The notes below the pieces were generated by a model, which was not told the origin of the DNA, ran no database searches, and worked only from the letters and a program-made list of their open reading frames with translations. The position numbers were made by a program, and so were the translations under genes. A DNA stretch of 64,000 nucleotides from Candidatus Melainabacteria bacterium 17Bon1m (GTDB taxonomy: Bacteria; Cyanobacteriota; Vampirovibrionia; Obscuribacterales; Obscuribacteraceae): contig JAVLKG010000001.1 of NCBI GenBank assembly GCA_032128875.1, forward strand, positions 32,001 through 96,000. Direction: 5' to 3'. Positions 1 to 64,000 of the stretch are shown piece by piece (within the stretch, counting starts at the first letter, position 1; each line of letters starts with the position of its first letter).

Positions 1-1
1 A

Positions 2-385
2 ACCCGTACTGATGCAAGCGGCAAGGTGATTCAAAAACTCAATCCTGCTATTTCCGAAGAAAAGATCCAGGGCGGTCGCTATGTCTATGACGCTAACAAT
101 CAGCCTGTGCGTGTAGCTCGCCTGAGCGAAGGTGATGCGAATTGCGGCAAGGAAAACATCTCCAATCCGGGCAATCGCCGCACTGAATGTAACTGGCTCG
201 TCGATGACAGCTCTACCAAGATGACCTACTCGTACAACCAAACATACGACCGTGGAGATTTGCGTAGCGTCATTCGTGTGGGTGAAACACCGAAAGCGGT
301 TGTTCATCAAATTCCTGAGTACGACAAGCAAGGCAATTTGATTGGCGTGACCACAAGCATCAGACCGGTAATCGTTAAAAAATAG
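2..385 (+). CDS. Hypothetical protein, probably the 3' part of a gene entering from the left edge
   Basis: The frame of ORF 26..385 is open back to position 2; no recognisable domain. Confidence 0.6.
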   Translation, partial: TRTDASGKVIQKLNPAISEEKIQGGRYVYDANNQPVRVARLSEGDANCGKENISNPGNRRTECNWLVDDSSTKMTYSYNQTYDRGDLRSVIRVGETPKAVVHQIPEYDKQGNLIGVTTSIRPVIVKK

Positions 386-440
386 CCGCGCCCTATGCGC
401 ATAAAATAGCCGCACATAGCATGGCAGGATACAGGTAATC

Positions 441-519
441 GGCGGAACGCGACCACTCGTTCCGCCAATTACTTTGCGAGCCAAGCAAACTGGCGAAACG
501 CGACCACTCGTCTCACCAA
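441..519. repeat. Two degenerate copies of a ~28-bp REP-like hairpin
   Basis: GGCGGAACGCGACCACTCGTTCCGCCAA (441-468) and GGCGAAACGCGACCACTCGTCTCACCAA (492-519), between convergent genes. Confidence 0.65.
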
Positions 520-679
520 CGACTTGGAAGAAATCCGTTTTAGTCGCGAGGCGTTCATCAGTGTATGTCCTGGCACCGCATTTTAAGTCGGTAGCGCCTC
601 TATCACCGCTCCGCTCGCGAACGATTTAATACTAGTGGTCCAATGTTGCCCGAAGGTTGCCAAATTTTGAGTCCTTTTC

Positions 680-3640
680 CTACGCGCGGTTGGGGAAGAA
701 GACTGTGAACGTTGCGCCATTGCCTGTTGAGGAAGTGACGGTAATACTTCCGCCGTGCGCTTCTACAAGCATTTTGCAAATGTGCAGCCCCAGCCCAGCC
801 CCCGCGATTGGGGCGGTTGTTGAGCCTGTGTGTTCAGAGTTGGAGTCATTATCCTGGCGAACCTTTTTTGTTGCTTGTTCGAATTTTTGGAATATCTTTG
901 CTTGATCCTGTTCGCAGATTCCCGGGCCTTGGTCTGCCACACTGAGTCTGACTCCCGAGCCTTCCCTGTTCGCGCTTAATATTACCTGGCTGCCGTTGGG
1001 TGAAAATTTGATGGCGTTGCTTACCAAATTGACCAGAATCTGAAGAACTCTTTCGCGGTCGCCATATGCTTTGAGGTCTGATGGTTCGTTCACCAGTTTT
1101 ATCGATTTAAGGTCGGCGAGCAATTGCAAGGCAGTAATGGTCGAGGAGAAGACATCATTTACCGCAAACTCTGAAGCGTTTAACCGAAGTGAATTCTTGT
1201 CCAGCATCTCAATATTGGTGAGGTCATCGACAAGCGCACCGAGGCGGCTGAGTTCTGTCACTGCGTTGCGAATGTTGGTAGCGGCTTTGTCCGGCAGAGG
1301 TTGGTCGGAAGTTTCAAGGACTTTCGCTATTTCCTCACTTGTTTCCAAAATAGGATTCTTCAATTCTTCGCGCAGCAGCGAGAGAAGTTCCAGCCTTTGA
1401 TTTTCCAGCATCCTCAGCTCGAGCGCTGAATCGTAAATGTATTTGTCGAGCAATGCAATTTCATCTGTACCTCTCTCAGGAGCTTGAAGCGGTTCGGCGC
1501 TGTTTAATCGCTTTGCGTTGCCGATTGCGTTGTATAAATGCATTGTCAGTAGACGGCTTAGCAGTCTGTTTGCGAAGACTGTGCTTACAGTCACCATCAG
1601 AATTCCAAGCAACAAGATTGTAATCGCTTTCTTGCGATCGCGTAATTCTGAAGAGCGGTCATCTAAGAGCAATTTCTCTCGCTCACGAACGAGCCGTGTC
1701 CGGTAGAAATACATCTCTTCCGGCAGGCCCTGTCCTATTGACGGTAAGGCATTGAATCTGTCCTTTAACTCGTGTGATTCTGAAGTGAGAAAGCCCTGCT
1801 CAGTTGTTTGAATGTCTTTCATTTGCTTTTGCAAACGTTTGAGCATTTCTTTCTCTTCTTGGTCAGAACCTTGCTCAAATATTGCGGCCAGCTTATTCAA
1901 GCTGGCTTGGGTGGCTGCAACATATTGCAGCCTGCGCACAGCAAACTCCGCGCTTCTGGTCATGTTGAACATCATGGTGCAAATGCCGGAATACATGTGT
2001 CCGGCGTGAATGTTGTTGAGGTATTGAAGAATTTGATATGAGCGATATTCTCTTTGAATTTCGTTTTGCGAACTGTCAATCATTTGGCTGAGCATCCATA
2101 GCATGGTGCAGCAGATGATTGCAGGCACGATAATCAACGCAAGACCTGCTTCTGCGATTCTGGAGCGTTTTACCGAGAATTCCGTGTTAACAGGGCTCGC
2201 AGGATTTGCTGGATTCAGACGATTCACATGATTTGCAGAACCATTACTTTCACCAGTTGATTTTGGCGTTTGACCGCCTGCTGGTGCTGTTTGCTTGGGA
2301 AAAATCAGAGTTGTCTGTTCTGTCTCTGCACCAATAGCAATACCGCATTTTTCAGCCAGAGTTGCTGCCAGAGAGGCTTTAATTCCTTCGTGGTATGCGC
2401 CTCCCTTGTGTAATGCAGGTGCAATAGTCACGGCAAGCTGATCGTATTTGTCAGTCGTGAATGCTATTGTGCTTTTCTCTTGAAGCGACAAGCATGCGAT
2501 TATGCGCGCTGCAAATTCCAGATCTGAGCAAAACTCCAAGTCCAAGTCGTCATTGGAGAAGTGTAGCGAGTCTGGCTTCAACTGTCTTTTTTCTTGCAGC
2601 AGCTCTATCAATTCTGCAAGACTGTATCTATCGAAGTGGAGATTGAGCTTGTCGGCTTTCGCGCGCTCGAGGTCCAAAACATCATTTACGAGAGTAGCCA
2701 GGTCCTTGCATTTTTCTACTGGTCGGGCGAGTATAGCATTTGCTTTATCGCTGATTTGACCATATGCGCCATCTCTCGCGAGCGTGAGAATACCGCCGAT
2801 TGATGTTAGGGGGGCGCGCAGATCGTGGCTTACCGCTTGGATCAAATCTTCCTTGAAGTTGCGCAGGCTGAACAGTTTTTCTGCTGAAACTGCAATAGCT
2901 TGATCTAGCTCGCTAAGCTCATCTTCGCCACCTAAAAGTGAATGAGGCTTTTGGCCTGATTTTACCTGGTTGACGTGAGCGTAAATTTTGGTTAGGCGAA
3001 AGAGCAAAACCCGCGAACCCCAGAGTGCTGTCAATCCAGTCAATGCAACGCAGATTGCGAAAAATAGAGAAATGAGTTTTCTTATCTTCACGGAATGGCC
3101 GGAGAATGATTCTTGCGTTACGGGCTCAGTGCGCAACTTCTCAAAGCAGGTACCCATAGGATTTAGCCACTGATTGACCGACACATAGATTTGGGCTTTT
3201 AGAATCGGATTGAGTTCGTTGTTGAAATAACTAACAGCATCTTTTCGCATCAGCAAATAAACGCCGTGGTTGCACTGGTCGATTCTTCTCAGCAGTAGCT
3301 CTGTATCACGGGCATACTCCGGATGATTGCGCGTGAGCTCTGTCAGCGCCTGTTTCTTTTGAAACACTTGCTGCATAGACCAGTTGTACCGCTGTGATAG
3401 CTCTGGGCGCTTTGTGATGCTGTAGAAAAACGAAGTGTAAGCGCTCTCGATATGCACGCGCTGCAGGTCGTCGAGAACAGCTAGAATCCGCCGTCTGTAC
3501 ACGAGGTCGGCGAGGTTGTTGTTGACTTTACTAACTTCTCGGTAGAGAAATGCACTTATGCCGATTTGGAAAACCAGAGGCGCTACGATCAGAATCAGGA
3601 GTTGGTCGCGAATCTTTAGTTTTGGAAGCTTTAGATTCAC
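680..3640 (-). CDS. Membrane sensor histidine kinase with an internally duplicated sensor-HAMP-HisKA-HATPase architecture
   Basis: H-box VSHDLRAPL; C-terminal HATPase NLVSNAIKFS/DQGPGI/GAGLGL; four TM segments. GTG at 3640, just after the response regulator stop, is preferred over the overlapping TTG at 3691. Confidence 0.85.
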   Translation of the reverse strand: MNLKLPKLKIRDQLLILIVAPLVFQIGISAFLYREVSKVNNNLADLVYRRRILAVLDDLQRVHIESAYTSFFYSITKRPELSQRYNWSMQQVFQKKQALTELTRNHPEYARDTELLLRRIDQCNHGVYLLMRKDAVSYFNNELNPILKAQIYVSVNQWLNPMGTCFEKLRTEPVTQESFSGHSVKIRKLISLFFAICVALTGLTALWGSRVLLFRLTKIYAHVNQVKSGQKPHSLLGGEDELSELDQAIAVSAEKLFSLRNFKEDLIQAVSHDLRAPLTSIGGILTLARDGAYGQISDKANAILARPVEKCKDLATLVNDVLDLERAKADKLNLHFDRYSLAELIELLQEKRQLKPDSLHFSNDDLDLEFCSDLEFAARIIACLSLQEKSTIAFTTDKYDQLAVTIAPALHKGGAYHEGIKASLAATLAEKCGIAIGAETEQTTLIFPKQTAPAGGQTPKSTGESNGSANHVNRLNPANPASPVNTEFSVKRSRIAEAGLALIIVPAIICCTMLWMLSQMIDSSQNEIQREYRSYQILQYLNNIHAGHMYSGICTMMFNMTRSAEFAVRRLQYVAATQASLNKLAAIFEQGSDQEEKEMLKRLQKQMKDIQTTEQGFLTSESHELKDRFNALPSIGQGLPEEMYFYRTRLVREREKLLLDDRSSELRDRKKAITILLLGILMVTVSTVFANRLLSRLLTMHLYNAIGNAKRLNSAEPLQAPERGTDEIALLDKYIYDSALELRMLENQRLELLSLLREELKNPILETSEEIAKVLETSDQPLPDKAATNIRNAVTELSRLGALVDDLTNIEMLDKNSLRLNASEFAVNDVFSSTITALQLLADLKSIKLVNEPSDLKAYGDRERVLQILVNLVSNAIKFSPNGSQVILSANREGSGVRLSVADQGPGICEQDQAKIFQKFEQATKKVRQDNDSNSEHTGSTTAPIAGAGLGLHICKMLVEAHGGSITVTSSTGNGATFTVFFPNRA

Positions 3641-3644
3641 TACG

Positions 3645-4322
3645 CTAGCTCTTGCTATTGATCCGATAACCCAAGCCTTTGGATGTTTCAATGAAAGATG
3701 CCTGACCTTCGACGTCCATTTTTCTTCGCATTTTGGTAATGCAACTGCGCAGTGCTACTTCCGTTGCTTCTGAATCAGTGTCCCAAACACGCGCCATCAG
3801 TGCTTCTGCTGTGAAATAGGTGTCTGGGTGACGCATGAGAAATTCGAGCAGAGCGAGTTCGCGTGGTTGCAACCTTACAAGAGAATCGCCGCGTTTCACC
3901 ACACCGGAATTGGTATCAAGCTGCATTCCCGCGATGTTTAAAACATCATTTGTCATTTGCTGTGGGCGTTTCAACAAAGCCTTCACGCGAATAACCAACT
4001 CTCGGACATCGAATGGCTTTGTCAAATAATCATCGGCACCGACTGCAAAACCTTTTTCCTTGTCGTCCATAGATGCGCGAGCAGTCAGGAAAAGGACTGG
4101 AGCCTGTTCGCCCTGATTACGAAAGTGTCCGCAAAGTTCGATGCCTGACTTGTGCGGAAGCTCCCAGTCGAGCACCAGCAATTCATAGCTGCCTGCGTCG
4201 ATGAAAGCCATACCGCTGCGACCGTCTTCGCACTCGTCGACAACGTGACGTTCAGCCTGCAGCGTGTCTTTCACCAGCTGTCGCAACATCGGGTCATCTT
4301 CGACTATAAGTATCTTAGCCAT
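3645..4322 (-). CDS. OmpR/PhoB-family DNA-binding response regulator
   Basis: ILIVEDD, LDWELP, GADDYLTKPF, and a winged-helix end IETSKGLGYR. Confidence 0.95.
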   Translation of the reverse strand: MAKILIVEDDPMLRQLVKDTLQAERHVVDECEDGRSGMAFIDAGSYELLVLDWELPHKSGIELCGHFRNQGEQAPVLFLTARASMDDKEKGFAVGADDYLTKPFDVRELVIRVKALLKRPQQMTNDVLNIAGMQLDTNSGVVKRGDSLVRLQPRELALLEFLMRHPDTYFTAEALMARVWDTDSEATEVALRSCITKMRRKMDVEGQASFIETSKGLGYRINSKS

Positions 4323-4396
4323 AAAGTATGTTTAGCACAGATTTATACTCTGATTAGTGAAAGTTTTCGTGTTTCTAACTATGCAATTTCTCTACC

Positions 4397-6412
4397 CTAA
4401 TGAGACCGCTTAACTTCGGTTAGCGGCCAGATCTCACACATTTCTTTTTCGAGCTCCGGCGTGATTTCTTCAGGAAATTCCGGTCGATATCGGAGGTTCA
4501 TAGTTTTCAGCACATCAATCGCGTCTCTGACGGTGACTCCGCATTTGTCCACAGCGATGGACTGAAGGTTTTTTAGAGGAGTCAAGTAAGCCAGTCCTTT
4601 CTTGGTGATTTTGAGGTTGTAGCCAATATTGAGTTCTTGCAGATTAGGCATCGTTGCTAGATCTTTAAGGTCTTCATCACACACATCCGAGCCTGTAAGC
4701 GATAGAAAGTGCATTGACCTCGAACCTTTGAGCGCTTTGATTATTTTGCCGCCTTCTCTCAAGTGACAAGCCCTCAAGAACTCTAGATGCTTGATGCAAT
4801 CCATGTTGTTGAGACCTTTCCATGTGACATCTGTTCCGTCGATATTCAAAGACTTGAGAGGCAGCGTCTTGATGTAGCCGAGTCCGGTGTCAGTGATTTT
4901 GCAATTTTTGATGCCCAGTCCTTTGAGCTTTTTGAGGTGGCTGACATACACCATCTCATCGTCTGAGAGCGGCGCTTGCGCTGTGATTTTGTATGCGTAC
5001 CCTGCGTCGGTCAAACTGGCATCTTTGAAGTCTAATATCGCGATGTCGTCCTCCGCGAAGTTGTTCATGAATTGTGGGTGTGAAAGAAAAAGAGAGTTAG
5101 GGACAAACTGCAATTCCCTGTCAGCCGAGATCGTAACTAGCCCTCTGGCATCTTTAGTCACGCGCTGCCCTTGTGCGGTGAAAACAATTCGCCCAATTGA
5201 GAAACTCTCGGGAAAGTTGAATATGCGAAACTTTCCGTCTTGCGAAATTTTTGACCAGGGCAATCTCGGTAAATCCGGTGCATGTTCAATTGGCTTTTGG
5301 GATTGCATTTGGTTGTAGCAAACTATTGCAAGCATGCCTAAAACACCGGTGAAAAGAACGCATGCTGCGATGAGAAGATACTTTGTTTGCGGATTTGTTT
5401 GTCTTTTTTCCGGCACCACGACAGCTTTGTTGAGAATGGCGGTGCCTGTTAAACCCTTTTGAACACCAATTAGAATTTGCGCGACATCGAGCAAGCTTTG
5501 AATGCGTTTGTCCGGATCTTTTTCCAGCATGTTTGCAACGAGGCTTTCGACTTCATCCGGAAACTCTCTTCCCATCGAAGCTTCTTTCAGTGTGAGCGGC
5601 ATCTCGCTTTGATGTTTCATTATCGTCGCGATGGATGTTTCACCAGAAAAAGGTGGAGCACCCGTCAACACCTCGAACATCACACAACCCATAGAATAAA
5701 TATCCGAGCGATGATCGACTGTTTTGCCAAGGCATTGCTCTGGGCTCATGTAGAAAGGGCTGCCAAAGATTTCTCCGGTGCGTGTCAGCGAATCTGTTTC
5801 GTTGAGTCCGCGGTGCAAAAGTTTTGCAATCCCGAAATCGAGAACCTTCACATGTTCGTTTTCAGAATCGATGCCCGGTGTTGTTAGCATGATGTTGGAC
5901 GGCTTAATATCGCGATGAACGATATTGTGATTGTGTGCGTATCCCAGCGCGAAGCACAGCTCGACGAAGATCTTGATTGCCACATCGAGTGGCATGACGC
6001 CGGCTGTTTTCAAAACTGACGACAGCGTTCTACCTTGGACAAAATCCATTACCAGAAATGGTTTTACATTGTCGATAAAACCGAAGTCCCGGACCTTCAC
6101 CAATCCAGGATGGTCGAGTTTTGCCAGTAATTTCGCTTCAGCGTGAAAACGCTTGATTGATGATTCTGAAAACTCCGTGCCGGCAAGAGTTTTGAGCGCC
6201 ATCTGTCTGTTGAGCAAGACTTGCTCTACTTTGTAGACAACTCCCATGCCGCCTTCGCCAATGCTGTCGACCAGGCGGTATTTGCCTTCAACCATTGTGC
6301 CGATTGATAGCGATGAGCCAGGCATTTTGCCAAACGGATTCGAAGCGTCAAGTGTGCGCTCGTCGCTTGTCTCGCCTTCCCAGCTTTTGTTCGTCTCGTC
6401 GTTTGGCGGCAT
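4397..6412 (-). CDS. Hanks-type Ser/Thr protein kinase with a TM helix and extracytoplasmic leucine-rich repeats
   Basis: GEGGMGVV, HRDIKPSN, DFG, GSPFYMSPE; hydrophobic segment YLLIAACVLFTGVLGMLAIVCY; LxxLxLxxxxIT repeats. Confidence 0.93.
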   Translation of the reverse strand: MPPNDETNKSWEGETSDERTLDASNPFGKMPGSSLSIGTMVEGKYRLVDSIGEGGMGVVYKVEQVLLNRQMALKTLAGTEFSESSIKRFHAEAKLLAKLDHPGLVKVRDFGFIDNVKPFLVMDFVQGRTLSSVLKTAGVMPLDVAIKIFVELCFALGYAHNHNIVHRDIKPSNIMLTTPGIDSENEHVKVLDFGIAKLLHRGLNETDSLTRTGEIFGSPFYMSPEQCLGKTVDHRSDIYSMGCVMFEVLTGAPPFSGETSIATIMKHQSEMPLTLKEASMGREFPDEVESLVANMLEKDPDKRIQSLLDVAQILIGVQKGLTGTAILNKAVVVPEKRQTNPQTKYLLIAACVLFTGVLGMLAIVCYNQMQSQKPIEHAPDLPRLPWSKISQDGKFRIFNFPESFSIGRIVFTAQGQRVTKDARGLVTISADRELQFVPNSLFLSHPQFMNNFAEDDIAILDFKDASLTDAGYAYKITAQAPLSDDEMVYVSHLKKLKGLGIKNCKITDTGLGYIKTLPLKSLNIDGTDVTWKGLNNMDCIKHLEFLRACHLREGGKIIKALKGSRSMHFLSLTGSDVCDEDLKDLATMPNLQELNIGYNLKITKKGLAYLTPLKNLQSIAVDKCGVTVRDAIDVLKTMNLRYRPEFPEEITPELEKEMCEIWPLTEVKRSH

Positions 6413-6553
6413 AGTGCTCCGCGGTGAGATTCCAGCCTTTCTGAAAGCCAGGCTTCGAACAGATTCTTTATACCCGCCTGTAGCCTATTTACGCCCCTTA
6501 ACTGTTGTATGGTACGTTACTTAGAAGTACTGGCTTAGAAGACCGGGGCCGGA

Positions 6554-7510
6554 ATGAAGCTGATAAATAAAGCCGAAACTGCATTTTTGGTCGCGTTGCC
6601 GCTTGCTTTCATATGGGTTTTGTTTTTTGTGACCCTGCCCGCATCAGCCGGCGATAAACCAGTGGTTTTGAACTTTCCCAAGCCTGCCATTGGGCGATAT
6701 TGCATTATTCGAACTGCGAGAGATCCTATGGACGACACTATAGTTCGCCGGGACGATTGGGCGACCGGACGAATTACTGTGCCGCCAGGTTGCTTGATGA
6801 GTCTGACGCTAAACTACAACGGCGGGCAAAATACAAAATTTCTCCGCACCCTGCCTCCTGGCACTCTGCGCGGTTTGGTATGTCGAGATTTGGAAATTGA
6901 TGACAAAGCAATTGCGGACATGTGCACTCAAAAAGGCCTTGTGATACTCAATTTGCAGGGCGTGGACCTTACAGACCAAGGCGCAAAGCATCTCAGTCCG
7001 TTGAAAGAGCTGCGGAAGCTGAGCCTTTGCGACACGCTGGTAAGTCCGAAGGGCCTTGCGGTGCTGCGCAACATGCCCTTGTTGCACAACCTGAACCTCT
7101 CGCGCCTGGCACTGGGCGAAGCTGTGGATAAACCCTTAGAGCCGTTGAAAAACCTCTTCTTGCTTGAGTTGACAGGGACACAGTTGACGGACAAAGCTGT
7201 GATTGAGCTGCCTTTCTTTCCGAAGTTGCAATCTCTTGTTCTTCGCCGCAATAACTTGACGGATAAGTGCATTGATTCCTTGCGCAAGTACAAAACATTG
7301 CGCTCGCTGGATCTCACCGATACCAATGTGACAATTGAAGGATTGAAGCGATTGAAAGCCTTACCGAAATTGCGTGACGTTACTGTTCGAATGAGAGATA
7401 TTAAGACTGCAGACAGAGCTCAGTTGAAGAAATTGATGCCGCGTGTGGAGATTCACGATGGTTCGCGCGAGCAGGTCGTTCCGACCGAAATATTTGCCCC
7501 ACTGCACTGA
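6554..7510 (+). CDS. Secreted or anchored leucine-rich repeat protein
   Basis: N-terminal signal ending ASA; about 6 repeats such as LRKLSLCDTLVS and LRSLDLTDTNVT. Confidence 0.85.
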   Translation: MKLINKAETAFLVALPLAFIWVLFFVTLPASAGDKPVVLNFPKPAIGRYCIIRTARDPMDDTIVRRDDWATGRITVPPGCLMSLTLNYNGGQNTKFLRTLPPGTLRGLVCRDLEIDDKAIADMCTQKGLVILNLQGVDLTDQGAKHLSPLKELRKLSLCDTLVSPKGLAVLRNMPLLHNLNLSRLALGEAVDKPLEPLKNLFLLELTGTQLTDKAVIELPFFPKLQSLVLRRNNLTDKCIDSLRKYKTLRSLDLTDTNVTIEGLKRLKALPKLRDVTVRMRDIKTADRAQLKKLMPRVEIHDGSREQVVPTEIFAPLH

Positions 7511-7591
7511 GCTGTTGAACTAGAAAGAGAGTTGTAAATGTGCAACAATCATCGCTGGTTTGAGCGTTGGTGGCTATTGCCAAAGGAAGCT

Positions 7592-8539
7592 ATGAGAATA
7601 AATTTGCTGAGCTCGTGCTTGATTTCACACGCTCTTTCTTGTTCCCTCGTTTACGCAAAAGATGCTGCTCCAGCAGAAGCAATAGGCACCGTGAATGGTG
7701 TCAAGATAAAGATGCAACCGCAATTTCAAGAGGTTAACGATAAGTTTCGCGAGCTGTACTCCGAAACCCGCACACGGACAATAAAGAAGTCTCAGCCGAT
7801 TATCGTAGCCGTCAATGATGTGCTTAGTTTGCACGATGGTTCGACCAAAGAAACCACGCAAATAATTTCGGAGAAGTACACACTTCTGAAATCGGTAGAC
7901 CACATTGTGCTGGCTACTTTTGTTGCGCTGGAGCTTGACGCGGATCAGATTCTCAGTGAAGTGAAAGTAAAACAGATTCAGGAATTGAAGAGGCTTTCCG
8001 AGAAAGCGTCGGCATCTTTGGATGCAACCGGACTCAAAGGCGATTTGCTAGAACGGCAGAAGCAGTTGATCAATATGTCTCTCAAGTTTCAGAGTACAGT
8101 GATTGCAGAGCGGCGTGTTACTGCTGATGCATTGACCTCTTTCTGTCGCGACAGCGAGAAGATGGTTATGCAGAATGTTGATGATGCTGTAGCCGACCAA
8201 TTGCTTGCAATTGATACTCAGGTGCGGCAATGGCGAAAACAGCTAGGAGCTGAGCGCTGGGAAGGGTTGAATGTTGTGGTTGTGAGCGGACATATGCCGC
8301 GCGAGCGCAATACCACCATGCAGTATTTTGGAAAATTGTTGAAGGTAAAACGAGAGGGCGCGCGCCTCTATTACTGCGAAGGTCTATCAGAAGAGTCTGA
8401 CGGGTTAAACCTTGTTGGCACGCATATTCTCGACAGGAAAATTGCGGTCGCGTTTTTCAAAGATGAATGGCGTATGCACCGTGATTTGCTCAGTGACGGC
8501 GCAGCGAAATACTTGAGTAAGCACCCACCGCTGAAATAG
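7592..8539 (+). CDS. Hypothetical exported protein
   Basis: ATG at 7592 preceded by AAGGAAG; signal-peptide-like N-terminus; long helical ORF. Confidence 0.7.
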   Translation: MRINLLSSCLISHALSCSLVYAKDAAPAEAIGTVNGVKIKMQPQFQEVNDKFRELYSETRTRTIKKSQPIIVAVNDVLSLHDGSTKETTQIISEKYTLLKSVDHIVLATFVALELDADQILSEVKVKQIQELKRLSEKASASLDATGLKGDLLERQKQLINMSLKFQSTVIAERRVTADALTSFCRDSEKMVMQNVDDAVADQLLAIDTQVRQWRKQLGAERWEGLNVVVVSGHMPRERNTTMQYFGKLLKVKREGARLYYCEGLSEESDGLNLVGTHILDRKIAVAFFKDEWRMHRDLLSDGAAKYLSKHPPLK

Positions 8540-8628
8540 TTCAAGGGCGAAGTAATTCTGTAAGCCACCTGCTTAGTTTAGCTATGAAATTTTCTCTGAA
8601 ACTTAGCTATGCAATTTAGCTTTGTAAA

Positions 8629-9696
8629 TTAGCGGCCTCTGAATCCGCCGCGTCTGCCGCTTCGACCTTCGGCTCCGCCGAGGCGCCCGCCGCCGTTATT
8701 TGCGCCGCCGAAACGTCCACCACCTTCGTTTCCGCCACCAAAACGACCGCCATTGGCGCCCTGGTTAAGCGCCGCACCCTGGTCGTTTCCATCGCGGTTT
8801 CCGAACCTTCCGCCCAAACGTCCGCCGCTATCTCCGTCATTGCCCTGACCGCCCTCTGCGCCGCGACCAAATCTGCCGCCGGTGCGTCCGCCGCCTTCTG
8901 CCTGCTCGCTGCCTTCGCGATTACGCATACCATTCATACCGTTTGCAGCTGCTGCGTCCTGCGCATTGTTTGCGCGCTGCCCATTCGCTTGATTAGCCCA
9001 TTGATTGCGGTTTTCCCAGTTGCCTTGCTGATTCCACTGGTTCATTACGGCAGCATTTTTTTCGCTGTTGTTGACATAAACTTGATTGCCACCGGCGTTT
9101 ACATAGTAGGGCTTGTTGTTTGTGGCATTGCGATACATCGGAACCCCGTAAGGCACTCCGTGATAGTAGTCATTGTTGTTGTACATAGAATTCGAAATTG
9201 CCGCGCCGGCCATTGCTCCTCCGGCAGCTGCCAGTCCTGTCCCCACCATTCCCATACCGCTGCTACTTCCTGAATTTCCAGAACCCGAGTAGTAGTTGTT
9301 GACTTGCTGCGGCTGCGATTGCTGCTGTTGTTGCGGCTGCTGCTGAGCCCCATGTGACCCGTAGAGGCGGTTGAGGTAGCCTTGCAATTGTGCCGCGGTT
9401 ACTTCCACTGGTTGGTTGTTGCGGTCGGTGTACCAGTAATTGCTGGCTTGGTCGCGATAGATGGCAACTTGTTGTGTGCCGGGCGGAAGTCCAGCTCCGG
9501 GCAACGGCAGCTTCGGACCAGCTTTTGTCTGGACGTATTGCTGACCCGAGCTGTCTGTGACGACCTGGTAGAGAGTCATGCTGGTCTGCCCTACCGGTTG
9601 CGCATCTTGCTGCGCCATAACATCGACGGCGAATGTCAGAGACAGTGTGACTGCAAGACTGATTGCCAGAACGGTGGATTTTGTAATTCTTTGCAT
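8629..9696 (-). CDS. Exported low-complexity protein, Gln/Asn/Tyr-rich in the middle with a Gly/Arg-rich tail
   Basis: Signal peptide ending VMA-Q; poly-Q stretch; repeated GGRFGG. Confidence 0.75.
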   Translation of the reverse strand: MQRITKSTVLAISLAVTLSLTFAVDVMAQQDAQPVGQTSMTLYQVVTDSSGQQYVQTKAGPKLPLPGAGLPPGTQQVAIYRDQASNYWYTDRNNQPVEVTAAQLQGYLNRLYGSHGAQQQPQQQQQSQPQQVNNYYSGSGNSGSSSGMGMVGTGLAAAGGAMAGAAISNSMYNNNDYYHGVPYGVPMYRNATNNKPYYVNAGGNQVYVNNSEKNAAVMNQWNQQGNWENRNQWANQANGQRANNAQDAAAANGMNGMRNREGSEQAEGGGRTGGRFGRGAEGGQGNDGDSGGRLGGRFGNRDGNDQGAALNQGANGGRFGGGNEGGGRFGGANNGGGRLGGAEGRSGRRGGFRGR

Positions 9697-9842
9697 GGCT
9701 TTCTCTTTTGTGTAGTGACGTCGGTGAGCGTTTTCCTTTGTCGCCAGACGGCGATAGCTGCGATCACGTAGATCTTATCGATCGGATCGCTGAAAGGAAG
9801 TCCCCAGTTGCGCCATTATATCGCAAAAGTCTCGGCTCTTTG

Positions 9843-11579
9843 CTACCTCTGGGAGGCACCAGAAATCTTCTGTTTCAGAAGTTCGACTGCATTCTGGAGT
9901 TGAATGTCTTCATTCTTGCCGGAAGAGCGCTCGACCAGCTCGACGATGCCGTCTTTGAGCCTCTTTCCAATATTGATTCGCAGCGGAACCCCAATCAAAT
10001 CGTTGTCGGCAAACTTGAATCCCGGTCGCTCAGCGCGGTCGTCAAGCAAAACGTCGATTCCGCAAGACGTCAGGTCTTTATACAGCTTCTCGCCTGCGGC
10101 AAGAGCTTCTTCGTCTGCGCCATTGATGACGTTGACGATGACATCATAAGGAGCCAGGGCTTGCGACCAGACAATTCCCTTTTTGTCGTGGCTGCCTTCC
10201 ACTGCTGCTGCAAGCATGCGCTCCACGCCTATGCCATAACTTCCCATTACTATCGGTACTTTTTCGCCGGAAGAAACAAGCACGCTCGCGTCCATAGTTG
10301 TCGAATAGCGTGTACCAAGTTTGAAGATGTGACCGATCTCCAGCGATTTCTCGACTGCTAAAGTGCCACCACATTTGATGCAGGCATCGCCCGTCTTTAC
10401 GCTGCGAAAATCGCTCCAAGCTGTCGCCTCGATATCTCGCTCGATGTCCACGCCTTTGTAGTGGAAATCGTCATGGTTGGCTCCTGTCACCATATTAGAG
10501 CGACCTTTGAGAGCGCAATCAAGAAATATCTTTGTGATTTTGCCTTTCGCTGATGACGGTTTTACACCCACTCCTCCGAGCGAGCCGGCGTGTGCGCCCA
10601 TGGCGCTGAAAATCTCCTGCTCTTCTGCTGCGCGAACAGTTTGCGCACCCAAGAAATCCATGAGTTTGGTCGTGTTGAGCTCGTGGTCTCCACGCAGGAG
10701 CACAAGAACCAACTGATCGTCGGCAGAATAGACAAGTGTTTTGATCTGATTCTTCGCTGCTCCTATTTCTGCAAAGTTTGCTAGTTGCTCTACTGTTCTC
10801 AAACCCGGAGTCGGAAATTTTTCGAGTTGTGATTTCCCATTGCCAAAATCGTATTTGTCGAAAGCCGCAACTGCTTTCTCTACGTTCGCCGCGTAACCAC
10901 ACTCTTTGCACAGGACGACCATGTCTTCGCCTGCTTCGGTGAGCACCATAAACTCTGTCGAAGCACTTCCGCCCATTGCGCCAGAGCTTGCTTCGACTGC
11001 GACGAATTGCAAGCCGGCACGTCTGAATATCTTTTCGTATGCGGCTTTGTGCAGATCGAAACTTTTATCAAGTCCTGCGGAATCCACATCAAATGAATAC
11101 GAATCTTTCATTGTGAACTCACGCACTCTGAGCAAACCTGATTTCGGACGCAATTCATCGCGAAATTTTGTTTGAAATTGATACCAAATCTGCGGGAGTT
11201 GGCGGTAGGAGTTGAGAGCGTTTCGCGCGATTGAAGTAAAGACTTCTTCGTGCGTCACGCCTAGCACATGGTCAGAACCTTTGCGATCTTTGAGGCGAAA
11301 CATGATATCGCCCATAGTGCCCAGTCTTCCCGATTCTTCCCACAGTTCGGTCGGGTGCAGTGCCGGCAGAACAAACTCTTGTCCGCCAATGGCATTCATC
11401 TCTTCTCTTATGATATTTATGATCTTGAGACGTACCCTTTGGGCAAGCGGAAGCAGGCTATAGATGCCAGAACCCAGCGGGCGAATGTAACCTGCGCGCA
11501 TGAGTAATTTGTGGCTGGCTGTTTCAGCTGCAGCCGGATCTTCTTTCAACGTCGGAATGAAAAGCTGTGACCATCGCAT
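9843..11579 (-). CDS. proS: Proline--tRNA ligase, bacterial type with INS editing domain
   Basis: MRWSQLF start, QTKFRDELRPKSGLLRVREFTMKDSYSF, GHIFKLG, MGSYGIGVER. Confidence 0.98.
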   Translation of the reverse strand: MRWSQLFIPTLKEDPAAAETASHKLLMRAGYIRPLGSGIYSLLPLAQRVRLKIINIIREEMNAIGGQEFVLPALHPTELWEESGRLGTMGDIMFRLKDRKGSDHVLGVTHEEVFTSIARNALNSYRQLPQIWYQFQTKFRDELRPKSGLLRVREFTMKDSYSFDVDSAGLDKSFDLHKAAYEKIFRRAGLQFVAVEASSGAMGGSASTEFMVLTEAGEDMVVLCKECGYAANVEKAVAAFDKYDFGNGKSQLEKFPTPGLRTVEQLANFAEIGAAKNQIKTLVYSADDQLVLVLLRGDHELNTTKLMDFLGAQTVRAAEEQEIFSAMGAHAGSLGGVGVKPSSAKGKITKIFLDCALKGRSNMVTGANHDDFHYKGVDIERDIEATAWSDFRSVKTGDACIKCGGTLAVEKSLEIGHIFKLGTRYSTTMDASVLVSSGEKVPIVMGSYGIGVERMLAAAVEGSHDKKGIVWSQALAPYDVIVNVINGADEEALAAGEKLYKDLTSCGIDVLLDDRAERPGFKFADNDLIGVPLRINIGKRLKDGIVELVERSSGKNEDIQLQNAVELLKQKISGASQR

Positions 11580-11625
11580 AATGTGTGACCTCTGCGCGAA
11601 TTAGTTATTGGAAAAATGGTTCTGC

Positions 11626-11664
11626 AAAAGCGACCTCGTATCTCACGAGATCGAGCCTTGTCGC
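11626..11664 (-). terminator. Candidate attenuator terminator in the proS leader
   Basis: Minus-strand GCGAC-aagg-CTCG-ATCTC-gt-GAGAT-a-CGAG-GTCGC followed by TTTT. Confidence 0.55.
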
Positions 11665-11679
11665 ATCGGAACGCAAAGA

Positions 11680-11739
11680 CTAACCCGTGGTGCGAGGTCG
11701 CGGGCTAGGGGGTGGTCCGAATGTGACATGTGTATGCAT
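11680..11739 (-). CDS. Putative proline-rich leader peptide of proS (MHTHVTFGPPPSPRPRTTG)
   Basis: ATG at 11739, TAG at 11682-11680; five Pro codons (CCA CCC CCT, CCG, CCT) within seven codons, 100 nt upstream of proS. Confidence 0.65.
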   Translation of the reverse strand: MHTHVTFGPPPSPRPRTTG

Positions 11740-11745
11740 ACGTTC

Positions 11746-11774
11746 AGTTTTGACGACAGAAAAACTTCTGTCAA
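11746..11774 (-). promoter_or_regulatory. Sigma70-like promoter of the proS leader
   Basis: Perfect TTGACA (11774-11769), 17-bp spacer, weak -10 AAAACT (11751-11746), then 6 nt to the leader ATG. Confidence 0.5.
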
Positions 11775-11845
11775 TACTTTTTCGCCGTCTGCAAACGGTA
11801 GTTGTTACAAACCAATTCCGATTCCGAGCCGACCGCAAATCCAAA

Positions 11846-13030
11846 TTAGCGCATTGCATTGTCGAGATCGCGAATGGTGTAGTCGAGATCCTTTAGCTCG
11901 CGGTACGAGCTGTCGAGTTTGCTTTCGAGCGAACCAGCTGCGCTTGCAGCTTCGGAAGTGTTGTCGCGTTTCAATTCAGCGATACGCCGTTTTAAATCCT
12001 CGGCGTCTCGCGCTATAGCTTCATATTTAGCTTCTGCATTTGTCCTTTGAACTTTCAGCGTGTTGTATGTCTCCGGACTCAAGTTACTGGCTTCGGCCGA
12101 CTGCGAAGCGACGCTAGCCACTACCAGCGTCGTGGCTACAACTGCTATGTATGTTTGCAGCACTTCCTTAAAGCGCTTGCTGAATTTCGTTGGAGTCAGT
12201 CCGGCCAGACGCGCTTTCAGTGCATCGAGAATTGCGTGCCAGCCAGCCATCACCTCTGCCATCGCTTCTGTGGGCAGTTGGCTGTGAGTCAAAACGAGTG
12301 TTGTCTGATCGCCGACCGACGTGACTTGCATGGAGACTTGGGTGGCTTTGTCGCTCCCGGGCTCTCCCCATGAGTATGCCAAAGCACGCAGCGGATCAAT
12401 GAAGGTGACAGTGCCTTCGACGCTTTCGAACTTTCTGTCGCTTTCAACGTCGCTATTGTCGAATTGAAGTTTTACCTTGCCGCCGAACCGTTGGTCGATA
12501 CTTCCTTCGCCAAGCCATTCAGGCAGACATTCTGAGGACGTAAGATACTGCCAGACCTTCTCTATTGGAGCGGGTAGCACTCTCTCGAATCGGCATGTCG
12601 ACTCATCAATGATTTTACCGAGCTCGTTGATCATTGGAGCCGTCGACCCAATGAGCTTGGGCTCGTCTTTCGGCGGAGCAATAACAGTGACCTTGGTCGT
12701 TCCTGCTTCGTGTTTTGCTGTTGCCAAAAGTTGTTGTGCTTCCGCCAGCTCTGAGGCGTTTTTCGACAATAGTTTGTGTGCTTCTGCGATTTGCTGGGCG
12801 CTGTCGATCATGAGTTTGTGCGCGAACTCGCTCGTGTCCTTCATCTCTTGTATGTCTTTGCCCATCGTGACCATCGAGCCTTCGAGCGCGCTGACGCGTT
12901 CTAGCATATTGGCGTCGATTGCCGATTCTCCTTTCCCCTTTTTGTTTTCTATGTAAGCCATCAGCGGTTTTTTCATCACGATGGCAATCCAAAACAGCCA
13001 AAAGCCACCGACAGCAAGAATGCCTTCCAT
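11846..13030 (-). CDS. Membrane-anchored SRPBCC (AHSA1/START-like) domain protein with coiled coils
   Basis: RFERVLPAPIEKVWQYLT...W, TTLVLTH, GWHAILDAL; N-terminal TM. Confidence 0.85.
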   Translation of the reverse strand: MEGILAVGGFWLFWIAIVMKKPLMAYIENKKGKGESAIDANMLERVSALEGSMVTMGKDIQEMKDTSEFAHKLMIDSAQQIAEAHKLLSKNASELAEAQQLLATAKHEAGTTKVTVIAPPKDEPKLIGSTAPMINELGKIIDESTCRFERVLPAPIEKVWQYLTSSECLPEWLGEGSIDQRFGGKVKLQFDNSDVESDRKFESVEGTVTFIDPLRALAYSWGEPGSDKATQVSMQVTSVGDQTTLVLTHSQLPTEAMAEVMAGWHAILDALKARLAGLTPTKFSKRFKEVLQTYIAVVATTLVVASVASQSAEASNLSPETYNTLKVQRTNAEAKYEAIARDAEDLKRRIAELKRDNTSEAASAAGSLESKLDSSYRELKDLDYTIRDLDNAMR

Positions 13031-13217
13031 GGTTTGTCCTCGACGGAAAGATGAGATAGACCTTCTTCAGTATATGTATGGGTGCGTGATTGAAAAGTGA
13101 AGTCTTGTACTTTGTAACGCGGCAGGAGTGGGAGAAACCACACTTACCGGAGGCAGGCGTTTCCAGGCAAAAACCGGAAAGTTCCGCAGTGACTGCCAAA
13201 GAGCCGGGCGTGGTTGC

Positions 13218-13256
13218 AAAAAAGGAAAGCCCCGCAATCACTTGCGGGGCTTCCTT
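13218..13256 (-). terminator. Intrinsic terminator of the MBOAT operon
   Basis: AAGCCCCGCAA-tcac-TTGCGGGGCTT with an A6 run on the plus strand (U-tract on minus). Confidence 0.8.
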
Positions 13257-13319
13257 CCAAACCAGGCACATCGACCGCCAAAACGATTGAAGTGACCTGA
13301 GACCTTAAACTCTATTCAC

Positions 13320-14648
13320 CTATCTCCAGTGATTGTCGACTGCGCTGGTTTGCACGTTAGTGCGCAGTTCGGCTGGAACTTGCTGCGGAAGTGCGGCAGC
13401 CGAAAGTTGGGGAGACGAGCTGATTTTTGCAGCGATGATTTTGAACAACCTCGTGCCGCCAGAGGCATTGAGGTGAACGGTATCAAGATAGTCGGTGATG
13501 ATGAATCTGAAATCGTCCGACAAGTCTATGTAATCAGCACCATATTTAGTGCAGGTTGAGCTGAGGTATGTTTTGAAATCGTGCCAAAACGTGTCAGGAA
13601 GAATCGAGCGATTTGGATACGTGGCCGGCATATTCACGACCAGGACTTTGATGTTTTCCTCTTTGAGCTTTGCAAGAAACGCATTGAAGAATTTCTTCTC
13701 TCGCGGGAAAAGTGCTGTCTTTGGATTTTTGTAGCGATTTAGATATTCAGGCATGTTGTCCTGAAAGCCGTAGGGCATCGGATACGGAATCAGCCATTCG
13801 CCTTTGCGAATATCTTTCCCTCCACCCAAGAAAACCTGCATCACAGAACGTTTTACATTCAAGTGAGAAACCAACGTTCGCGGATGCTCACCAGGCTTTT
13901 GCCCAATTCTGGAAATCTGACTGGCGATTTCCGCTAGTTTTGCGTTCATCCGTTTGAGGGGGACATACTGATGGAAAGTCCAATCTAAGTAAGCAAACGG
14001 GTCCGAAAATGAGGCTTTGGCTAAATTACCGAGGCTGACATAGCGCGAGAAAAATTGAAAAGGCTCAGTGTCAGCCGGTGCGGTGACAGTGTTGTCGATG
14101 AAATCGCGCGGGTTGACGCCGATGATGACTAGCTGTGGTTTGTTGTCTGGCTTGAAAAGTGCGCTGGACATCAAGTAAGCATCAGACGCCATAGAGCCTG
14201 GAATTGAGGCGTTGTAGACTTCTGTTCTGCCACCGAGCTGTTGTTTGATGTCCTTTTCTAAAGTCGCTGCATGGCGGTCGACAACGCAGTCGCGGAAGTT
14301 TTTCGTTGTCTGTGTATCTGCTGAAAAAGTGGCTGACCCGATCAATGAACTGCCGAACATTACTACCGGGGGAGCTTTCTCCCGCATCAAATAATCTCGC
14401 GCCACCCAAAACGACCAGGTGCCTTCCTGGCTGGATTCTTCCGAACTCTTGCTCAGGGTTTCCTTGCTGAGTCCGCTTGTGCGCTCACTGAGCGCACCGA
14501 TTGCCATTAGATTGATAGCACCAAAGGCAACCAGGGCGGAGATAAAACCACAGGCAAAGAGCTTCTTCTTCGAAGAACTCTGCTTAGTGTTCTTCTGCGT
14601 GTCTTTCTCTTGAGTGCTTCTCAATTGCTCAGAGTTAGATTCAGTCAT
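13320..14648 (-). CDS. SGNH-like (DUF1574/DltD/AlgJ-like) periplasmic acyltransferase partner, copy 3
   Basis: N-terminal TM; VVMFGSS; GVNPRDF; DTVHLN. Confidence 0.75.
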   Translation of the reverse strand: MTESNSEQLRSTQEKDTQKNTKQSSSKKKLFACGFISALVAFGAINLMAIGALSERTSGLSKETLSKSSEESSQEGTWSFWVARDYLMREKAPPVVMFGSSLIGSATFSADTQTTKNFRDCVVDRHAATLEKDIKQQLGGRTEVYNASIPGSMASDAYLMSSALFKPDNKPQLVIIGVNPRDFIDNTVTAPADTEPFQFFSRYVSLGNLAKASFSDPFAYLDWTFHQYVPLKRMNAKLAEIASQISRIGQKPGEHPRTLVSHLNVKRSVMQVFLGGGKDIRKGEWLIPYPMPYGFQDNMPEYLNRYKNPKTALFPREKKFFNAFLAKLKEENIKVLVVNMPATYPNRSILPDTFWHDFKTYLSSTCTKYGADYIDLSDDFRFIITDYLDTVHLNASGGTRLFKIIAAKISSSPQLSAAALPQQVPAELRTNVQTSAVDNHWR

Positions 14649-14666
14649 GGGATTTTTTCACTTCCA

Positions 14667-16046
14667 TTACTGAACGTGATTCGGCTTGGAATTGGCTACG
14701 GCTTGATGACGTTCCAGATCTTGGCCTGAAAGTGCAAACGCCTGGCGTGTGCGACCCGACAGCGAAATAATATTGACGAGCTGATCGAAGAACTTCTTGC
14801 CGCCGTACGCGTTCAGGTGAACGGAATCATGGAAGTCTTGCTGTGAATAATTGGATGGTGTGCACATATCGTAGAAGGCGATGTTGTTCTTCATTGAAAA
14901 AATGTGCAGGTCGCCCAGGAATTGAAGGTAGCGCTTAGGTCCAAGCAAATTGATGTTGAAGCTTGTGATCGGCATGTTGACGAGGACAAGCTCGATGCGT
15001 TCTTTCTTGCAGAATTTAGCGATTTCTTGCAAGAAGTAAAACTGCGAGCGATAGACATATTTGTCCGGATGTTTGTAGCGCTCGACGTATTCGGGCGCAT
15101 TGTTGATCCAGCGTTTGCGTGCCTCTGCTTCGCTAATTGGTCCGGTCATTACTGCCTGCGGGCGAATCTCGCCGGGCAGGTAGCTGGGCAAAAGTTTGAT
15201 GCGGTTCCACCACGTGAATGGATGATCTGTCTTGGGGCAAGCCACCAGCTTGTTTACCACGTTTTCCGAGCCTTCCTTGAACTTCAACTGGAAGTCGGCC
15301 GCGTGCTCGCTTATGTAAAACGTGCGGTTGATGAACCACTCTAATCTTGTGTAAGGCGTTCTAAACACATTGGCTGCGACATCATCGATGTTAACGATGC
15401 GGCGCAGGAAGCGAAAAGTCTCAGTATCAGCGGCGCTGGACATTGTGCTGTCGATAAAATCTCGAGGCGCGACACCGTATACAACCACGTCTGGGCGGTT
15501 TGATGTGGCAACCATCGCCTTCAGTGTCATGTATGCGTCAGATGGCATTTGACCCGGGATAGATAAATTCAAGCAATTGAACGTGCCACCGAATCTGGTG
15601 ACGAGGTTGTCCGACAGATACTTGGCTTTGTGATATTGCGAGAGGTCGAGCGTCTTATTCAAGTAGTTGGCATCTACGCCTGCTACTGCGCTAACCATCA
15701 GCGACGAGCCCAAAAGCGCCACGTTGTGAACGTGCGAAGACTTCTTCATGTCGTTGAATCCCCACCATGTCCAACCTCTGTAGAGGTAGTCGTAGGGATC
15801 AAATTCGATCGGATTGTAGAATGACAGTGCGAAGTTGCCCAGGCAGAAAAGCAGCAGCGCCCAGGTCGTCGCTGCCCGCATGCCGCTTGCGCGGGGCTTT
15901 TCTGGAGGAAGCTTGTCGGTGGCGCGACGGCGGAACATGGTTTGATTTTCGCCGCCCATTCTTTCGTCTTGAACTACGCGTTTGAATGCTTCAGCAGAAC
16001 CCTGAGTATCCAGATTCTCTTTAGTGTCGTGAGGAGCAGCGGTCAT
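14667..16046 (-). CDS. SGNH-like (DUF1574/DltD/AlgJ-like) periplasmic acyltransferase partner, copy 2
   Basis: TM; VALLGSS; GVAPRDF; DSVHLN. Confidence 0.75.
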   Translation of the reverse strand: MTAAPHDTKENLDTQGSAEAFKRVVQDERMGGENQTMFRRRATDKLPPEKPRASGMRAATTWALLLFCLGNFALSFYNPIEFDPYDYLYRGWTWWGFNDMKKSSHVHNVALLGSSLMVSAVAGVDANYLNKTLDLSQYHKAKYLSDNLVTRFGGTFNCLNLSIPGQMPSDAYMTLKAMVATSNRPDVVVYGVAPRDFIDSTMSSAADTETFRFLRRIVNIDDVAANVFRTPYTRLEWFINRTFYISEHAADFQLKFKEGSENVVNKLVACPKTDHPFTWWNRIKLLPSYLPGEIRPQAVMTGPISEAEARKRWINNAPEYVERYKHPDKYVYRSQFYFLQEIAKFCKKERIELVLVNMPITSFNINLLGPKRYLQFLGDLHIFSMKNNIAFYDMCTPSNYSQQDFHDSVHLNAYGGKKFFDQLVNIISLSGRTRQAFALSGQDLERHQAVANSKPNHVQ

Positions 16047-17305
16047 AGCTGTCCTCCCTTCAGTCCTGCGATGTGACTGTTTGTCGGATCTAGTGCAGAC
16101 AGAACGCGTCTGTCTGTGGCTGCGCGTTCGGCAATGATATCCAGCAGTTTCATGCCGCCGCCGGAATGCAGGTGGACTGTATCCATAAAGTCATTGAGTG
16201 CAAATTGCTTGGAATCGCCAAGATCGATGAATGTCGCATCTTTTGATTGAGCCAGAACCTTCAGGCATTTCTTGTAAGAATCCCATGTGCCTTTCTCCAG
16301 CAAGTCGCGATTGATGTCTGTAATCGGCATCGAAATGAGAATTACTTGCGTGCCACGTTCGCGCGCAGTGTTCATCAAGTCGGCGAGAAACTTCATTTGA
16401 TGGCAGTACGTGCGCCAGTTAAGGTGTGCGTAGCGCTTCTTATATTCATTCAAGTTGGCGTTATCGAATGTCCGAGTCTCGGGCGTTGTTGGACGGAAAA
16501 ATGCTTCGTTGGCGGCAATTTCCGTTTGCTTGTAAGACGGAAAGAGCCGTCTGCGATCGCTGATGGTGAATGGTTTATCTGTTTGCGGCTTTGGCAAAAA
16601 CTCATTAATCGCCGCGGTAACAGCGCGCTCTGCGGACACGCTCATGTCTAACTTGTGTCCGTAAGGATAAACAAGTTGAGCCAGCTCGAAATTGAGCCTT
16701 TGATCCCACTCAGGCGCAATCAGATGTCTGTGCGATGTAACATCGCCGAATCTACTTAAGCATTGATACGGATCGGTGGCGGCAGGGCTTGGCAGCAAGC
16801 TATCCATAAAATCACGAGGACCGACTCCATATACGATCACATCGGGTCGCTTCTCTCCTTTGAGGAGAAACTTCGTGATGAGGAACGCGTCAGATGGCAT
16901 CTCTCCAGGCAATCCGAAGTTGAAAGTTTTCACTTTCTGCCCGGTTTTTTGCTGGAATTGATCTTCGAAATACTGAGAGTTGTGGTGACGTGAGCCGTCG
17001 ATTGGACGATTCAAATAGTCCGCATCCACTCCGGCAACCGGAACCAACATGAGCGAGGAGCCCATGAATACAAACTGCGGGCGACCTTGTTTGTCTGAGA
17101 GAAATTCGTCCACAGCCCAACCTGTCCAAGTCTTAATTGGATAGTCGGTGGGCGCAATGTTTCCGAGTTTGGTCATCGCCAGAAGCGATGAGACCGCTGC
17201 GAAAAGCGCTACAGATATGAAGAATTTACTTCTCAAGATTCCCATTAAACCATTCCGTTTGCCTTTGCCCGGCTGTGTCCTAAGCGATGCTGTAGAACTC
17301 AACAC
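16043..17305 (-). CDS. SGNH-like (DUF1574/DltD/AlgJ-like) periplasmic acyltransferase partner, copy 1
   Basis: TM; FVFMGSS; GVGPRDF; DTVHLH. Confidence 0.75.
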   Translation of the reverse strand: MLSSTASLRTQPGKGKRNGLMGILRSKFFISVALFAAVSSLLAMTKLGNIAPTDYPIKTWTGWAVDEFLSDKQGRPQFVFMGSSLMLVPVAGVDADYLNRPIDGSRHHNSQYFEDQFQQKTGQKVKTFNFGLPGEMPSDAFLITKFLLKGEKRPDVIVYGVGPRDFMDSLLPSPAATDPYQCLSRFGDVTSHRHLIAPEWDQRLNFELAQLVYPYGHKLDMSVSAERAVTAAINEFLPKPQTDKPFTISDRRRLFPSYKQTEIAANEAFFRPTTPETRTFDNANLNEYKKRYAHLNWRTYCHQMKFLADLMNTARERGTQVILISMPITDINRDLLEKGTWDSYKKCLKVLAQSKDATFIDLGDSKQFALNDFMDTVHLHSGGGMKLLDIIAERAATDRRVLSALDPTNSHIAGLKGGQL

Positions 17306-17309
17306 GTTC

Positions 17310-18767
17310 TTAGAATTGGAAATAGATGAATCTGGGCGAGCTGTCCGGTGTAAAGATTGTGAGCAAGCACATCAATGCCACCATGACAGTGACTTGCACT
17401 GCCCAGGGAGGGCTTTGGTAGAACTTCTTGTCGTTCAACCAGTTGATGACGAATGTCGAAACCATGAGTACCGGCAAGATAAGCACCAGAGCCGGGAAGA
17501 TGATCGGATCTCTGATTTGCAATATCGCCAATTGCGATGCACTGAAGTTGAGCAGTGCAGTCGGGGCTTCGAACAATTTGCTGAGGACTGCTCCGCAGAT
17601 CTTCATGTCGTCGGCGCGGAAGAAAACCCAGCCGATGCAAACGACGTGGAAAGTGAAGACCACTGACGCCCAGTGATAAACCTTCGATTTAAGAAGCTTT
17701 TCGTGGATGCCAATCTTTTGCATCACTGCTTCGTATTCACGGTGCAGGATGAGAACGATACCTTGATATGCGCCCCAGGCGAGGTAGTGGAAAGCGGCTC
17801 CGTGCCACAGTCCGCCCAGTGCCATGGTGATGATAAGGTTGCGATTGGTCAGCCATTTGCTTCCTCTAGAGCCGCCCAGCGGAATGAAGAGGTAATCGCG
17901 CAGCCAGGTTGAAAGGCTGATGTGCCAACGGCGCCAGAAGTCGGAAACGTTGGACGCAATATACGGCAAATTGAAGTTGATCGGTACTTTGTAGCCGAAG
18001 AGCAGGGACGAACCTCTGGCAATATCTGTATAGCCCGCAAAATCGAAGAAGATTTGGAAGGCGAACGCGTATGTGATCAACCACATATCTAAGGATGAGA
18101 ATTGTTCGGGGTGAGCAAATCCTGCTTGAACAACCAGCGCCAGGTTATCGGCGATAAGAACCTTTTTGGCTAAACCCATCAATATAAGCTGCATGCCTTC
18201 ATCGACATATTCCCATTTGAATTTGACGGGAATGTGCAACTGAGGCACGAAGTCTTGATAGCGCTTGATCGGTCCAGCAATCTGGGTTGGGAAGAATGAA
18301 GGGAACAGTGCAAAATCGAGGAAGTTTTTCACTACCGGCTTGCCACGGTAAACCTCGATTGCATAGTGAATGAATTCGAAAACGAAGAATGAAATACCGA
18401 GAGGAAGAATGATGTGCAGGTGGGGCTCTTTCCAATCAACGCCAACCACACCCAATGTTGCTTTGACCGCATCCATTGTGAAATAGGCATATTTGAAAAT
18501 CGCCAACACAATTAAGTTGAGTGCAACGGTGAAGCCGAGAATGACTTTCTTTCTCTTTTGCTCCGTCGCTTTCTCAATGAACGGAACGATAAGGAAGTTC
18601 GCCAACGTCAAGCCGAAAATCAGCAGACCATAGATTGGACGCCACGACATATAAAAGACGTAGCTAGCCACCAGTAGCAGTGGCACGCGGAATCTGTGGG
18701 GCGTCAACCAGAACAGAAGAAATACTGTTGGCAGAAACACCAGGTATTGCAGACTGTTGAATAGCAA
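17310..18767 (-). CDS. MBOAT family O-acyltransferase (AlgI/PatA/DltB-like)
   Basis: MLFNS start, PLGISFFVF, FPTQIAGPI, FWRRWHISLSTWLRDYL, GLWHGA, and terminal FIYFQF. Confidence 0.95.
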   Translation of the reverse strand: MLFNSLQYLVFLPTVFLLFWLTPHRFRVPLLLVASYVFYMSWRPIYGLLIFGLTLANFLIVPFIEKATEQKRKKVILGFTVALNLIVLAIFKYAYFTMDAVKATLGVVGVDWKEPHLHIILPLGISFFVFEFIHYAIEVYRGKPVVKNFLDFALFPSFFPTQIAGPIKRYQDFVPQLHIPVKFKWEYVDEGMQLILMGLAKKVLIADNLALVVQAGFAHPEQFSSLDMWLITYAFAFQIFFDFAGYTDIARGSSLLFGYKVPINFNLPYIASNVSDFWRRWHISLSTWLRDYLFIPLGGSRGSKWLTNRNLIITMALGGLWHGAAFHYLAWGAYQGIVLILHREYEAVMQKIGIHEKLLKSKVYHWASVVFTFHVVCIGWVFFRADDMKICGAVLSKLFEAPTALLNFSASQLAILQIRDPIIFPALVLILPVLMVSTFVINWLNDKKFYQSPPWAVQVTVMVALMCLLTIFTPDSSPRFIYFQF

Positions 18768-19588
18768 GCTACTTCTCCTTAGTTCCCAGGAACCGTTCTG
18801 ATAACCAACACGACATCAATCGACATTACCGATTTGCTTTTGCGATTTGTTTTTTCAATTCGTATGAGCTTTTACCGGTTTGTTTACCGATTTGTTTTAT
18901 CGGTGTTAACTGCCAATGCGAAAGTCAGTTTTTCGAAATTGCTGAAGCTTTCTTCTCTGTTGTCGCTTTTGCAAATCCCAATATCGATGAGAGTTTTGCA
19001 AAGTTATCAATGGCACACGCCATTGTAAAAGCTGGATTTCAAGAATGTCTACCCGACACGTATTGTCTTAACCTAAAAAGGTTATAGGAACATGTGGAAA
19101 CTCTTGAATCCCAATCTTCCAAAGCCGCCGCTGGCGGGAAAAACGAGCGCCTGACATCGAGCTGTGATTTGAGTTGCCAGGAGGGTTGGTTGTAATGAGA
19201 CTGGTTGCAATGTGGTATGTCCGTCTCATAATGCATTTTTCGTGCTTCTTACAGTTAAAGGTACATACAAAAAAGATATATGTGCATGCAGAATTCACGA
19301 CCTATGCCTGTCATCACCCGTGATACCACTCCTTCAGAATCAATGCCTTAAGCAATTTGAATGTGGGCGAAAGCCTGCACAGTTGACGTTTTCACGTGAC
19401 GCAGTTTGCGATTCTCATGGGATGATACGATCAAATTTCACGCATCTGATGATGTAAGATTTTTCTAGATTTTTATTGCATCATCCGAATTCATGAACAG
19501 GCGCCCGTGGCACTTCTGGGCCCTTTTAGTTTTCGTCGAAAATTGCGAAAAATGATTTTCTTGAATATTTGGGCGTTTCGAGACGCGG

Positions 19589-19624
19589 GAAATGAAATAC
19601 TTTTCTAGAAAAATATTTCATTTC
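19589..19624. repeat. Near-perfect 36-bp AT-rich palindrome
   Basis: GAAATGAAATACTTTTCTAGAAAAATATTTCATTTC, with a single mismatched pair. Confidence 0.9.
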
Positions 19625-19632
19625 TCAAAAGC

Positions 19633-19720
19633 GAAATTGAATTGTGCAATACCGGAAATTGAATTGTGCAATACCGGAAATTGAATTTTGCAATGCCGAG
19701 AAATGAATTGCGCAACGTCG
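19633..19720. repeat. Four tandem 22-bp repeats
   Basis: GAAATTGAATTGTGCAATACCG x2, GAAATTGAATTTTGCAATGCCG, AGAAATGAATTGCGCAACGTCG. Confidence 0.9.
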
Positions 19721-19773
19721 CAATTTTGAGGACGTTTTGAATGTTCTATTCAGAACGCGTCTCTAAAGCGCTA

Positions 19774-20490
19774 TTACTCGCCCTGTCCTTTTGCGAAGCC
19801 ATCCGGAATCAATTGATAGCCACCGCCGTAAACGGTTTTGATGTACTTGCGCTCAGGCGTTTCTAAGCGCGTTCTAAGGTGGCGGATATGCACACGGATA
19901 GTGTCGACGTCATCGTCGGGAGCATAGCCCCAGACTTCCTCCAACAGTTTGCCGGTGGAGACTGTCTGACCGTGATGCTGCATGAGGCAGTGAAGAATTT
20001 CGAATTCGGTAGGCGTCAGTTTGACCATCCGCTCTTTCACCTTCGCTTGAAGGTTTTCCGGAATGAGAGTGATCTCACCTGCGTGCAGGATTTCCGGCAA
20101 GGTTGCTGACTGTGGCACGCCGCCCGAACGTCTTAGAAGGGCTCTGATGCGCACCTGCAGTTCCGGAATCTCAAATGGCTTGACCAGATAGTCGTCGGCG
20201 CCGGAATCGAAACCAGAGACTTTGTCCTTGGTCATTCCGAGAGCGGTCAGCATAAGAATTGGAATTGGATGGGTTTGAGGATTTTGACGCAGGCGCTGGC
20301 AGACAGTGAAGCCGTCCAAGTCAGGCATCATGACGTCAAGAACGACGAGATCGGGACGATTCTGTTGCGCCAGCGCCAGTCCTTTGTGACCGTCGCTTGC
20401 GGTGGTTACTTGATGTCCCAATAGTTCTAGGTTGATTTTGACGAGTTCGGCGATTGCTGCGTCGTCGTCAATAACGAGTATTCTTGACAA
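19774..20490 (-). CDS. rpaA: OmpR-family response regulator, RpaA orthologue
   Basis: RpaA-typical strings [64 protein letters not shown]. Confidence 0.85.
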
Positions 20491-20518
20491 CTTGTTCTCC
20501 TCAAGAGGTCTTAGTAGA

Positions 20519-21637
20519 TCAGGCTTGACCTACGACCGACAATTTTACTGGAATTTTCATCGGCCGCCCGCCCCGCAAAATCTGTAATGTCACTTCCTGC
20601 CCAGGCTTTTTCGTCTCGATTGCGGTCCACAATTCGTCAACAGAGCGAACTACGCGGTTATCTATGGCTTGGATGACGTCGGCAAGATTTACATCAAGAG
20701 CACGGAAAGTAAATGGACCTTGTTGGTAGACCACCACTTTAGGACCTGACAAACCCGCCTGAGCGGCCGGTCCCTTTGGATCTAGTTTGATAATTCGCAA
20801 GCCGCTATCGACTGGAGCGACGACAAGAATGCCAAGGTCTGGACGAATGATGCGGTGATTAGCAATGAGCTCCGGCACAATACGCTTCGCCACATTCACC
20901 GGAATGGCAAGTCCAATCCCTGCAGACTGTCCGGTCCGCGACAGAATTGCCGTGTTGATGCCTATCAATTTGCCACTTGTATCGAGCAGCGGACCACCCG
21001 AGTTGCCAGGGTTGATGGCTGCATCTGTCTGAATAATTCCTTTGATCAAGCGCCCGCTTTCCGTGCGCATCGTTCTTCCCAAGCTGGAAATAATTCCCTG
21101 CGTGAGAGTTCTTTCCAAACCAAAAGGGTTTCCAATTGCAAATACTCGACGGCCAACCTCCAAAGTTGAGGAATCGCCATAAGGAATTGGAGACAGAGTT
21201 TTTCCAGTTGGTACGGTCACTTTGAGAACAGCCAGATCGCTGTCTGGATCAACGCCCACGACGGTCGCAGGAAGCACCGTGCTGTCCCATAGAGTAGCTC
21301 GGATGTTTTTGAACCCTTCGACAACGTGGTTGTTGGTGACTATAAAACCGTCTTCGCTGACGATAATTCCAGAACCGGCGCCTTCTTTCGGCGCGAAGTT
21401 GTAGTAGATGTCTTCCGAAGATGCCGATGATGCGATGTTTACAACGCCCTTGTTGCAGTTTTTGTAGACGCGGATATTCACTAGCTCGTCAGGCGTCAAG
21501 TTTGCGTGAGCAGGTGCCGGCTTCTTAAGATCCGCTACACCAGCCGCATTTGCGACTTGTGTCTGGACCTGCGTTGCCGCCAACGCAATAAGCGATGTAC
21601 CAATCGCCGCCATCCATTTTTTCGACACTTCAATCAT
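20519..21637 (-). CDS. HtrA/DegP-family serine protease with one PDZ domain
   Basis: Signal peptide, [30 protein letters not shown]-terminal PDZ. Confidence 0.95.
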
Positions 21638-21771
21638 GTTGTGTATTTGTCCTTGAGCTCTTTATTTTGAAGACTCGGGTTTTGAATCTGACTAAATCTG
21701 AAGACTCTTTGCTCTTACTTTTGATCCGGATTTTGGGTTAGGTTTTTCTGATGTTCCGCCGATTAAACGAA

Positions 21772-22461
21772 TTATGCAGCCGAGCCGGTTTCGGTTCCCT
21801 TGCCTTCTGGCGTGGCGTCATTGCCTGCGGGCGGATCTTTCGGTTTTTGTCCGATTTTTGGTTCGGTGCCTTCCATCAAGCGTTTGACATTGGCTTTATG
21901 TCTCCAGGTCACGTAGACAAGCGCTATGAAGCCGTAGGCGATGTGCGCCGCCGGATCATGAAAGAGCCAGAAATAAACAGGCAACATCCAGACCGCACCG
22001 ATTGAGGCAACGGAGACGATTTTCGTTATCCCTAAAATCGAAAGCCATGTTGCAAACAATACTCCGCCTACAAGTGGATTGAGAGCAATTACTGTTCCCA
22101 AGCCAGTCGCAGCGCTCTTACCGCCCTGAAAGCCCAGAAAAATAGATTTGCTGTGACCAACTAAAGCGGCAACAGCACACAGCGGAGCGCACGTATGGGT
22201 GAGTCCCAAAATGCTCCAGTCGGCTCTGCCGCCGTCAAAATAAACTGCTGCTGCAACAGGCGCATAGCCTTTGAAAATGTCGAAGAGAAAAACGAAAAGA
22301 GCAGGTCCTTTGCCGACGCAGCGCAACACATTGGTTGCGCCCGTTGATTTACTGCCGTGTTCGCGAATGTCGATGCCTTTGACCGCTTTCGCCACCCAAT
22401 AACCGGTAGGAATTGAGCCGGCTACAAAGGCAATCACAATCATCAGAATGAAGGTCGCCAA
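21772..22461 (-). CDS. plsY: Glycerol-3-phosphate acyltransferase PlsY
   Basis: [40 protein letters not shown]. Confidence 0.97.
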
Positions 22462-22466
22462 GGCGT

Positions 22467-23891
22467 TTATTTCTCCTTCTTATCTCTGGTGGCGATGCGG
22501 ATTGGTGTGCCGACAAACCCAAAGGCTTCACGCAATTTTCGCTCTAGGTACACTTTATAACTGTTGGTCAAAAGTTTGCTGTCATTGACGAACAGAATGA
22601 AGGTTGGCGGTCCGACCGATACTTGTGTTCCGTAATAGACTTTCAAGCGTTTTCCGCGCTTTCCGGAAGGCGGCGGAACAAGCGCTACAGCTTCGGCGAT
22701 GACTTGATTGAGAAGTCCCGTCGAGATGCGACGTTGCGTCTCTGCGAAAGCGGCTTCGGCTACATCGAGGATTTTCGTCAAGCGCTGTTTTGTTTCTGCG
22801 CTTGTGAAAACGACAGGAGCAAAGGCAAGCATTCGCAAGTCCGTTTTCACCATTTCGGTGAACTCGTTCATGAGCTTCGATGTTTTGTTTTCGATGAGGT
22901 CCCACTTGTTGACGACGACAACGCATGCGCGCCCGGCTTCGTCAATTTTTGCGCCAATTTTTTGATCTTGATCGGAGATATCTTGCGTTGCGTCCATGAC
23001 GAATACAACGACCTCCGAGCGAGAAATCGCCCGCAGCGATCTAACGACAGAGAAGGCTTCGATGCCGTAGTCGACCTTCGATTTGCGCCTGATGCCGGCG
23101 GTGTCGACGAGAGTTAATTCGCGACCCTTGTATATTATGGTCGAGTCGATGGCATCACGGGTGGTGCCAGGGATATTGGTGACGATAGAGCGCTTTTCGC
23201 CAATCATCGCGTTTATGATGGATGATTTGCCGACGTTTGGTTTTCCGACAATGGCGATTGCGATCTTGCTTTGGATTTCTGCAAGTCTTGCTTCTTCCTC
23301 TTTCGCTTGTATCTCCGCGGTTTCTGCGTCAGCAAGGCGTTCGGTTTTTGATTTTTTGACCTTGCCGTTTTTCTTAGGAGACTCGTGCTCTGGATTGATC
23401 AAGCTGACGATTTTGTCTAGAACATCGCCGACGTCTCCTGAGCCACGCATCGCGGAAACCGGCATGGGATCTCCCAACCCGAGCTGATAGAACTCAAGGA
23501 CGTTAGGTTCGTCTTTGGGATCGTCGATTTTGTTGACGGCGACAATGATAGGCTTTTTCGACCGTCTCAAAAGGTTTGCCACATCTTCGTCGGCGCCGTT
23601 CAGTCCGGCTTTGCCGTCCACCATGAAGATGATCAAGTCGGCTTCGCTGACAGCCAAGCGCGCTTGATCGTACACCTGCGTTGTGATTTCGTCGGTTGAT
23701 TCAGTGAGAATCCCGCCCGTGTCTACAAGGACGAATTCCTGTCCGCACCATTCGGTTTCTCTGTAGATCCGATCGCGCGTCACACCCGGCTGGTCGTCGA
23801 CAATGGCGTGCTTGGCGCCAACGCAGCGGTTGAAAAATGTTGATTTACCGACGTTTGGCCGCCCCACAATGGCGACCACATGCTTGGTCAT
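22467..23891 (-). CDS. der: Ribosome biogenesis GTPase Der (EngA)
   Basis: Two G domains GRPNVGKS and GKPNVGKS, then a KH-like end FGFVGTPIRI. Confidence 0.98.
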   Translation of the reverse strand: MTKHVVAIVGRPNVGKSTFFNRCVGAKHAIVDDQPGVTRDRIYRETEWCGQEFVLVDTGGILTESTDEITTQVYDQARLAVSEADLIIFMVDGKAGLNGADEDVANLLRRSKKPIIVAVNKIDDPKDEPNVLEFYQLGLGDPMPVSAMRGSGDVGDVLDKIVSLINPEHESPKKNGKVKKSKTERLADAETAEIQAKEEEARLAEIQSKIAIAIVGKPNVGKSSIINAMIGEKRSIVTNIPGTTRDAIDSTIIYKGRELTLVDTAGIRRKSKVDYGIEAFSVVRSLRAISRSEVVVFVMDATQDISDQDQKIGAKIDEAGRACVVVVNKWDLIENKTSKLMNEFTEMVKTDLRMLAFAPVVFTSAETKQRLTKILDVAEAAFAETQRRISTGLLNQVIAEAVALVPPPSGKRGKRLKVYYGTQVSVGPPTFILFVNDSKLLTNSYKVYLERKLREAFGFVGTPIRIATRDKKEK

Positions 23892-23948
23892 TGATTCCTC
23901 TTCGCGTCATGTGCTCGGCAAATTTGGCTGAATTTGAGAATAGAAAGC

Positions 23949-26237
23949 CTATTTCTCTGTCGGACCCTTGCCTGGGGGCTTGCCGCCGGGACCGCTCTTG
24001 GGACCACCGGGACCCCATTTCTTGCCGAGCTTTGGCGCTTGATCATACAGCCATCTAAGGATAGTGTCCTTGGCAGTATTTAGGTAAATAGCCGATTCGG
24101 TATCTCCACCTTGATCAGGGTGCACACCGGGACTGGTTATTTGCTTCTTCCAGGCATCCGTAACAGATTCTATGGTCATCTCTTCCGGGCGAACGCCAAG
24201 CAGCATGCAAGCTTTGCGGATTTCCGGCGGGACCTGACGGACGAAACCTTGCGTGGGCGCGGATTGCGCGGCACTGGGGCCGGGAGGCGGAGGGCTGCTG
24301 CCCTGCGGAGCGCCCGTTTGACCGACTGATGCCGTAGGAGCTTCTGCCGGCGCCTGTCCTGTTTCCCCTGGTTTGGGTCTGGCTTTTCCGCCGATAAATT
24401 TGCTGCCCAGACCTTTCGGCTCAGACTTGTCCGCGGCAGCCGCCGGAGCGCCAGTACTCATCTGATGGGCTTCTCGGGGTTCTGATGACATTTCTTTGGC
24501 CTGACGGATCCTGTTTTTGATCAAATCTCGCAATTCGTCATCTGACGGGGCATTGCCCTCTGGCGACAACTGTACGTCCTGAATGATTTCTATGTCTTCC
24601 AGGTTGCTATAGTCGTCAAGACCTTCGAAGATATCCATCGAGTCGAGGTCGAAACCGCTGCCCTGCTGACCGCCGTCAGCGTATTCAGGTTCTTGAACTG
24701 CCCCGTAGTTGTCTTGAACATCTTGTCCGAAGGCGTTCTGCGCAGGTTGACCGTAAGCGTCATGTCCGCCCTGTCCGTAGGAGTCTTGGGCTCCCTGTCC
24801 GTATGAGTCTTGGGCTCCCTGTCCGTAGGAGTCTTGGGCTCCCTGCCCGTAGGAGTCCTGGGCTCCCTGCCCGTATGAGTCCTGGGCACCCTGCCCGTAG
24901 GAATCCTGCGCTCCCTGTGCATAAGCATCGCTGGAGCCTGGGTTGTAGGAATTCTGCATTCCTTGCCCATATTCGTCTTGGACGCCTTGCCCGTAGGCTG
25001 TTCCGGCTCCTTGACCAAATGCGTCCGGCTCCTGGGTGGACTCATCGTGAGTTTCTATATATTGTTCGCCGCTGGGCTGATATTGCTGGCCGGGATCTTC
25101 AAACTTCGCCCAGTTGTCGCCTGTCAGCGTCTCGGATGGCAAGGTTTGAATCTCGTCGATGTGACGCTCATCGATATCCCCATTGGTTTCTATGGGCACG
25201 CGCACTCTTTCTTTCTTGGGCGCCGGGGGCGGAGGAGGCGACGGGGGTTGGCTTTGCTGGATTTGTTTTGAAAAATCCTTCAAAGACTTAGCTCTGAAGT
25301 GATAGACCGTCTCAAGGTCTTTCCATGAAAGCTCGAGCATCGGATTGAATTCGCTTGCGACAAAAGGTCCGGACCGTGCAGCGTTAAACACCTTTTGCGA
25401 ATAGCTGTCTCCGAAAGACGCGCTCTGGTCTTCGACTGCGCTCAAAAAGACAGCCGTCGGTATTCCAGATTCGAGCCCCTGAGCAGGTGCGTTTGCTTCG
25501 GCCTCTGCTTCGCTCAGACTTTCCATGACTTCTGCCGGCTCATGCTCAGCGGCAATATCCTTCTTTTCTTGCCTCTCTGCTGCCAGCAATTCGGCTTCGC
25601 CAATGACGTCGGGTGTATCCCAGCCCTCGTCTTCGCGAGTAACTTTTGCGGCTGTCGGCGGCTCTGGTGCTCCGCCCACGAGCTCAGGCACATAACCAGT
25701 GTTGGACAGCTGGATGACGTTCGCCTCGCCTGTGACTGTGCCAGACACCTTCTTCTTCGCCTTGCGCTCCATTTCCAGGTCGATGTCGCCATCTCCCGCA
25801 AGCGCTCTGGCTGCTTCTTGAGCTGCGATTTCTTGCGCTTTCTGTTTTTTGCCCTCGATGACACCCAGCTTGTGCCCCAGGTCGTACTGGGTCTGCTGTT
25901 GCATGGTCAAAACTTCATTCTGAATTTGCAGCTGCCGAATGCGGCTTTCCAGATTTTTAACTTCCGCCTGATACTCCGAGATGACATCGGTATTGACCAC
26001 GAGCGGGCTGCCGCGCTCCTTGATGATCAGATCCATGTATTCAGTGACGCTGTAAACAGCACGAGCGCTAACTTTCGCCTCGTCTGCGACCGTGAAAGGA
26101 TTGACATCCAAACCCTTGTCTTTGACTGCCTTGAGTGCAGCCAGTAAGGTTTCTTTGTCGACTTCTGGTTTGCTGCTCGTTTCGTTCACCATCTGTTGCC
26201 GGTTTTCCCATCCGCCATTTTGGGCTGCTACAAACAT
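23949..26237 (-). CDS. Acidic low-complexity protein with an N-terminal coiled coil, octapeptide repeats and a C-terminal J-domain-like module
   Basis: ACMLLGV...AWKKQI...HPDQGGD...LNTAKDTI resembles a DnaJ domain; SYGQGAQD repeats. Confidence 0.75.
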   Translation of the reverse strand: MFVAAQNGGWENRQQMVNETSSKPEVDKETLLAALKAVKDKGLDVNPFTVADEAKVSARAVYSVTEYMDLIIKERGSPLVVNTDVISEYQAEVKNLESRIRQLQIQNEVLTMQQQTQYDLGHKLGVIEGKKQKAQEIAAQEAARALAGDGDIDLEMERKAKKKVSGTVTGEANVIQLSNTGYVPELVGGAPEPPTAAKVTREDEGWDTPDVIGEAELLAAERQEKKDIAAEHEPAEVMESLSEAEAEANAPAQGLESGIPTAVFLSAVEDQSASFGDSYSQKVFNAARSGPFVASEFNPMLELSWKDLETVYHFRAKSLKDFSKQIQQSQPPSPPPPPAPKKERVRVPIETNGDIDERHIDEIQTLPSETLTGDNWAKFEDPGQQYQPSGEQYIETHDESTQEPDAFGQGAGTAYGQGVQDEYGQGMQNSYNPGSSDAYAQGAQDSYGQGAQDSYGQGAQDSYGQGAQDSYGQGAQDSYGQGAQDSYGQGGHDAYGQPAQNAFGQDVQDNYGAVQEPEYADGGQQGSGFDLDSMDIFEGLDDYSNLEDIEIIQDVQLSPEGNAPSDDELRDLIKNRIRQAKEMSSEPREAHQMSTGAPAAAADKSEPKGLGSKFIGGKARPKPGETGQAPAEAPTASVGQTGAPQGSSPPPPGPSAAQSAPTQGFVRQVPPEIRKACMLLGVRPEEMTIESVTDAWKKQITSPGVHPDQGGDTESAIYLNTAKDTILRWLYDQAPKLGKKWGPGGPKSGPGGKPPGKGPTEK
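24769..24924 (-). repeat. 24-bp coding tandem repeat (GAQDSY x6, with degenerate flanking copies)
   Basis: CCCTG(T/C)CCGTA(G/T)GAGTC(T/C)TGGGCT units on the plus strand. Confidence 0.95.
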
Positions 26238-26434
26238 CCATAAGCCCTAAAGCTTAGATACCCCATTTCAAGGGATTTTCAAAAGGTTGCGGAGGCCTTT
26301 CTCAATATCTTAACTGCTTTTACTCACTGGTGAAAATTATTATTCTTGTGCGAGTCTATTGAACAGATTTCCACTTGAGAAGGCGGACGAAACTCCCTCG
26401 GAAGTTTGAACCGAGGCAGAGGAGAAAGAAGCGG

Positions 26435-26725
26435 ATGCAGGTTTTGGCCAAGCTCAAAATTCATGGACGAGTTCAGGGCGTGTTCTTTCGTCAGTCTACG
26501 CGCGAGAAAGCCCGTGAACTGGGACTTTCAGGCTGGGTTAGAAACATGCCCGATGGAACCGTTGAGGCCCTGGCTACGGGGCCGGAGAATGTTGTAAACG
26601 AACTTATCGCCTGGTGCCAGCACGGACCAGCTTATGCACGAGTCGATAGAGTCGACGTCGCAGTTTCGACGCTTGAAGACGCACATTGCGAGCCGGTTCC
26701 GGTCGGGCAGTTTGAAATCACCTGA
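26435..26725 (+). CDS. acyP: Acylphosphatase
   Basis: GRVQGVFFR, GWVRNMPDGTVE; ATG at 26435 after AGGAG. Confidence 0.95.
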   Translation: MQVLAKLKIHGRVQGVFFRQSTREKARELGLSGWVRNMPDGTVEALATGPENVVNELIAWCQHGPAYARVDRVDVAVSTLEDAHCEPVPVGQFEIT

Positions 26726-26790
26726 GTGTCTAAGCGTGCACGAACTTTGCTGCACGTCTAGACTTTTGCCGACGAATAACAAAATCCGTT

Positions 26791-29019
26791 TTAGGAATTG
26801 TCGGCAAACTCTCTTGAGCCTGGCCCTTCAAAGAGTCTATATGCCTCTTTTACCAGCGTATTTTTTTCAACCGGCTCCGACGATGATGACTTCGGCGGTG
26901 CAGAACTCAGTGGTGTGTGCTCCCGTGGCTTCTGTGCGGGATTGCCGGAGCCACCCTGTCTCTGTGGCGCACCCGCAGGGCCCCCTGATTGTTGACTAGA
27001 ATGCGAATTCGAAGATGCGCCTGAAGGAGCATTATTGGGCGCTGAAGATTGGGCGGATGCAGGACGCTCCGCCGCGTATGCTTGAGGTTCAGGCTTTCCC
27101 GGCGAAGTACCGGCGGATGGAGCTCTGGGTCGTGGTTTCGTTTCCGGCGCCACAGTCATTGGCTTGATCTTCACTTGCAGATCTCTGCCGGTAGCTTGAG
27201 CAGCCGCTCGAATATAATCTATCTTTGTTTCCAGCGTTTTGAGCAGCATCTCTTTAACGCCGATGACCAGCTCATCTCGAGTAAGAGTAAGCGGGGCGCA
27301 CATCGATTGTAAAAGTGAATAGGTCGGTTTATGACGCTCTTGTAGTTGATCGAGAATCGCTGACCATACTTCGTCGATTTCGGTAAATGCCGTTGGTGCA
27401 GCCGGTTCTGCATACTCTTCTTCGGATTCTTCGTAAGTGACGATCGACTCGGGAACGATACTTTCTTGCGACGCGTCGGCGGTTGCTACGGCAGAACCTT
27501 CGTGATGCTCTGCAGCCGCATAATCCGGAGCCGGTGCAGCTTCGCTCTGCATTGGTGTCGAAGCGTAAGGCGCCGCATTATCGCTAGAAGCAGTTGCGGC
27601 AGGCGAAGCTTCCTGGACGGACGCAGCCGGTGATGAAGCTGCCGGAGATGCCGCAGCCGGCGCAGCTGCATGTTGTGCCGGAGCCGGCGCATGAGATGGA
27701 GTCGGAGCGTGAGATTGTGCCTGCATGTGAGATGCAGCGGGCGCACCGTGTGAAGGTGGCGGCGCACTATAAGATGGACTCGGCGCATGCGATGATGGCG
27801 CGTGTGACACAGGAGGAGCCGATGGAGGTCTCGGCGCCGGTCTCTGAGCGTGCATCGCCTGTGGTGGCACACCCGATGCCAGTCGAGATTCGAGATCCAC
27901 AACTTTGTCTTTCAATTGTCGCAGCTCTGTAATTTCCAGTCTATGGCACAAAGACAGCAAGCCGATTTCGAGGGCGAGGGCTGATTGAGTAGAACGGCGG
28001 CAACTTTGTTCTAGCGACGATAATTGCTCGACCATTTGAGCAAGTTCTGTTCTGTCAAACAATTGAGACTGTTCTGTCAGTGCCTGCAAATAAGATGGAG
28101 AGCCCATCACGGGGATCTTCAATTGCGCTTTTGCAAGATTGAGAAAGTGTTTTGATAGTTCCAGAGCAATGAGCGCTGGTTCTCTGCCCTCACCGAGCAA
28201 ACTGCTGGCAGCCTGTAAAACCGGCTCAGCGGCGCCTTCTTTTATTGCTTTGCTGAAATCGAGCAACACATCTTCTTTGACCGAACCCAACATCAGAAGC
28301 AAATCGTCCAGCTGAACTTGCTTATCTTTTGTCGCCAGCAGCGAGGCTTGATCCAGCAACCCGAGCGCGTCTCTTAGTCCACCGCCCGAGCGGCGAGCGA
28401 CGAGATCGATTGCCGCATCGTCAATATTGATGTCTTCTTTGGTCGCGACATTGCGCAGATGCACAGCCAATTCATCATGGTTGATGAGCTTGAACATCAA
28501 GCGTTGGCATCTGCTGATAATGGTTGGCGGAACCTTGTGCTCTTCGGTGGTTGCCAGAATGAATATAACGTTGGGCGGTGGCTCTTCAATGGTTTTCAAA
28601 AGAGCGTTAAACGCTTCTTTCGTGAGCATGTGGCATTCGTCGATGATGTAAATCTTGTAGTTGCCGCCGACCGTTATCGGCGCGCGTTCTATAAGAAGCC
28701 TGGCGTCATCCACGCTGTTGTGCGACGCCGCGTCGATTTCGATGACCGCAGGCGAATTGACTTGCTTTACTTCTATGCAGGAAGTGCACTCCAGGCATGG
28801 AGTGGGCGTCGGACCCTTCTGGCAATTAAGTGACTTTGCCATAATCCGGGCTGATGACGTCTTGCCGCAACCACGCGGACCAGTGAAAAGGTAAGCGTGC
28901 GCTACACGATCGTGCTCGATTGCATTGGTCAGCGTCCGCACAACCGATTGCTGACCAACCAGATCGCCAAGCGACTGCGGTCTATATTTAAGGTATAGCG
29001 GTTCGTATGTGCTTGCCAC
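26791..29019 (-). CDS. dnaX: DNA polymerase III subunit gamma/tau
   Basis: KYRPQ, GPRGCGKTS, Zn cysteines, IIDECHML, TIISRCQ; long Ala/Pro/Ser linker. Confidence 0.97.
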   Translation of the reverse strand: MASTYEPLYLKYRPQSLGDLVGQQSVVRTLTNAIEHDRVAHAYLFTGPRGCGKTSSARIMAKSLNCQKGPTPTPCLECTSCIEVKQVNSPAVIEIDAASHNSVDDARLLIERAPITVGGNYKIYIIDECHMLTKEAFNALLKTIEEPPPNVIFILATTEEHKVPPTIISRCQRLMFKLINHDELAVHLRNVATKEDINIDDAAIDLVARRSGGGLRDALGLLDQASLLATKDKQVQLDDLLLMLGSVKEDVLLDFSKAIKEGAAEPVLQAASSLLGEGREPALIALELSKHFLNLAKAQLKIPVMGSPSYLQALTEQSQLFDRTELAQMVEQLSSLEQSCRRSTQSALALEIGLLSLCHRLEITELRQLKDKVVDLESRLASGVPPQAMHAQRPAPRPPSAPPVSHAPSSHAPSPSYSAPPPSHGAPAASHMQAQSHAPTPSHAPAPAQHAAAPAAASPAASSPAASVQEASPAATASSDNAAPYASTPMQSEAAPAPDYAAAEHHEGSAVATADASQESIVPESIVTYEESEEEYAEPAAPTAFTEIDEVWSAILDQLQERHKPTYSLLQSMCAPLTLTRDELVIGVKEMLLKTLETKIDYIRAAAQATGRDLQVKIKPMTVAPETKPRPRAPSAGTSPGKPEPQAYAAERPASAQSSAPNNAPSGASSNSHSSQQSGGPAGAPQRQGGSGNPAQKPREHTPLSSAPPKSSSSEPVEKNTLVKEAYRLFEGPGSREFADNS

Positions 29020-29148
29020 AGAATTTGGACCGTACGCGCCCAGCCAGTCTTGCGCCGTTTGAAACGAGACGCTTTACCCATGGATCCTAACCGATCAAGG
29101 GCAGTGATTTAAACAGATATACGAGAGCTTAGCTAAAAAAAGTGGGAT

Positions 29149-29916
29149 TTACTTCTTAGGCTCGTTTTTCTGGTCCGTCGATTTTTGGTCGGCCTTTCCA
29201 TCCGGCTTGGCGCTTGAGGATGTGCCCGCTGCGGCGCTGTTGCTCATTCCCGATTCCATCCTCACTCTTTCTTCCTGGACGATTTGGGCAACAATCGACT
29301 TGACTTTCGGCGTTACTACTTCGCCTGTCATCTGGGCCGACTCTTGCATTACTTGCGGCAAAACATCGAGAGCCTTCTTGCCAGCTTCTGTCTGATAGAA
29401 GTCAGAAATGTCATTCAACTCTTTTGCTGTGAAGTACTTGTCATAGACCTGTGTCGAAATCGACTCGAGTACGTCAGGAAGATTTATTTCTTTGGGAAGC
29501 AATTCTCTGTAGCGGCTAAACATGCGGGTTGATGAGGCGACAACTTGCTGCATCAGCTCGTTTTTCTGCTGGTCACCATATCGAGGATCTTCTTGGATGG
29601 AGCGGGCCAAATTTAGTTCGAAACTCTTCTGCCCTTGCGCCAAAAGCATGTCATACATCTTGTCGGCCACTTGAGGAAGACGAGTAACATCCATTAATCG
29701 CCTGATTGCATCTCTCTTTTCCGGTGACAGTTTTGCTTGAGCTGCGGTCGTTGCCGGCATGTTTGCTTCCGAAGGCGCTGGCGTCGTGGAAGGTGGAGCC
29801 GCTGAAGCCGATCTTTGGCAGCCAATTGAAATTGTCGTTGAAACCAGGACCACCAAAGATATACGGCACAAATCTCTGTGACTCATTTTCCCCTCCGCAG
29901 AATTCAAACAAATCAT
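29149..29916 (-). CDS. Exported DUF2059-like protein
   Basis: Signal peptide; VYDKYFTAKELNDISDFYQTEAGKKALDVLPQVMQES. The start may be the later Met (MSHRDL). Confidence 0.8.
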   Translation of the reverse strand: MICLNSAEGKMSHRDLCRISLVVLVSTTISIGCQRSASAAPPSTTPAPSEANMPATTAAQAKLSPEKRDAIRRLMDVTRLPQVADKMYDMLLAQGQKSFELNLARSIQEDPRYGDQQKNELMQQVVASSTRMFSRYRELLPKEINLPDVLESISTQVYDKYFTAKELNDISDFYQTEAGKKALDVLPQVMQESAQMTGEVVTPKVKSIVAQIVQEERVRMESGMSNSAAAGTSSSAKPDGKADQKSTDQKNEPKK

Positions 29917-29980
29917 ACCTGATTTGCTTCATCCCTTAGATTGCGTTGGAAAACTCTACTTTGCGATGAATTGGAAAACT

Positions 29981-31525
29981 CTATTTCGCGTTGAAAATGA
30001 GCAGGCTCACGACTTTAGGCGCTGTCGTCTTGCTGGTGTATGCCAATTGGAAGCTCACCTGGCTGATTGGATAAACGTAGTTTTGGCCGCCTCTGGATTG
30101 TGGTTCGGAGAGGATAAAGGCTGGTTCGCCAAACTTTTGTTTGACGGTAGCAAGGTCGTCTCCCAGCTTCACGCCGAAGTCTTGCGAGATGAGTGTTGTG
30201 TCGAAAATTCTAATCGCCTCTACTTGTCCATTGCGTGAATAAATTTGCAACGAGACTTCGTCGTTGCCTGCCTTTTGCAGTGACCAGACAGACCAGTCGT
30301 TGACTTTTGTCTTGTTGAGCTGACCCTTGCCGGCAAGGGCTTTGTTGGTTTCTGATTCGGAAGTTCCAAGGCGAACAAGAGGAATGCCCGTCACCACGCT
30401 TGGTGGCAGCAAAGCAATTTCGATCGGCTTGCCTTTATCGAAAGCATCAGCGTGGGACTGCTTTGGCGAAGACATCGACAAAATTGAGTTGTCCCGACCG
30501 AGGAATTCTCTGACATGTTTGAAAAGACTCGGCTCTGCCGGTGGTCTTTGAGCAACCATATTACCTTCGGCGACCCCGCCAAAAGGTTGTGACATTGGTG
30601 CAGCCGGTGCAGGCGGAACAGGGCGAGCAGTTGACGCTATCTTTTCAGATGGTTTTGCTACTTCTGACGCGGAGGATTCTTCGTCACCCATGGACGAGAA
30701 TTGAGAACCGCTGCCGGCCTTGTCATATTCCGTGATAAGCGGATTGGTCGAAATTACCTTGGAGGCTTTCTGCTCGTTGCGAAAAGCGGCGCCGGGGGCA
30801 TGGCGTTCGTCTGCGGGTTGATTACGAGCGGCGTTTGCATACATATTACCGCCGGCTCCTGCTTGAGCGCGGCCCACATTTTGCGCTAGTTGCTGTGCTT
30901 CTTCCAGCTTTTTGGCGACGTCGAACAATTTACTGCTCGAGGCTGTCAGACGTTGTCGGGCTTCGGGCGAGAGCCGATTGGTAATTTCGGTCGTGTCGAA
31001 ATTTTGAATGCCTCTACTGTTTGATACTTGATACGCGTTTGGTATGCTCGCGCCTGCGTTTGTGCTGGGCAGACCTGCGCCTATTGAAGCCGAACGGCTC
31101 ATTTTGCCCATAGGCTCTGCCATCGCCAGCGTTGTTTTTCTGTCGGCTTTGACTTTCGCTCTCGTCTTTTCCTTCAATGAGCTTTCCGGCGGTCTGATGG
31201 CGAGAAGTTGATCTGTTGTACCCGCGCTGGGAGAAGGCGCCGCGAGTGGGCTTTGCTGATACTGGAATGTTTGCTTGTTGCGAGACATAGCAATTTGAGG
31301 CAAATTGCGCATACGGCTGAGAATATCTTCGAGCAGTTTCACTCCCGCATGCGGTGGAGAAATGCGGGAGTGGTGAACGGCTACTTTAGCAACTGGAGCG
31401 GACTTTTGCGGAGCTGCACCGGCAATGTTTGCCAGCGAGATGGAGACAGCGATCAACAAAGTTGCGCTTGCGCTGATTTTGTTTACCGTAGATCGATTTG
31501 CTTTTGATCTGCTCTGTCTATTCAT
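29981..31525 (-). CDS. Hypothetical exported protein with a disordered middle and a globular C-terminus
   Basis: Signal peptide ending AGA-A; C-terminal GVKLGDDLATVKQKFGEP motif. Confidence 0.7.
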   Translation of the reverse strand: MNRQSRSKANRSTVNKISASATLLIAVSISLANIAGAAPQKSAPVAKVAVHHSRISPPHAGVKLLEDILSRMRNLPQIAMSRNKQTFQYQQSPLAAPSPSAGTTDQLLAIRPPESSLKEKTRAKVKADRKTTLAMAEPMGKMSRSASIGAGLPSTNAGASIPNAYQVSNSRGIQNFDTTEITNRLSPEARQRLTASSSKLFDVAKKLEEAQQLAQNVGRAQAGAGGNMYANAARNQPADERHAPGAAFRNEQKASKVISTNPLITEYDKAGSGSQFSSMGDEESSASEVAKPSEKIASTARPVPPAPAAPMSQPFGGVAEGNMVAQRPPAEPSLFKHVREFLGRDNSILSMSSPKQSHADAFDKGKPIEIALLPPSVVTGIPLVRLGTSESETNKALAGKGQLNKTKVNDWSVWSLQKAGNDEVSLQIYSRNGQVEAIRIFDTTLISQDFGVKLGDDLATVKQKFGEPAFILSEPQSRGGQNYVYPISQVSFQLAYTSKTTAPKVVSLLIFNAK

Positions 31526-31596
31526 TTATTGTCCCGTACTGTCCTGGTCTGTGTCATCCTTTCAACTCTATTTTGTACATGATCCTATCGCTGGCA

Positions 31597-32310
31597 CTAT
31601 GTGCTGGCTTTAGTTTCTTGTGACAATTTTGATTCCCAGTCGTCCAACTCCGACTGATTGATGAGACCGCGCTTGGTTGATAAGAAGACGGCGCGACATC
31701 TTTGATTGAACTCGGTATCGTGCGATTCGCCACGTCCCGGTATTCCAAGTTTGGCATACAGAGACTTGAGTCGGCTTTGTACAGCTTTCTCTGTTAAGTA
31801 CAAACGTTTGGCAATCGCGTGATCAGTCATGCCCAGCGCGATACAGACAAGTGCTTCGTATTCGGCTGTTGTTAAGTTGGTGGCTCTGTTTTGTGTGCGC
31901 TGAATGACCCGAGCGATACCAGGGTGAATCCAGCAATCGCCGGACAAAACAGCTTTGGTCGCTTCTACGACTTGCTCGTTGGACGCGTTTTTCAAAACGT
32001 AGCCGAAAACGCCGTTTGGAGGCACGACTTTCCAGAGCTGGCGGACATATACTTCGTCCGAGAAGTTGGAAAGCATGATGATGCCGGTATTCGGCAGGGA
32101 ATTCAAGATTTGCTCGGCAGCCTTAATGCCCGAGAGATGCGGCATTTTGATATCCAAAAAGACCAGTGGCGGCTTCAATTTGGCTGCCATATCTACGACT
32201 TGTTGCCCATCATGGGCTTCTTCCACCGGCAAATTGTCGGGGAAATGCTCCGTGAGCAGGCTCTTAAGCCAGTTGCGGTCTCTTTCTTCATCATCAGCGA
32301 TGAGTATCAT
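31597..32310 (-). CDS. NarL/FixJ (LuxR-HTH) response regulator
   Basis: ILIADD, LDIKMP, GYVLK, LTTAEYEAL...IAKRLYLTEKAVQSRLKSLYAKLG. Confidence 0.93.
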   Translation of the reverse strand: MILIADDEERDRNWLKSLLTEHFPDNLPVEEAHDGQQVVDMAAKLKPPLVFLDIKMPHLSGIKAAEQILNSLPNTGIIMLSNFSDEVYVRQLWKVVPPNGVFGYVLKNASNEQVVEATKAVLSGDCWIHPGIARVIQRTQNRATNLTTAEYEALVCIALGMTDHAIAKRLYLTEKAVQSRLKSLYAKLGIPGRGESHDTEFNQRCRAVFLSTKRGLINQSELDDWESKLSQETKAST

Positions 32311-34184
32311 GTTGCATCCACCTTTTTAACTGGGTTTTCGTCCATGTTTATCTTAAGGCTCAATTCAGTGCCTGAGGGAAACTTGACAGGCTTTTTCCAC
32401 TCAACCTGAGCGCCTATTAATTGAGCGCGCTGGCGAATGTTGAGTAGTCCGTGTGAATCCTTGCGGATCAGTTTTGGGTCGATGCCCCTTCCATTGTCCG
32501 TGACGGCGATCGTCAGCTGTTGGTCGATTTTCTCTATCTTTAGCTCGACGACCGATGCTTTGGAATGTTTCCCCACATTATTCAGCGCTTCCTGGACAAT
32601 TCGATAAAGCTGCAGTTTCGTGAAATTGGTGATCTTGTAATCATCGTGTCCGTCTCCGTCCATGAAATTGCCTTCGATTTCGTGGTCGCGAGTCAGTATC
32701 GAAAGCAAGTTTTCCAGCGCTGATTTAAACCCCATAGTCTCGAGAACCGAGGGGTGCAGATCGTTGATTACACGGCGCATCTCAATGACGGCCTGGTCGA
32801 GTTTTTCTCTCATTTGTCTGGGCACTGGATTGTCATCGAGGTCGGCAGAAAGCTTATCCGCCATGCGCGCGACCGCCGAAAGTGCGGGCAGAGTTTCATC
32901 ATGCAAATCTTCAGCGATGCGCTGTCTTTCTTCCTCGGCGCGCACTTGCATTGACTCTCGAGCTTGCGCGAGTTCTTTGTTTCGCTGCCGTAAGTCAGTA
33001 TCCAAATAAATGAATGTTCCCAGTGAAAAACCGAGGGTAAGCACTGCCAGCGGTGGCACAACAGGAAGCGCCATGTGAAAGCCTTCGAAAAGAATTTGCG
33101 CTGTTCCTACCAACACCATTCCAGAAGTTAGATAGGTGGCGGTTCTTGTGCTTAGTGGCAAGATTGACGCAACCGCCCCGAATGCAGCGCCGAGAAGAAG
33201 CAACAAGTGGTGCGCGATGTTTTTGGGAAAACTGTATATAACCTGATTGTCCAGCAGTGTTTGAATGGCGTCTGCATGCATGACCACGTCGGGAACATTG
33301 TCCTCCAGAGGCGTGCGTCTTTTGAATGGTTCTTCCCGTCTCTTTGTGAAGGAGCAGCCGATCATCACAATTCTGTCTTTGAATTTGCTTCCGTCAAAGT
33401 CGCTTTCGAGCACATCGCGGAAGGAAACGGACGGATATTGAATCCGGCGGAAATTGATGTATGCAGGCTGATCTGATTGGAAGTTCAAGATCTGCGTCGA
33501 GGGACCAACACCTTTGATTTGGCGGTGCAGATTGATGACTGCTTCTGTCAAAGACGGCACCGGGGCTGCGCTTATAGATGAAGTATCGATGTCGCCTTGC
33601 GAATCTCGGTAATTGACTGGCAGCCTGCAAATCAAGCCGTTGTTCTCTTGAATCAGCTCGTCATAACCATATGCGCGGACGTTGTTCATAATCGTCCGGC
33701 TCGGTAAATCCGTGCTGCCCTCGAGGCTGCCGAAAAGTCCGATCACTACATTGTTGTATTTGCGAATCACGCTAATCAAGTCTGTGTTTGCCGCGCCGCG
33801 CAAATCCAGGTCGATCACAATAATCGCTGGCCCCTTCTTCTCTATATTCTCAATCGCTGTTGCGAGAACACTTTGCGCGTGGTCATCGTTGAAGCGGGCA
33901 ATACCGATGTCGAATTGAGATAAGTCGTCGAAGTCTATGATGCTGATGTCTCGCGACTCAGCCGGGCGTTGGACGGCTGAGTACAATTTTTGCGAAACTC
34001 GATAGCGCCACTCCAACATGCTCAGTTCCATGCTTTCCAAAACCGTGGACTCAGCGAGTAATAGTGTTGCTACGCATCCTGCCAGCGCTCCCCAGAACAA
34101 TCTCTGGAAAAGTAAGCTATCTCGCCCATGTATCCACATGGACGGTATCAACAGTCGTTTTATAGATGCGAGTAACACCCTCAT
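32307..34184 (-). CDS. CHASE2-domain sensor histidine kinase (HisKA_3 type)
   Basis: CHASE2-like FKDRIVMIG, VVMHADAIQTLL; EEERQRIAEDLHD; YRIVQEALNNVGKHS; DNGRG. ATG at 34184 chosen; stop overlaps the regulator start. Confidence 0.92.
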   Translation of the reverse strand: MRVLLASIKRLLIPSMWIHGRDSLLFQRLFWGALAGCVATLLLAESTVLESMELSMLEWRYRVSQKLYSAVQRPAESRDISIIDFDDLSQFDIGIARFNDDHAQSVLATAIENIEKKGPAIIVIDLDLRGAANTDLISVIRKYNNVVIGLFGSLEGSTDLPSRTIMNNVRAYGYDELIQENNGLICRLPVNYRDSQGDIDTSSISAAPVPSLTEAVINLHRQIKGVGPSTQILNFQSDQPAYINFRRIQYPSVSFRDVLESDFDGSKFKDRIVMIGCSFTKRREEPFKRRTPLEDNVPDVVMHADAIQTLLDNQVIYSFPKNIAHHLLLLLGAAFGAVASILPLSTRTATYLTSGMVLVGTAQILFEGFHMALPVVPPLAVLTLGFSLGTFIYLDTDLRQRNKELAQARESMQVRAEEERQRIAEDLHDETLPALSAVARMADKLSADLDDNPVPRQMREKLDQAVIEMRRVINDLHPSVLETMGFKSALENLLSILTRDHEIEGNFMDGDGHDDYKITNFTKLQLYRIVQEALNNVGKHSKASVVELKIEKIDQQLTIAVTDNGRGIDPKLIRKDSHGLLNIRQRAQLIGAQVEWKKPVKFPSGTELSLKINMDENPVKKVDAT

Positions 34185-34253
34185 CCTGGTCCCCAAAAAA
34201 GCAGTTTCACCTGCTCCAACTGTAGTCTAGCGCGGTCGTTTCGGCAATTGGCT

Positions 34254-34265
34254 GGGGTAAACCCC
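34254..34265. promoter_or_regulatory. Palindromic candidate operator GGGGTAAACCCC
   Basis: Identical 15-mer GCTGGGGTAAACCCC upstream of both VIT-vWA paralogues. Confidence 0.55.
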
Positions 34266-34515
34266 GGAACTGCTGAGCCCTTCCTCCTTGCATCCAGATA
34301 CCCTTTTACCCCGGAAATTGGCATGCGCGCTATCGCAAGCATATAGCTCACAGGCCGGCAAATTGTAGGCATATAGATTGATGCACCCAGGTCACGCTTC
34401 GGGAAAACCCCAGAGCGGGACACCTCTTCTTCCCAAAGACTTGCCGCGCTGTAGTCCGTAGTCTGGTTATAGGAGTGCCCAGGCATTTTTTGCGGCAATT
34501 GACGAGGTATTAGAT

Positions 34516-37059
34516 ATGAAGCGTTTGGCTCTTGCATCCATGCTGGCGGTGGGCATTGGTTTGCTGCCACCCCCACAAGCATCTCGGGCATCAGGTTTTA
34601 TTGTTGTAGACCCTTCTTTTGGCGGAGGCGCCGCTGTTATGGCTCCGGTGCCTGCCATCGGTGTGCCGCCTGTGCGCCCTGGCGTCGTCCTTCGCCCGCT
34701 GACACCACGGATTGGAAGACCCGTTGTTACTCCGACGCCGCCTGCTCGCCCGATTTTGAAGGGAGGCGTTGCATTCGGTCTTCATATGGAAGCCGAGTCA
34801 ATAAAAGTGGACATCACCGATCAAGTGGCGAAAACGTATATTGTTCAGACTTTCAAAAACGACACCGATCGCAATCTCGCCGGCACCTATTTATTTCCTT
34901 TGCCTGAGGACACCACATTTAGTTCTTTCTCTTTGCACATTGACGGCAAACCGGTGGAAGGGAAAATACTCGAAGCGGCGGAGGCGAGGCAGCAATATGA
35001 AACCATCGTGCGCCAAATGGTTGATCCTGGATTGCTCGAATATGCGGATCATAAAACAGTAAGAGCGCGAATTTTTCCAATTCCCGCGCATGGAACGAAG
35101 AAGGTCGAGCTTGAATACACGCAACTGTTAAAGGCTGAAAACGGGCTTTTAAAATATCAGTTCCCGCTTAAATCCAAGGGGGGAGACGATCCTGTCGGCG
35201 AAGTAAAAATCGACATGAAGCTGCAGTCAAAACAAGGGTTGCGTACAATCTGGTCGCCAACGCACTCGATCACATCCTCGCGCTCGACAGACAGTCTTGC
35301 TAAAGTCGCTTTTCTCGGCAGAGGAATCGTGCCGGATAAGGACTTTCTTCTCTATTACAGCGTTTCCGACAAGTCGATGGCGGCCAATGTCTTAACTCAC
35401 AAAGCTGTTGGTGAAGACGGTTATTTTCTGCTGACCTTGTCACCGCCGATGAAATCAGAACAAGTCGTGGCGAAGGATATAGTCCTGATTGCTGATACTT
35501 CAGGGTCGATGCAAGGTGAGAAAATAGTCCAGCTAAAACACGCTCTTAAGTATGTTGTAAACGCGCTCAATCCTGCCGATCGATTCTCGATTGTTCAATT
35601 CAATACTGATGCTGAAGCGCTCAAATCACAATTGATGCAGGCGACCCCAGAGAATAAAAAAGCCGCTGTTGCATTCATCGACGACCTTGATGCTCGCGGT
35701 GGTACCAACATTGGCGACGCTCTATCCATGGGAACGACCATGTTGAGCCAAGCAACTGATCGCCCCGGATTTCTCGTCATGATGACCGATGGCGAACCCA
35801 CTGTGGGTGATACGGAGATCGGCAGTTTGCTCAATAAAGTGAAGTCGAAGCGCGACATTCGCGTGTTCGATTTTGGCGTTGGCAATGACATCGATACTCG
35901 GTTGCTCAATCGTTTGGCAGAAGAAAATCACGGAACAGCTCAGTATGTTTCTCCTGAAGAAAACATCGAGACAGCTCTTTCCAGTTTTTATCAAAAGATC
36001 AAGAGCCCGGTCCTGAGCGATGTTTCAATAACCTATGACGGCATCCAAGTCAAAGACACATATCCGCGTTCTGTCAAAGATATTTTCCAAGGAACACAGG
36101 TTTTGATTCTAGGAAAGTACAAAAATGGAGGCAACGCGCATCTCAACATCTCCGGCAAAGTAAACGGAGTCGCGAAAGCTTATAGCTTTCCGCTGTCTTT
36201 TGCTTCGCAGGAAGCAGGTCATACTTATTTGCCGCGTTTGTGGGCAATGCGCCGAATCGGCTATTTGACCGAAGTTGCGAAGGCTAATGGTGACAATCGC
36301 GAAGTCGTCGATGAGATCGTCGGTCTTTCTAAAAAGCACGGCATTATCACTGCGTACACTTCTTTCCTGGCTACCGACCCTAACGAGGGCAGACCGATGG
36401 CACGACCGGTTCCACGGCCGATTAGTGCCTTCAACGGAGCTCCACGGCGTATGCGCGCCGAGGATGCGCGTCCTGTCATGAGTTTTGTACCCGGTGGCGG
36501 TGGCGCATCATTTGGCTCTTCTGCATCCATTGGTTCTTCCGCCGGACCCGGTGTTTCCGGACGTGTAGCCGCCAAGGCACGTTTCTATAGAGCCCCAGCA
36601 ATGAGTGCCATGCCCGCGCCCTCCGAGGAAGATTCTGCCGTCGCTTACGAGGGCGCTGGAGACAAGGCAGCCAGCTTTAACGGTCGATGGCTCAAGAAAT
36701 CCGAGGCGTCCTATTCGCTGGCGCGTCAGATTGCTCAGGCTCCGTATAATGGCGCGGCTGCGGTCGCTAGAGAGAAGGAGCTTCTGAAGCTAAAAACCAA
36801 AGACGTCATTTCTGACCGCGAAAGCAAGCAATCCGGTATGAAGTGGATTGAGGGCAAAACCTTCTATCTGCGCGACGGATTTTGGACCGACAGCGCGCTT
36901 TTGGAAGGCTCTCACCTGCAGCCGGAAGTGATTCAGTTCGGTTCGACAAAATATTTCGAACTGGTGAAGAAACATCCAGGCATCACGAAATTCCTCGGAG
37001 CTGGACCAAAAGTCATGGTTCTTTTCGAAGGTAAGTGCTTGAAAATCGTTACACCATAG
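34516..37059 (+). CDS. Exported VIT (vault inter-alpha-trypsin) and vWA domain protein
   Basis: Signal peptide; GTYLFPLP...EARQQYE...GLLEY (VIT); MIDAS DTSGSM, GGTNI, TDGEPTVG. Confidence 0.93.
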   Translation: MKRLALASMLAVGIGLLPPPQASRASGFIVVDPSFGGGAAVMAPVPAIGVPPVRPGVVLRPLTPRIGRPVVTPTPPARPILKGGVAFGLHMEAESIKVDITDQVAKTYIVQTFKNDTDRNLAGTYLFPLPEDTTFSSFSLHIDGKPVEGKILEAAEARQQYETIVRQMVDPGLLEYADHKTVRARIFPIPAHGTKKVELEYTQLLKAENGLLKYQFPLKSKGGDDPVGEVKIDMKLQSKQGLRTIWSPTHSITSSRSTDSLAKVAFLGRGIVPDKDFLLYYSVSDKSMAANVLTHKAVGEDGYFLLTLSPPMKSEQVVAKDIVLIADTSGSMQGEKIVQLKHALKYVVNALNPADRFSIVQFNTDAEALKSQLMQATPENKKAAVAFIDDLDARGGTNIGDALSMGTTMLSQATDRPGFLVMMTDGEPTVGDTEIGSLLNKVKSKRDIRVFDFGVGNDIDTRLLNRLAEENHGTAQYVSPEENIETALSSFYQKIKSPVLSDVSITYDGIQVKDTYPRSVKDIFQGTQVLILGKYKNGGNAHLNISGKVNGVAKAYSFPLSFASQEAGHTYLPRLWAMRRIGYLTEVAKANGDNREVVDEIVGLSKKHGIITAYTSFLATDPNEGRPMARPVPRPISAFNGAPRRMRAEDARPVMSFVPGGGGASFGSSASIGSSAGPGVSGRVAAKARFYRAPAMSAMPAPSEEDSAVAYEGAGDKAASFNGRWLKKSEASYSLARQIAQAPYNGAAAVAREKELLKLKTKDVISDRESKQSGMKWIEGKTFYLRDGFWTDSALLEGSHLQPEVIQFGSTKYFELVKKHPGITKFLGAGPKVMVLFEGKCLKIVTP

Positions 37060-37097
37060 GTAGTGGCATTTCGATTCTGCTGCGTGTCACGCATTTT

Positions 37098-38648
37098 CTA
37101 CTGCGTGGCACGCACCTTTTCTTGCGGAGTCGGATCTTTAGAGCGGCCGAAAGGCACTCTAAACCAGAATGTAGAGCCTTCATGCTTCTTGCTGTGCACG
37201 CCGATATCACCGCCCATCAAGTCAACATAGCTTTTGGCGATACTCAGACCGAGACCTGTTCCGCCGAACAGCCTCGTTGTGGAAGGATCAGCTTGTACGT
37301 ACGGTTGGAAGAGGCGCTCGATGGTGTCTTCGCTCAGTCCAATTCCAGTGTCCGTTACTTTGAATTCGATTAAGAGTGTATTGTCTTTCGCCTCGACAAG
37401 ATTTGCCGATATGTAAACAGAACCCTTCTCTGAGAATTTAACGGCGTTGCTAGCGAGGTTTAGCAAAATCTGCCTGATTCTCAATTCGTCACCGGAAATA
37501 GTTTCCGGAATATCGGGATCGACAATTGAGCGCAGTGTCAAGCCTTTCTTGGTGCGCTCAGGGTTGATCATTCGAATTACGTCAATGATTGTTGATCGCA
37601 AAGAGAAGTCTCTGTACTCAAGATTTACCTTGCCTGCTTCAACTTTCGAGAAGTCCAGCAATTCGTTTAGGACGCTGAACAAACTCTGAGAAGCCTCCAA
37701 AACTGCATCAGCGATACTCTGTGCTGATTCCGGCAACTCTTCTTCTTGAGTGAGGATCTCAGCTAATGCAATGATGCCGCCTAAGGGGGCGCGAATTTCA
37801 TGACTGACTGTTGAAATAAAACTGCTCTTTAACCTGCTTGTTTCTTCGAGAGTCAACAGTTGTGCTTGCAACGTGTCATTCTCATCTCGCAACCTTTTAT
37901 TCTTGGTTATATCGCGAAGGATTGTCGATGCACCAATCACTTCCCCGTTGCTCCCGAATATGGGAGAGATTGTGAGGGAGACGTCTATGCGTTCTCCGTC
38001 TTTTCTAAGACGAATCGTCTCATAAGGCTGTATTTTTTCGCCTTTTCTCAGCTTTTCCAAAAGACGCGGCTCTTCGTCAGGCATCTCAGGTGGTATCAAT
38101 ATTTCTATGGACTTTCCGACCATCTCGTCTGCGGTATATCCAAAAATCTCAGTTGCGCCCTTATTCCAAGTTTGAATAATACTGTTCAAATCCTTGCTGA
38201 TAATGCCGTCTTCCGAAGAATCGACTATCGCTGCGAGCATGGCCCGGTCGCGAGAAGTTTTAGATTGATTGGTAATATCGCGCGCGATTTTCGACCCGCC
38301 CACCAGTGTTCCAGACTCGTCATACACTGGAGAAACCGTCAGGGAGATGTTGATGAGCTGCCCATCTTTACGACGCCTAATGGTCTCGTAATGTTCGATT
38401 TTTTCACCGCGTTTCAGCTTGGAGATAATCTCGTCTTCTTCAGAAAGCAGATGTTCCGGTATCAGGGTGGTAATTGATTTTCCGACCATCTCCTCGGCTG
38501 TGTAGCCAAAAATACGCTCAGCTCCTCGATTCCAGGTCTGAACGATGCTTTGCAGATTTTTACTAATAATGGCATCTTCGCTAGACTCGACAAGTGAGGC
38601 TAGCAATGACTGCATCTGACTGGCGTTCAGCCGATTTAAATCTCCCAT
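37098..38648 (-). CDS. Cytoplasmic PAS-PAS histidine kinase
   Basis: Two SSEDxIISK...WNxGA..IFGY PAS repeats; VSHEIRAPL; NLASNAVKFS; GGTGLGL. Confidence 0.95.
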   Translation of the reverse strand: MGDLNRLNASQMQSLLASLVESSEDAIISKNLQSIVQTWNRGAERIFGYTAEEMVGKSITTLIPEHLLSEEDEIISKLKRGEKIEHYETIRRRKDGQLINISLTVSPVYDESGTLVGGSKIARDITNQSKTSRDRAMLAAIVDSSEDGIISKDLNSIIQTWNKGATEIFGYTADEMVGKSIEILIPPEMPDEEPRLLEKLRKGEKIQPYETIRLRKDGERIDVSLTISPIFGSNGEVIGASTILRDITKNKRLRDENDTLQAQLLTLEETSRLKSSFISTVSHEIRAPLGGIIALAEILTQEEELPESAQSIADAVLEASQSLFSVLNELLDFSKVEAGKVNLEYRDFSLRSTIIDVIRMINPERTKKGLTLRSIVDPDIPETISGDELRIRQILLNLASNAVKFSEKGSVYISANLVEAKDNTLLIEFKVTDTGIGLSEDTIERLFQPYVQADPSTTRLFGGTGLGLSIAKSYVDLMGGDIGVHSKKHEGSTFWFRVPFGRSKDPTPQEKVRATQ

Positions 38649-38843
38649 TTCGCCGACTGCCTTCCCGCCCCTTTCGGATCCCCTGTGCTCTATGGACTAG
38701 GCGTGCGGAACCCACTGAAAGTTCCAGCTATTACAGAACTATAATAGCTGGAAAATCGGTTGTCACATTGTGCAATTGGATACGAACAGTTTGCCATTCG
38801 CCGTTTATTACACTTAGTTGCTTCCTGCGGCAGCCTGGAGGCT

Positions 38844-39182
38844 TTACTGCGGCACTGTTTGAGCTGTTCCTGCAACCGATCGAGCCGGTTTGTCCAATTT
38901 TGACACCGGCGGTGCGTCGCCCTGAGCTACAACATTTGGCTTGATGACAAAGTTTTGGTACGCATAAACGACGCCTGAAACGGCTGAGGCGATAAGAGCC
39001 ACTATCAGCATGCTGACGAAAGTCGAGCCTGGTTCATGAACGCCTGTGAGCTGACTAATTCGCCTTTTCAGCTCCGGATCGTCCGGATGGTACCAGACTA
39101 GATTCTGGCGCGTGCATCGTGCGCAGCGAGTCGAGTACTTTTTCATGACGTTGCCGCAGTCCGCGCACAGAATGACTTTCAA
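38844..39182 (-). CDS. Small zinc-ribbon membrane protein
   Basis: CADC...CARC followed by one TM helix. Confidence 0.65.
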   Translation of the reverse strand: MKVILCADCGNVMKKYSTRCARCTRQNLVWYHPDDPELKRRISQLTGVHEPGSTFVSMLIVALIASAVSGVVYAYQNFVIKPNVVAQGDAPPVSKLDKPARSVAGTAQTVPQ

Positions 39183-39335
39183 CTGAAATCTCCGCCAATA
39201 CCAGTGTCTATTTTATTAGTCTTTGAACTCAGGTTAAATAGCCTCACGCGGGATGTCAAGTTGAATTTCCTGAATATTTGGCTGTTTGCGCAATTAATTT
39301 GGCTTTAGCGTAGAGATCGAAGAGCGGGTAAAAAG

Positions 39336-39351
39336 CTGGGGTAAACCCCAG
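39336..39351. promoter_or_regulatory. Palindromic candidate operator CTGGGG-TAAA-CCCCAG
   Basis: Inverted repeat about 125 bp upstream of the second VIT-vWA gene. Confidence 0.55.
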
Positions 39352-39477
39352 TTTGCTAAGCACGCTTATCCTGGCGAATCAGGTGCAGGGATTCCGTAAG
39401 CTGATAGAGCGGCATTCCGCCTAACCGGCTGCTTTGCTCGTTTGAAGTAGTCGCGGCGAAGACAATGAGGTCAGATA

Positions 39478-41855
39478 ATGAAAACTGTTGCACTGGCATC
39501 TATTGCGGCTCTTGCCGCCAGCCTGGCGCTGCCCGCCCAGGTGTTCGCCTCTGGCTGGATTGTAATCGACCCGATTATGGGTGGCAGACCCGTTCCCCGA
39601 CCGATTGTCAGACCGGTGCCCGGTCATACACCTGCCGTTCCGGCGCCAGGAAGACGTCCTGTCCTCCAAGCTTCTGTAAGTTTCGGGCTGCACCTGCAAG
39701 ATGAAGAGGTAAAGGTCGACATTGTTGATCAAGTCGCCAAAACGTACATCACACAGACGTTTTCCAACGATACCGACAGCAATCTTGCCGGCACTTATCT
39801 TTTTCCGTTGCCAGAGGACACTACTTTCAGCTCTTTCTCCTTGCACATTGACGGAAAACCGGTTGAAGGAAAAATCTTGGAAGCAAACGCTGCGCGCGCA
39901 GAGTACGAGCAAATAGTTCGACGCATGGTCGATCCAGGCCTTTTGGAATTCGCTGATTACAAAACAGTGAGAGCGCGCATTTTCCCAATTCCTGCCCACG
40001 GCACAAAGAAAGTTGAATTGGAATACACTCAAGTTTTGAAAGCAGAAAATGGAATGCTCAAGTATCGTTTTCCTCTGAAAGCGGAAGGTGAGGCTGAGCC
40101 GGTCGACAAGATCAAGATGAATGTGAAGTTAGCAGGAAAAGCGCCGCTTCGCACCATTTGGTCGCCAACGCATACAGTCGAATCTGCGCGAAAGGGTGAT
40201 ACGGAAGCTACTGTTTCTCTGGCACAGGAGAACGTTGTGCCGGATAAAGACTTCCTGCTCTATTACAGCGTCTCCGACAAAGATGTTGCAGCCAATTTAC
40301 TCACACATCGCAAGACCGATGAAGATGGTTATTTCTTGATGACGCTTTCTCCGCCGGTGGCAGTGAAGGGGGCGGTCGCCAAAGACATTGTCATAGTCTC
40401 GGATACGTCTGGCTCTATGCAAGGCGACAAGATGGAGCACAGCAAAAAGGCATTGAAGTATATAGTCGATGCACTTGCGCCTGAGGATCGGTTTAGCCTT
40501 GTTCAATTCAATACGGACACAGACGCATTCAGCACGAAACTTTTGGCTGCCAATGCGGACAACAAGAAAGCCGCAGGGAAATTTATTGAAGAACTTGATG
40601 CACGTGGCGGCACAAACATCAGCGACGCAATTTCAATGGGAACGGCAATTCTCGGCGATGATTCTTCTAGACCGGCATACTTGGTTTTAATTACTGACGG
40701 CGAGCCTACAGTGGGCGAAACCATCATTGAAAACTCTTGAAGAGCGTCAAGCCAAAACGCGATGTTCGGATATTTGATTTCGGTGTCGGCTATGACGTAA
40801 ACACTCGTTTGCTCAATCAACTTGCTGCAGAGCATCATGGAACGGCGCAATATATTGAACCGAGCGAGAGTCTGGAAGTGGCTTTGAGCAATTTCTATCA
40901 GAAAATTAAGAGCCCGGTTTTGAGCGATGTCAAAATTGCTTACGACGGAATTCAAGTAAAAGATGTCTATCCGAAAGAAGTAAAGGATATTTTTGCTGGT
41001 CAGCAAGTACTGCTGATCGGGCGCTACAAGGGTGAAGGCAAAGCATCGTTAAAGTTGAGCGGTCGCCTCAACGGTGAAACCAAGGAATATGCATTCCCGG
41101 TGGAATTCGCAAAAGAAGATACCGGTCATTCTTACTTGCCTCGGATTTGGGCTATGCGAAGGATCGGCTATTTGACTGACGTTGCGCATGCAAATGATGA
41201 GAGCAAAGAAGTTGTTGATGAAATCATTGCACTTTCGCAGAAGTATGGAATCATCTCGGCTTATACCTCTTATCTCGTAACTGATCCCAGCGAAAATAAC
41301 GGCTCGTTTAGACGGCAAAACATACCCGGCGCAGTCAGTTTCGGTGGCGCTGCCAGACCCAGCTTCCGTGTTGATGAAACGAGAGTTCGCGGCGGTCTTG
41401 TTCCTCCGCCACCACCGGTAGTGCCGATGGGGATGTCCTCGACAAATTTGGCAAAGCGGGAAGCCGGTTCTGCAGCCAGATTTCATTATTTGAAAGTTTT
41501 CTCCGACTTCGATCACAAAGCGGAAAGCGGTCAGAAGGCTGTCTTGGTCGCGAAAACGTTGAACGAACTCAAAGAGTCCAACGCAATCGATAAACAGGAT
41601 CTGATGGCTGGAGAAATGAAAACAGTTGAAGACAAGACCTTTTACATGGTCAGCGGCTTCTGGACGGAAAGCACTTTTAAAGCAAAGGCCGCTGATATCA
41701 AAGTCAAGGAAATCAAATTCAATAGCGATGAATATTTCGCATTGATGAAATCAGTTCCAGGAATCACCAAGTTCTTGTCAGTCGGCAAACAGGTGATTGT
41801 CGAGTTCAACGGCACCTGGTACAAAATTGTCCAACCCGGTGATGCTACCGGCTAG
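39478..41855 (+). pseudogene. Second VIT-vWA paralogue split by a single-base frameshift near 40733 (real pseudogene or assembly error)
   Basis: ORFs 39478..40740 and 40737..41855 are collinear with the two halves of 34516..37059. Confidence 0.85.
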
Positions 41856-41902
41856 GGCAATAGGGAGAACTCCGAAGGCAATGGACCTCTCCTAAACGGA
41901 AA

Positions 41903-41940
41903 GCGGGCGCCACTAAACATGGTGCCCGTTTTTTCTTTTT
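41903..41940 (+). terminator. Intrinsic terminator
   Basis: GCGGGCGCCA-ctaaaca-TGGTGCCCGT followed by TTTTTCTTTTT. Confidence 0.75.
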
Positions 41941-41947
41941 GATTACT

Positions 41948-42559
41948 TTATTGCGGTTTATCTGTAACTTCGACTTTCCAAAATGCAAGATCGTTGGTTC
42001 GCACTATGTCTTTGATTCGATCAATTGTAAGTACATTGGAATCGAAGGTGACATGAGCGACTGCGTAGCGTGGAAGTTTGCCGATTGCGTTGCTGGTTTC
42101 TGTTTCCGAAGCTTTCATTTGCGATGGTAATTCGACAGAAGCATTGATCACTCCTTGCGTCTTTTGAAATCTCGCCGCAAGAGCTTTTAAGCACGCCGGG
42201 CACAAAGAGCCGGAAAGCCTCATACTTGCTTCTTTTACATTTGGTTTTGCAGATATGGTCTGCTTCTGTTTCTCTTTGAAAAACTGATTAGCAGCGCGTT
42301 CGCGAGAGCCGGGATCTTCGGATTTTGATTGCGATTGACCGGCAGAGGTTTTGCTTGGTCCGGGGACCTCAATGGAAAAGACCGGCGGAGGAGTTTTTCC
42401 CGTGTCACCCTTCCCTTTCTCAGCAGACTTTGGAGAGATTTGTATCTGAATATCCTGCTTTTGCGAGTTCGGACTCTGCGCGAACGATTCGAAGACCGTG
42501 AAATGCATTGTGATTGCGAGCGATGCGCAGAAGTAAATAGAAATCTTTTTTGCCAACAT
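41948..42559 (-). CDS. Exported heavy-metal-associated (HMA)-like domain protein
   Basis: Signal peptide; MRLSGSLCPACL...GVINASV...AHVTFD. Confidence 0.7.
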   Translation of the reverse strand: MLAKKISIYFCASLAITMHFTVFESFAQSPNSQKQDIQIQISPKSAEKGKGDTGKTPPPVFSIEVPGPSKTSAGQSQSKSEDPGSRERAANQFFKEKQKQTISAKPNVKEASMRLSGSLCPACLKALAARFQKTQGVINASVELPSQMKASETETSNAIGKLPRYAVAHVTFDSNVLTIDRIKDIVRTNDLAFWKVEVTDKPQ

Positions 42560-42781
42560 TTTGTCGCCTATTTTGCCTCTTCTCCTAAAACACAGTTTAA
42601 CTGGGTGGCTGCCTTAATTGCGCCTCATCTGTCTGTTGTCGACTATTGCGTTTGGTGACGATTAAAGAGTCGTGAATCTGTGCGGAGAATGCCGAAAACA
42701 GACAGTTTCTTAAGCTAACAAAGCCCACTCATTGATATGATGTACCTTTAAAGGTTGTCACTAGTGGAAGTCCAGGGATCA

Positions 42782-44758
42782 ATGCACACCCTAACAAAAC
42801 AGCCGACGTCATTTTTAGATGCTATCACCGGTCCTGCCGAGTTGAAGCAAATGTCGGTTGAAGACCTGCAGATGCTCGCAGGCGAGATTCGTCATGAGAT
42901 AGTCAGCAGTTTGTCGCGAACAGGTGGGCATTTAGCCTCAAACCTGGGAATCGTTGAAATCACTCTGGCGCTCCATCGCGTTTTCAACACTCCCAAAGAT
43001 CAAATTCTTTGGGACGTCGGACACCAAGCGTATGTGCACAAGATGCTCACCGGCAGGCGCAATCGATTTGATACCCTGCGTCAGTTCAAAGGTTTGAGCG
43101 GTTTCGTCACACCTGTAGAGAGTGAACACGATGCGTTTGTAGCAGGGCACAGCTCTACTTCCGTCTCTCTTGCAGTGGGCATGGCGATCGCGCGTGACCA
43201 TTTGAAGCAAGATCACAAGGTTATCGCTGTGATTGGTGATGGTGGTTTGACCGGCGGCATGGCGCTTGAAGCTATCAATCATTTGGGTCACATTCAGAAG
43301 AATGTTTTGATAGTGCTCAACGACAACGAAATGTCCATCAGTGAGAACACCGGTGGATTGGCGTTGTACATGAAGCGCATCAAGGAAACTTTCTTTTATC
43401 GCGACATCAAAGAAAAGCTTGATTCGATCGAAGGCAGTCTCGATAAAGTTCAACTGACTGCAGGCATTTGGGACATGATTCTCGAAGTGAAGAAGCAGGC
43501 CAAAGAGCGCTTCGACACTCCCGGTATTGTTTTCGAAAAACTAGGCATCAACTATAGCGGTCCCATCGATGGACACGATGTCGATGCTGTCGTTCAAGCG
43601 TTCGAGGCAGTTAAGGATAAATCAGCGCCACAGATTGTTCATCTCATTACCTGCAAAGGCAAGGGCTATCAGCCGGCGGAGGATGATTCAATCAAATACC
43701 ACGGCGTGCCTGCGTTTAGCTTAGAGCCGCAACTCAGCGAGAAGGTCGATGAGTCGCCAAAACCAAAACCCAAGACTTATTCAGACGTGTTCACTCAGGC
43801 ATTGATTGACGTCGCCAAAGATGAACCAAATCTGGTGGCAATCACTCCGGCAACTGCCGAGGGCAGTGGCTTGGTTAAGTTCGGCAAGGCTTATCCTGAG
43901 CGCTTCTTTGATGTGGCAATCTGCGAGCAGCACGCAGTCACTATGGCTGCCGGTATGGCAAAAGCCGGATTGAAACCGGTCGTTTCCATTTACTCCACTT
44001 TCTTGCAGCGCGCGATGGATCAGGTTATTCACGACGTCGCCATTCTCAATCTGCCTGTCGTCTTTGGTGTTGACCGCGGCGGTCTGGTCGAAGATGGTGA
44101 AACCCACCAGGGTGTGTTCGACATCGCTTACCTCCGCAGCGTGCCCAACTTCACTGTTTTGGCACCGAAAGATGCCGCTGAACTCAGAGACATGGTCTAT
44201 ACAGCAGTCAAGGAGAGCAAAGGTCCGGTAGCCATCCGCTTCCCCCGGGATAAGGCTGTTGGCGCCACCGCCGATGGTGAATACAGTGGAACCCCGTCTA
44301 ACCAACCACGCTTGATCGAACCAACGCATTGGGAGATTTTGCAACAAGGTGTGACCAGCAAGAAAGACCAAAAGCCTGCTGTAGTTTTGGCTTATGGTTC
44401 GATGGTCGACGTGGCGCGTCAGGCTCTTGAAACGATTGAGTCGAGTGTAAAACCAACCTTGGTCAACGCACGTAGTGTCAAACCACTCGATGTAAATTTG
44501 TTGGGTGAGCTTTTGCGCGACGGTCATGACACCTTCTTCACCATTGAAGAGGGCTGCCTGTCAGGCGGTTTTGGAGCTGCAGTTCTTGAATGGATGAGTA
44601 CTGCCGGGCAAGAAATTTCCGACGGTCTGCCCCGCGTAATTCCGATTGCAATTCCAGATCAGTTTGTAGAACACGGCGCACGCGCCATTCTTCTCGACTT
44701 GAATGGACTGAGCAAAGAGAAGATCGCTCAGCGTATTGAGAAAGTACTTAAAAAGTAA
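42782..44758 (+). CDS. dxs: 1-deoxy-D-xylulose-5-phosphate synthase
   Basis: GGHLASNLG, WDVGHQAYVHKMLTGR, GHSSTS, GDGGLTGG, YSTFLQRA; ATG at 42782 preferred. Confidence 0.98.
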   Translation: MHTLTKQPTSFLDAITGPAELKQMSVEDLQMLAGEIRHEIVSSLSRTGGHLASNLGIVEITLALHRVFNTPKDQILWDVGHQAYVHKMLTGRRNRFDTLRQFKGLSGFVTPVESEHDAFVAGHSSTSVSLAVGMAIARDHLKQDHKVIAVIGDGGLTGGMALEAINHLGHIQKNVLIVLNDNEMSISENTGGLALYMKRIKETFFYRDIKEKLDSIEGSLDKVQLTAGIWDMILEVKKQAKERFDTPGIVFEKLGINYSGPIDGHDVDAVVQAFEAVKDKSAPQIVHLITCKGKGYQPAEDDSIKYHGVPAFSLEPQLSEKVDESPKPKPKTYSDVFTQALIDVAKDEPNLVAITPATAEGSGLVKFGKAYPERFFDVAICEQHAVTMAAGMAKAGLKPVVSIYSTFLQRAMDQVIHDVAILNLPVVFGVDRGGLVEDGETHQGVFDIAYLRSVPNFTVLAPKDAAELRDMVYTAVKESKGPVAIRFPRDKAVGATADGEYSGTPSNQPRLIEPTHWEILQQGVTSKKDQKPAVVLAYGSMVDVARQALETIESSVKPTLVNARSVKPLDVNLLGELLRDGHDTFFTIEEGCLSGGFGAAVLEWMSTAGQEISDGLPRVIPIAIPDQFVEHGARAILLDLNGLSKEKIAQRIEKVLKK

Positions 44759-44876
44759 ATGGCCGGAGCGCCGGCTCAGCCGGCATCTAAAAGGCGCACG
44801 CAATGAGCCTCCACTCAATGCGCCTCGACGAAACGCGTCCCGCTCTCAGACCGGGCGATGCATGACATCGCCCTTC

Positions 44877-45473
44877 TTACAGCTCGCGGCGGCCTTCGAG
44901 GGCTTTCGATAACGTCATGTCGTCGGCGTATTCTAGGTCGGCACCGACTGGAAGACCAAAGGCTAGTCTCGTTATCCTTACATTGAATGGCTTCATTAAA
45001 CTGGAGATATAGAGCACTGTCGCATCACCTTCGACTGTTGGATTGATCGCAAGAATAAGTTCGCGAACTTGATCGTCGTTTACCCGATTGACCAATTCCC
45101 TTATTGTGAGCTCGTCTGGGCCTTTCCCTTCCAGGGGTGAAATCAGTCCTGTGAGAACGTGATACAAGCCTTTGAACTCGCGCGTTCTTTCAAGCGCAAT
45201 TACATCTCGCGAGTCAGCCACCACGCAGACTTGCTGTCTATCCCGTCTTTCGTTAGTGCAAAGTTCGCACGGATCGGCTGCGGACAAGTGAAAACAATGG
45301 CTGCAATTGCGCACTTTTTCTTTGGCATCAACCATCGCATCAGCGAATGATTGAACCGAATCATGCGTCATGCCCAGCACATGAAAAGCCATGCGCTGGG
45401 CTGATTTAGGACCGACACCGGGCAGCTTTTGAAATTCTTCGATAAGCCTGGCCAGCGGCGGTGTGAAATACAT
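44877..45473 (-). CDS. recR: Recombination protein RecR
   Basis: [12 protein letters not shown]4 zinc finger, Toprim [17 protein letters not shown]. Confidence 0.98.
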
Positions 45474-45526
45474 TGTTTGTTTCCTGAGTTAGAAACTAGT
45501 TCCCCTTGTAGAAACCGTTTCTCTTA

Positions 45527-45844
45527 TTAGAAACCCATACCAGGAGGCAGCATGCCGCCCAGGTTCTTCATTGCTTGCTGCTCGCCGGCTTGCTTGGCTC
45601 TGTGGCAAGCGTCTTTGATTGCAGTAACAATCAAGTCTTCAAGCATCCCGATATCTTCCGGATCGACTGCCTCAGGTTTGATTTTGATGCCGGTGAAATC
45701 GAGCGCGGCAGTGCAGGTGACTGTAACTGCGCCGTTTCCTGCAGTGCCTTCGATTTTGGTCTTGGACAATTCGTCTTGAATCTTCTGCATTTCGGACTGC
45801 ATCTTAGCCAGGTTGCCCAGCAGTTGGTTCATGTCAGGTTGCAT
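45527..45844 (-). CDS. ybaB: YbaB/EbfC nucleoid-associated protein
   Basis: EGTAGNGAVTVT, VDPEDIGMLEDLI; adjacent to recR. Confidence 0.95.
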   Translation of the reverse strand: MQPDMNQLLGNLAKMQSEMQKIQDELSKTKIEGTAGNGAVTVTCTAALDFTGIKIKPEAVDPEDIGMLEDLIVTAIKDACHRAKQAGEQQAMKNLGGMLPPGMGF

Positions 45845-46285
45845 AAATTTCTCCGTCGCCGCGAGGGCTAATTGTGAGCTGGGATTGCCGACTGAGGTTA
45901 AATCAGACCGCCGGCAACGAGTAGATAAGATTATAGGCTGTCGAGCCCAGGCGCCCCGGCTCTTATGTGGGACGGTAAATGTTTCTTAAGGAGAAAACGC
46001 GCATCTAAGGCTCGCTTGGCGACAAGTATCTATACTTAAGCAATCGTGGAGCAGCAAAAAGTTCGCCTGCCCGCGTGAAATGGTGAATTCGTCAGCTATT
46101 GGCGTCCAGTACTGCTTTCAAGAGAAGTGACTGTTTATGCAAGACTTTGAAACATCAACTGAAAACAACGAGACCGCAAACGAAGAGCGTGAGCCCGCCT
46201 ACGCGCGTGTCAACGCTGCAGCGAAGCAAGTCTTCAAGAAGTTCGTTCTGTTCGTATCGTTTGGCCCTGGCATATTGGGGTTCCT

Positions 46286-47185
46286 GTGGTTACTTGGAAA
46301 AGTATTCAAACCTCGCTAAAAGACCCGCTTAAGGCGTTGGAAGAGCGAAATCCATCGTATTACGCCCGTTATGCGGGCGTTGAAGACGAGTTCGGCTTCA
46401 ACTTGGAGACATTCGCCAAGTGGGAGCCGGTTTTCCGTTTTTGCTATGAAGAGCACTTTAAGGTACGGGTTCGCGGCATTGAGAACATTCCTTCGGATGG
46501 CTCAGCGCTCCTGATCGGCAACCATTCCGGACTTTTGCCCTTGGATGGCGCCATGATTACGATCGCTATGAGTAATCAACATCCAGCACCCAGGCGAGTG
46601 AGGTACATGATCACCGACTGGTTTTTCACATTGCCCGGCATAAATGAGTGGATGGCCGAAACTGGCCAGGTACGAGCGACTTTGGAAAACGCTCGCAAAC
46701 TCGTCGATAACGATGAGCTAGTGGGCATTTACCCAGAGGGCTTGAGGGGCGTTGGTAAAACGTTCAAAGAGCGCTATAGAATTCTGGATTTCCATCCGGG
46801 GTTTGTGCAACTTGCAATCGAACGCCAAGTTCCTTTGATCCCTGTTGCCACCGTAGGTGGTGACGAGATTTTTCCCAACTTCGTCAACGTCAAGACGTTT
46901 GCGCAAATGTTGAAAATGCCGTTCTTCCCTGTCACGCCGGCATTCCCTTGGTTGCCTTTCCCACTTATGTTCGTCCCGTTGCCCGTCAAATGGATGATCA
47001 ACATACATAAGCCGATCAAGCTCGATTATCCGCCTGAGAAGGCGAAAGATAGGAAGCTTTGTTTGAAGATCGCACGTGAGATTCAGTACGACATCCAGAG
47101 AGATTTAAACCGCTTGCTCAAAGAGCGAAAATCGGTTTTTTCCGCCTGGACCGAAGATGATAACGGAAGGAGTGAAACACCGTGA
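46286..47185 (+). CDS. Lysophospholipid/glycerol acyltransferase family protein; the true start may be 46137 via a frameshift
   Basis: GIENIP, NHSGLLPLD catalytic motif, YPEG. Confidence 0.9.
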   Translation: MVTWKSIQTSLKDPLKALEERNPSYYARYAGVEDEFGFNLETFAKWEPVFRFCYEEHFKVRVRGIENIPSDGSALLIGNHSGLLPLDGAMITIAMSNQHPAPRRVRYMITDWFFTLPGINEWMAETGQVRATLENARKLVDNDELVGIYPEGLRGVGKTFKERYRILDFHPGFVQLAIERQVPLIPVATVGGDEIFPNFVNVKTFAQMLKMPFFPVTPAFPWLPFPLMFVPLPVKWMINIHKPIKLDYPPEKAKDRKLCLKIAREIQYDIQRDLNRLLKERKSVFSAWTEDDNGRSETP

Positions 47186-48000
47186 AAGCCTTTGCTACAA
47201 GACACAAGCAGTTCATCCGCAACTCGCACAAAAGCGAAGATTATTTCGGCTTTGAGCTGCGTACACTGGCAAAACTGGAACCCGGATTGAAATTCCTCTA
47301 CGAAGATTGGTGGAAAGTCGAGTTCAAGAATCTCGATGCCATTCCGAATGAAGGTCCAGCGCTCATTGTCGGTAATTCCACCGGTCTTGTACCGTGGACC
47401 GCTATGATGCTCATCTATGCTCTCATGTCCAGAGAAAACCCGCGCCGCGTGCATGTGGTATGCGACATGGACTGGATTGAAGACGAGAGAGTTCACCACT
47501 TCTTGCGCGAACTCGGCTTTGTGCCGTGGTCTTCGGACAATGTAAAACGCTTGCTTGCAAGAGGCGAGATCGTTGCCACCTTCCCGGAAGGCATTGCCAG
47601 CACTCAGAAGACTTTCTCTCAGAGATATCGCCTCGGCGACTTCGACTGGACCCGCCTGCTGTCTGGTGTTGAAGAAGGCGTGAAGATTATTCCGCTTGCT
47701 ACTCTCGGACTCGATGAGGCAGTACCGGTTCTCTTCAATGCAGACAAGATTGCAAAACTCCTCAATATGCCTGCGTTTCCGGTGACTCCGTTCTTCCCGT
47801 TCTATCCATTCCCGGTCAACCTTTTCAGCTTGCCGGTTAAGTGGAAGATGGCTTTCCTGGCACCTTCCCAATACAAGAAGGAAACCAATCGCGACAAGGT
47901 TGAGGAGCAAGCGAAAGCACAGGCTCGCTATCTGGAAGGCGAAATCCAGGCGGAAATCAACCGTATGCTGCGCGCTCGCACGCATACATTCGCAAGATAA
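47182..48000 (+). CDS. Acyltransferase-fold paralogue lacking the catalytic His and Asp
   Basis: Collinear with the upstream gene and retains FPEG, but has GNSTGLVPWT in place of GNHSGLLPLD; GTGA overlap. Confidence 0.85.
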   Translation: MKAFATRHKQFIRNSHKSEDYFGFELRTLAKLEPGLKFLYEDWWKVEFKNLDAIPNEGPALIVGNSTGLVPWTAMMLIYALMSRENPRRVHVVCDMDWIEDERVHHFLRELGFVPWSSDNVKRLLARGEIVATFPEGIASTQKTFSQRYRLGDFDWTRLLSGVEEGVKIIPLATLGLDEAVPVLFNADKIAKLLNMPAFPVTPFFPFYPFPVNLFSLPVKWKMAFLAPSQYKKETNRDKVEEQAKAQARYLEGEIQAEINRMLRARTHTFAR

Positions 48001-48007
48001 CCTGGGA

Positions 48008-48263
48008 GAGCCGGCGGTTCGCCGGCTCCGGGCGATGGATTGCATCGCCGCTATAGAAAAATGGGCGCGTGCAACGCGCCCTCACGCCTGCTTGCGGAGG
48101 GCGCGGCTTTGCGCGTCAGATACGGACGAGAGAAGGACGCCGAGGAGGCGTCCGGAGCGAGTGTCGGATGCGTGCGGAGGACGAGCAAAGCGAGTCCGGA
48201 GCGCCTATATGAGGTTCGCGCCCCGAATGGTCTTTCGACCAGATGGAGCGCGTTCCTTGTAGG
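48008..48263. repeat. Cluster of GC-rich hairpins (REP/MITE-like element)
   Basis: GAGCCGGCG-gtt-CGCCGGCTC, GGGCGCGT-gca-ACGCGCCC, and a long imperfect stem at 48204-48263. Confidence 0.5.
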
Positions 48264-48358
48264 GGGGTTATGGGTTTGTGGGATTGAATCGTTTAACTTT
48301 TGGGTTTCCTTGGGCGTCGAGCGCCCCATTCTTCGGTGCAGTAGAACCTTCGGCTCGC

Positions 48359-48979
48359 TTACGCGGTGCGCAGCGCTTGCACTTCTTCCAACATGCGATA
48401 CAGAGTCTTATAGGCTCTCGTTTGCACGTATGGGTTTTCATCCGTAGCAAGAATGCGCAGGATGGCGACCGGCACATGGTAGCTTTCAGCCAAACGGACT
48501 CTTACGTCCGGGCTCTCATCACGAGCAAGCTTCCAGGCGGTTTTAATAGAGATATTCATGTTTTCCGCAACGGCCGCACGCACCTGGGCTTCGTCATGAT
48601 TTGCCAGTTTTGCCAGTGTAGTTGTGTGCGTACGCGGGTTTTCTGCAATGCGCTCTAACAATCTTTTGGAGCTGTCATTGGAAAGGTGCTCGAGCACTGG
48701 GGGCGGGGTATTAGGATTAATCGCCAGCAGCCATCTGATTCGCGCAGCTTCAGCTTCTACACTTTTCTTCGAATCTTTCTCGACCGGACGCTTCGCAGCT
48801 TGGAAATCAACTTCATTACACAGCAGCACTTTTAACGCCTCCCTGATTTGGGTTTCCGGGGAGTCCCACCGGAAACGATAAGCGAAGGATAGGTCATACT
48901 CTCCTCCGTCCCTCGCACGGCCGCCAGCCTCTGGCAAATATGGGTTTCCGAAAAATGATTCAATTCTGTTGATGTTCAT
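48359..48979 (-). CDS. LRV/HEAT-like repeat protein 1
   Basis: AINPNTP, IAENPRT, VRAAVAEN, DENPYV repeats. Confidence 0.85.
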   Translation of the reverse strand: MNINRIESFFGNPYLPEAGGRARDGGEYDLSFAYRFRWDSPETQIREALKVLLCNEVDFQAAKRPVEKDSKKSVEAEAARIRWLLAINPNTPPPVLEHLSNDSSKRLLERIAENPRTHTTTLAKLANHDEAQVRAAVAENMNISIKTAWKLARDESPDVRVRLAESYHVPVAILRILATDENPYVQTRAYKTLYRMLEEVQALRTA

Positions 48980-49113
48980 GAAATTGAATACGTCCGGTTG
49001 CCCACCACCGTATATTCAAATTATTACTTAGAGTTAAGCATCGCCGGGATAAGCCCATATATATCTTTGTATAGGGTCCGGTATGGGTTTATGGTTTTTG
49101 GGCAAAAGGCGAC

Positions 49114-49140
49114 AAAAAACGGGGACGCCAGCCCCCGTTT
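49114..49140 (-). terminator. Intrinsic terminator
   Basis: A6-CGGGG-acgccagc-CCCCG on the plus strand. Confidence 0.6.
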
Positions 49141-49298
49141 CCATTGCGCATATTTCCCCTGCCAGCGAACTTAGCGGTCGGTCACCCGACGTATAAATTT
49201 CCCTATAAGGTTTCGGTGTTCTCTATAGGTTCGGATTCTTATACCTGACCTTCCTACCCGAACTCCTATTTCCGAACTCCTATATTTAGGTCCGGGCG

Positions 49299-49910
49299 TT
49301 AAATGGCTCGTGCGTAGTTGTATAGGTTCGAGAAAAATCGATTGACCTGGGTCATTGGACTTTGTCCCGTCTCTTCCACCAATTGCATCAGGCGCTTGCG
49401 AGTTTCATTCGCCCGGAATTGCTTCCATGACGCGGACTCGCCCACAACGCTGCGGGCTGCTTCGACGCGCTCTAGAGTCTTGACTGCGCGAGAAGCAACA
49501 TAAGGATTATCGTCTTCAGACAAAGCTTTGAGGATTGCTTCGGGCAAGCTGTGATTCTCAGCCAAACCAAATCGCACATCAGCGTCTTCGTCCATGACCA
49601 GCATCCAGAGTGTTTCTCGGCTCGTATGGTTGTTCTCTGCAGTTGCCAGCCGCACATGTGCTGAAGGATGTTTCGCCAGTTTGTTCAGCAAGTACGGCGG
49701 GCAATTCGCATTGCCTGCAATGAGTTCAAGAATTATTGGACCTGCTGTTCTGGAAAGTGCTTCGAGCACATCTGGTGTTGTGTTCAAACTAGTTGCGATA
49801 ATGCGATCGCTCACGATGTCGTCTTTGCCGGACATCTGACCATTTTGTCTCGACTCGCACGCGGAAGAAATAAAAGTCGCCGTGCACAACGTGCTGAAAA
49901 TGTTCATCAC
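49299..49910 (-). CDS. LRV/HEAT-like repeat protein 2 (start uncertain)
   Basis: IAGNANCP, VRLATAEN, VRFGLAEN, DDNPYV. Confidence 0.85.
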   Translation of the reverse strand: MMNIFSTLCTATFISSACESRQNGQMSGKDDIVSDRIIATSLNTTPDVLEALSRTAGPIILELIAGNANCPPYLLNKLAKHPSAHVRLATAENNHTSRETLWMLVMDEDADVRFGLAENHSLPEAILKALSEDDNPYVASRAVKTLERVEAARSVVGESASWKQFRANETRKRLMQLVEETGQSPMTQVNRFFSNLYNYARAI

Positions 49911-50388
49911 AATAAACTCTCCTCTTCTAGGTAAGAAGCGGGGTGGGGGTAGCCCCTCTTATGTATTGCCTGACTGCCGTGCTCTGTTCTATACGCGGTC
50001 TGCCGAAATTGGACAGAGGCGCCCAAATTTGTTTGGTCAGACACCACTATTGATACCGCGGTAAATCGATTAATCGCCGGTTGTGATTACAACTATAGTG
50101 TTAGCCCGAACGGGTGAGTGGGTGAAACCAGCAATTAATCGGGGTTTTCAGAGCGTTCTATTGCTTTCTTTTTGATAACCAATCCCGCAATCGCTTGATG
50201 CACAAAGGAAGAAGGACGCACTTCTTCTATCCTATATATGGTATCTCGGTGGTAACACTGGCGAAAATGCTGGGTTTTCCCTGTATAGCAATATACGGAT
50301 CGCTATATCCACGGAGCAGGTGGTGGCACTAGGATAGTAATGTGGGCGTTGTTGGGTGTGAGTTACGAGTAAATGAGGTTCGGTTCAA

Positions 50389-50889
50389 ATGGAACAACGT
50401 AATGGAAAGGCTCAAGGCAAAGAGTCTGCCACCTCGTCTGCTCTAGGGAGTGAAGAGATGCGAACAAAACTTGCCATGGCTGTGAATCCTAATACACCTT
50501 CGAAAGTGCTTTCCGATTTGGCTGAAACAGCCCCGGAGTGCATTTTGGAACGCATTGCGGAAAATCCGCGGGCATCTGCTGATACCCTGTCCAGACTGGC
50601 AGCGCACTGCTGTGCTGCGGTGAGAGTAGCTGTTGCTGAAAATACTAATACTGTGCTAGACGTGCTGCTTGAGCTGGTTCAAGATGAAAGCGTCGACGTT
50701 CGTTATAGCATCGCTGAGAATCACAGCATGCCATTCGGCATTTTGGAAAGTTTGATCGATGATGAAAATCCTTATGTTTCCATGCGTGCGCGCAAGACTC
50801 TTGCTCGGCTGGTGGAAAACAATGTTCGCCATGGAAGATTCAAAATTGGCACCACTGAGGTCATCGAGCCAAAATTCCAAACCGGCTAA
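50389..50889 (+). CDS. LRV/HEAT-like repeat protein 3
   Basis: AVNPNTP, IAENPRA, VRVAVAEN, DENPYV; GAGG RBS. Confidence 0.88.
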   Translation: MEQRNGKAQGKESATSSALGSEEMRTKLAMAVNPNTPSKVLSDLAETAPECILERIAENPRASADTLSRLAAHCCAAVRVAVAENTNTVLDVLLELVQDESVDVRYSIAENHSMPFGILESLIDDENPYVSMRARKTLARLVENNVRHGRFKIGTTEVIEPKFQTG

Positions 50890-50919
50890 TACTTTTTGTC
50901 GGCTTGGATAATCAGCGTG

Positions 50920-50942
50920 GGGCGCATTGTATGCGCCCTTTT
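50920..50942 (+). terminator. REP-like hairpin or terminator between convergent genes
   Basis: GGGCGCAT-tgt-ATGCGCCC-TTTT. Confidence 0.6.
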
Positions 50943-50943
50943 A

Positions 50944-51645
50944 TTACTCATTCTTTGATCTAATTCTGCTGTCCGAAGTGATTTGACCGTCGCGCATGCG
51001 CACAATTCGTGAGGCGCGATTTGCCACTTCGCCGTCGTGTGTGACCAAAATTACCGTGATCCCCTGCTCCACGAGGTCGTCGAAGAGAGCCATAATTTCT
51101 TCGGCGGTGTGGCTGTCTAATGCTCCTGTCGGTTCATCCGCGAGCAGAATTCGCGGCTTGTTGACGATGGCGCGGGCAATAGAAACCCGCTGCTGCTGCC
51201 CACCGGAGAGTTGCGTTGGGCGGTGGTACATGCGTTGTTCTAGCCCGACTTGCTGGAGAGCAAATTGCGCACGAATGGTCCTTTGCTCTTTGTCGACGCC
51301 CGCATAAACCAGAGGAAGCATCACGTTTTCGATAGCAGTCATCGAAGACAATAAATTGAACTGTTGGAAAACAAAGCCAATCGTTGTGTTGCGAATCGCA
51401 GCTAATTCGTCATCACTCAAATTGAAAACATCTTTGTGATTGAGCAAATATCGACCTTCCGTCGGTCTGTCTAAACAGCCGATTAAATTCATCAGCGTCG
51501 ATTTGCCGGAGCCGGACGTGCCCATTATCGCAACATAATCACCGTCTTCGATCGAGAGTGTTAGCTGCTTTAATGCGTATAGCGGCTCTTCACCCATCTC
51601 GTAGACGCGGCTTATGTCGTGGAGTTCGACAACGTTGTTGGCCAT
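50944..51645 (-). CDS. ABC transporter ATP-binding protein (MacB/LolD-type)
   Basis: GTSGSGKS, LSGGQQQRV, ADEPTGALD. Confidence 0.96.
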   Translation of the reverse strand: MANNVVELHDISRVYEMGEEPLYALKQLTLSIEDGDYVAIMGTSGSGKSTLMNLIGCLDRPTEGRYLLNHKDVFNLSDDELAAIRNTTIGFVFQQFNLLSSMTAIENVMLPLVYAGVDKEQRTIRAQFALQQVGLEQRMYHRPTQLSGGQQQRVSIARAIVNKPRILLADEPTGALDSHTAEEIMALFDDLVEQGITVILVTHDGEVANRASRIVRMRDGQITSDSRIRSKNE

Positions 51646-52871
51646 TACTCTGTCCTCAGGGCGACGATCGGATCAAGCAACGCGGCTTTTCGTGCCGGAT
51701 AGATGCCGAAGAAGAGCCCGATGCCGAAGGAAACCGCGAAGGCCAGAAATACCGAATACGGTGTGACGATACAAGTCCAGTTGGCGAAGCGCCCAATCCA
51801 GTCAGAGCCAAGCATGCCCAGCGCGATGCCGAGTAACCCACCAGTGACGGAAAGAATTATTGCCTCGAGAACGAACTGCCAGAGTATGTCGCCAAATTTC
51901 GCGCCGATTGCTTTTCTGATTCCAATTTCTCTAGTGCGCTCAGTGACCGACACGAGCATGATATTCATGATGCCGATGCCGCCTACGACAAGCGAGATAC
52001 CGGCGGTGGCACCAAGCAGCAGTGAAAAAACGCCGGTTATAGACTGCGCGGTCTGCATGATGTCCATTTGAGTGCGAATCTGAAAATCGTCTTGGTCTGG
52101 CGATTTTATGCCATGGCGCAGGCGAAGGAGATTGGTAATTTGAAACTGCGCCTGTAAATCTTGTCCATCTTTTGCGCGGGCCAAAACCATTTTTACGGCT
52201 TGCCCGGTTACGGTGTTTAGGCCAAATAGAGTGCTGTAGCCGGTTGTAATCGGAATGAAAATCTGGTCGTCCATGTCGGTCATTTGGTTAGCGCCTTTTT
52301 TCTCCATGACGCCAATCACCTGGAAGAGTTCTCCCCTAATCAAGATCTGCTTGCCGATGGCGGATTCATCAGGGAAAAGGTCTTCTCTCACGGTATCGCC
52401 AATCGCACATACGCGCGTGGCGTCTTTCATATCATCAGCTGTGAAAAAACGCCCTCGAGCCGGGTGAAAATTGCGCACCTCAGGATACGCAGGCTCCGTG
52501 CCTAATACGGTGGTAGAGGTGTTGTATTCACCGTGTTGAACCTGGAAAGAACTTTGATATTGTGCAGCTACTTCGTCGACAGAAGGGCAAGTGTCCTTGA
52601 TTGCTTTTGCATCTTCATACGTCAAAGTGGGCGCCGTTCCTTGCCCTTGAGAGATGCTAGCGGTGCTCGCAGCGCCTGGACGTACATATATAAGATTTAC
52701 GCCCAGGGATTGAACTTGTTTTTCAGCTTCTTTCTTTGCGCCTTCGCCGATACCCATCAGCGTAATTACTGATGCTATGCCGATGACGATGCCCAGTACT
52801 GTGAGGCTGCTCCGCAGCTTATTGCTCAAAATACCTTGCCAGGCAATATTGATTAGCTCTCTAAACCCCAT
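51645..52871 (-). CDS. ABC transporter permease (MacB/FtsX-type)
   Basis: GGIGIMNIMLVSVTERTREIGIRKAIGA, GIYPARKAA. Confidence 0.96.
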   Translation of the reverse strand: MGFRELINIAWQGILSNKLRSSLTVLGIVIGIASVITLMGIGEGAKKEAEKQVQSLGVNLIYVRPGAASTASISQGQGTAPTLTYEDAKAIKDTCPSVDEVAAQYQSSFQVQHGEYNTSTTVLGTEPAYPEVRNFHPARGRFFTADDMKDATRVCAIGDTVREDLFPDESAIGKQILIRGELFQVIGVMEKKGANQMTDMDDQIFIPITTGYSTLFGLNTVTGQAVKMVLARAKDGQDLQAQFQITNLLRLRHGIKSPDQDDFQIRTQMDIMQTAQSITGVFSLLLGATAGISLVVGGIGIMNIMLVSVTERTREIGIRKAIGAKFGDILWQFVLEAIILSVTGGLLGIALGMLGSDWIGRFANWTCIVTPYSVFLAFAVSFGIGLFFGIYPARKAALLDPIVALRTE

Positions 52872-52888
52872 GCCGAGCGAGTCCTGTG

Positions 52889-54481
52889 CTAACGTCCGAA
52901 GCCGCGGGGAATCATGCCGCCGCCTGCTCCGCCGCGACCACCTCTGCCGCCCATTCCGCCGGGTCCGCCCATTCCGCCGCCGCGACCAAGATAGCCTTCT
53001 TTCTCGAGGTGTTCTTTAGACAAGCCTTTGAAAACGAAATCGCCTTCCTTCAATCCAGCCAGCACAACAATGTTTCTATCTACAGCCGCGCCGGTCTTAA
53101 CCTTCTTGAATTCAGGGTTTCCGTCTTTATCCGGAATGTAGACGCCTGTTTCTCCGCGGCGCGATACGACGCAAACGGCCGGTATCATGAGTGCGTCGTC
53201 TTGCTGTCCGACTAAGAACCCTGCACTGACGTTCATGCCGGAAAGCAGCTTATTGTCAGGGTCATCAATGATCTCGGCGTGTACTTCGAAAGTCGTCACG
53301 TTCATGGTCACGATTGCTGCCGGTGCAATTTGCGTCACTTTTCCATGGAAGGTTTTATCCGGGAAAGACGTTGCGACGATCTCAACCTCTTGTCCTATGC
53401 GGATCTTAGGCACATTCGCTTCAGAGACCTGCGCCACCATTTCTAGTCTTCCAGCAAGAGAGACGATAGAACTCGACGTAGCCGAGGTCGTGGCTGCGGA
53501 GGTTGTTGGCGTGACAATCGCACCTATGTCAGCGTACTTTTGCGTGATGATGCCGTCGAACGGAGCTTTGATACGCGTGTCATTGCGCAGGCTTTCCAAA
53601 TATTGCAGGTTGCCTTTTGACTGTTCGGATGAGTGATAAGCTGCTGAGATATCTTCTCTTCGGAATCCTGCTTGCATCAATTTGTATTGTTGCTCCAAAG
53701 CCTCGCTATCTGCCTGGCTCTGCGCTTTTGCTACTCGAGCCTGGGCGAGTTCGCGCTCAGCCGCATCGAGTTGAGCATGAGTTACTTGAGCTGCGGTCTC
53801 AGCATCGATACTTGTTTGCTCGGAAATTGCACCGCTCTTTGCCAGAAACGCTTGAGCCTTTGCAAATTGCTCGTTGCGCTTGAGCTGCGCCTTTAGCGCT
53901 TCCATTTGCGCGGACAATCTGCTGATGTTTTGTTCAGCATTGCGCACGCCTTCTCTGGCTCGCTGCTGCTGAAAGCGCGCTTGCAAAACTTCCTGCGGGC
54001 GATTGCCGTTTTTCATCTTATTGCTGTTGTCGACTGACGAGAGCCAAGCGCCGCGCGCCGCCTCGATTTGCCCAGCAAGGTTGCTGTCGTCCATCAACGC
54101 GATTACTTGTCCTTTCTTAACGCGGTCGCCTTGAGTTACATAGAGTTCTTTCAAAAGCCCGGTTTGCTTAGGGCTGATTTTGACTTCGCGAACCGGCTTT
54201 ATTAGTCCAGTTGCTATGACCTTCAAAGTGGCTGTGCCACGTTTTACCTGTGTCGCGTCTTTCTTCCATTCTTTATTTGTCTTCGGCGTCTGAGTGAAAA
54301 AGTAAGTGCCTGCGGCAGCAGCGACGACCACAACTGATGCGATTATCCAGATGCGTTTTTTGCCGCGTCTCTTCTTTGTAGCTTCCGGCCGTGCGCTTGT
54401 GGCGATATTCAATGATTCTGTTTCGCGACTTGCTTCGCGCGCTGCTTCTTTAGGATTCAAGAGCTGTTGCAACCAATTCAT
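52889..54481 (-). CDS. Periplasmic adaptor / membrane fusion protein (MacA/HlyD-like)
   Basis: TM anchor, VTQGDRVKKGQ, long coiled coil, IKAPFDG. Confidence 0.93.
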   Translation of the reverse strand: MNWLQQLLNPKEAAREASRETESLNIATSARPEATKKRRGKKRIWIIASVVVVAAAAGTYFFTQTPKTNKEWKKDATQVKRGTATLKVIATGLIKPVREVKISPKQTGLLKELYVTQGDRVKKGQVIALMDDSNLAGQIEAARGAWLSSVDNSNKMKNGNRPQEVLQARFQQQRAREGVRNAEQNISRLSAQMEALKAQLKRNEQFAKAQAFLAKSGAISEQTSIDAETAAQVTHAQLDAAERELAQARVAKAQSQADSEALEQQYKLMQAGFRREDISAAYHSSEQSKGNLQYLESLRNDTRIKAPFDGIITQKYADIGAIVTPTTSAATTSATSSSIVSLAGRLEMVAQVSEANVPKIRIGQEVEIVATSFPDKTFHGKVTQIAPAAIVTMNVTTFEVHAEIIDDPDNKLLSGMNVSAGFLVGQQDDALMIPAVCVVSRRGETGVYIPDKDGNPEFKKVKTGAAVDRNIVVLAGLKEGDFVFKGLSKEHLEKEGYLGRGGGMGGPGGMGGRGGRGGAGGGMIPRGFGR

Positions 54482-54540
54482 AGATGTAAACAGTAATGAT
54501 TAAATCGACGCAGTCCCGAAAAACATGTTCCGTACATATT

Positions 54541-56478
54541 CTAGTATTGCAAACTGCCCGCAGAACTAATTTTTGGCGGTTTTGTCGTCGTTAGCGCCCC
54601 CACCGAAATCATACCTGTATCTCGCAGAAGCTGAGCCTGCGAAATGTTGTAGGCGATAATCGCCTGAGCCTGTGAGGTCAAAGAGTTGATGTAGTCTCTC
54701 TGCGCTTGGATAAGCTCCAAGTTGATGCCCTGCCCGTAGCGCAGGCGCAGGTTGGCGAGGCGGAGCTGTTCGCTGGATGAAAAGACCGCTTCTCCGGCGA
54801 CGTCGACCTGTTCGGACGCCGTGAGCATATTGAGGTACGAGTTGTGGATTTCCTGGAGAACACTCAGAAGAGTCTGGTTCGACTGGAGCATTGCCTGGCG
54901 AGCTAGCGCTTTTGCGGAGAGTGTTCGCCCTACATCCACTACGCCCATTCCGTCCAAGTTCCAGCTCAAATCGAAGCCGCCGCTGAAGGATCTGCCGCCG
55001 TTTCCGCTAATGCCGATGCCGCCGCCGCCGCCACCGGTTGGGATGATGACGGTTGAGCCGGAAAGACCGGAGTTATTGCCACTGCCGCTGCCATTGCTGC
55101 TGACTGTGCTGTGAGTCTTTGATACGAAGAATTGGAATGTCGGGTAGAGCGGTGAGGCAGCGACTTGAACGTTGCGCCGAGCGGCAATTCTCAGCTCTTC
55201 AAACTGCTTTAGTTCTGGACGTCTCTTCGACGCAACCGAAACCAATTGATTTATGTTCCATTCTTGGTCGACCAACTTAGCTTCTACTGCTCGCAATTCT
55301 TCTGGATAGATGTTCGACGAAATATTTGCATTCATTGCGACCGCTAACTGAATCGCGGACTGACGAACAAGAACTTCCTGCTGGAGAAGCGCCTGTTTGT
55401 CGAGCGCCAACTGGGTTCGCGACTGATAGATCGCAAAATTGGTACCGACGCCTGCCTCTTTCAACTGCTCGTTGAGGGCCAGCTGCGCGCGCGACAATTC
55501 CACTGATTTCACGCGGATTTGCAGGAGCACATGGTTGAGGATCAGCTCGTTATAGCGACGATAGACCTCGAGCAATGTGTCATTCACAGTGGCTCTATAA
55601 CTGCTTTTCGCCGCTTTTGTTCTATTCAAATTTACGAGCGCATTGTAAAAAACACCTCCGCCCTGAAAGACCGGAAAACGCACCGTAGTTGAATCCGTGA
55701 AGGTATTTGTGATGGGCGGTCTTTGACTGTCGACCTGTTGGTAGCGGAAAGTCTGAGTGAAATCAGGTAAAAACTGACCAAGCGAGCTCACGAACAAATA
55801 CTTTTGCGAATCGAAGCCGGCGTCGGAGATGCGGATAGGAAGGCTGTTGTAGAGCGCGTAATTGAGGCAGTCTTTGAGTGGAACGATTTCATTGTAGGAA
55901 GCTTCGAGTCTGATCGCAGGCAGCTTCCGTTTACCGATCGGCAAAAGTTGTGACATCGGAACAGGGTCGAGTGTAACCTCTCGCGCCTTCTCCAGGTCCT
56001 GTCCTTGCAGCTGCGGATCGCTGGATACGCCCGTGAATGGGGCGCGCGGAGTTGGCGTCGGATACAAATCCTCGAGTTTCGTTCCGGCAGGAGGGTTCGT
56101 GAGGAAACCCGTAGGTGGCGGCGTAGAAGTCGGCGGTGCCGGAATGTCCTGCTGGGCACGCGCCGCGGGATCCGTCAGGGTTTTTTGCAGAGCCGGATCC
56201 GTTTGAACTTTATTCAGATAAGCGTCTTCTTGAGATTTTTGAATCGCCGGATCGACACCAGAATTTGGTCGAATCCATCGCGGCGACTGCGATTGGACCA
56301 AAAGCGGATTCACGCGTGATTTCAATAGTGCCGGGCTAGTCACAGTGGAGGGCTGACTGGCTGCCGAATTGGTTAGTCCGGCATTGGTGTCGGCCGCTCT
56401 TCCTTGAGGCGTTGCTCCAAGCAGGGCCAGGGTTGCCGCCGTCAGAATGAAAGGTGTCGTCCGCAGTGAAGTGGTCAT
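54541..56478 (-). CDS. TolC-family outer membrane efflux protein
   Basis: Signal peptide from ATG 56478; two OEP repeats (LRYGQGINLELIQAQ). Confidence 0.9.
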   Translation of the reverse strand: MTTSLRTTPFILTAATLALLGATPQGRAADTNAGLTNSAASQPSTVTSPALLKSRVNPLLVQSQSPRWIRPNSGVDPAIQKSQEDAYLNKVQTDPALQKTLTDPAARAQQDIPAPPTSTPPPTGFLTNPPAGTKLEDLYPTPTPRAPFTGVSSDPQLQGQDLEKAREVTLDPVPMSQLLPIGKRKLPAIRLEASYNEIVPLKDCLNYALYNSLPIRISDAGFDSQKYLFVSSLGQFLPDFTQTFRYQQVDSQRPPITNTFTDSTTVRFPVFQGGGVFYNALVNLNRTKAAKSSYRATVNDTLLEVYRRYNELILNHVLLQIRVKSVELSRAQLALNEQLKEAGVGTNFAIYQSRTQLALDKQALLQQEVLVRQSAIQLAVAMNANISSNIYPEELRAVEAKLVDQEWNINQLVSVASKRRPELKQFEELRIAARRNVQVAASPLYPTFQFFVSKTHSTVSSNGSGSGNNSGLSGSTVIIPTGGGGGGIGISGNGGRSFSGGFDLSWNLDGMGVVDVGRTLSAKALARQAMLQSNQTLLSVLQEIHNSYLNMLTASEQVDVAGEAVFSSSEQLRLANLRLRYGQGINLELIQAQRDYINSLTSQAQAIIAYNISQAQLLRDTGMISVGALTTTKPPKISSAGSLQY

Positions 56479-56797
56479 GTTTCCAGATGGGAGCCCAAGA
56501 CTTTGAATATCCTGACAAGTGCCAAGTTGTTCGAGCCCCACAAGATCCTAGCAGTGAAGCCGTAACAAAGACATGCAATCCTGAAATTCAGCCAGCTTTT
56601 TCTTGAAATGGGCGTGAGCTATGCAAATTCGGCGGTTTACGAATACTCCGACGTGCTTATGGCAGGGGCTGTTCCGCCTTGAATCTAAGTCTTCGTTAAG
56701 CATGTAGCTTCGCAGTTGCTTGTTGTCGAGAGGGTGAATTGGTTATGATCTCTGCAATAGCCCATAAGAGCACAGGATACTTAATTCCAAATTCACT

Positions 56798-57745
56798 ATG
56801 GCAACGCAGAATCGAGACATTCAAGGAATTCTTCAGGGACTTTTCAATTTCTCTGTCGCAAAGAAATTGCGCTGGTATTTGCTAGTCATTGCGGCCTGCT
56901 CGTCTATCATCGCAATCGTCTCACCGCAGTTGATTGAAGGCAAAAGAGTTATGGAGGCAAACTCCAGTCTTTTCGCCGGAATTATTCTCTCGATGTTGCT
57001 CGTCTTCCGTACCAACAGCGCATATGACAGATGGTGGGAAGGGCGACGCGCTTGGGGGCAACTGGTTAATGATTTGCGAAATCTTTCCATCAAGTACTAC
57101 GAGTTTGTTCGCCCTAATTTGCAAGAGCGCGAAATCTTTGCCGCTCTCCTGATTCGCTTTGCCGTGGGAATGAAGGATCACCTGCGCCTTCTCGATTCGT
57201 CGCACTCGCGAGCACCTGAATGCGACAATCCGGTGAGCGAGCATCCAATGCTAATAGTGGAAGAGATTTATGCCGTGCTCGATCAAAAACGGCGTGAAGG
57301 ACGGCTCAATGACCTGATGTTCAATGTGGTCGATCCACATGCGCGTGCTCTCCTCGATATTCTTGGAGCCTGTGAACGCATCGCGACCTCACCGATTACA
57401 GAGTCGCACAAGAGCATCATCTTGCATATCATCGTCACTTACTTGCTGTTCGTTTCCTTCGCTTTGGCTCCGGACTTCGGCATGTGGAGCGTGCCGGTCG
57501 TGCTCGTTGGTGCGTACATGGTGCTAGGTCTTGAGATTGTCGCTGAGGAGAAGGAGCATCCGTTCGGCACTGCTGAAGAGGATTTACCACTGGACAGAAT
57601 CTGCAACAACATTGAGCGCTCTGTCAACAAACTCCTTCTTTGTGACAGCCTGTTAGAGCGAGACATCGAATGGGGGCATACTGTCCGTGTTTTGCAAAAC
57701 TCTGATATTGAGCTGTTGCCCAAACAAGCAACGAGATCGGTTTAG
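56798..57745 (+). CDS. Bestrophin-family (YneE-like) ion channel
   Basis: LLVFRTNSAYDRWWEGRRAWG, CERIATSPI, EHPFG...DLPLD. Confidence 0.92.
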   Translation: MATQNRDIQGILQGLFNFSVAKKLRWYLLVIAACSSIIAIVSPQLIEGKRVMEANSSLFAGIILSMLLVFRTNSAYDRWWEGRRAWGQLVNDLRNLSIKYYEFVRPNLQEREIFAALLIRFAVGMKDHLRLLDSSHSRAPECDNPVSEHPMLIVEEIYAVLDQKRREGRLNDLMFNVVDPHARALLDILGACERIATSPITESHKSIILHIIVTYLLFVSFALAPDFGMWSVPVVLVGAYMVLGLEIVAEEKEHPFGTAEEDLPLDRICNNIERSVNKLLLCDSLLERDIEWGHTVRVLQNSDIELLPKQATRSV

Positions 57746-57762
57746 TTACGCGGGATAGAAAA

Positions 57763-58605
57763 TTGCAAGTAGTAGAAACACAAAAAAACGAAGTCCCAAG
57801 TATAAAAGTGAATGCAGTAGATAAGGTCTACTCCATTTGGTTTTTGACCTATTTCATTCTCTCCTCGATTTTTTTCAACGCCATTACTGCGCTGATAACG
57901 CTTGTCACGTTCCCCTTTGATAAACGAAGACGCCTTGTTCATATGGCGTCTTGTGTTTGGGGTTCACACTATCTGTATATGAACCCATTCTGGAAGTACA
58001 AGGTAGAAGGCGCTGAGCACATCGATCCAAACAAGACTTACATCATCATTGGAAATCACTCTTCGTACTTCGACATTCTTGTGTGTTATACGTTGTTCCG
58101 CTGTTTCAAGTTCGTATCGAAAGAAACCATTTTCAAGATTCCGCTGATTGGATGGAACATGTATTTGAATGAGTACGTGAAAATTCGGCGCGGCAATTTG
58201 TCGTCCATTAAAGAGATGATGGCAGTCTGCAAGAACTGGCTCAAAATGGACGCATCGGTCATGATGTTTCCCGAAGGAACGCGAACAGAAACAGGTGAAT
58301 TGCTGGCATTCCGCGCAGGTTCTTTCAACCTGTCGCTCGAACTTGGAGTGCCGATCGTTCCCATCGTGATCTACGGAACCTATGAGGTGTTTCCCAAAGG
58401 TCGCAACGTAGTCAAAATGCAGCAGACAATTCGAGCAAAAGTCTTGCCTCCACTAATGCCTGAAGACTATGCTGGTAAGCCTGGCAAGATGAAAGATGAC
58501 GCTTTCAAATTGATGAGCGACACATTGCACGAAATGCGTTCGCAATATCAAATCGGCACCACGGCCGGTGCTGAAGAGAAGCTGGTCGGAACGAAAAAAG
58601 ACTAG
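57763..58605 (+). CDS. 1-acyl-sn-glycerol-3-phosphate acyltransferase (PlsC family)
   Basis: NHSSYFD, FPEGTRT, VPIVPIVI. Confidence 0.92.
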   Translation: MQVVETQKNEVPSIKVNAVDKVYSIWFLTYFILSSIFFNAITALITLVTFPFDKRRRLVHMASCVWGSHYLYMNPFWKYKVEGAEHIDPNKTYIIIGNHSSYFDILVCYTLFRCFKFVSKETIFKIPLIGWNMYLNEYVKIRRGNLSSIKEMMAVCKNWLKMDASVMMFPEGTRTETGELLAFRAGSFNLSLELGVPIVPIVIYGTYEVFPKGRNVVKMQQTIRAKVLPPLMPEDYAGKPGKMKDDAFKLMSDTLHEMRSQYQIGTTAGAEEKLVGTKKD

Positions 58606-58626
58606 ACTCGAATCTGCTGTTTAAGT

Positions 58627-59763
58627 TTAATCTCTTTGCTGGCAGTTGCGGTAGACGCTGACGATAGCAGTTAGTGCATTCCGGTCACCAACTTTCTTGC
58701 CGAGCGTCATTGCGCGTTCAAGAACTTTCCTTGCTTCTCCATAATTGCCGTTGTTATACAGTGCAGCTCCGCAGTTGTAGTATGCCGCCATGAGATTGTC
58801 GGATGCAGGACTGTATGAGCTGTCCAGCCGCAAGATTTCATTCAATACGATAATCGCAGAGCCGCTGTCGCCGTTGGTGATGCAATTGGCTGAGGCTCTG
58901 CACAGCTCGTGGCACGTATTGCGCAGATCCAATCCTTTGGCTCGGACGCCGTCGATGATTTTCTTCGCCGCATAGACGACATTCATTGTTGTGCCGTCGC
59001 GCGCGGTCAAGCTTACGTTGGGATTCTCCGGCACTACTTCGGACATGTCACCAGGTTTTGTGTTCGGAATGAGAACGGTTTTGTACATCACATCCGCTCT
59101 TCTAACACTATGTCCGAGTCCGAGCGCGTGTCCAAGTTCGTGCATAGAAGCCCATCGCATCGCTTTCAAACCCAAGTGCCTCTTGTCGAAAGTCGTGAGC
59201 ATCGAAATCTTTGCGTGATCAATTCCTTCTCCGGGAATTACTTTCGGCCACGTCGCGCCGATTGCATTAGTGTGTGAGAGGTCCGGCGTTAGTTCCGTCG
59301 TCCAATTGACTTCGATATCCGAGTCCGTCTGTTGCTCAACAATCTGAAAGCAAATTCTATTTTCTGTTGCTTTCGCCCATTCGTCGCAGGCTGTTTTGAA
59401 TTCATCTACGTAGCGAGCGTCATATCCTGGCACTTCATCCGACGGATGAAAGTAGACCTTAAGAGGCATACGTTTGCTTTGCCAGGATTCCATGAATTCC
59501 ATGCCGGCGACGTAATTGTCTGTTGGACTTTGTAGCAGCCGGTCCGGTGCTCGCCGTGCCTGTTGTGGTCTGCGAGCTGCAGGCGCCGCGGTTGCGGTAA
59601 CAGTTGTGTTTAGAAGCGAAGAGCAAAAAACGATAAGTAGAACAGGGATTCCTGCGCAACTCAATGCAGAGGCGCGACCAGCGCACGAGCGTGCGGGCCA
59701 AAGTCTCGGGTTCATATTTGGTTTTTGTCCTGGCGAACTACTAAAAGGGCGTCCGCCACACAC
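58627..59763 (-). CDS. Exported matrixin-type (metzincin) metalloprotease with a C-terminal TPR (start uncertain)
   Basis: HELGHALGLGHS, Met-turn DVMY, TPR-like helices. Confidence 0.88.
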   Translation of the reverse strand: MCGGRPFSSSPGQKPNMNPRLWPARSCAGRASALSCAGIPVLLIVFCSSLLNTTVTATAAPAARRPQQARRAPDRLLQSPTDNYVAGMEFMESWQSKRMPLKVYFHPSDEVPGYDARYVDEFKTACDEWAKATENRICFQIVEQQTDSDIEVNWTTELTPDLSHTNAIGATWPKVIPGEGIDHAKISMLTTFDKRHLGLKAMRWASMHELGHALGLGHSVRRADVMYKTVLIPNTKPGDMSEVVPENPNVSLTARDGTTMNVVYAAKKIIDGVRAKGLDLRNTCHELCRASANCITNGDSGSAIIVLNEILRLDSSYSPASDNLMAAYYNCGAALYNNGNYGEARKVLERAMTLGKKVGDRNALTAIVSVYRNCQQRD

Positions 59764-59913
59764 TATTACTTTCGCGCGAGGTTTCCAATAGGGTTTTCCC
59801 TATCTCGCACATCAGAGTTCTGGGAGCTTTCGCGTTTAATCTTTGAGCCAAACTCTTGCCACATAAAAAGTTCAAGGTGACGGTGGAAACCCTTCTCTTT
59901 TTTGTGAGGAAAC

Positions 59914-60489
59914 ATGGCGGAAGCGGACTTTTGCGCATCCATTGCGCAGGCGACTCAACCCCAGGCGACAATTAGTAAATCATCTGCTGGAAAAGCCTTT
60001 CCTTCAGCGGCAGATGGCGCCTCTAGCTTCGTATATCTTGGAGAACTCGAACAGCTGGTCGGGCTGTGCGCCTGGTGGGCTTTTAAGACCTGGGGTAAGT
60101 ACAATCGGGCATACACTTTCACGAAGAGAATAGAGAGTTTCGCGCAGCACTGCAATCTCGACGAAATCCCATTCACTGTTTTGTACTTGAGTGAAGAAGG
60201 GTTGCCGCTCGGTATGGCGTCACTTCGGCCGAACGATGGCATTAGACCCGAGGTCGGTCCTTGGCTTGGAAGCGTGTATGTCGACCCGTCGGTTCGTCGT
60301 CTCGGCATCGGCGCGCAGCTTGTGAAAGAGATTGAGCGTAAAGCGAAGGAGATTGGATACGACAAAATCTACCTTCTTACCTACGAAGAAACGCTTCCGA
60401 ATTGGTATCTGAAGTTGGGTTGGAAAGAAGTCGGTGAAGACGTATGTCACGGCAATCCAGTCACCGTGATGGAAATCGATTTGAAATAA
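59914..60489 (+). CDS. GNAT family N-acetyltransferase
   Basis: PWLGSVYVDPSVRRLGIGAQLV, WYLKLGW. Confidence 0.9.
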   Translation: MAEADFCASIAQATQPQATISKSSAGKAFPSAADGASSFVYLGELEQLVGLCAWWAFKTWGKYNRAYTFTKRIESFAQHCNLDEIPFTVLYLSEEGLPLGMASLRPNDGIRPEVGPWLGSVYVDPSVRRLGIGAQLVKEIERKAKEIGYDKIYLLTYEETLPNWYLKLGWKEVGEDVCHGNPVTVMEIDLK

Positions 60490-60496
60490 ACCGCGA

Positions 60497-60946
60497 CTAC
60501 TTCTTCAGAGCTGGCTCTTTCTTCATTGCGTCGATGCGCTTTTGCAATTCTTGGTGGCTCACTGTTTCTTTGTGGGTCGCAATCCACCAGTAGTTGCCCC
60601 ATTGATCTTGCACACCGCCGGAGCGATCGCCATAGAATTGGTCGGCTGGTTTGTGAACGCATGTCGCGCCGTTCTTCAAGGCGCGATGGTATGTAACGTC
60701 AGTATCTTCAACGTAGACATAAATTCCTGCGGGCATTGCTTTATATTCTTCGCACGCTTCGCCGAGCATCAATTTAGAATCTCCGATTCTGATTTCCGCA
60801 TGCGCGATTTTGTCGCCATTACGAAAGCACTCAGTGGTGCTGCCGTCAAAAGTTTTTTCGACGAATTCAATGAACTTGGCTGCATCTTTGACGATCAAGT
60901 AAGGGGTCAGCACATGTTGTCCTTCTGGAATCCACTTCTTTTGCAT
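60497..60946 (-). CDS. VOC/glyoxalase family protein (PhnB-like)
   Basis: LTPYLIV, HAEIRIGDS, DQFYGDRSGGVQDQWGNYWWI. Confidence 0.92.
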   Translation of the reverse strand: MQKKWIPEGQHVLTPYLIVKDAAKFIEFVEKTFDGSTTECFRNGDKIAHAEIRIGDSKLMLGEACEEYKAMPAGIYVYVEDTDVTYHRALKNGATCVHKPADQFYGDRSGGVQDQWGNYWWIATHKETVSHQELQKRIDAMKKEPALKK

Positions 60947-61088
60947 GAGTGATATCTCCTAACTCGAATGCGGTATGGCGAGCAATTGTGCGTCGCCTTA
61001 TGCACAAGAACGGCACCAGCCGCCCAGGTAAGGCGTCATTTTAACCGTTCGTACTACCGTTCGTGTTGCCTGACAACGAGGTTTAACG

Positions 61089-62567
61089 TTAATGCTGGAC
61101 GCCTTCCGAAGTGAGGCTGGCTTCCCAGTCCTCTGGTTCGTAACGCAATCTTTTCGCCTCGAATCGGTCTGCTTCAGCTTCAACTTTGTTTCCCAAGCGG
61201 TCGTTGACGATGGCTCTATGAAAGTATGCGGCGCTAGGGTCATCAGACATTTGCGCTGCCTTTGTGAGGTCTTCGTACGCTTTTTTGTTGTCTCCCAAGA
61301 GGAAATAGCAGACGCCGCGAGTATCTAAAGCGGGCGATAAACTTGGATTTAGTTTCAAAGCTTTATTGCAATCTTCTATGGTTGTTTCCAACTTTCCAAA
61401 ACTTGCATTTATCCACGCGCGGCTGTTGTATGCAGGCGCAAATTTTTGATCAATTTCTAAAGACTTAGCAAGATCTGCAATTGCTCGTTCTCTGTTTCTT
61501 TGTAAGTGGTAGACGTTTGCGCGCGCCCAGTACACTTCCGGTCGATCTGGAAACAAACTTACTAGGGTGTCGCAATCTTTCAGTGCATCATCGAAGCGTT
61601 TCAATTTGACATAAGTGTCGCAGCGCTTCAACAAAATCGTCACGGTTTTAAATCGGTTTGCCGCTGCGTTCAAATAAGGCAGTGCTTCCTGGTACTTGCG
61701 CTGTTTGAGCAAAGGCAAAGCGTCTTGGTAGTCGAGCATAGCGAGAAACTGCGATTTTGATCGAACATTGAAGTATTCTGCACTGGTGCCAAGGATAAGC
61801 GCAGTCAACGAAAGACCAACGACTGCAGCATCTCTTTTGCCCCATGCCGATTTCAGATCTTGGCGGAAGAAGTGCGAAAGTAGAGTTCCGGCGAGAAATC
61901 CGCCCATGTGCGCTGCATTGTCGACGCCTGGAATAAATGCGCCATAAACGCAGCTAAGAACTACTGCGACCATCAGCATCACACGTGCTGGGCGCATAAT
62001 TTCTTTAACTGTAAATCCGCTTCCTAAAATTGAGTGTTCTACGAAACAGCCAAAGAGACCCATAAGCGCGCCTGATGCACCGGCGCTCACGTTGAACGCG
62101 TCCCAAACCAAGCTCGATAGCGAACCTGTAATCCCGGAGATCATATATAGGGCGAACATTCTTCGGCTGCCCAAGAGGTTTTCGACATAGGGACCGAGGT
62201 TGAACAGAACATAGAGATTTACGGCGAGGTGGAAAACGCTCGCATGTAAGAACGTGTTGCTAATGATTCTCCACGGTTCTCCACCTAAGGTGAGAGGACC
62301 ATAGTTTGCGCTCCAATCAATCAGCGTCTGCATTGAAGGATTGATCATCGAGCGAAAATTGGTCATCGCCACGAGCGTGATGAAAACAATCATGTTCGCC
62401 GCGAAAATTGCACCTGTGACTGGCGCTTGCTGCAAAAGCGTCTTAGCTTTCAACCCGCGTTGTGCAATTTCAGATTCAGAAAAGGGTTTACCTGCCTTTG
62501 GCTTCTCCAAAGATCCAGTAACCTTCTGTTCTTCTGTTTGCGATTGAGCCTGTTGCTCGTCGGACAT
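61089..62567 (-). CDS. Rhomboid intramembrane serine protease fused to TPR repeats
   Basis: WR motif, FLHASVFHL, GASG, AHMGGF; about 5 TPRs. Confidence 0.93.
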   Translation of the reverse strand: MSDEQQAQSQTEEQKVTGSLEKPKAGKPFSESEIAQRGLKAKTLLQQAPVTGAIFAANMIVFITLVAMTNFRSMINPSMQTLIDWSANYGPLTLGGEPWRIISNTFLHASVFHLAVNLYVLFNLGPYVENLLGSRRMFALYMISGITGSLSSLVWDAFNVSAGASGALMGLFGCFVEHSILGSGFTVKEIMRPARVMLMVAVVLSCVYGAFIPGVDNAAHMGGFLAGTLLSHFFRQDLKSAWGKRDAAVVGLSLTALILGTSAEYFNVRSKSQFLAMLDYQDALPLLKQRKYQEALPYLNAAANRFKTVTILLKRCDTYVKLKRFDDALKDCDTLVSLFPDRPEVYWARANVYHLQRNRERAIADLAKSLEIDQKFAPAYNSRAWINASFGKLETTIEDCNKALKLNPSLSPALDTRGVCYFLLGDNKKAYEDLTKAAQMSDDPSAAYFHRAIVNDRLGNKVEAEADRFEAKRLRYEPEDWEASLTSEGVQH

Positions 62568-62649
62568 TCGCTGCCTGCCGGGTTCGTGTACAAGGGACGA
62601 TCATATCTGATCGAGGTCAAAGAAAGCGTAAAGATAACACCTCGACGGG

Positions 62650-62679
62650 TTGACAAAAGTGGTAGACGACTGGTCTAAT
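62650..62679 (+). promoter_or_regulatory. Sigma70-like promoter overlapped by a TetR/NemR-like operator
   Basis: TTGACA-18 nt-TCTAAT with extended TG; palindrome TAGAC-GACTG-GTCTA at 62663-62677. Confidence 0.65.
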
Positions 62680-62818
62680 CGAAGGAGCGAATTTGTTATG
62701 GTCTGGCACTGCCCATATTGTCAGTTTCCTATTGGTTTGAAATTTGAGGGATAATCATCCCCTTAAATTGCTGCCGCATTTTCGGCGCCCAATTTGTCAT
62801 TTGTTCGGAGGGAATCGC

Positions 62819-63796
62819 ATGGAATATAGAGACCTAGGTAATTCAGGGCTAAAGGTTTCTGCCGTCGGTTTGGGCTGCATGAGTATGAGCTGGGCGTATG
62901 GAACACCTGATGAGGCTGAAGGAATTCGCACCATCCATCGCGCGCTCGACATTGGAGTTAATTTTCTCGACACGGCTGAAATTTATGGTCCGTACACGAA
63001 TGAAGAACTTGTTGGTAAGGCACTAAAAGGTCGACGCGATAAAGCAATCGTTGCCACCAAATTTGGTTTCAACATTGAAAATGGCGTAGCGAAAGGAGCC
63101 AATAGCCATCCTAAGCACGTTAAGGAAGTTGCGGATGAATCGTTGAGGCGACTTGGTATTGAGCATATCGATCTTTTCTATCAACATCGCGTCGATCCAA
63201 AAATTCCTATTGAAGAAACAGTTGGGGCGATGTCGGAGTTGGTGGAAGCTGGAAAAATCAGATATCTAGGATTGTCTGAAGCTGGGCCCGAGACTCTAAG
63301 ACGCGCGTGCAAAGAACATCAAATATCCGCACTTCAGTCTGAGTATTCGCTGTGGGAAAGAGGATTGGAGGAGCGTATTATTCCTGCGGCTCGTGAGCTT
63401 GGAATTGGTATCGTTGCTTACTCTCCTGTGGGGCGCGGATTTCTCACCGGTGAAATCAAATCGTTCGAAGATATTCCCGAGGACGATTATCGTCGCAGCG
63501 ACCCACGCTACCAGGGCGAAAATTTCAAGAAGAATTTGAAACTAGTCGATCTGGTGAAGAAGGTCGCAAGCAAGCATGGTGCGACAGCAGCTCAAGTCGC
63601 GATTGCTTGGTTGCTGATGGTCGGCAAAGATATCGTTCCGATTCCTGGGACCAAGCGCGTCAAATATCTCGAAGAGAATTCGGCCGCGTTTTCTCTAAAA
63701 CTCGACCAAGAAGATTTAGAAGCTTTAGACACTCTTGCGCAACGTACATCTGGCGAGCGGTATGAACCGCGTCGCATGGCAATGATTGAGAGATAA
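62819..63796 (+). CDS. Aldo/keto reductase
   Basis: [44 protein letters not shown]. Confidence 0.96.
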
Positions 63797-63846
63797 GAAT
63801 TCGAACCGCGCCGCAAGGCACTTATTTAAAACAACACGAAGAGGTT

Positions 63847-64000
63847 ATGAAAATGGAATTTAGACAACTTGGACGTTCGGGGTTGAAAGTGCCGGTGTTG
63901 AGCTTTGGTGCTGCCACATTCGGTGGCAATACTGAGCTTTTCAATGCTTGGGGACAAACAGATGTGAAAGAAGCGACTCGCATGGTCGACTTCTGTCTCG
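63847..64000 (+). CDS. Second aldo/keto reductase, truncated by the window edge
   Basis: MKMEFRQLGRSGLKVPVLSFGAATFGG after GAGG. Confidence 0.88.
   Translation, partial: MKMEFRQLGRSGLKVPVLSFGAATFGGNTELFNAWGQTDVKEATRMVDFCL

Follow-up and report, generated by a model that had tools for sequence, protein, structure and literature searches.

The closest known counterpart of the element analyzed here comes from Streptomyces lividans TK24, where alaS, thrS, trpS and leuS are each preceded by a leaderless leader-peptide attenuator (alaL-alaS, thrL-thrS, trpL2-trpS and leuL2-leuS; extracts of PMC8079986). In common with these, the proS leader of the present genome has a short ORF, here predicted to lie at the 5′ end, that is enriched in cognate codons, accompanied by hairpins and located upstream of the matching aminoacyl-tRNA synthetase gene; in some of the S. 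lividans cases a U-stretch follows the hairpins (PMC8079986, same extracts). It differs in its amino acid and target (Pro and proS), in its host lineage (Melainabacteria rather than Actinomycetota) and in having a predicted transcription start, whereas the S. lividans starts were mapped by RNA-seq (PMC8079986, same extracts). Neither proS nor proline occurs in that paper (0 occurrences). Likewise, E. coli pheM-pheST and the predicted trpS and leuS attenuators of Streptomyces represent classical attenuation of a synthetase rather than of a biosynthetic operon (extracts of PMC1262725).

The four-segment type of trpL, hisL and leuL in Proteobacteria provides the structural comparison: the proS leader resembles it in its predicted 1:2, 2:3 and 3:4 pairings, in regulatory codons placed in or before segment 1, and in a stop codon at segment 2, but has no Shine–Dalgarno (SD) sequence, an extra 9-bp 1′:4 pairing (X:Z, below) that extends to the U-run, and a short U-run. 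The E. coli pheM leader is SD-led and carries Phe codons, whereas the proS leader is predicted to be leaderless and carries Pro codons. In Firmicutes, proS is regulated by T-box leaders, which bind tRNA directly and do not need translation. The target is the same, a synthetase induced by uncharged tRNA, yet no T-box match was found here on either strand at E ≤ 10 in positions 11400–12000, nor at gathering score anywhere in the window (the whole 64,000-nucleotide stretch of DNA analyzed), in agreement with the preliminary description. Pro codons in leader peptides also have a precedent in Salmonella, where mgtL and mgtP control Mg2+ transport and virulence genes from inside long multi-signal leaders, their Pro codons coupling Pro-tRNAPro or EF-P status to downstream transcription. 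A leader ORF with Pro codons (PMC3641672) is what they share with the proS leader, but proline charging is not the target of mgtL or mgtP. We found no leader-peptide attenuator for proS or proline in the literature searched, with supplements and one survey of synthetase attenuators lying outside its scope.

The proS leader and its genomic setting

The gene downstream of the leader, proS (9843..11579, minus strand; ATG at 11579, SD AGAGG at 11593-11589), encodes a bacterial-type ProRS of 578 aa that scores 734.7 bits against NF006625 (cut-off 558) and contains the INS editing domain (PF04073, residues 257–375). On the same strand, a predicted sigma-70-type promoter (11746..11774) consists of TTGACA (11774-11769), a 17-nt spacer and AAAACT (11751-11746). 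The latter hexamer is weak, matching TATAAT at 3/6 positions, and a consensus promoter scan of the sequence did not list the site. Six nucleotides, GAACGT, separate AAAACT from the ATG at 11739, which opens the leader ORF MHTHVTFGPPPSPRPRTTG* (11680..11739; TAG at 11682-11680); this short distance points to a leaderless transcript, probably with its AUG at or near the 5′ end. Among its 19 codons are five for Pro, all within a run of seven, as CCA CCC CCT (11715-11707), CCG (11703-11701) and CCT (11697-11695), and all four Pro codons are represented. The ORF is followed by a predicted terminator stem-loop, CGAUCUCGUG-AGA-UACGAGGUCG (11631..11653; −11.9 kcal/mol), and by C plus a UUUU run (11626..11630; UUUU at 11629-11626). 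This hairpin was not listed as a terminator in the consensus scan because its tail has just four U. The preliminary description had reported this order of promoter, leader ORF, hairpin and proS, together with the clustering and full range of its Pro codons, and re-examination of the sequence reproduced each element.

Upstream of the promoter, a conserved motif, TGTAACAACTAC (11798..11809, minus strand), marks the left border of the conserved proS unit. It recurs as TGTAACAACTA/G at 12 of the 13 loci of the genus (it is missing in L013), including loci with a different upstream gene, and may be an operator or UP-like element.

Two ProRS genes are present in the genome: one of archaeal type that lacks an editing domain and has no Pro-rich leader in its upstream region, and the bacterial-type, INS-containing enzyme located behind the leader. 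We considered whether the attenuator goes with a second ProRS of auxiliary function and rejected this, as family-I ProRS was found in 22/36 genomes with the element and 13/22 without it, which shows no association (MAG incompleteness applies to both counts). Across the 7.55-Mb genome, a scan for the same architecture returned 12 candidates, of which the proS leader was the sole Pro-rich one; the unit is single-copy and found before proS only. A wider Pro-leader regulon was likewise rejected: a promoter-independent scan yielded 437 Pro-rich short ORFs, of which 25 are followed by a terminator and another ORF, and the promoter plan occurred at proS only.

Recurrence of the leader plan across Obscuribacteraceae

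We surveyed proS loci of relatives with a detector that is blind to proline, requiring an exact TTGACA, 16–18 nt, nAnnnT, 5–9 nt, ATG and an ORF of 8–40 aa. It matched at 36/59 Obscuribacteraceae proS loci and at 0/77 true outgroup loci; the raw outgroup count was 1/79, and the single match, L080, is a family record, as is L079, leaving 77. The 36 elements span 12/17 genera and 30 distinct peptides. All 36 carry the exact TTGACA with a spacer of 16–18 nt and a gap of 5–9 nt between the −10 hexamer and the ATG, without a consistent SD, and 17 of them have CATAAT as the −10 hexamer. Every one is also followed by a hairpin (−7.5 to −22.5 kcal/mol) with a U-rich tail, the U-runs of other genera being longer than the short 4-U tail of the window. 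At the level of the genus, the promoter–ORF–terminator unit is present at 13/13 proS loci. The element is missing from 22/59 family loci, including 14/14 of one genus. The preliminary description had staked its reading on the recurrence of a Pro-rich uORF in relatives, and one is indeed present at the 36 family loci.

At least two Pro codons occur in 36/36 detected ORFs and at least three in 32/36. In the 12 genus representatives, Pro is the sole enriched residue (46/271, or 17.0%, against a background of 4.8%), with His next at 1.5×, and the leader frame is Pro-richer than both off-frames in 10 of the 12. The leaders of different genera are unrelated in nucleotide sequence, and what is retained is the start codon at +1, in-frame Pro codons and the terminator; between genera the peptides conserve Pro and nothing else. 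The distribution (13/13 in the genus and 36/59 in the family against 0/77 in the outgroup) exceeds chance, a conclusion that rests on comparison and not on any single sequence.

Wider searches added no further members. Among the closest proS genes outside the family (from Actinomycetota, Myxococcota and other groups; L081–L152 without L102), three loci have Pro-rich uORFs, all of them chance-like, GC-rich ORFs lacking the promoter plan; the detector matched none of these loci, and the uORFs were rejected. A metagenome scan for additional genus variants gave seven matches, four of them duplicates of known sequences and three attributable to chance in unrelated high-GC DNA. Four RNA-labelled runs that cover the stretch are stored as contigs of 7–24 kb with flat depth, a form that reveals neither transcript boundaries nor strand.

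The plan shared among relatives, the Pro enrichment and the terminators lead us to read the element as a ribosome-mediated attenuator of the leader-peptide type that adjusts proS transcription to the supply of Pro-tRNAPro, a reading we consider probable. Its core, a Pro-codon leader peptide and terminator that would control proS by a non-T-box and probably leaderless device, is strongly supported by the sequence comparisons. Translation of the leader ORF and termination at the U-run are what we infer from this arrangement, and most likely proS expression would go up when charged proline tRNA is low.

An alternative is that the leader serves primarily as a sensor of EF-P or polyproline stalling: as PPP stalls intrinsically, read-through would report EF-P or general translation capacity rather than charging of Pro-tRNAPro. 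The leader peptide of this genus contains FGPPP; outside it, PPP is present in g26 and PPPPP in g4. Stalling at PPP occurs with the A-site at the third Pro, corresponding to Pro11 here, and an A-site at Pro11 is the lowest-barrier ribosome position in the window. The preliminary description had allowed that PPP may report EF-P status, which is possible for this genus but is not a conserved property: 5/12 genus representatives have non-adjacent Pro codons only (APAP, APSPKP, TPSP, APAPNPANP and APSAP), and even within the same genus L013 encodes GPRPNPRP, with no neighboring Pro codons. In the extracts of PMC8129111, PP motifs inserted in HisL relieve attenuation, and HisL reporters with consecutive prolines pause and read through even in rich medium in an efp-responsive manner, but RPAP gave no pausing. 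The controlled gene being proS also fits a charging signal, and we regard a primary role in EF-P sensing as unlikely relative to attenuation driven by Pro-tRNAPro supply.

Alternative RNA pairings and ribosome position

The RNAalifold consensus of the 13 genus sequences comprises a 1:2 domain plus the 3:4 terminator. In the 1:2 domain, segment 1 (11701..11727; codons Val5 to Pro13) forms the 5′ half and segment 2 (11660..11690) the 3′ half, with consensus pairing of 11727-11701 with 11689-11660. Folded alone, this domain reaches −18.8 kcal/mol, and the minimum free energy structure of the naked RNA in the window (−37.8 kcal/mol) combines the 1:2 domain with the terminator. As a whole, the leader folds weakly better than shuffled sequences (z −1.62; 12/200 shuffles equal it). 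Such a stable domain, together with very high nucleotide conservation in the genus that includes the synonymous sites of codons 13–16 and ~20 nt past the stop codon, is what would be expected of an RNA-only element (resembling a riboswitch, binding tRNA or acting as an operator by which ProRS regulates itself) in which the short ORF is incidental. Opposed to this are the lack of any Rfam match at E ≤ 10 in 11400–12000 or at gathering score across the window, the loss of nucleotide similarity across genera while the +1 start codon, in-frame Pro codons and terminator persist, and the L012 locus, where synonymous changes to CCT CCT CCT preserve Pro; we find an RNA-only element very improbable.

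Two further pairings compete with the consensus. The 5′ part of segment 2, UCACGGGUUAGU (11690-11679), spans the stop codon and can pair with the terminator 5′ arm (11654-11643) to form a 2:3 antiterminator. Separately, X, GCGACCUCG (11693..11701), which falls within the 1:2 hairpin loop, is complementary over nine pairs to Z, CGAGGUCGC (11638-11630), directly before UUUU. The preliminary description had identified X as a perfect 9-nt complement of the terminator 3′ arm, which the base-pair listing corroborates, and had taken X:Z to be the antiterminator of a trp/his/pheST-type layout. The pairing is real and its pairs are kept in 99.1% of cells across the 13 genus sequences, but X:Z by itself, when complete, still places a helix against the U-run. 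As X:Z engages the 3′ arm, it belongs to a different layout, while a predicted classical arrangement of 1:2, 2:3 and 3:4 runs through segments that the preliminary description left unnamed. X:Z makes up the outward portion of a longer alternative hairpin, the core of which would be a classical 2:3 antiterminator.

Within the genus, the terminator pairs are kept in 99.1% of cells (13 sequences) and the 2:3 pairs in 94%, and the synonymous positions of X are invariant in 12/13 sequences. Segment 2 is the best partner of the terminator 5′ arm in 11/13 genus loci, with p values of 0.07–0.53 against shuffles and no locus individually significant; across the family, the segment-2 partner beats 200 shuffles (p ≤ 0.05) in 11/36 loci and would be wholly covered by a ribosome halted on the stop codon in 20/36. 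Thermodynamically, the 2:3 antiterminator is 1.9–3.5 kcal/mol weaker than the terminator state. The covarying stems that the preliminary description had proposed as a check in relatives did not emerge in the genus, where changes are one-sided, shuffles match the observed values, and the competing helices are all kept, giving no discriminating covariation.

We then scanned folding as a function of ribosome position. In this thermodynamic scan, terminator probability falls to 0.00–0.01 in 13/13 genus loci when Pro9 or Pro10 occupies the A-site and stands at 0.68–0.99 at Pro15 and the stop codon in 12/13, the exception being L012. No switch was seen by the same scan at family loci L018, L063, L065, L047, L051, L058, L061 and L037. 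The leaders of L060 and L066 are of cleaner design. With the A-site at Gly8–Pro10, X:Z dominates the ensemble; this dominance and the invariance of the synonymous sites of X led us to reject the view that only 2:3 matters and X:Z is irrelevant. Under a stricter proxy for the U-proximal part of the stem (L019, L034, L047 and L055 were left out, their proxy positions falling outside the stem), that part is paired through X:Z at a probability of 0.7–1.0 for most ribosome positions in the genus. In the window, the cost of opening it is lowest at Pro11 (1.9 kcal/mol), Ser12 (3.5) and Pro13 (3.3), and amounts to 5.3 kcal/mol from Arg14 to the stop. Since by this proxy the stem next to the U-run is base paired at nearly all ribosome positions in the genus, read-through would have to rest on kinetics or steric exclusion.

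Proposed attenuation of proS and its meaning

In the proposed attenuator, transcription would start ~7 nt past the −10 hexamer, placing the leader AUG at or beside the 5′ end. When translation runs smoothly, the ribosome reaching UAG would cover segment 2 (11690-11679), so that the terminator (11653-11631) followed by UUUU could form and transcription would end ~50 nt ahead of proS. Without ribosome loading, both the 1:2 domain and the terminator would fold, and termination would be expected as well. A ribosome stalled at Pro9–Pro13 would instead melt segment 1 and free segment 2, which could then pair with the 5′ arm of the terminator while its 3′ arm has yet to be transcribed; with 2:3 formed, RNA polymerase would read through into proS and ProRS output would rise. 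X:Z would lengthen this antiterminator hairpin outward with the ribosome at Gly8–Pro10, and its U-proximal base pairs would be covered by the ribosome from Pro10 onward.

The remaining rival, an independent small gene (a micropeptide or sRNA with its own terminator, proS being expressed from elsewhere, or a uORF acting on proS translation only), is highly unlikely: the hairpin and U-run do close a ~110-nt unit able to stand alone, and the family locus L031 has a plain consensus promoter and no uORF immediately before proS, but no promoter-like site appears by sequence or consensus scan in the 46 nt that separate the U-run from the proS start codon, the unit is single-copy and confined to proS, its ORF is the only Pro-rich one of the genome to show the promoter plan, its peptides are unconserved between genera save for Pro, and the terminator, ending ~35 nt short of the proS SD, does not sequester it.

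Attenuation of proS by Pro-tRNAPro supply could also be extended to a device that senses both Pro-tRNAPro charging and polyproline/EF-P stalling and induces the editing-proficient ProRS specifically under proline scarcity, an extension we consider doubtful. Here, X:Z reaching the U-run would restrict read-through to ribosomes stalled at Pro11–Pro13, the position of a PPP stall. Proline scarcity would be the worst condition for mischarging of tRNAPro with Ala, and induction of the INS enzyme would, on the dual-sensor reading, then serve quality control in addition to capacity.

If the attenuator reading is true, proline and proS would join the short list of leader-peptide-attenuated synthetases (pheST, and alaS, thrS, trpS and leuS of Streptomyces), and Melainabacteria/Vampirovibrionia, of which few members are in culture and about whose regulation very little is known, would gain their first reported device of this type. 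Nature supplies ~30 variants of the leader in the family, with or without adjacent prolines, a series by which Pro-tRNA starvation could be separated from EF-P-dependent stalling. In the same genome, we also predict a Leu-rich leaderless ORF (9 Leu/26) upstream of a 2-isopropylmalate-synthase-family gene and a Thr/Met-rich leaderless ORF upstream of a cystathionine-gamma-synthase-like gene. Together with the proS leader, these candidates suggest that these bacteria may make general use of leaderless attenuators, as do Actinomycetota.

The proS leader in the window

On the minus strand, a promoter recognized by sequence reading, with a -35 hexamer TTGACA (11774-11769), a 17-nt spacer and a -10 hexamer AAAACT (11751-11746), is followed six bases past the -10 by the ATG (11739) of a 19-codon leader ORF, MHTHVTFGPPPSPRPRTTG, which ends in TAG at 11682-11680. 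Downstream lie a terminator stem-loop, CGAUCUCGUG-AGA-UACGAGGUCG (11653-11631), a C and then UUUU (11630-11626), the proS Shine-Dalgarno sequence AGAGG (11593-11589), and the 578-codon proS gene (9843-11579, ATG at 11579). Within the ORF, segment X (GCGACCUCG, 11701-11693) is complementary over 9 nt to segment Z (CGAGGUCGC, 11638-11630) in the 3' arm of the terminator. On re-reading of the strand, the coordinates and sequences in the preliminary description were all correct, and the complementarity that it reported is present, with its pairs listed. Taken by itself, the locus does not stand out. Its -10 hexamer agrees with the consensus in 3 of 6 bases, the run of U is 4 long, the whole-leader fold scores z = -1.62 against shuffles, and a consensus scan of the window listed neither the leader promoter nor the leader terminator. 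No Rfam family matched the leader at E <= 10, and none matched the whole 64-kb window at gathering score.

Further upstream, the motif TGTAACAACTAC (11798-11809, minus strand), ~25 nt from the -35 and kept in 12 of the 13 loci of the source genus, forms the left boundary of the conserved proS unit and could be a protein-binding site. The neighboring gene (11846-13224, minus strand) encodes a 394-aa protein combining an N-terminal hydrophobic stretch, an AHSA1/SRPBCC domain and a C-terminal coiled-coil-like tail. It is missing in four relatives within the genus (L004, L005, L006, L009), where a strong terminator, the counterpart of window 13254-13225, directly precedes the proS leader; the difference is an indel of ~1.4 kb. 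Contigs of four RNA-labelled runs (7-24 kb) start 29-45 nt beyond window position 13200 (~13229-13245), at the hairpin 13254-13225, and this shared start is probably an assembly break at the inverted repeat.

Distribution and conserved features of the element

We compared the upstream regions of 59 proS loci from the family Obscuribacteraceae, 6 from other families of the class and the 71 nearest non-family proS genes. A detector blind to amino acids, searching no further than 250 nt from proS, asked for exact TTGACA, a gap of 16-18 nt, nAnnnT, another 5-9 nt and an ATG that opens an ORF of 8-40 codons; it matched 36 of the 59 family loci. As run, it also matched 1 of 79 other loci (L080); because L080 and L079 represent a Melainabacteria record duplicating family loci, the count for true outgroup proS loci becomes 0/77. 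With genera denoted by g-numbers, the element is present in 13/13 loci of the source genus (g1), 5/6 of g26, 6/7 of g13, 3/3 of g3, 2/3 of g46 and 1/2 of g11, as well as in the single genomes of g4, g6, g7, g10, g31 and g33. It is missing from g5, g35, g40 and g44, and from g32 in 14 of 14 cases, with proS there lying ~45 nt after a TPR-like gene. One g26 locus, L031 (G043:C686:2528-2664), whose sequence ends 118 nt upstream of proS, retains a terminator followed by a plain consensus promoter, TTGACA-16-CATAAT, without a uORF before proS; the other g26 genomes have the Pro leader in 5 of 5 cases, and the sequence of L031 suggests that the attenuator has been replaced there in nature.

The 36 elements encode 30 distinct peptides, for which clustered Pro is the sole common sequence (examples from relatives: MIRFDYAPSPPVPFS; MTYAAHHRTAPPPPPSEQGACVACGTG; MFRNSTPPAPSNPTIPVG; MKSKRPQFPPPHFVDSIFEPSMRRI; MFKAMRTAPAPRQTSVKVADFERLL). 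With one representative per genus, Pro accounts for 17.0% of the residues (46 of 271), compared with 4.8% for long ORFs of the source genome; His, the second most enriched residue, reaches 1.5x. Individual ORFs contain two Pro in 4 loci, three in 7, four in 11 and five in 14, and the leader frame exceeds both other frames in Pro count in 10 of 12 genus representatives. Within the source genus, Pro9, Pro11 and Pro15 are invariant, codons 1-6 vary freely, and one locus (L012) replaces CCA CCC with CCT CCT, leaving the peptide unchanged. In all 36 elements, a hairpin (-7.5 to -22.5 kcal/mol) followed by a U-rich tail separates the ORF from proS. The refuting case named in the preliminary description, relatives lacking a Pro-rich uORF, thus did not arise.

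The distance from the -10 to the ATG is 5-9 nt throughout (5 nt in 1 element, 6 in 11, 7 in 10, 8 in 11 and 9 in 3), and no consistent Shine-Dalgarno sequence fits between the two in the 36 elements. From this spacing, we infer that the leader AUG would lie at the 5' end of the transcript or within about 2 nt of it. The same geometry recurs outside the window in the source genome. The leaderless ORF MQMNLATALLLSLGLDLGNLLLSEIT (9 Leu of 26; L153, G000:C14:10400-12600), 6 nt past TTGACA-17-CAGAAT, comes with a terminator of -16.5 kcal/mol and is likely a Leu attenuator; it is separated by 39 nt from a downstream gene for a 582-aa protein of the 2-isopropylmalate synthase family (best NCBIfam E 4e-91, under the equivalog cut-off). 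A second leaderless ORF, MFNRSTTTMVMPMPSGRGEHLPHVRMSS (L154, G000:C12:41300-43100), with a Thr run, spaced Met codons and a -20.8 kcal/mol terminator, stands immediately upstream of a cystathionine-gamma-synthase-like gene (506 bits, cut-off 513); this possible Met/Thr attenuator resembles metL of Streptomyces lividans.

Predicted alternative structures and possible routes to read-through

The RNAalifold consensus of the 13 distinct leaders of the source genus is the terminated conformer, comprising the 3:4 terminator and a long 1:2 domain in which window positions 11727-11701 pair with 11689-11660. For the window leader (+1 to 11630), this conformer is also the minimum free energy structure (-37.8 kcal/mol), a conformer with the X:Z helix reaching -34.5; the terminator folded alone is at -11.9 and the 1:2 domain alone at -18.8. 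When a ribosome footprint (A-site -15 to +12) was imposed, an A-site at Gly8-Pro10 yielded a single long hairpin in place of the terminator. Its inner part pairs UCACGGGUUAGU (11690-11679, the ORF end and stop codon) with the terminator 5' arm (11654-11643) and in these models corresponds to the 2:3 antiterminator of classical attenuators, while X:Z makes up the outer part. The terminator probability is 0.00-0.01 with the A-site at Pro9 and Pro10 in 13/13 genus loci, 0.0-0.95 at Pro11, and 0.68-0.99 at Pro15 and the stop codon in 12/13, the exception being L012, whose terminator was mis-delimited in the scan. Across the genus, 99.1% of cells are paired for the terminator and likewise for X:Z, 94% for 2:3, 84.6% for the inner and 95.4% for the outer 1:2 helix. 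The changes seen in these helices affect one side only and are wobble-compatible, and shuffled controls score the same as the real helices, so that variation is too small to favor one helix over another.

X:Z alone, the antiterminator of the preliminary description, was not accepted in that role. X pairs with the terminator 3' arm, and the complete helix adjoins the U-run, one base nearer than the terminator stem; Yarnell and Roberts reportedly found in 1999 that base-pairing of an oligonucleotide with the 3' arm can be enough to trigger release at a terminator. A stricter measure, how likely the four stem bases beside the U-run are to be paired with any partner, stays at 0.7-1.0 at almost all ribosome positions in the genus, with a sole dip at Pro10/Pro11 that reaches 0.0 in L005 and L011 only. 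The cost of keeping five U-proximal bases open in the window is 12.5 kcal/mol with the A-site at Pro9, 7.9 at Pro10, 1.9 at Pro11, 3.5 at Ser12, 3.3 at Pro13 and 5.3 from Arg14 to the stop. In PPP stalls, the A-site holds the third Pro codon; in GPPP that codon is Pro11, the lowest-barrier position.

Read-through could be reached by two routes. In the first, a ribosome at Pro11-Pro13 would cover segment 1 and X, and a 2:3 helix formed before transcription of the 3' arm would persist kinetically against a terminator 2-3.5 kcal/mol more stable. In the second, a ribosome at Pro9-Pro10, separated from X by 0-3 nt on the 5' side, would sterically block the U-proximal X:Z pairs. The kind of element originally proposed finds good support in the comparison with relatives; its pairing scheme is revised to a proposed 2:3 core with X:Z as the outer helix.

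Classical designs appear cleaner in models of other genera than in the source genus. In 11 of 36 loci (L015, L017, L019, L024, L047, L051, L053, L055, L060, L018, L065), the upstream segment that pairs best with the terminator 5' arm outperforms 200 dinucleotide shuffles (p <= 0.05), and in 20 of 36 a ribosome halted at the stop codon would cover all of segment 2. In L060, L066 and L067, a ribosome on the first Pro codons frees the U-proximal stem, which re-forms afterwards. Counting against the attenuator reading, the ribosome scan gave no thermodynamic switch in L018, L063, L065, L047, L051, L058, L061 and L037, where any regulation would have to be kinetic.

The downstream synthetase and the probable signal

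The proS product is a bacterial-type prolyl-tRNA synthetase (NF006625, 734.7 bits against a cut-off of 558) with an INS editing domain (PF04073). The source genome (7.55 Mb in 35 contigs) encodes a second ProRS of archaeal/eukaryotic type (L155, G000:C8:116443-117858; TIGR00408, 595 bits against 437), in which a domain search found no editing domain and whose upstream region has no Pro-rich leader. Among 103 other family genomes, 58 have a bacterial-type proS (E <= 1e-60) and 67 a family-I ProRS, whose presence does not track the attenuator across the family (22/36 with the element versus 13/22 without). The window ProRS (9843-11579) shares 53-58% identity with the enzymes of Actinomycetota, Myxococcota and similar MAGs and only 39-45% with the ProRS of other families in its own class; the gene may have been acquired horizontally.

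The closest known kind is the leaderless leader-peptide attenuator of S. lividans, mapped by RNA-seq upstream of alaS, thrS, trpS, leuS, leuA, ilvBHC, trpE and metNIQ, in a paper that mentions neither proS nor proline (PMC8079986). Older precedents at synthetase genes include pheST in gamma-proteobacteria and predicted trpS/leuS attenuators in Streptomyces (PMC1262725), and Salmonella mgtL and mgtP are known examples of Pro-codon leader ORFs (PMC3641672). Full-text literature searches, confined to main texts, found neither a leader-peptide attenuator of proS nor any attenuator described in Melainabacteria, which does not prove absence from print. From the comparative sequence evidence, we consider it quite probable that ribosomes reading the Pro codons of the element control proS by transcription attenuation; any particular antiterminated structure modeled for the source genus carries much lower confidence.

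Adjacent Pro codons are missing in 5 of 12 genus representatives, which have spaced Pro only, and the conserved feature is Pro codon density rather than adjacent prolines. In HisL reporters, consecutive prolines gave pausing and spaced motifs such as RPAP none (PMC8129111). Since Pro density is kept without adjacency, and RPAP-type spacing goes without pausing, the common signal is most likely the supply of Pro-tRNAPro, with an added dependence on EF-P possible in the source genus, where the leader carries GPPP.
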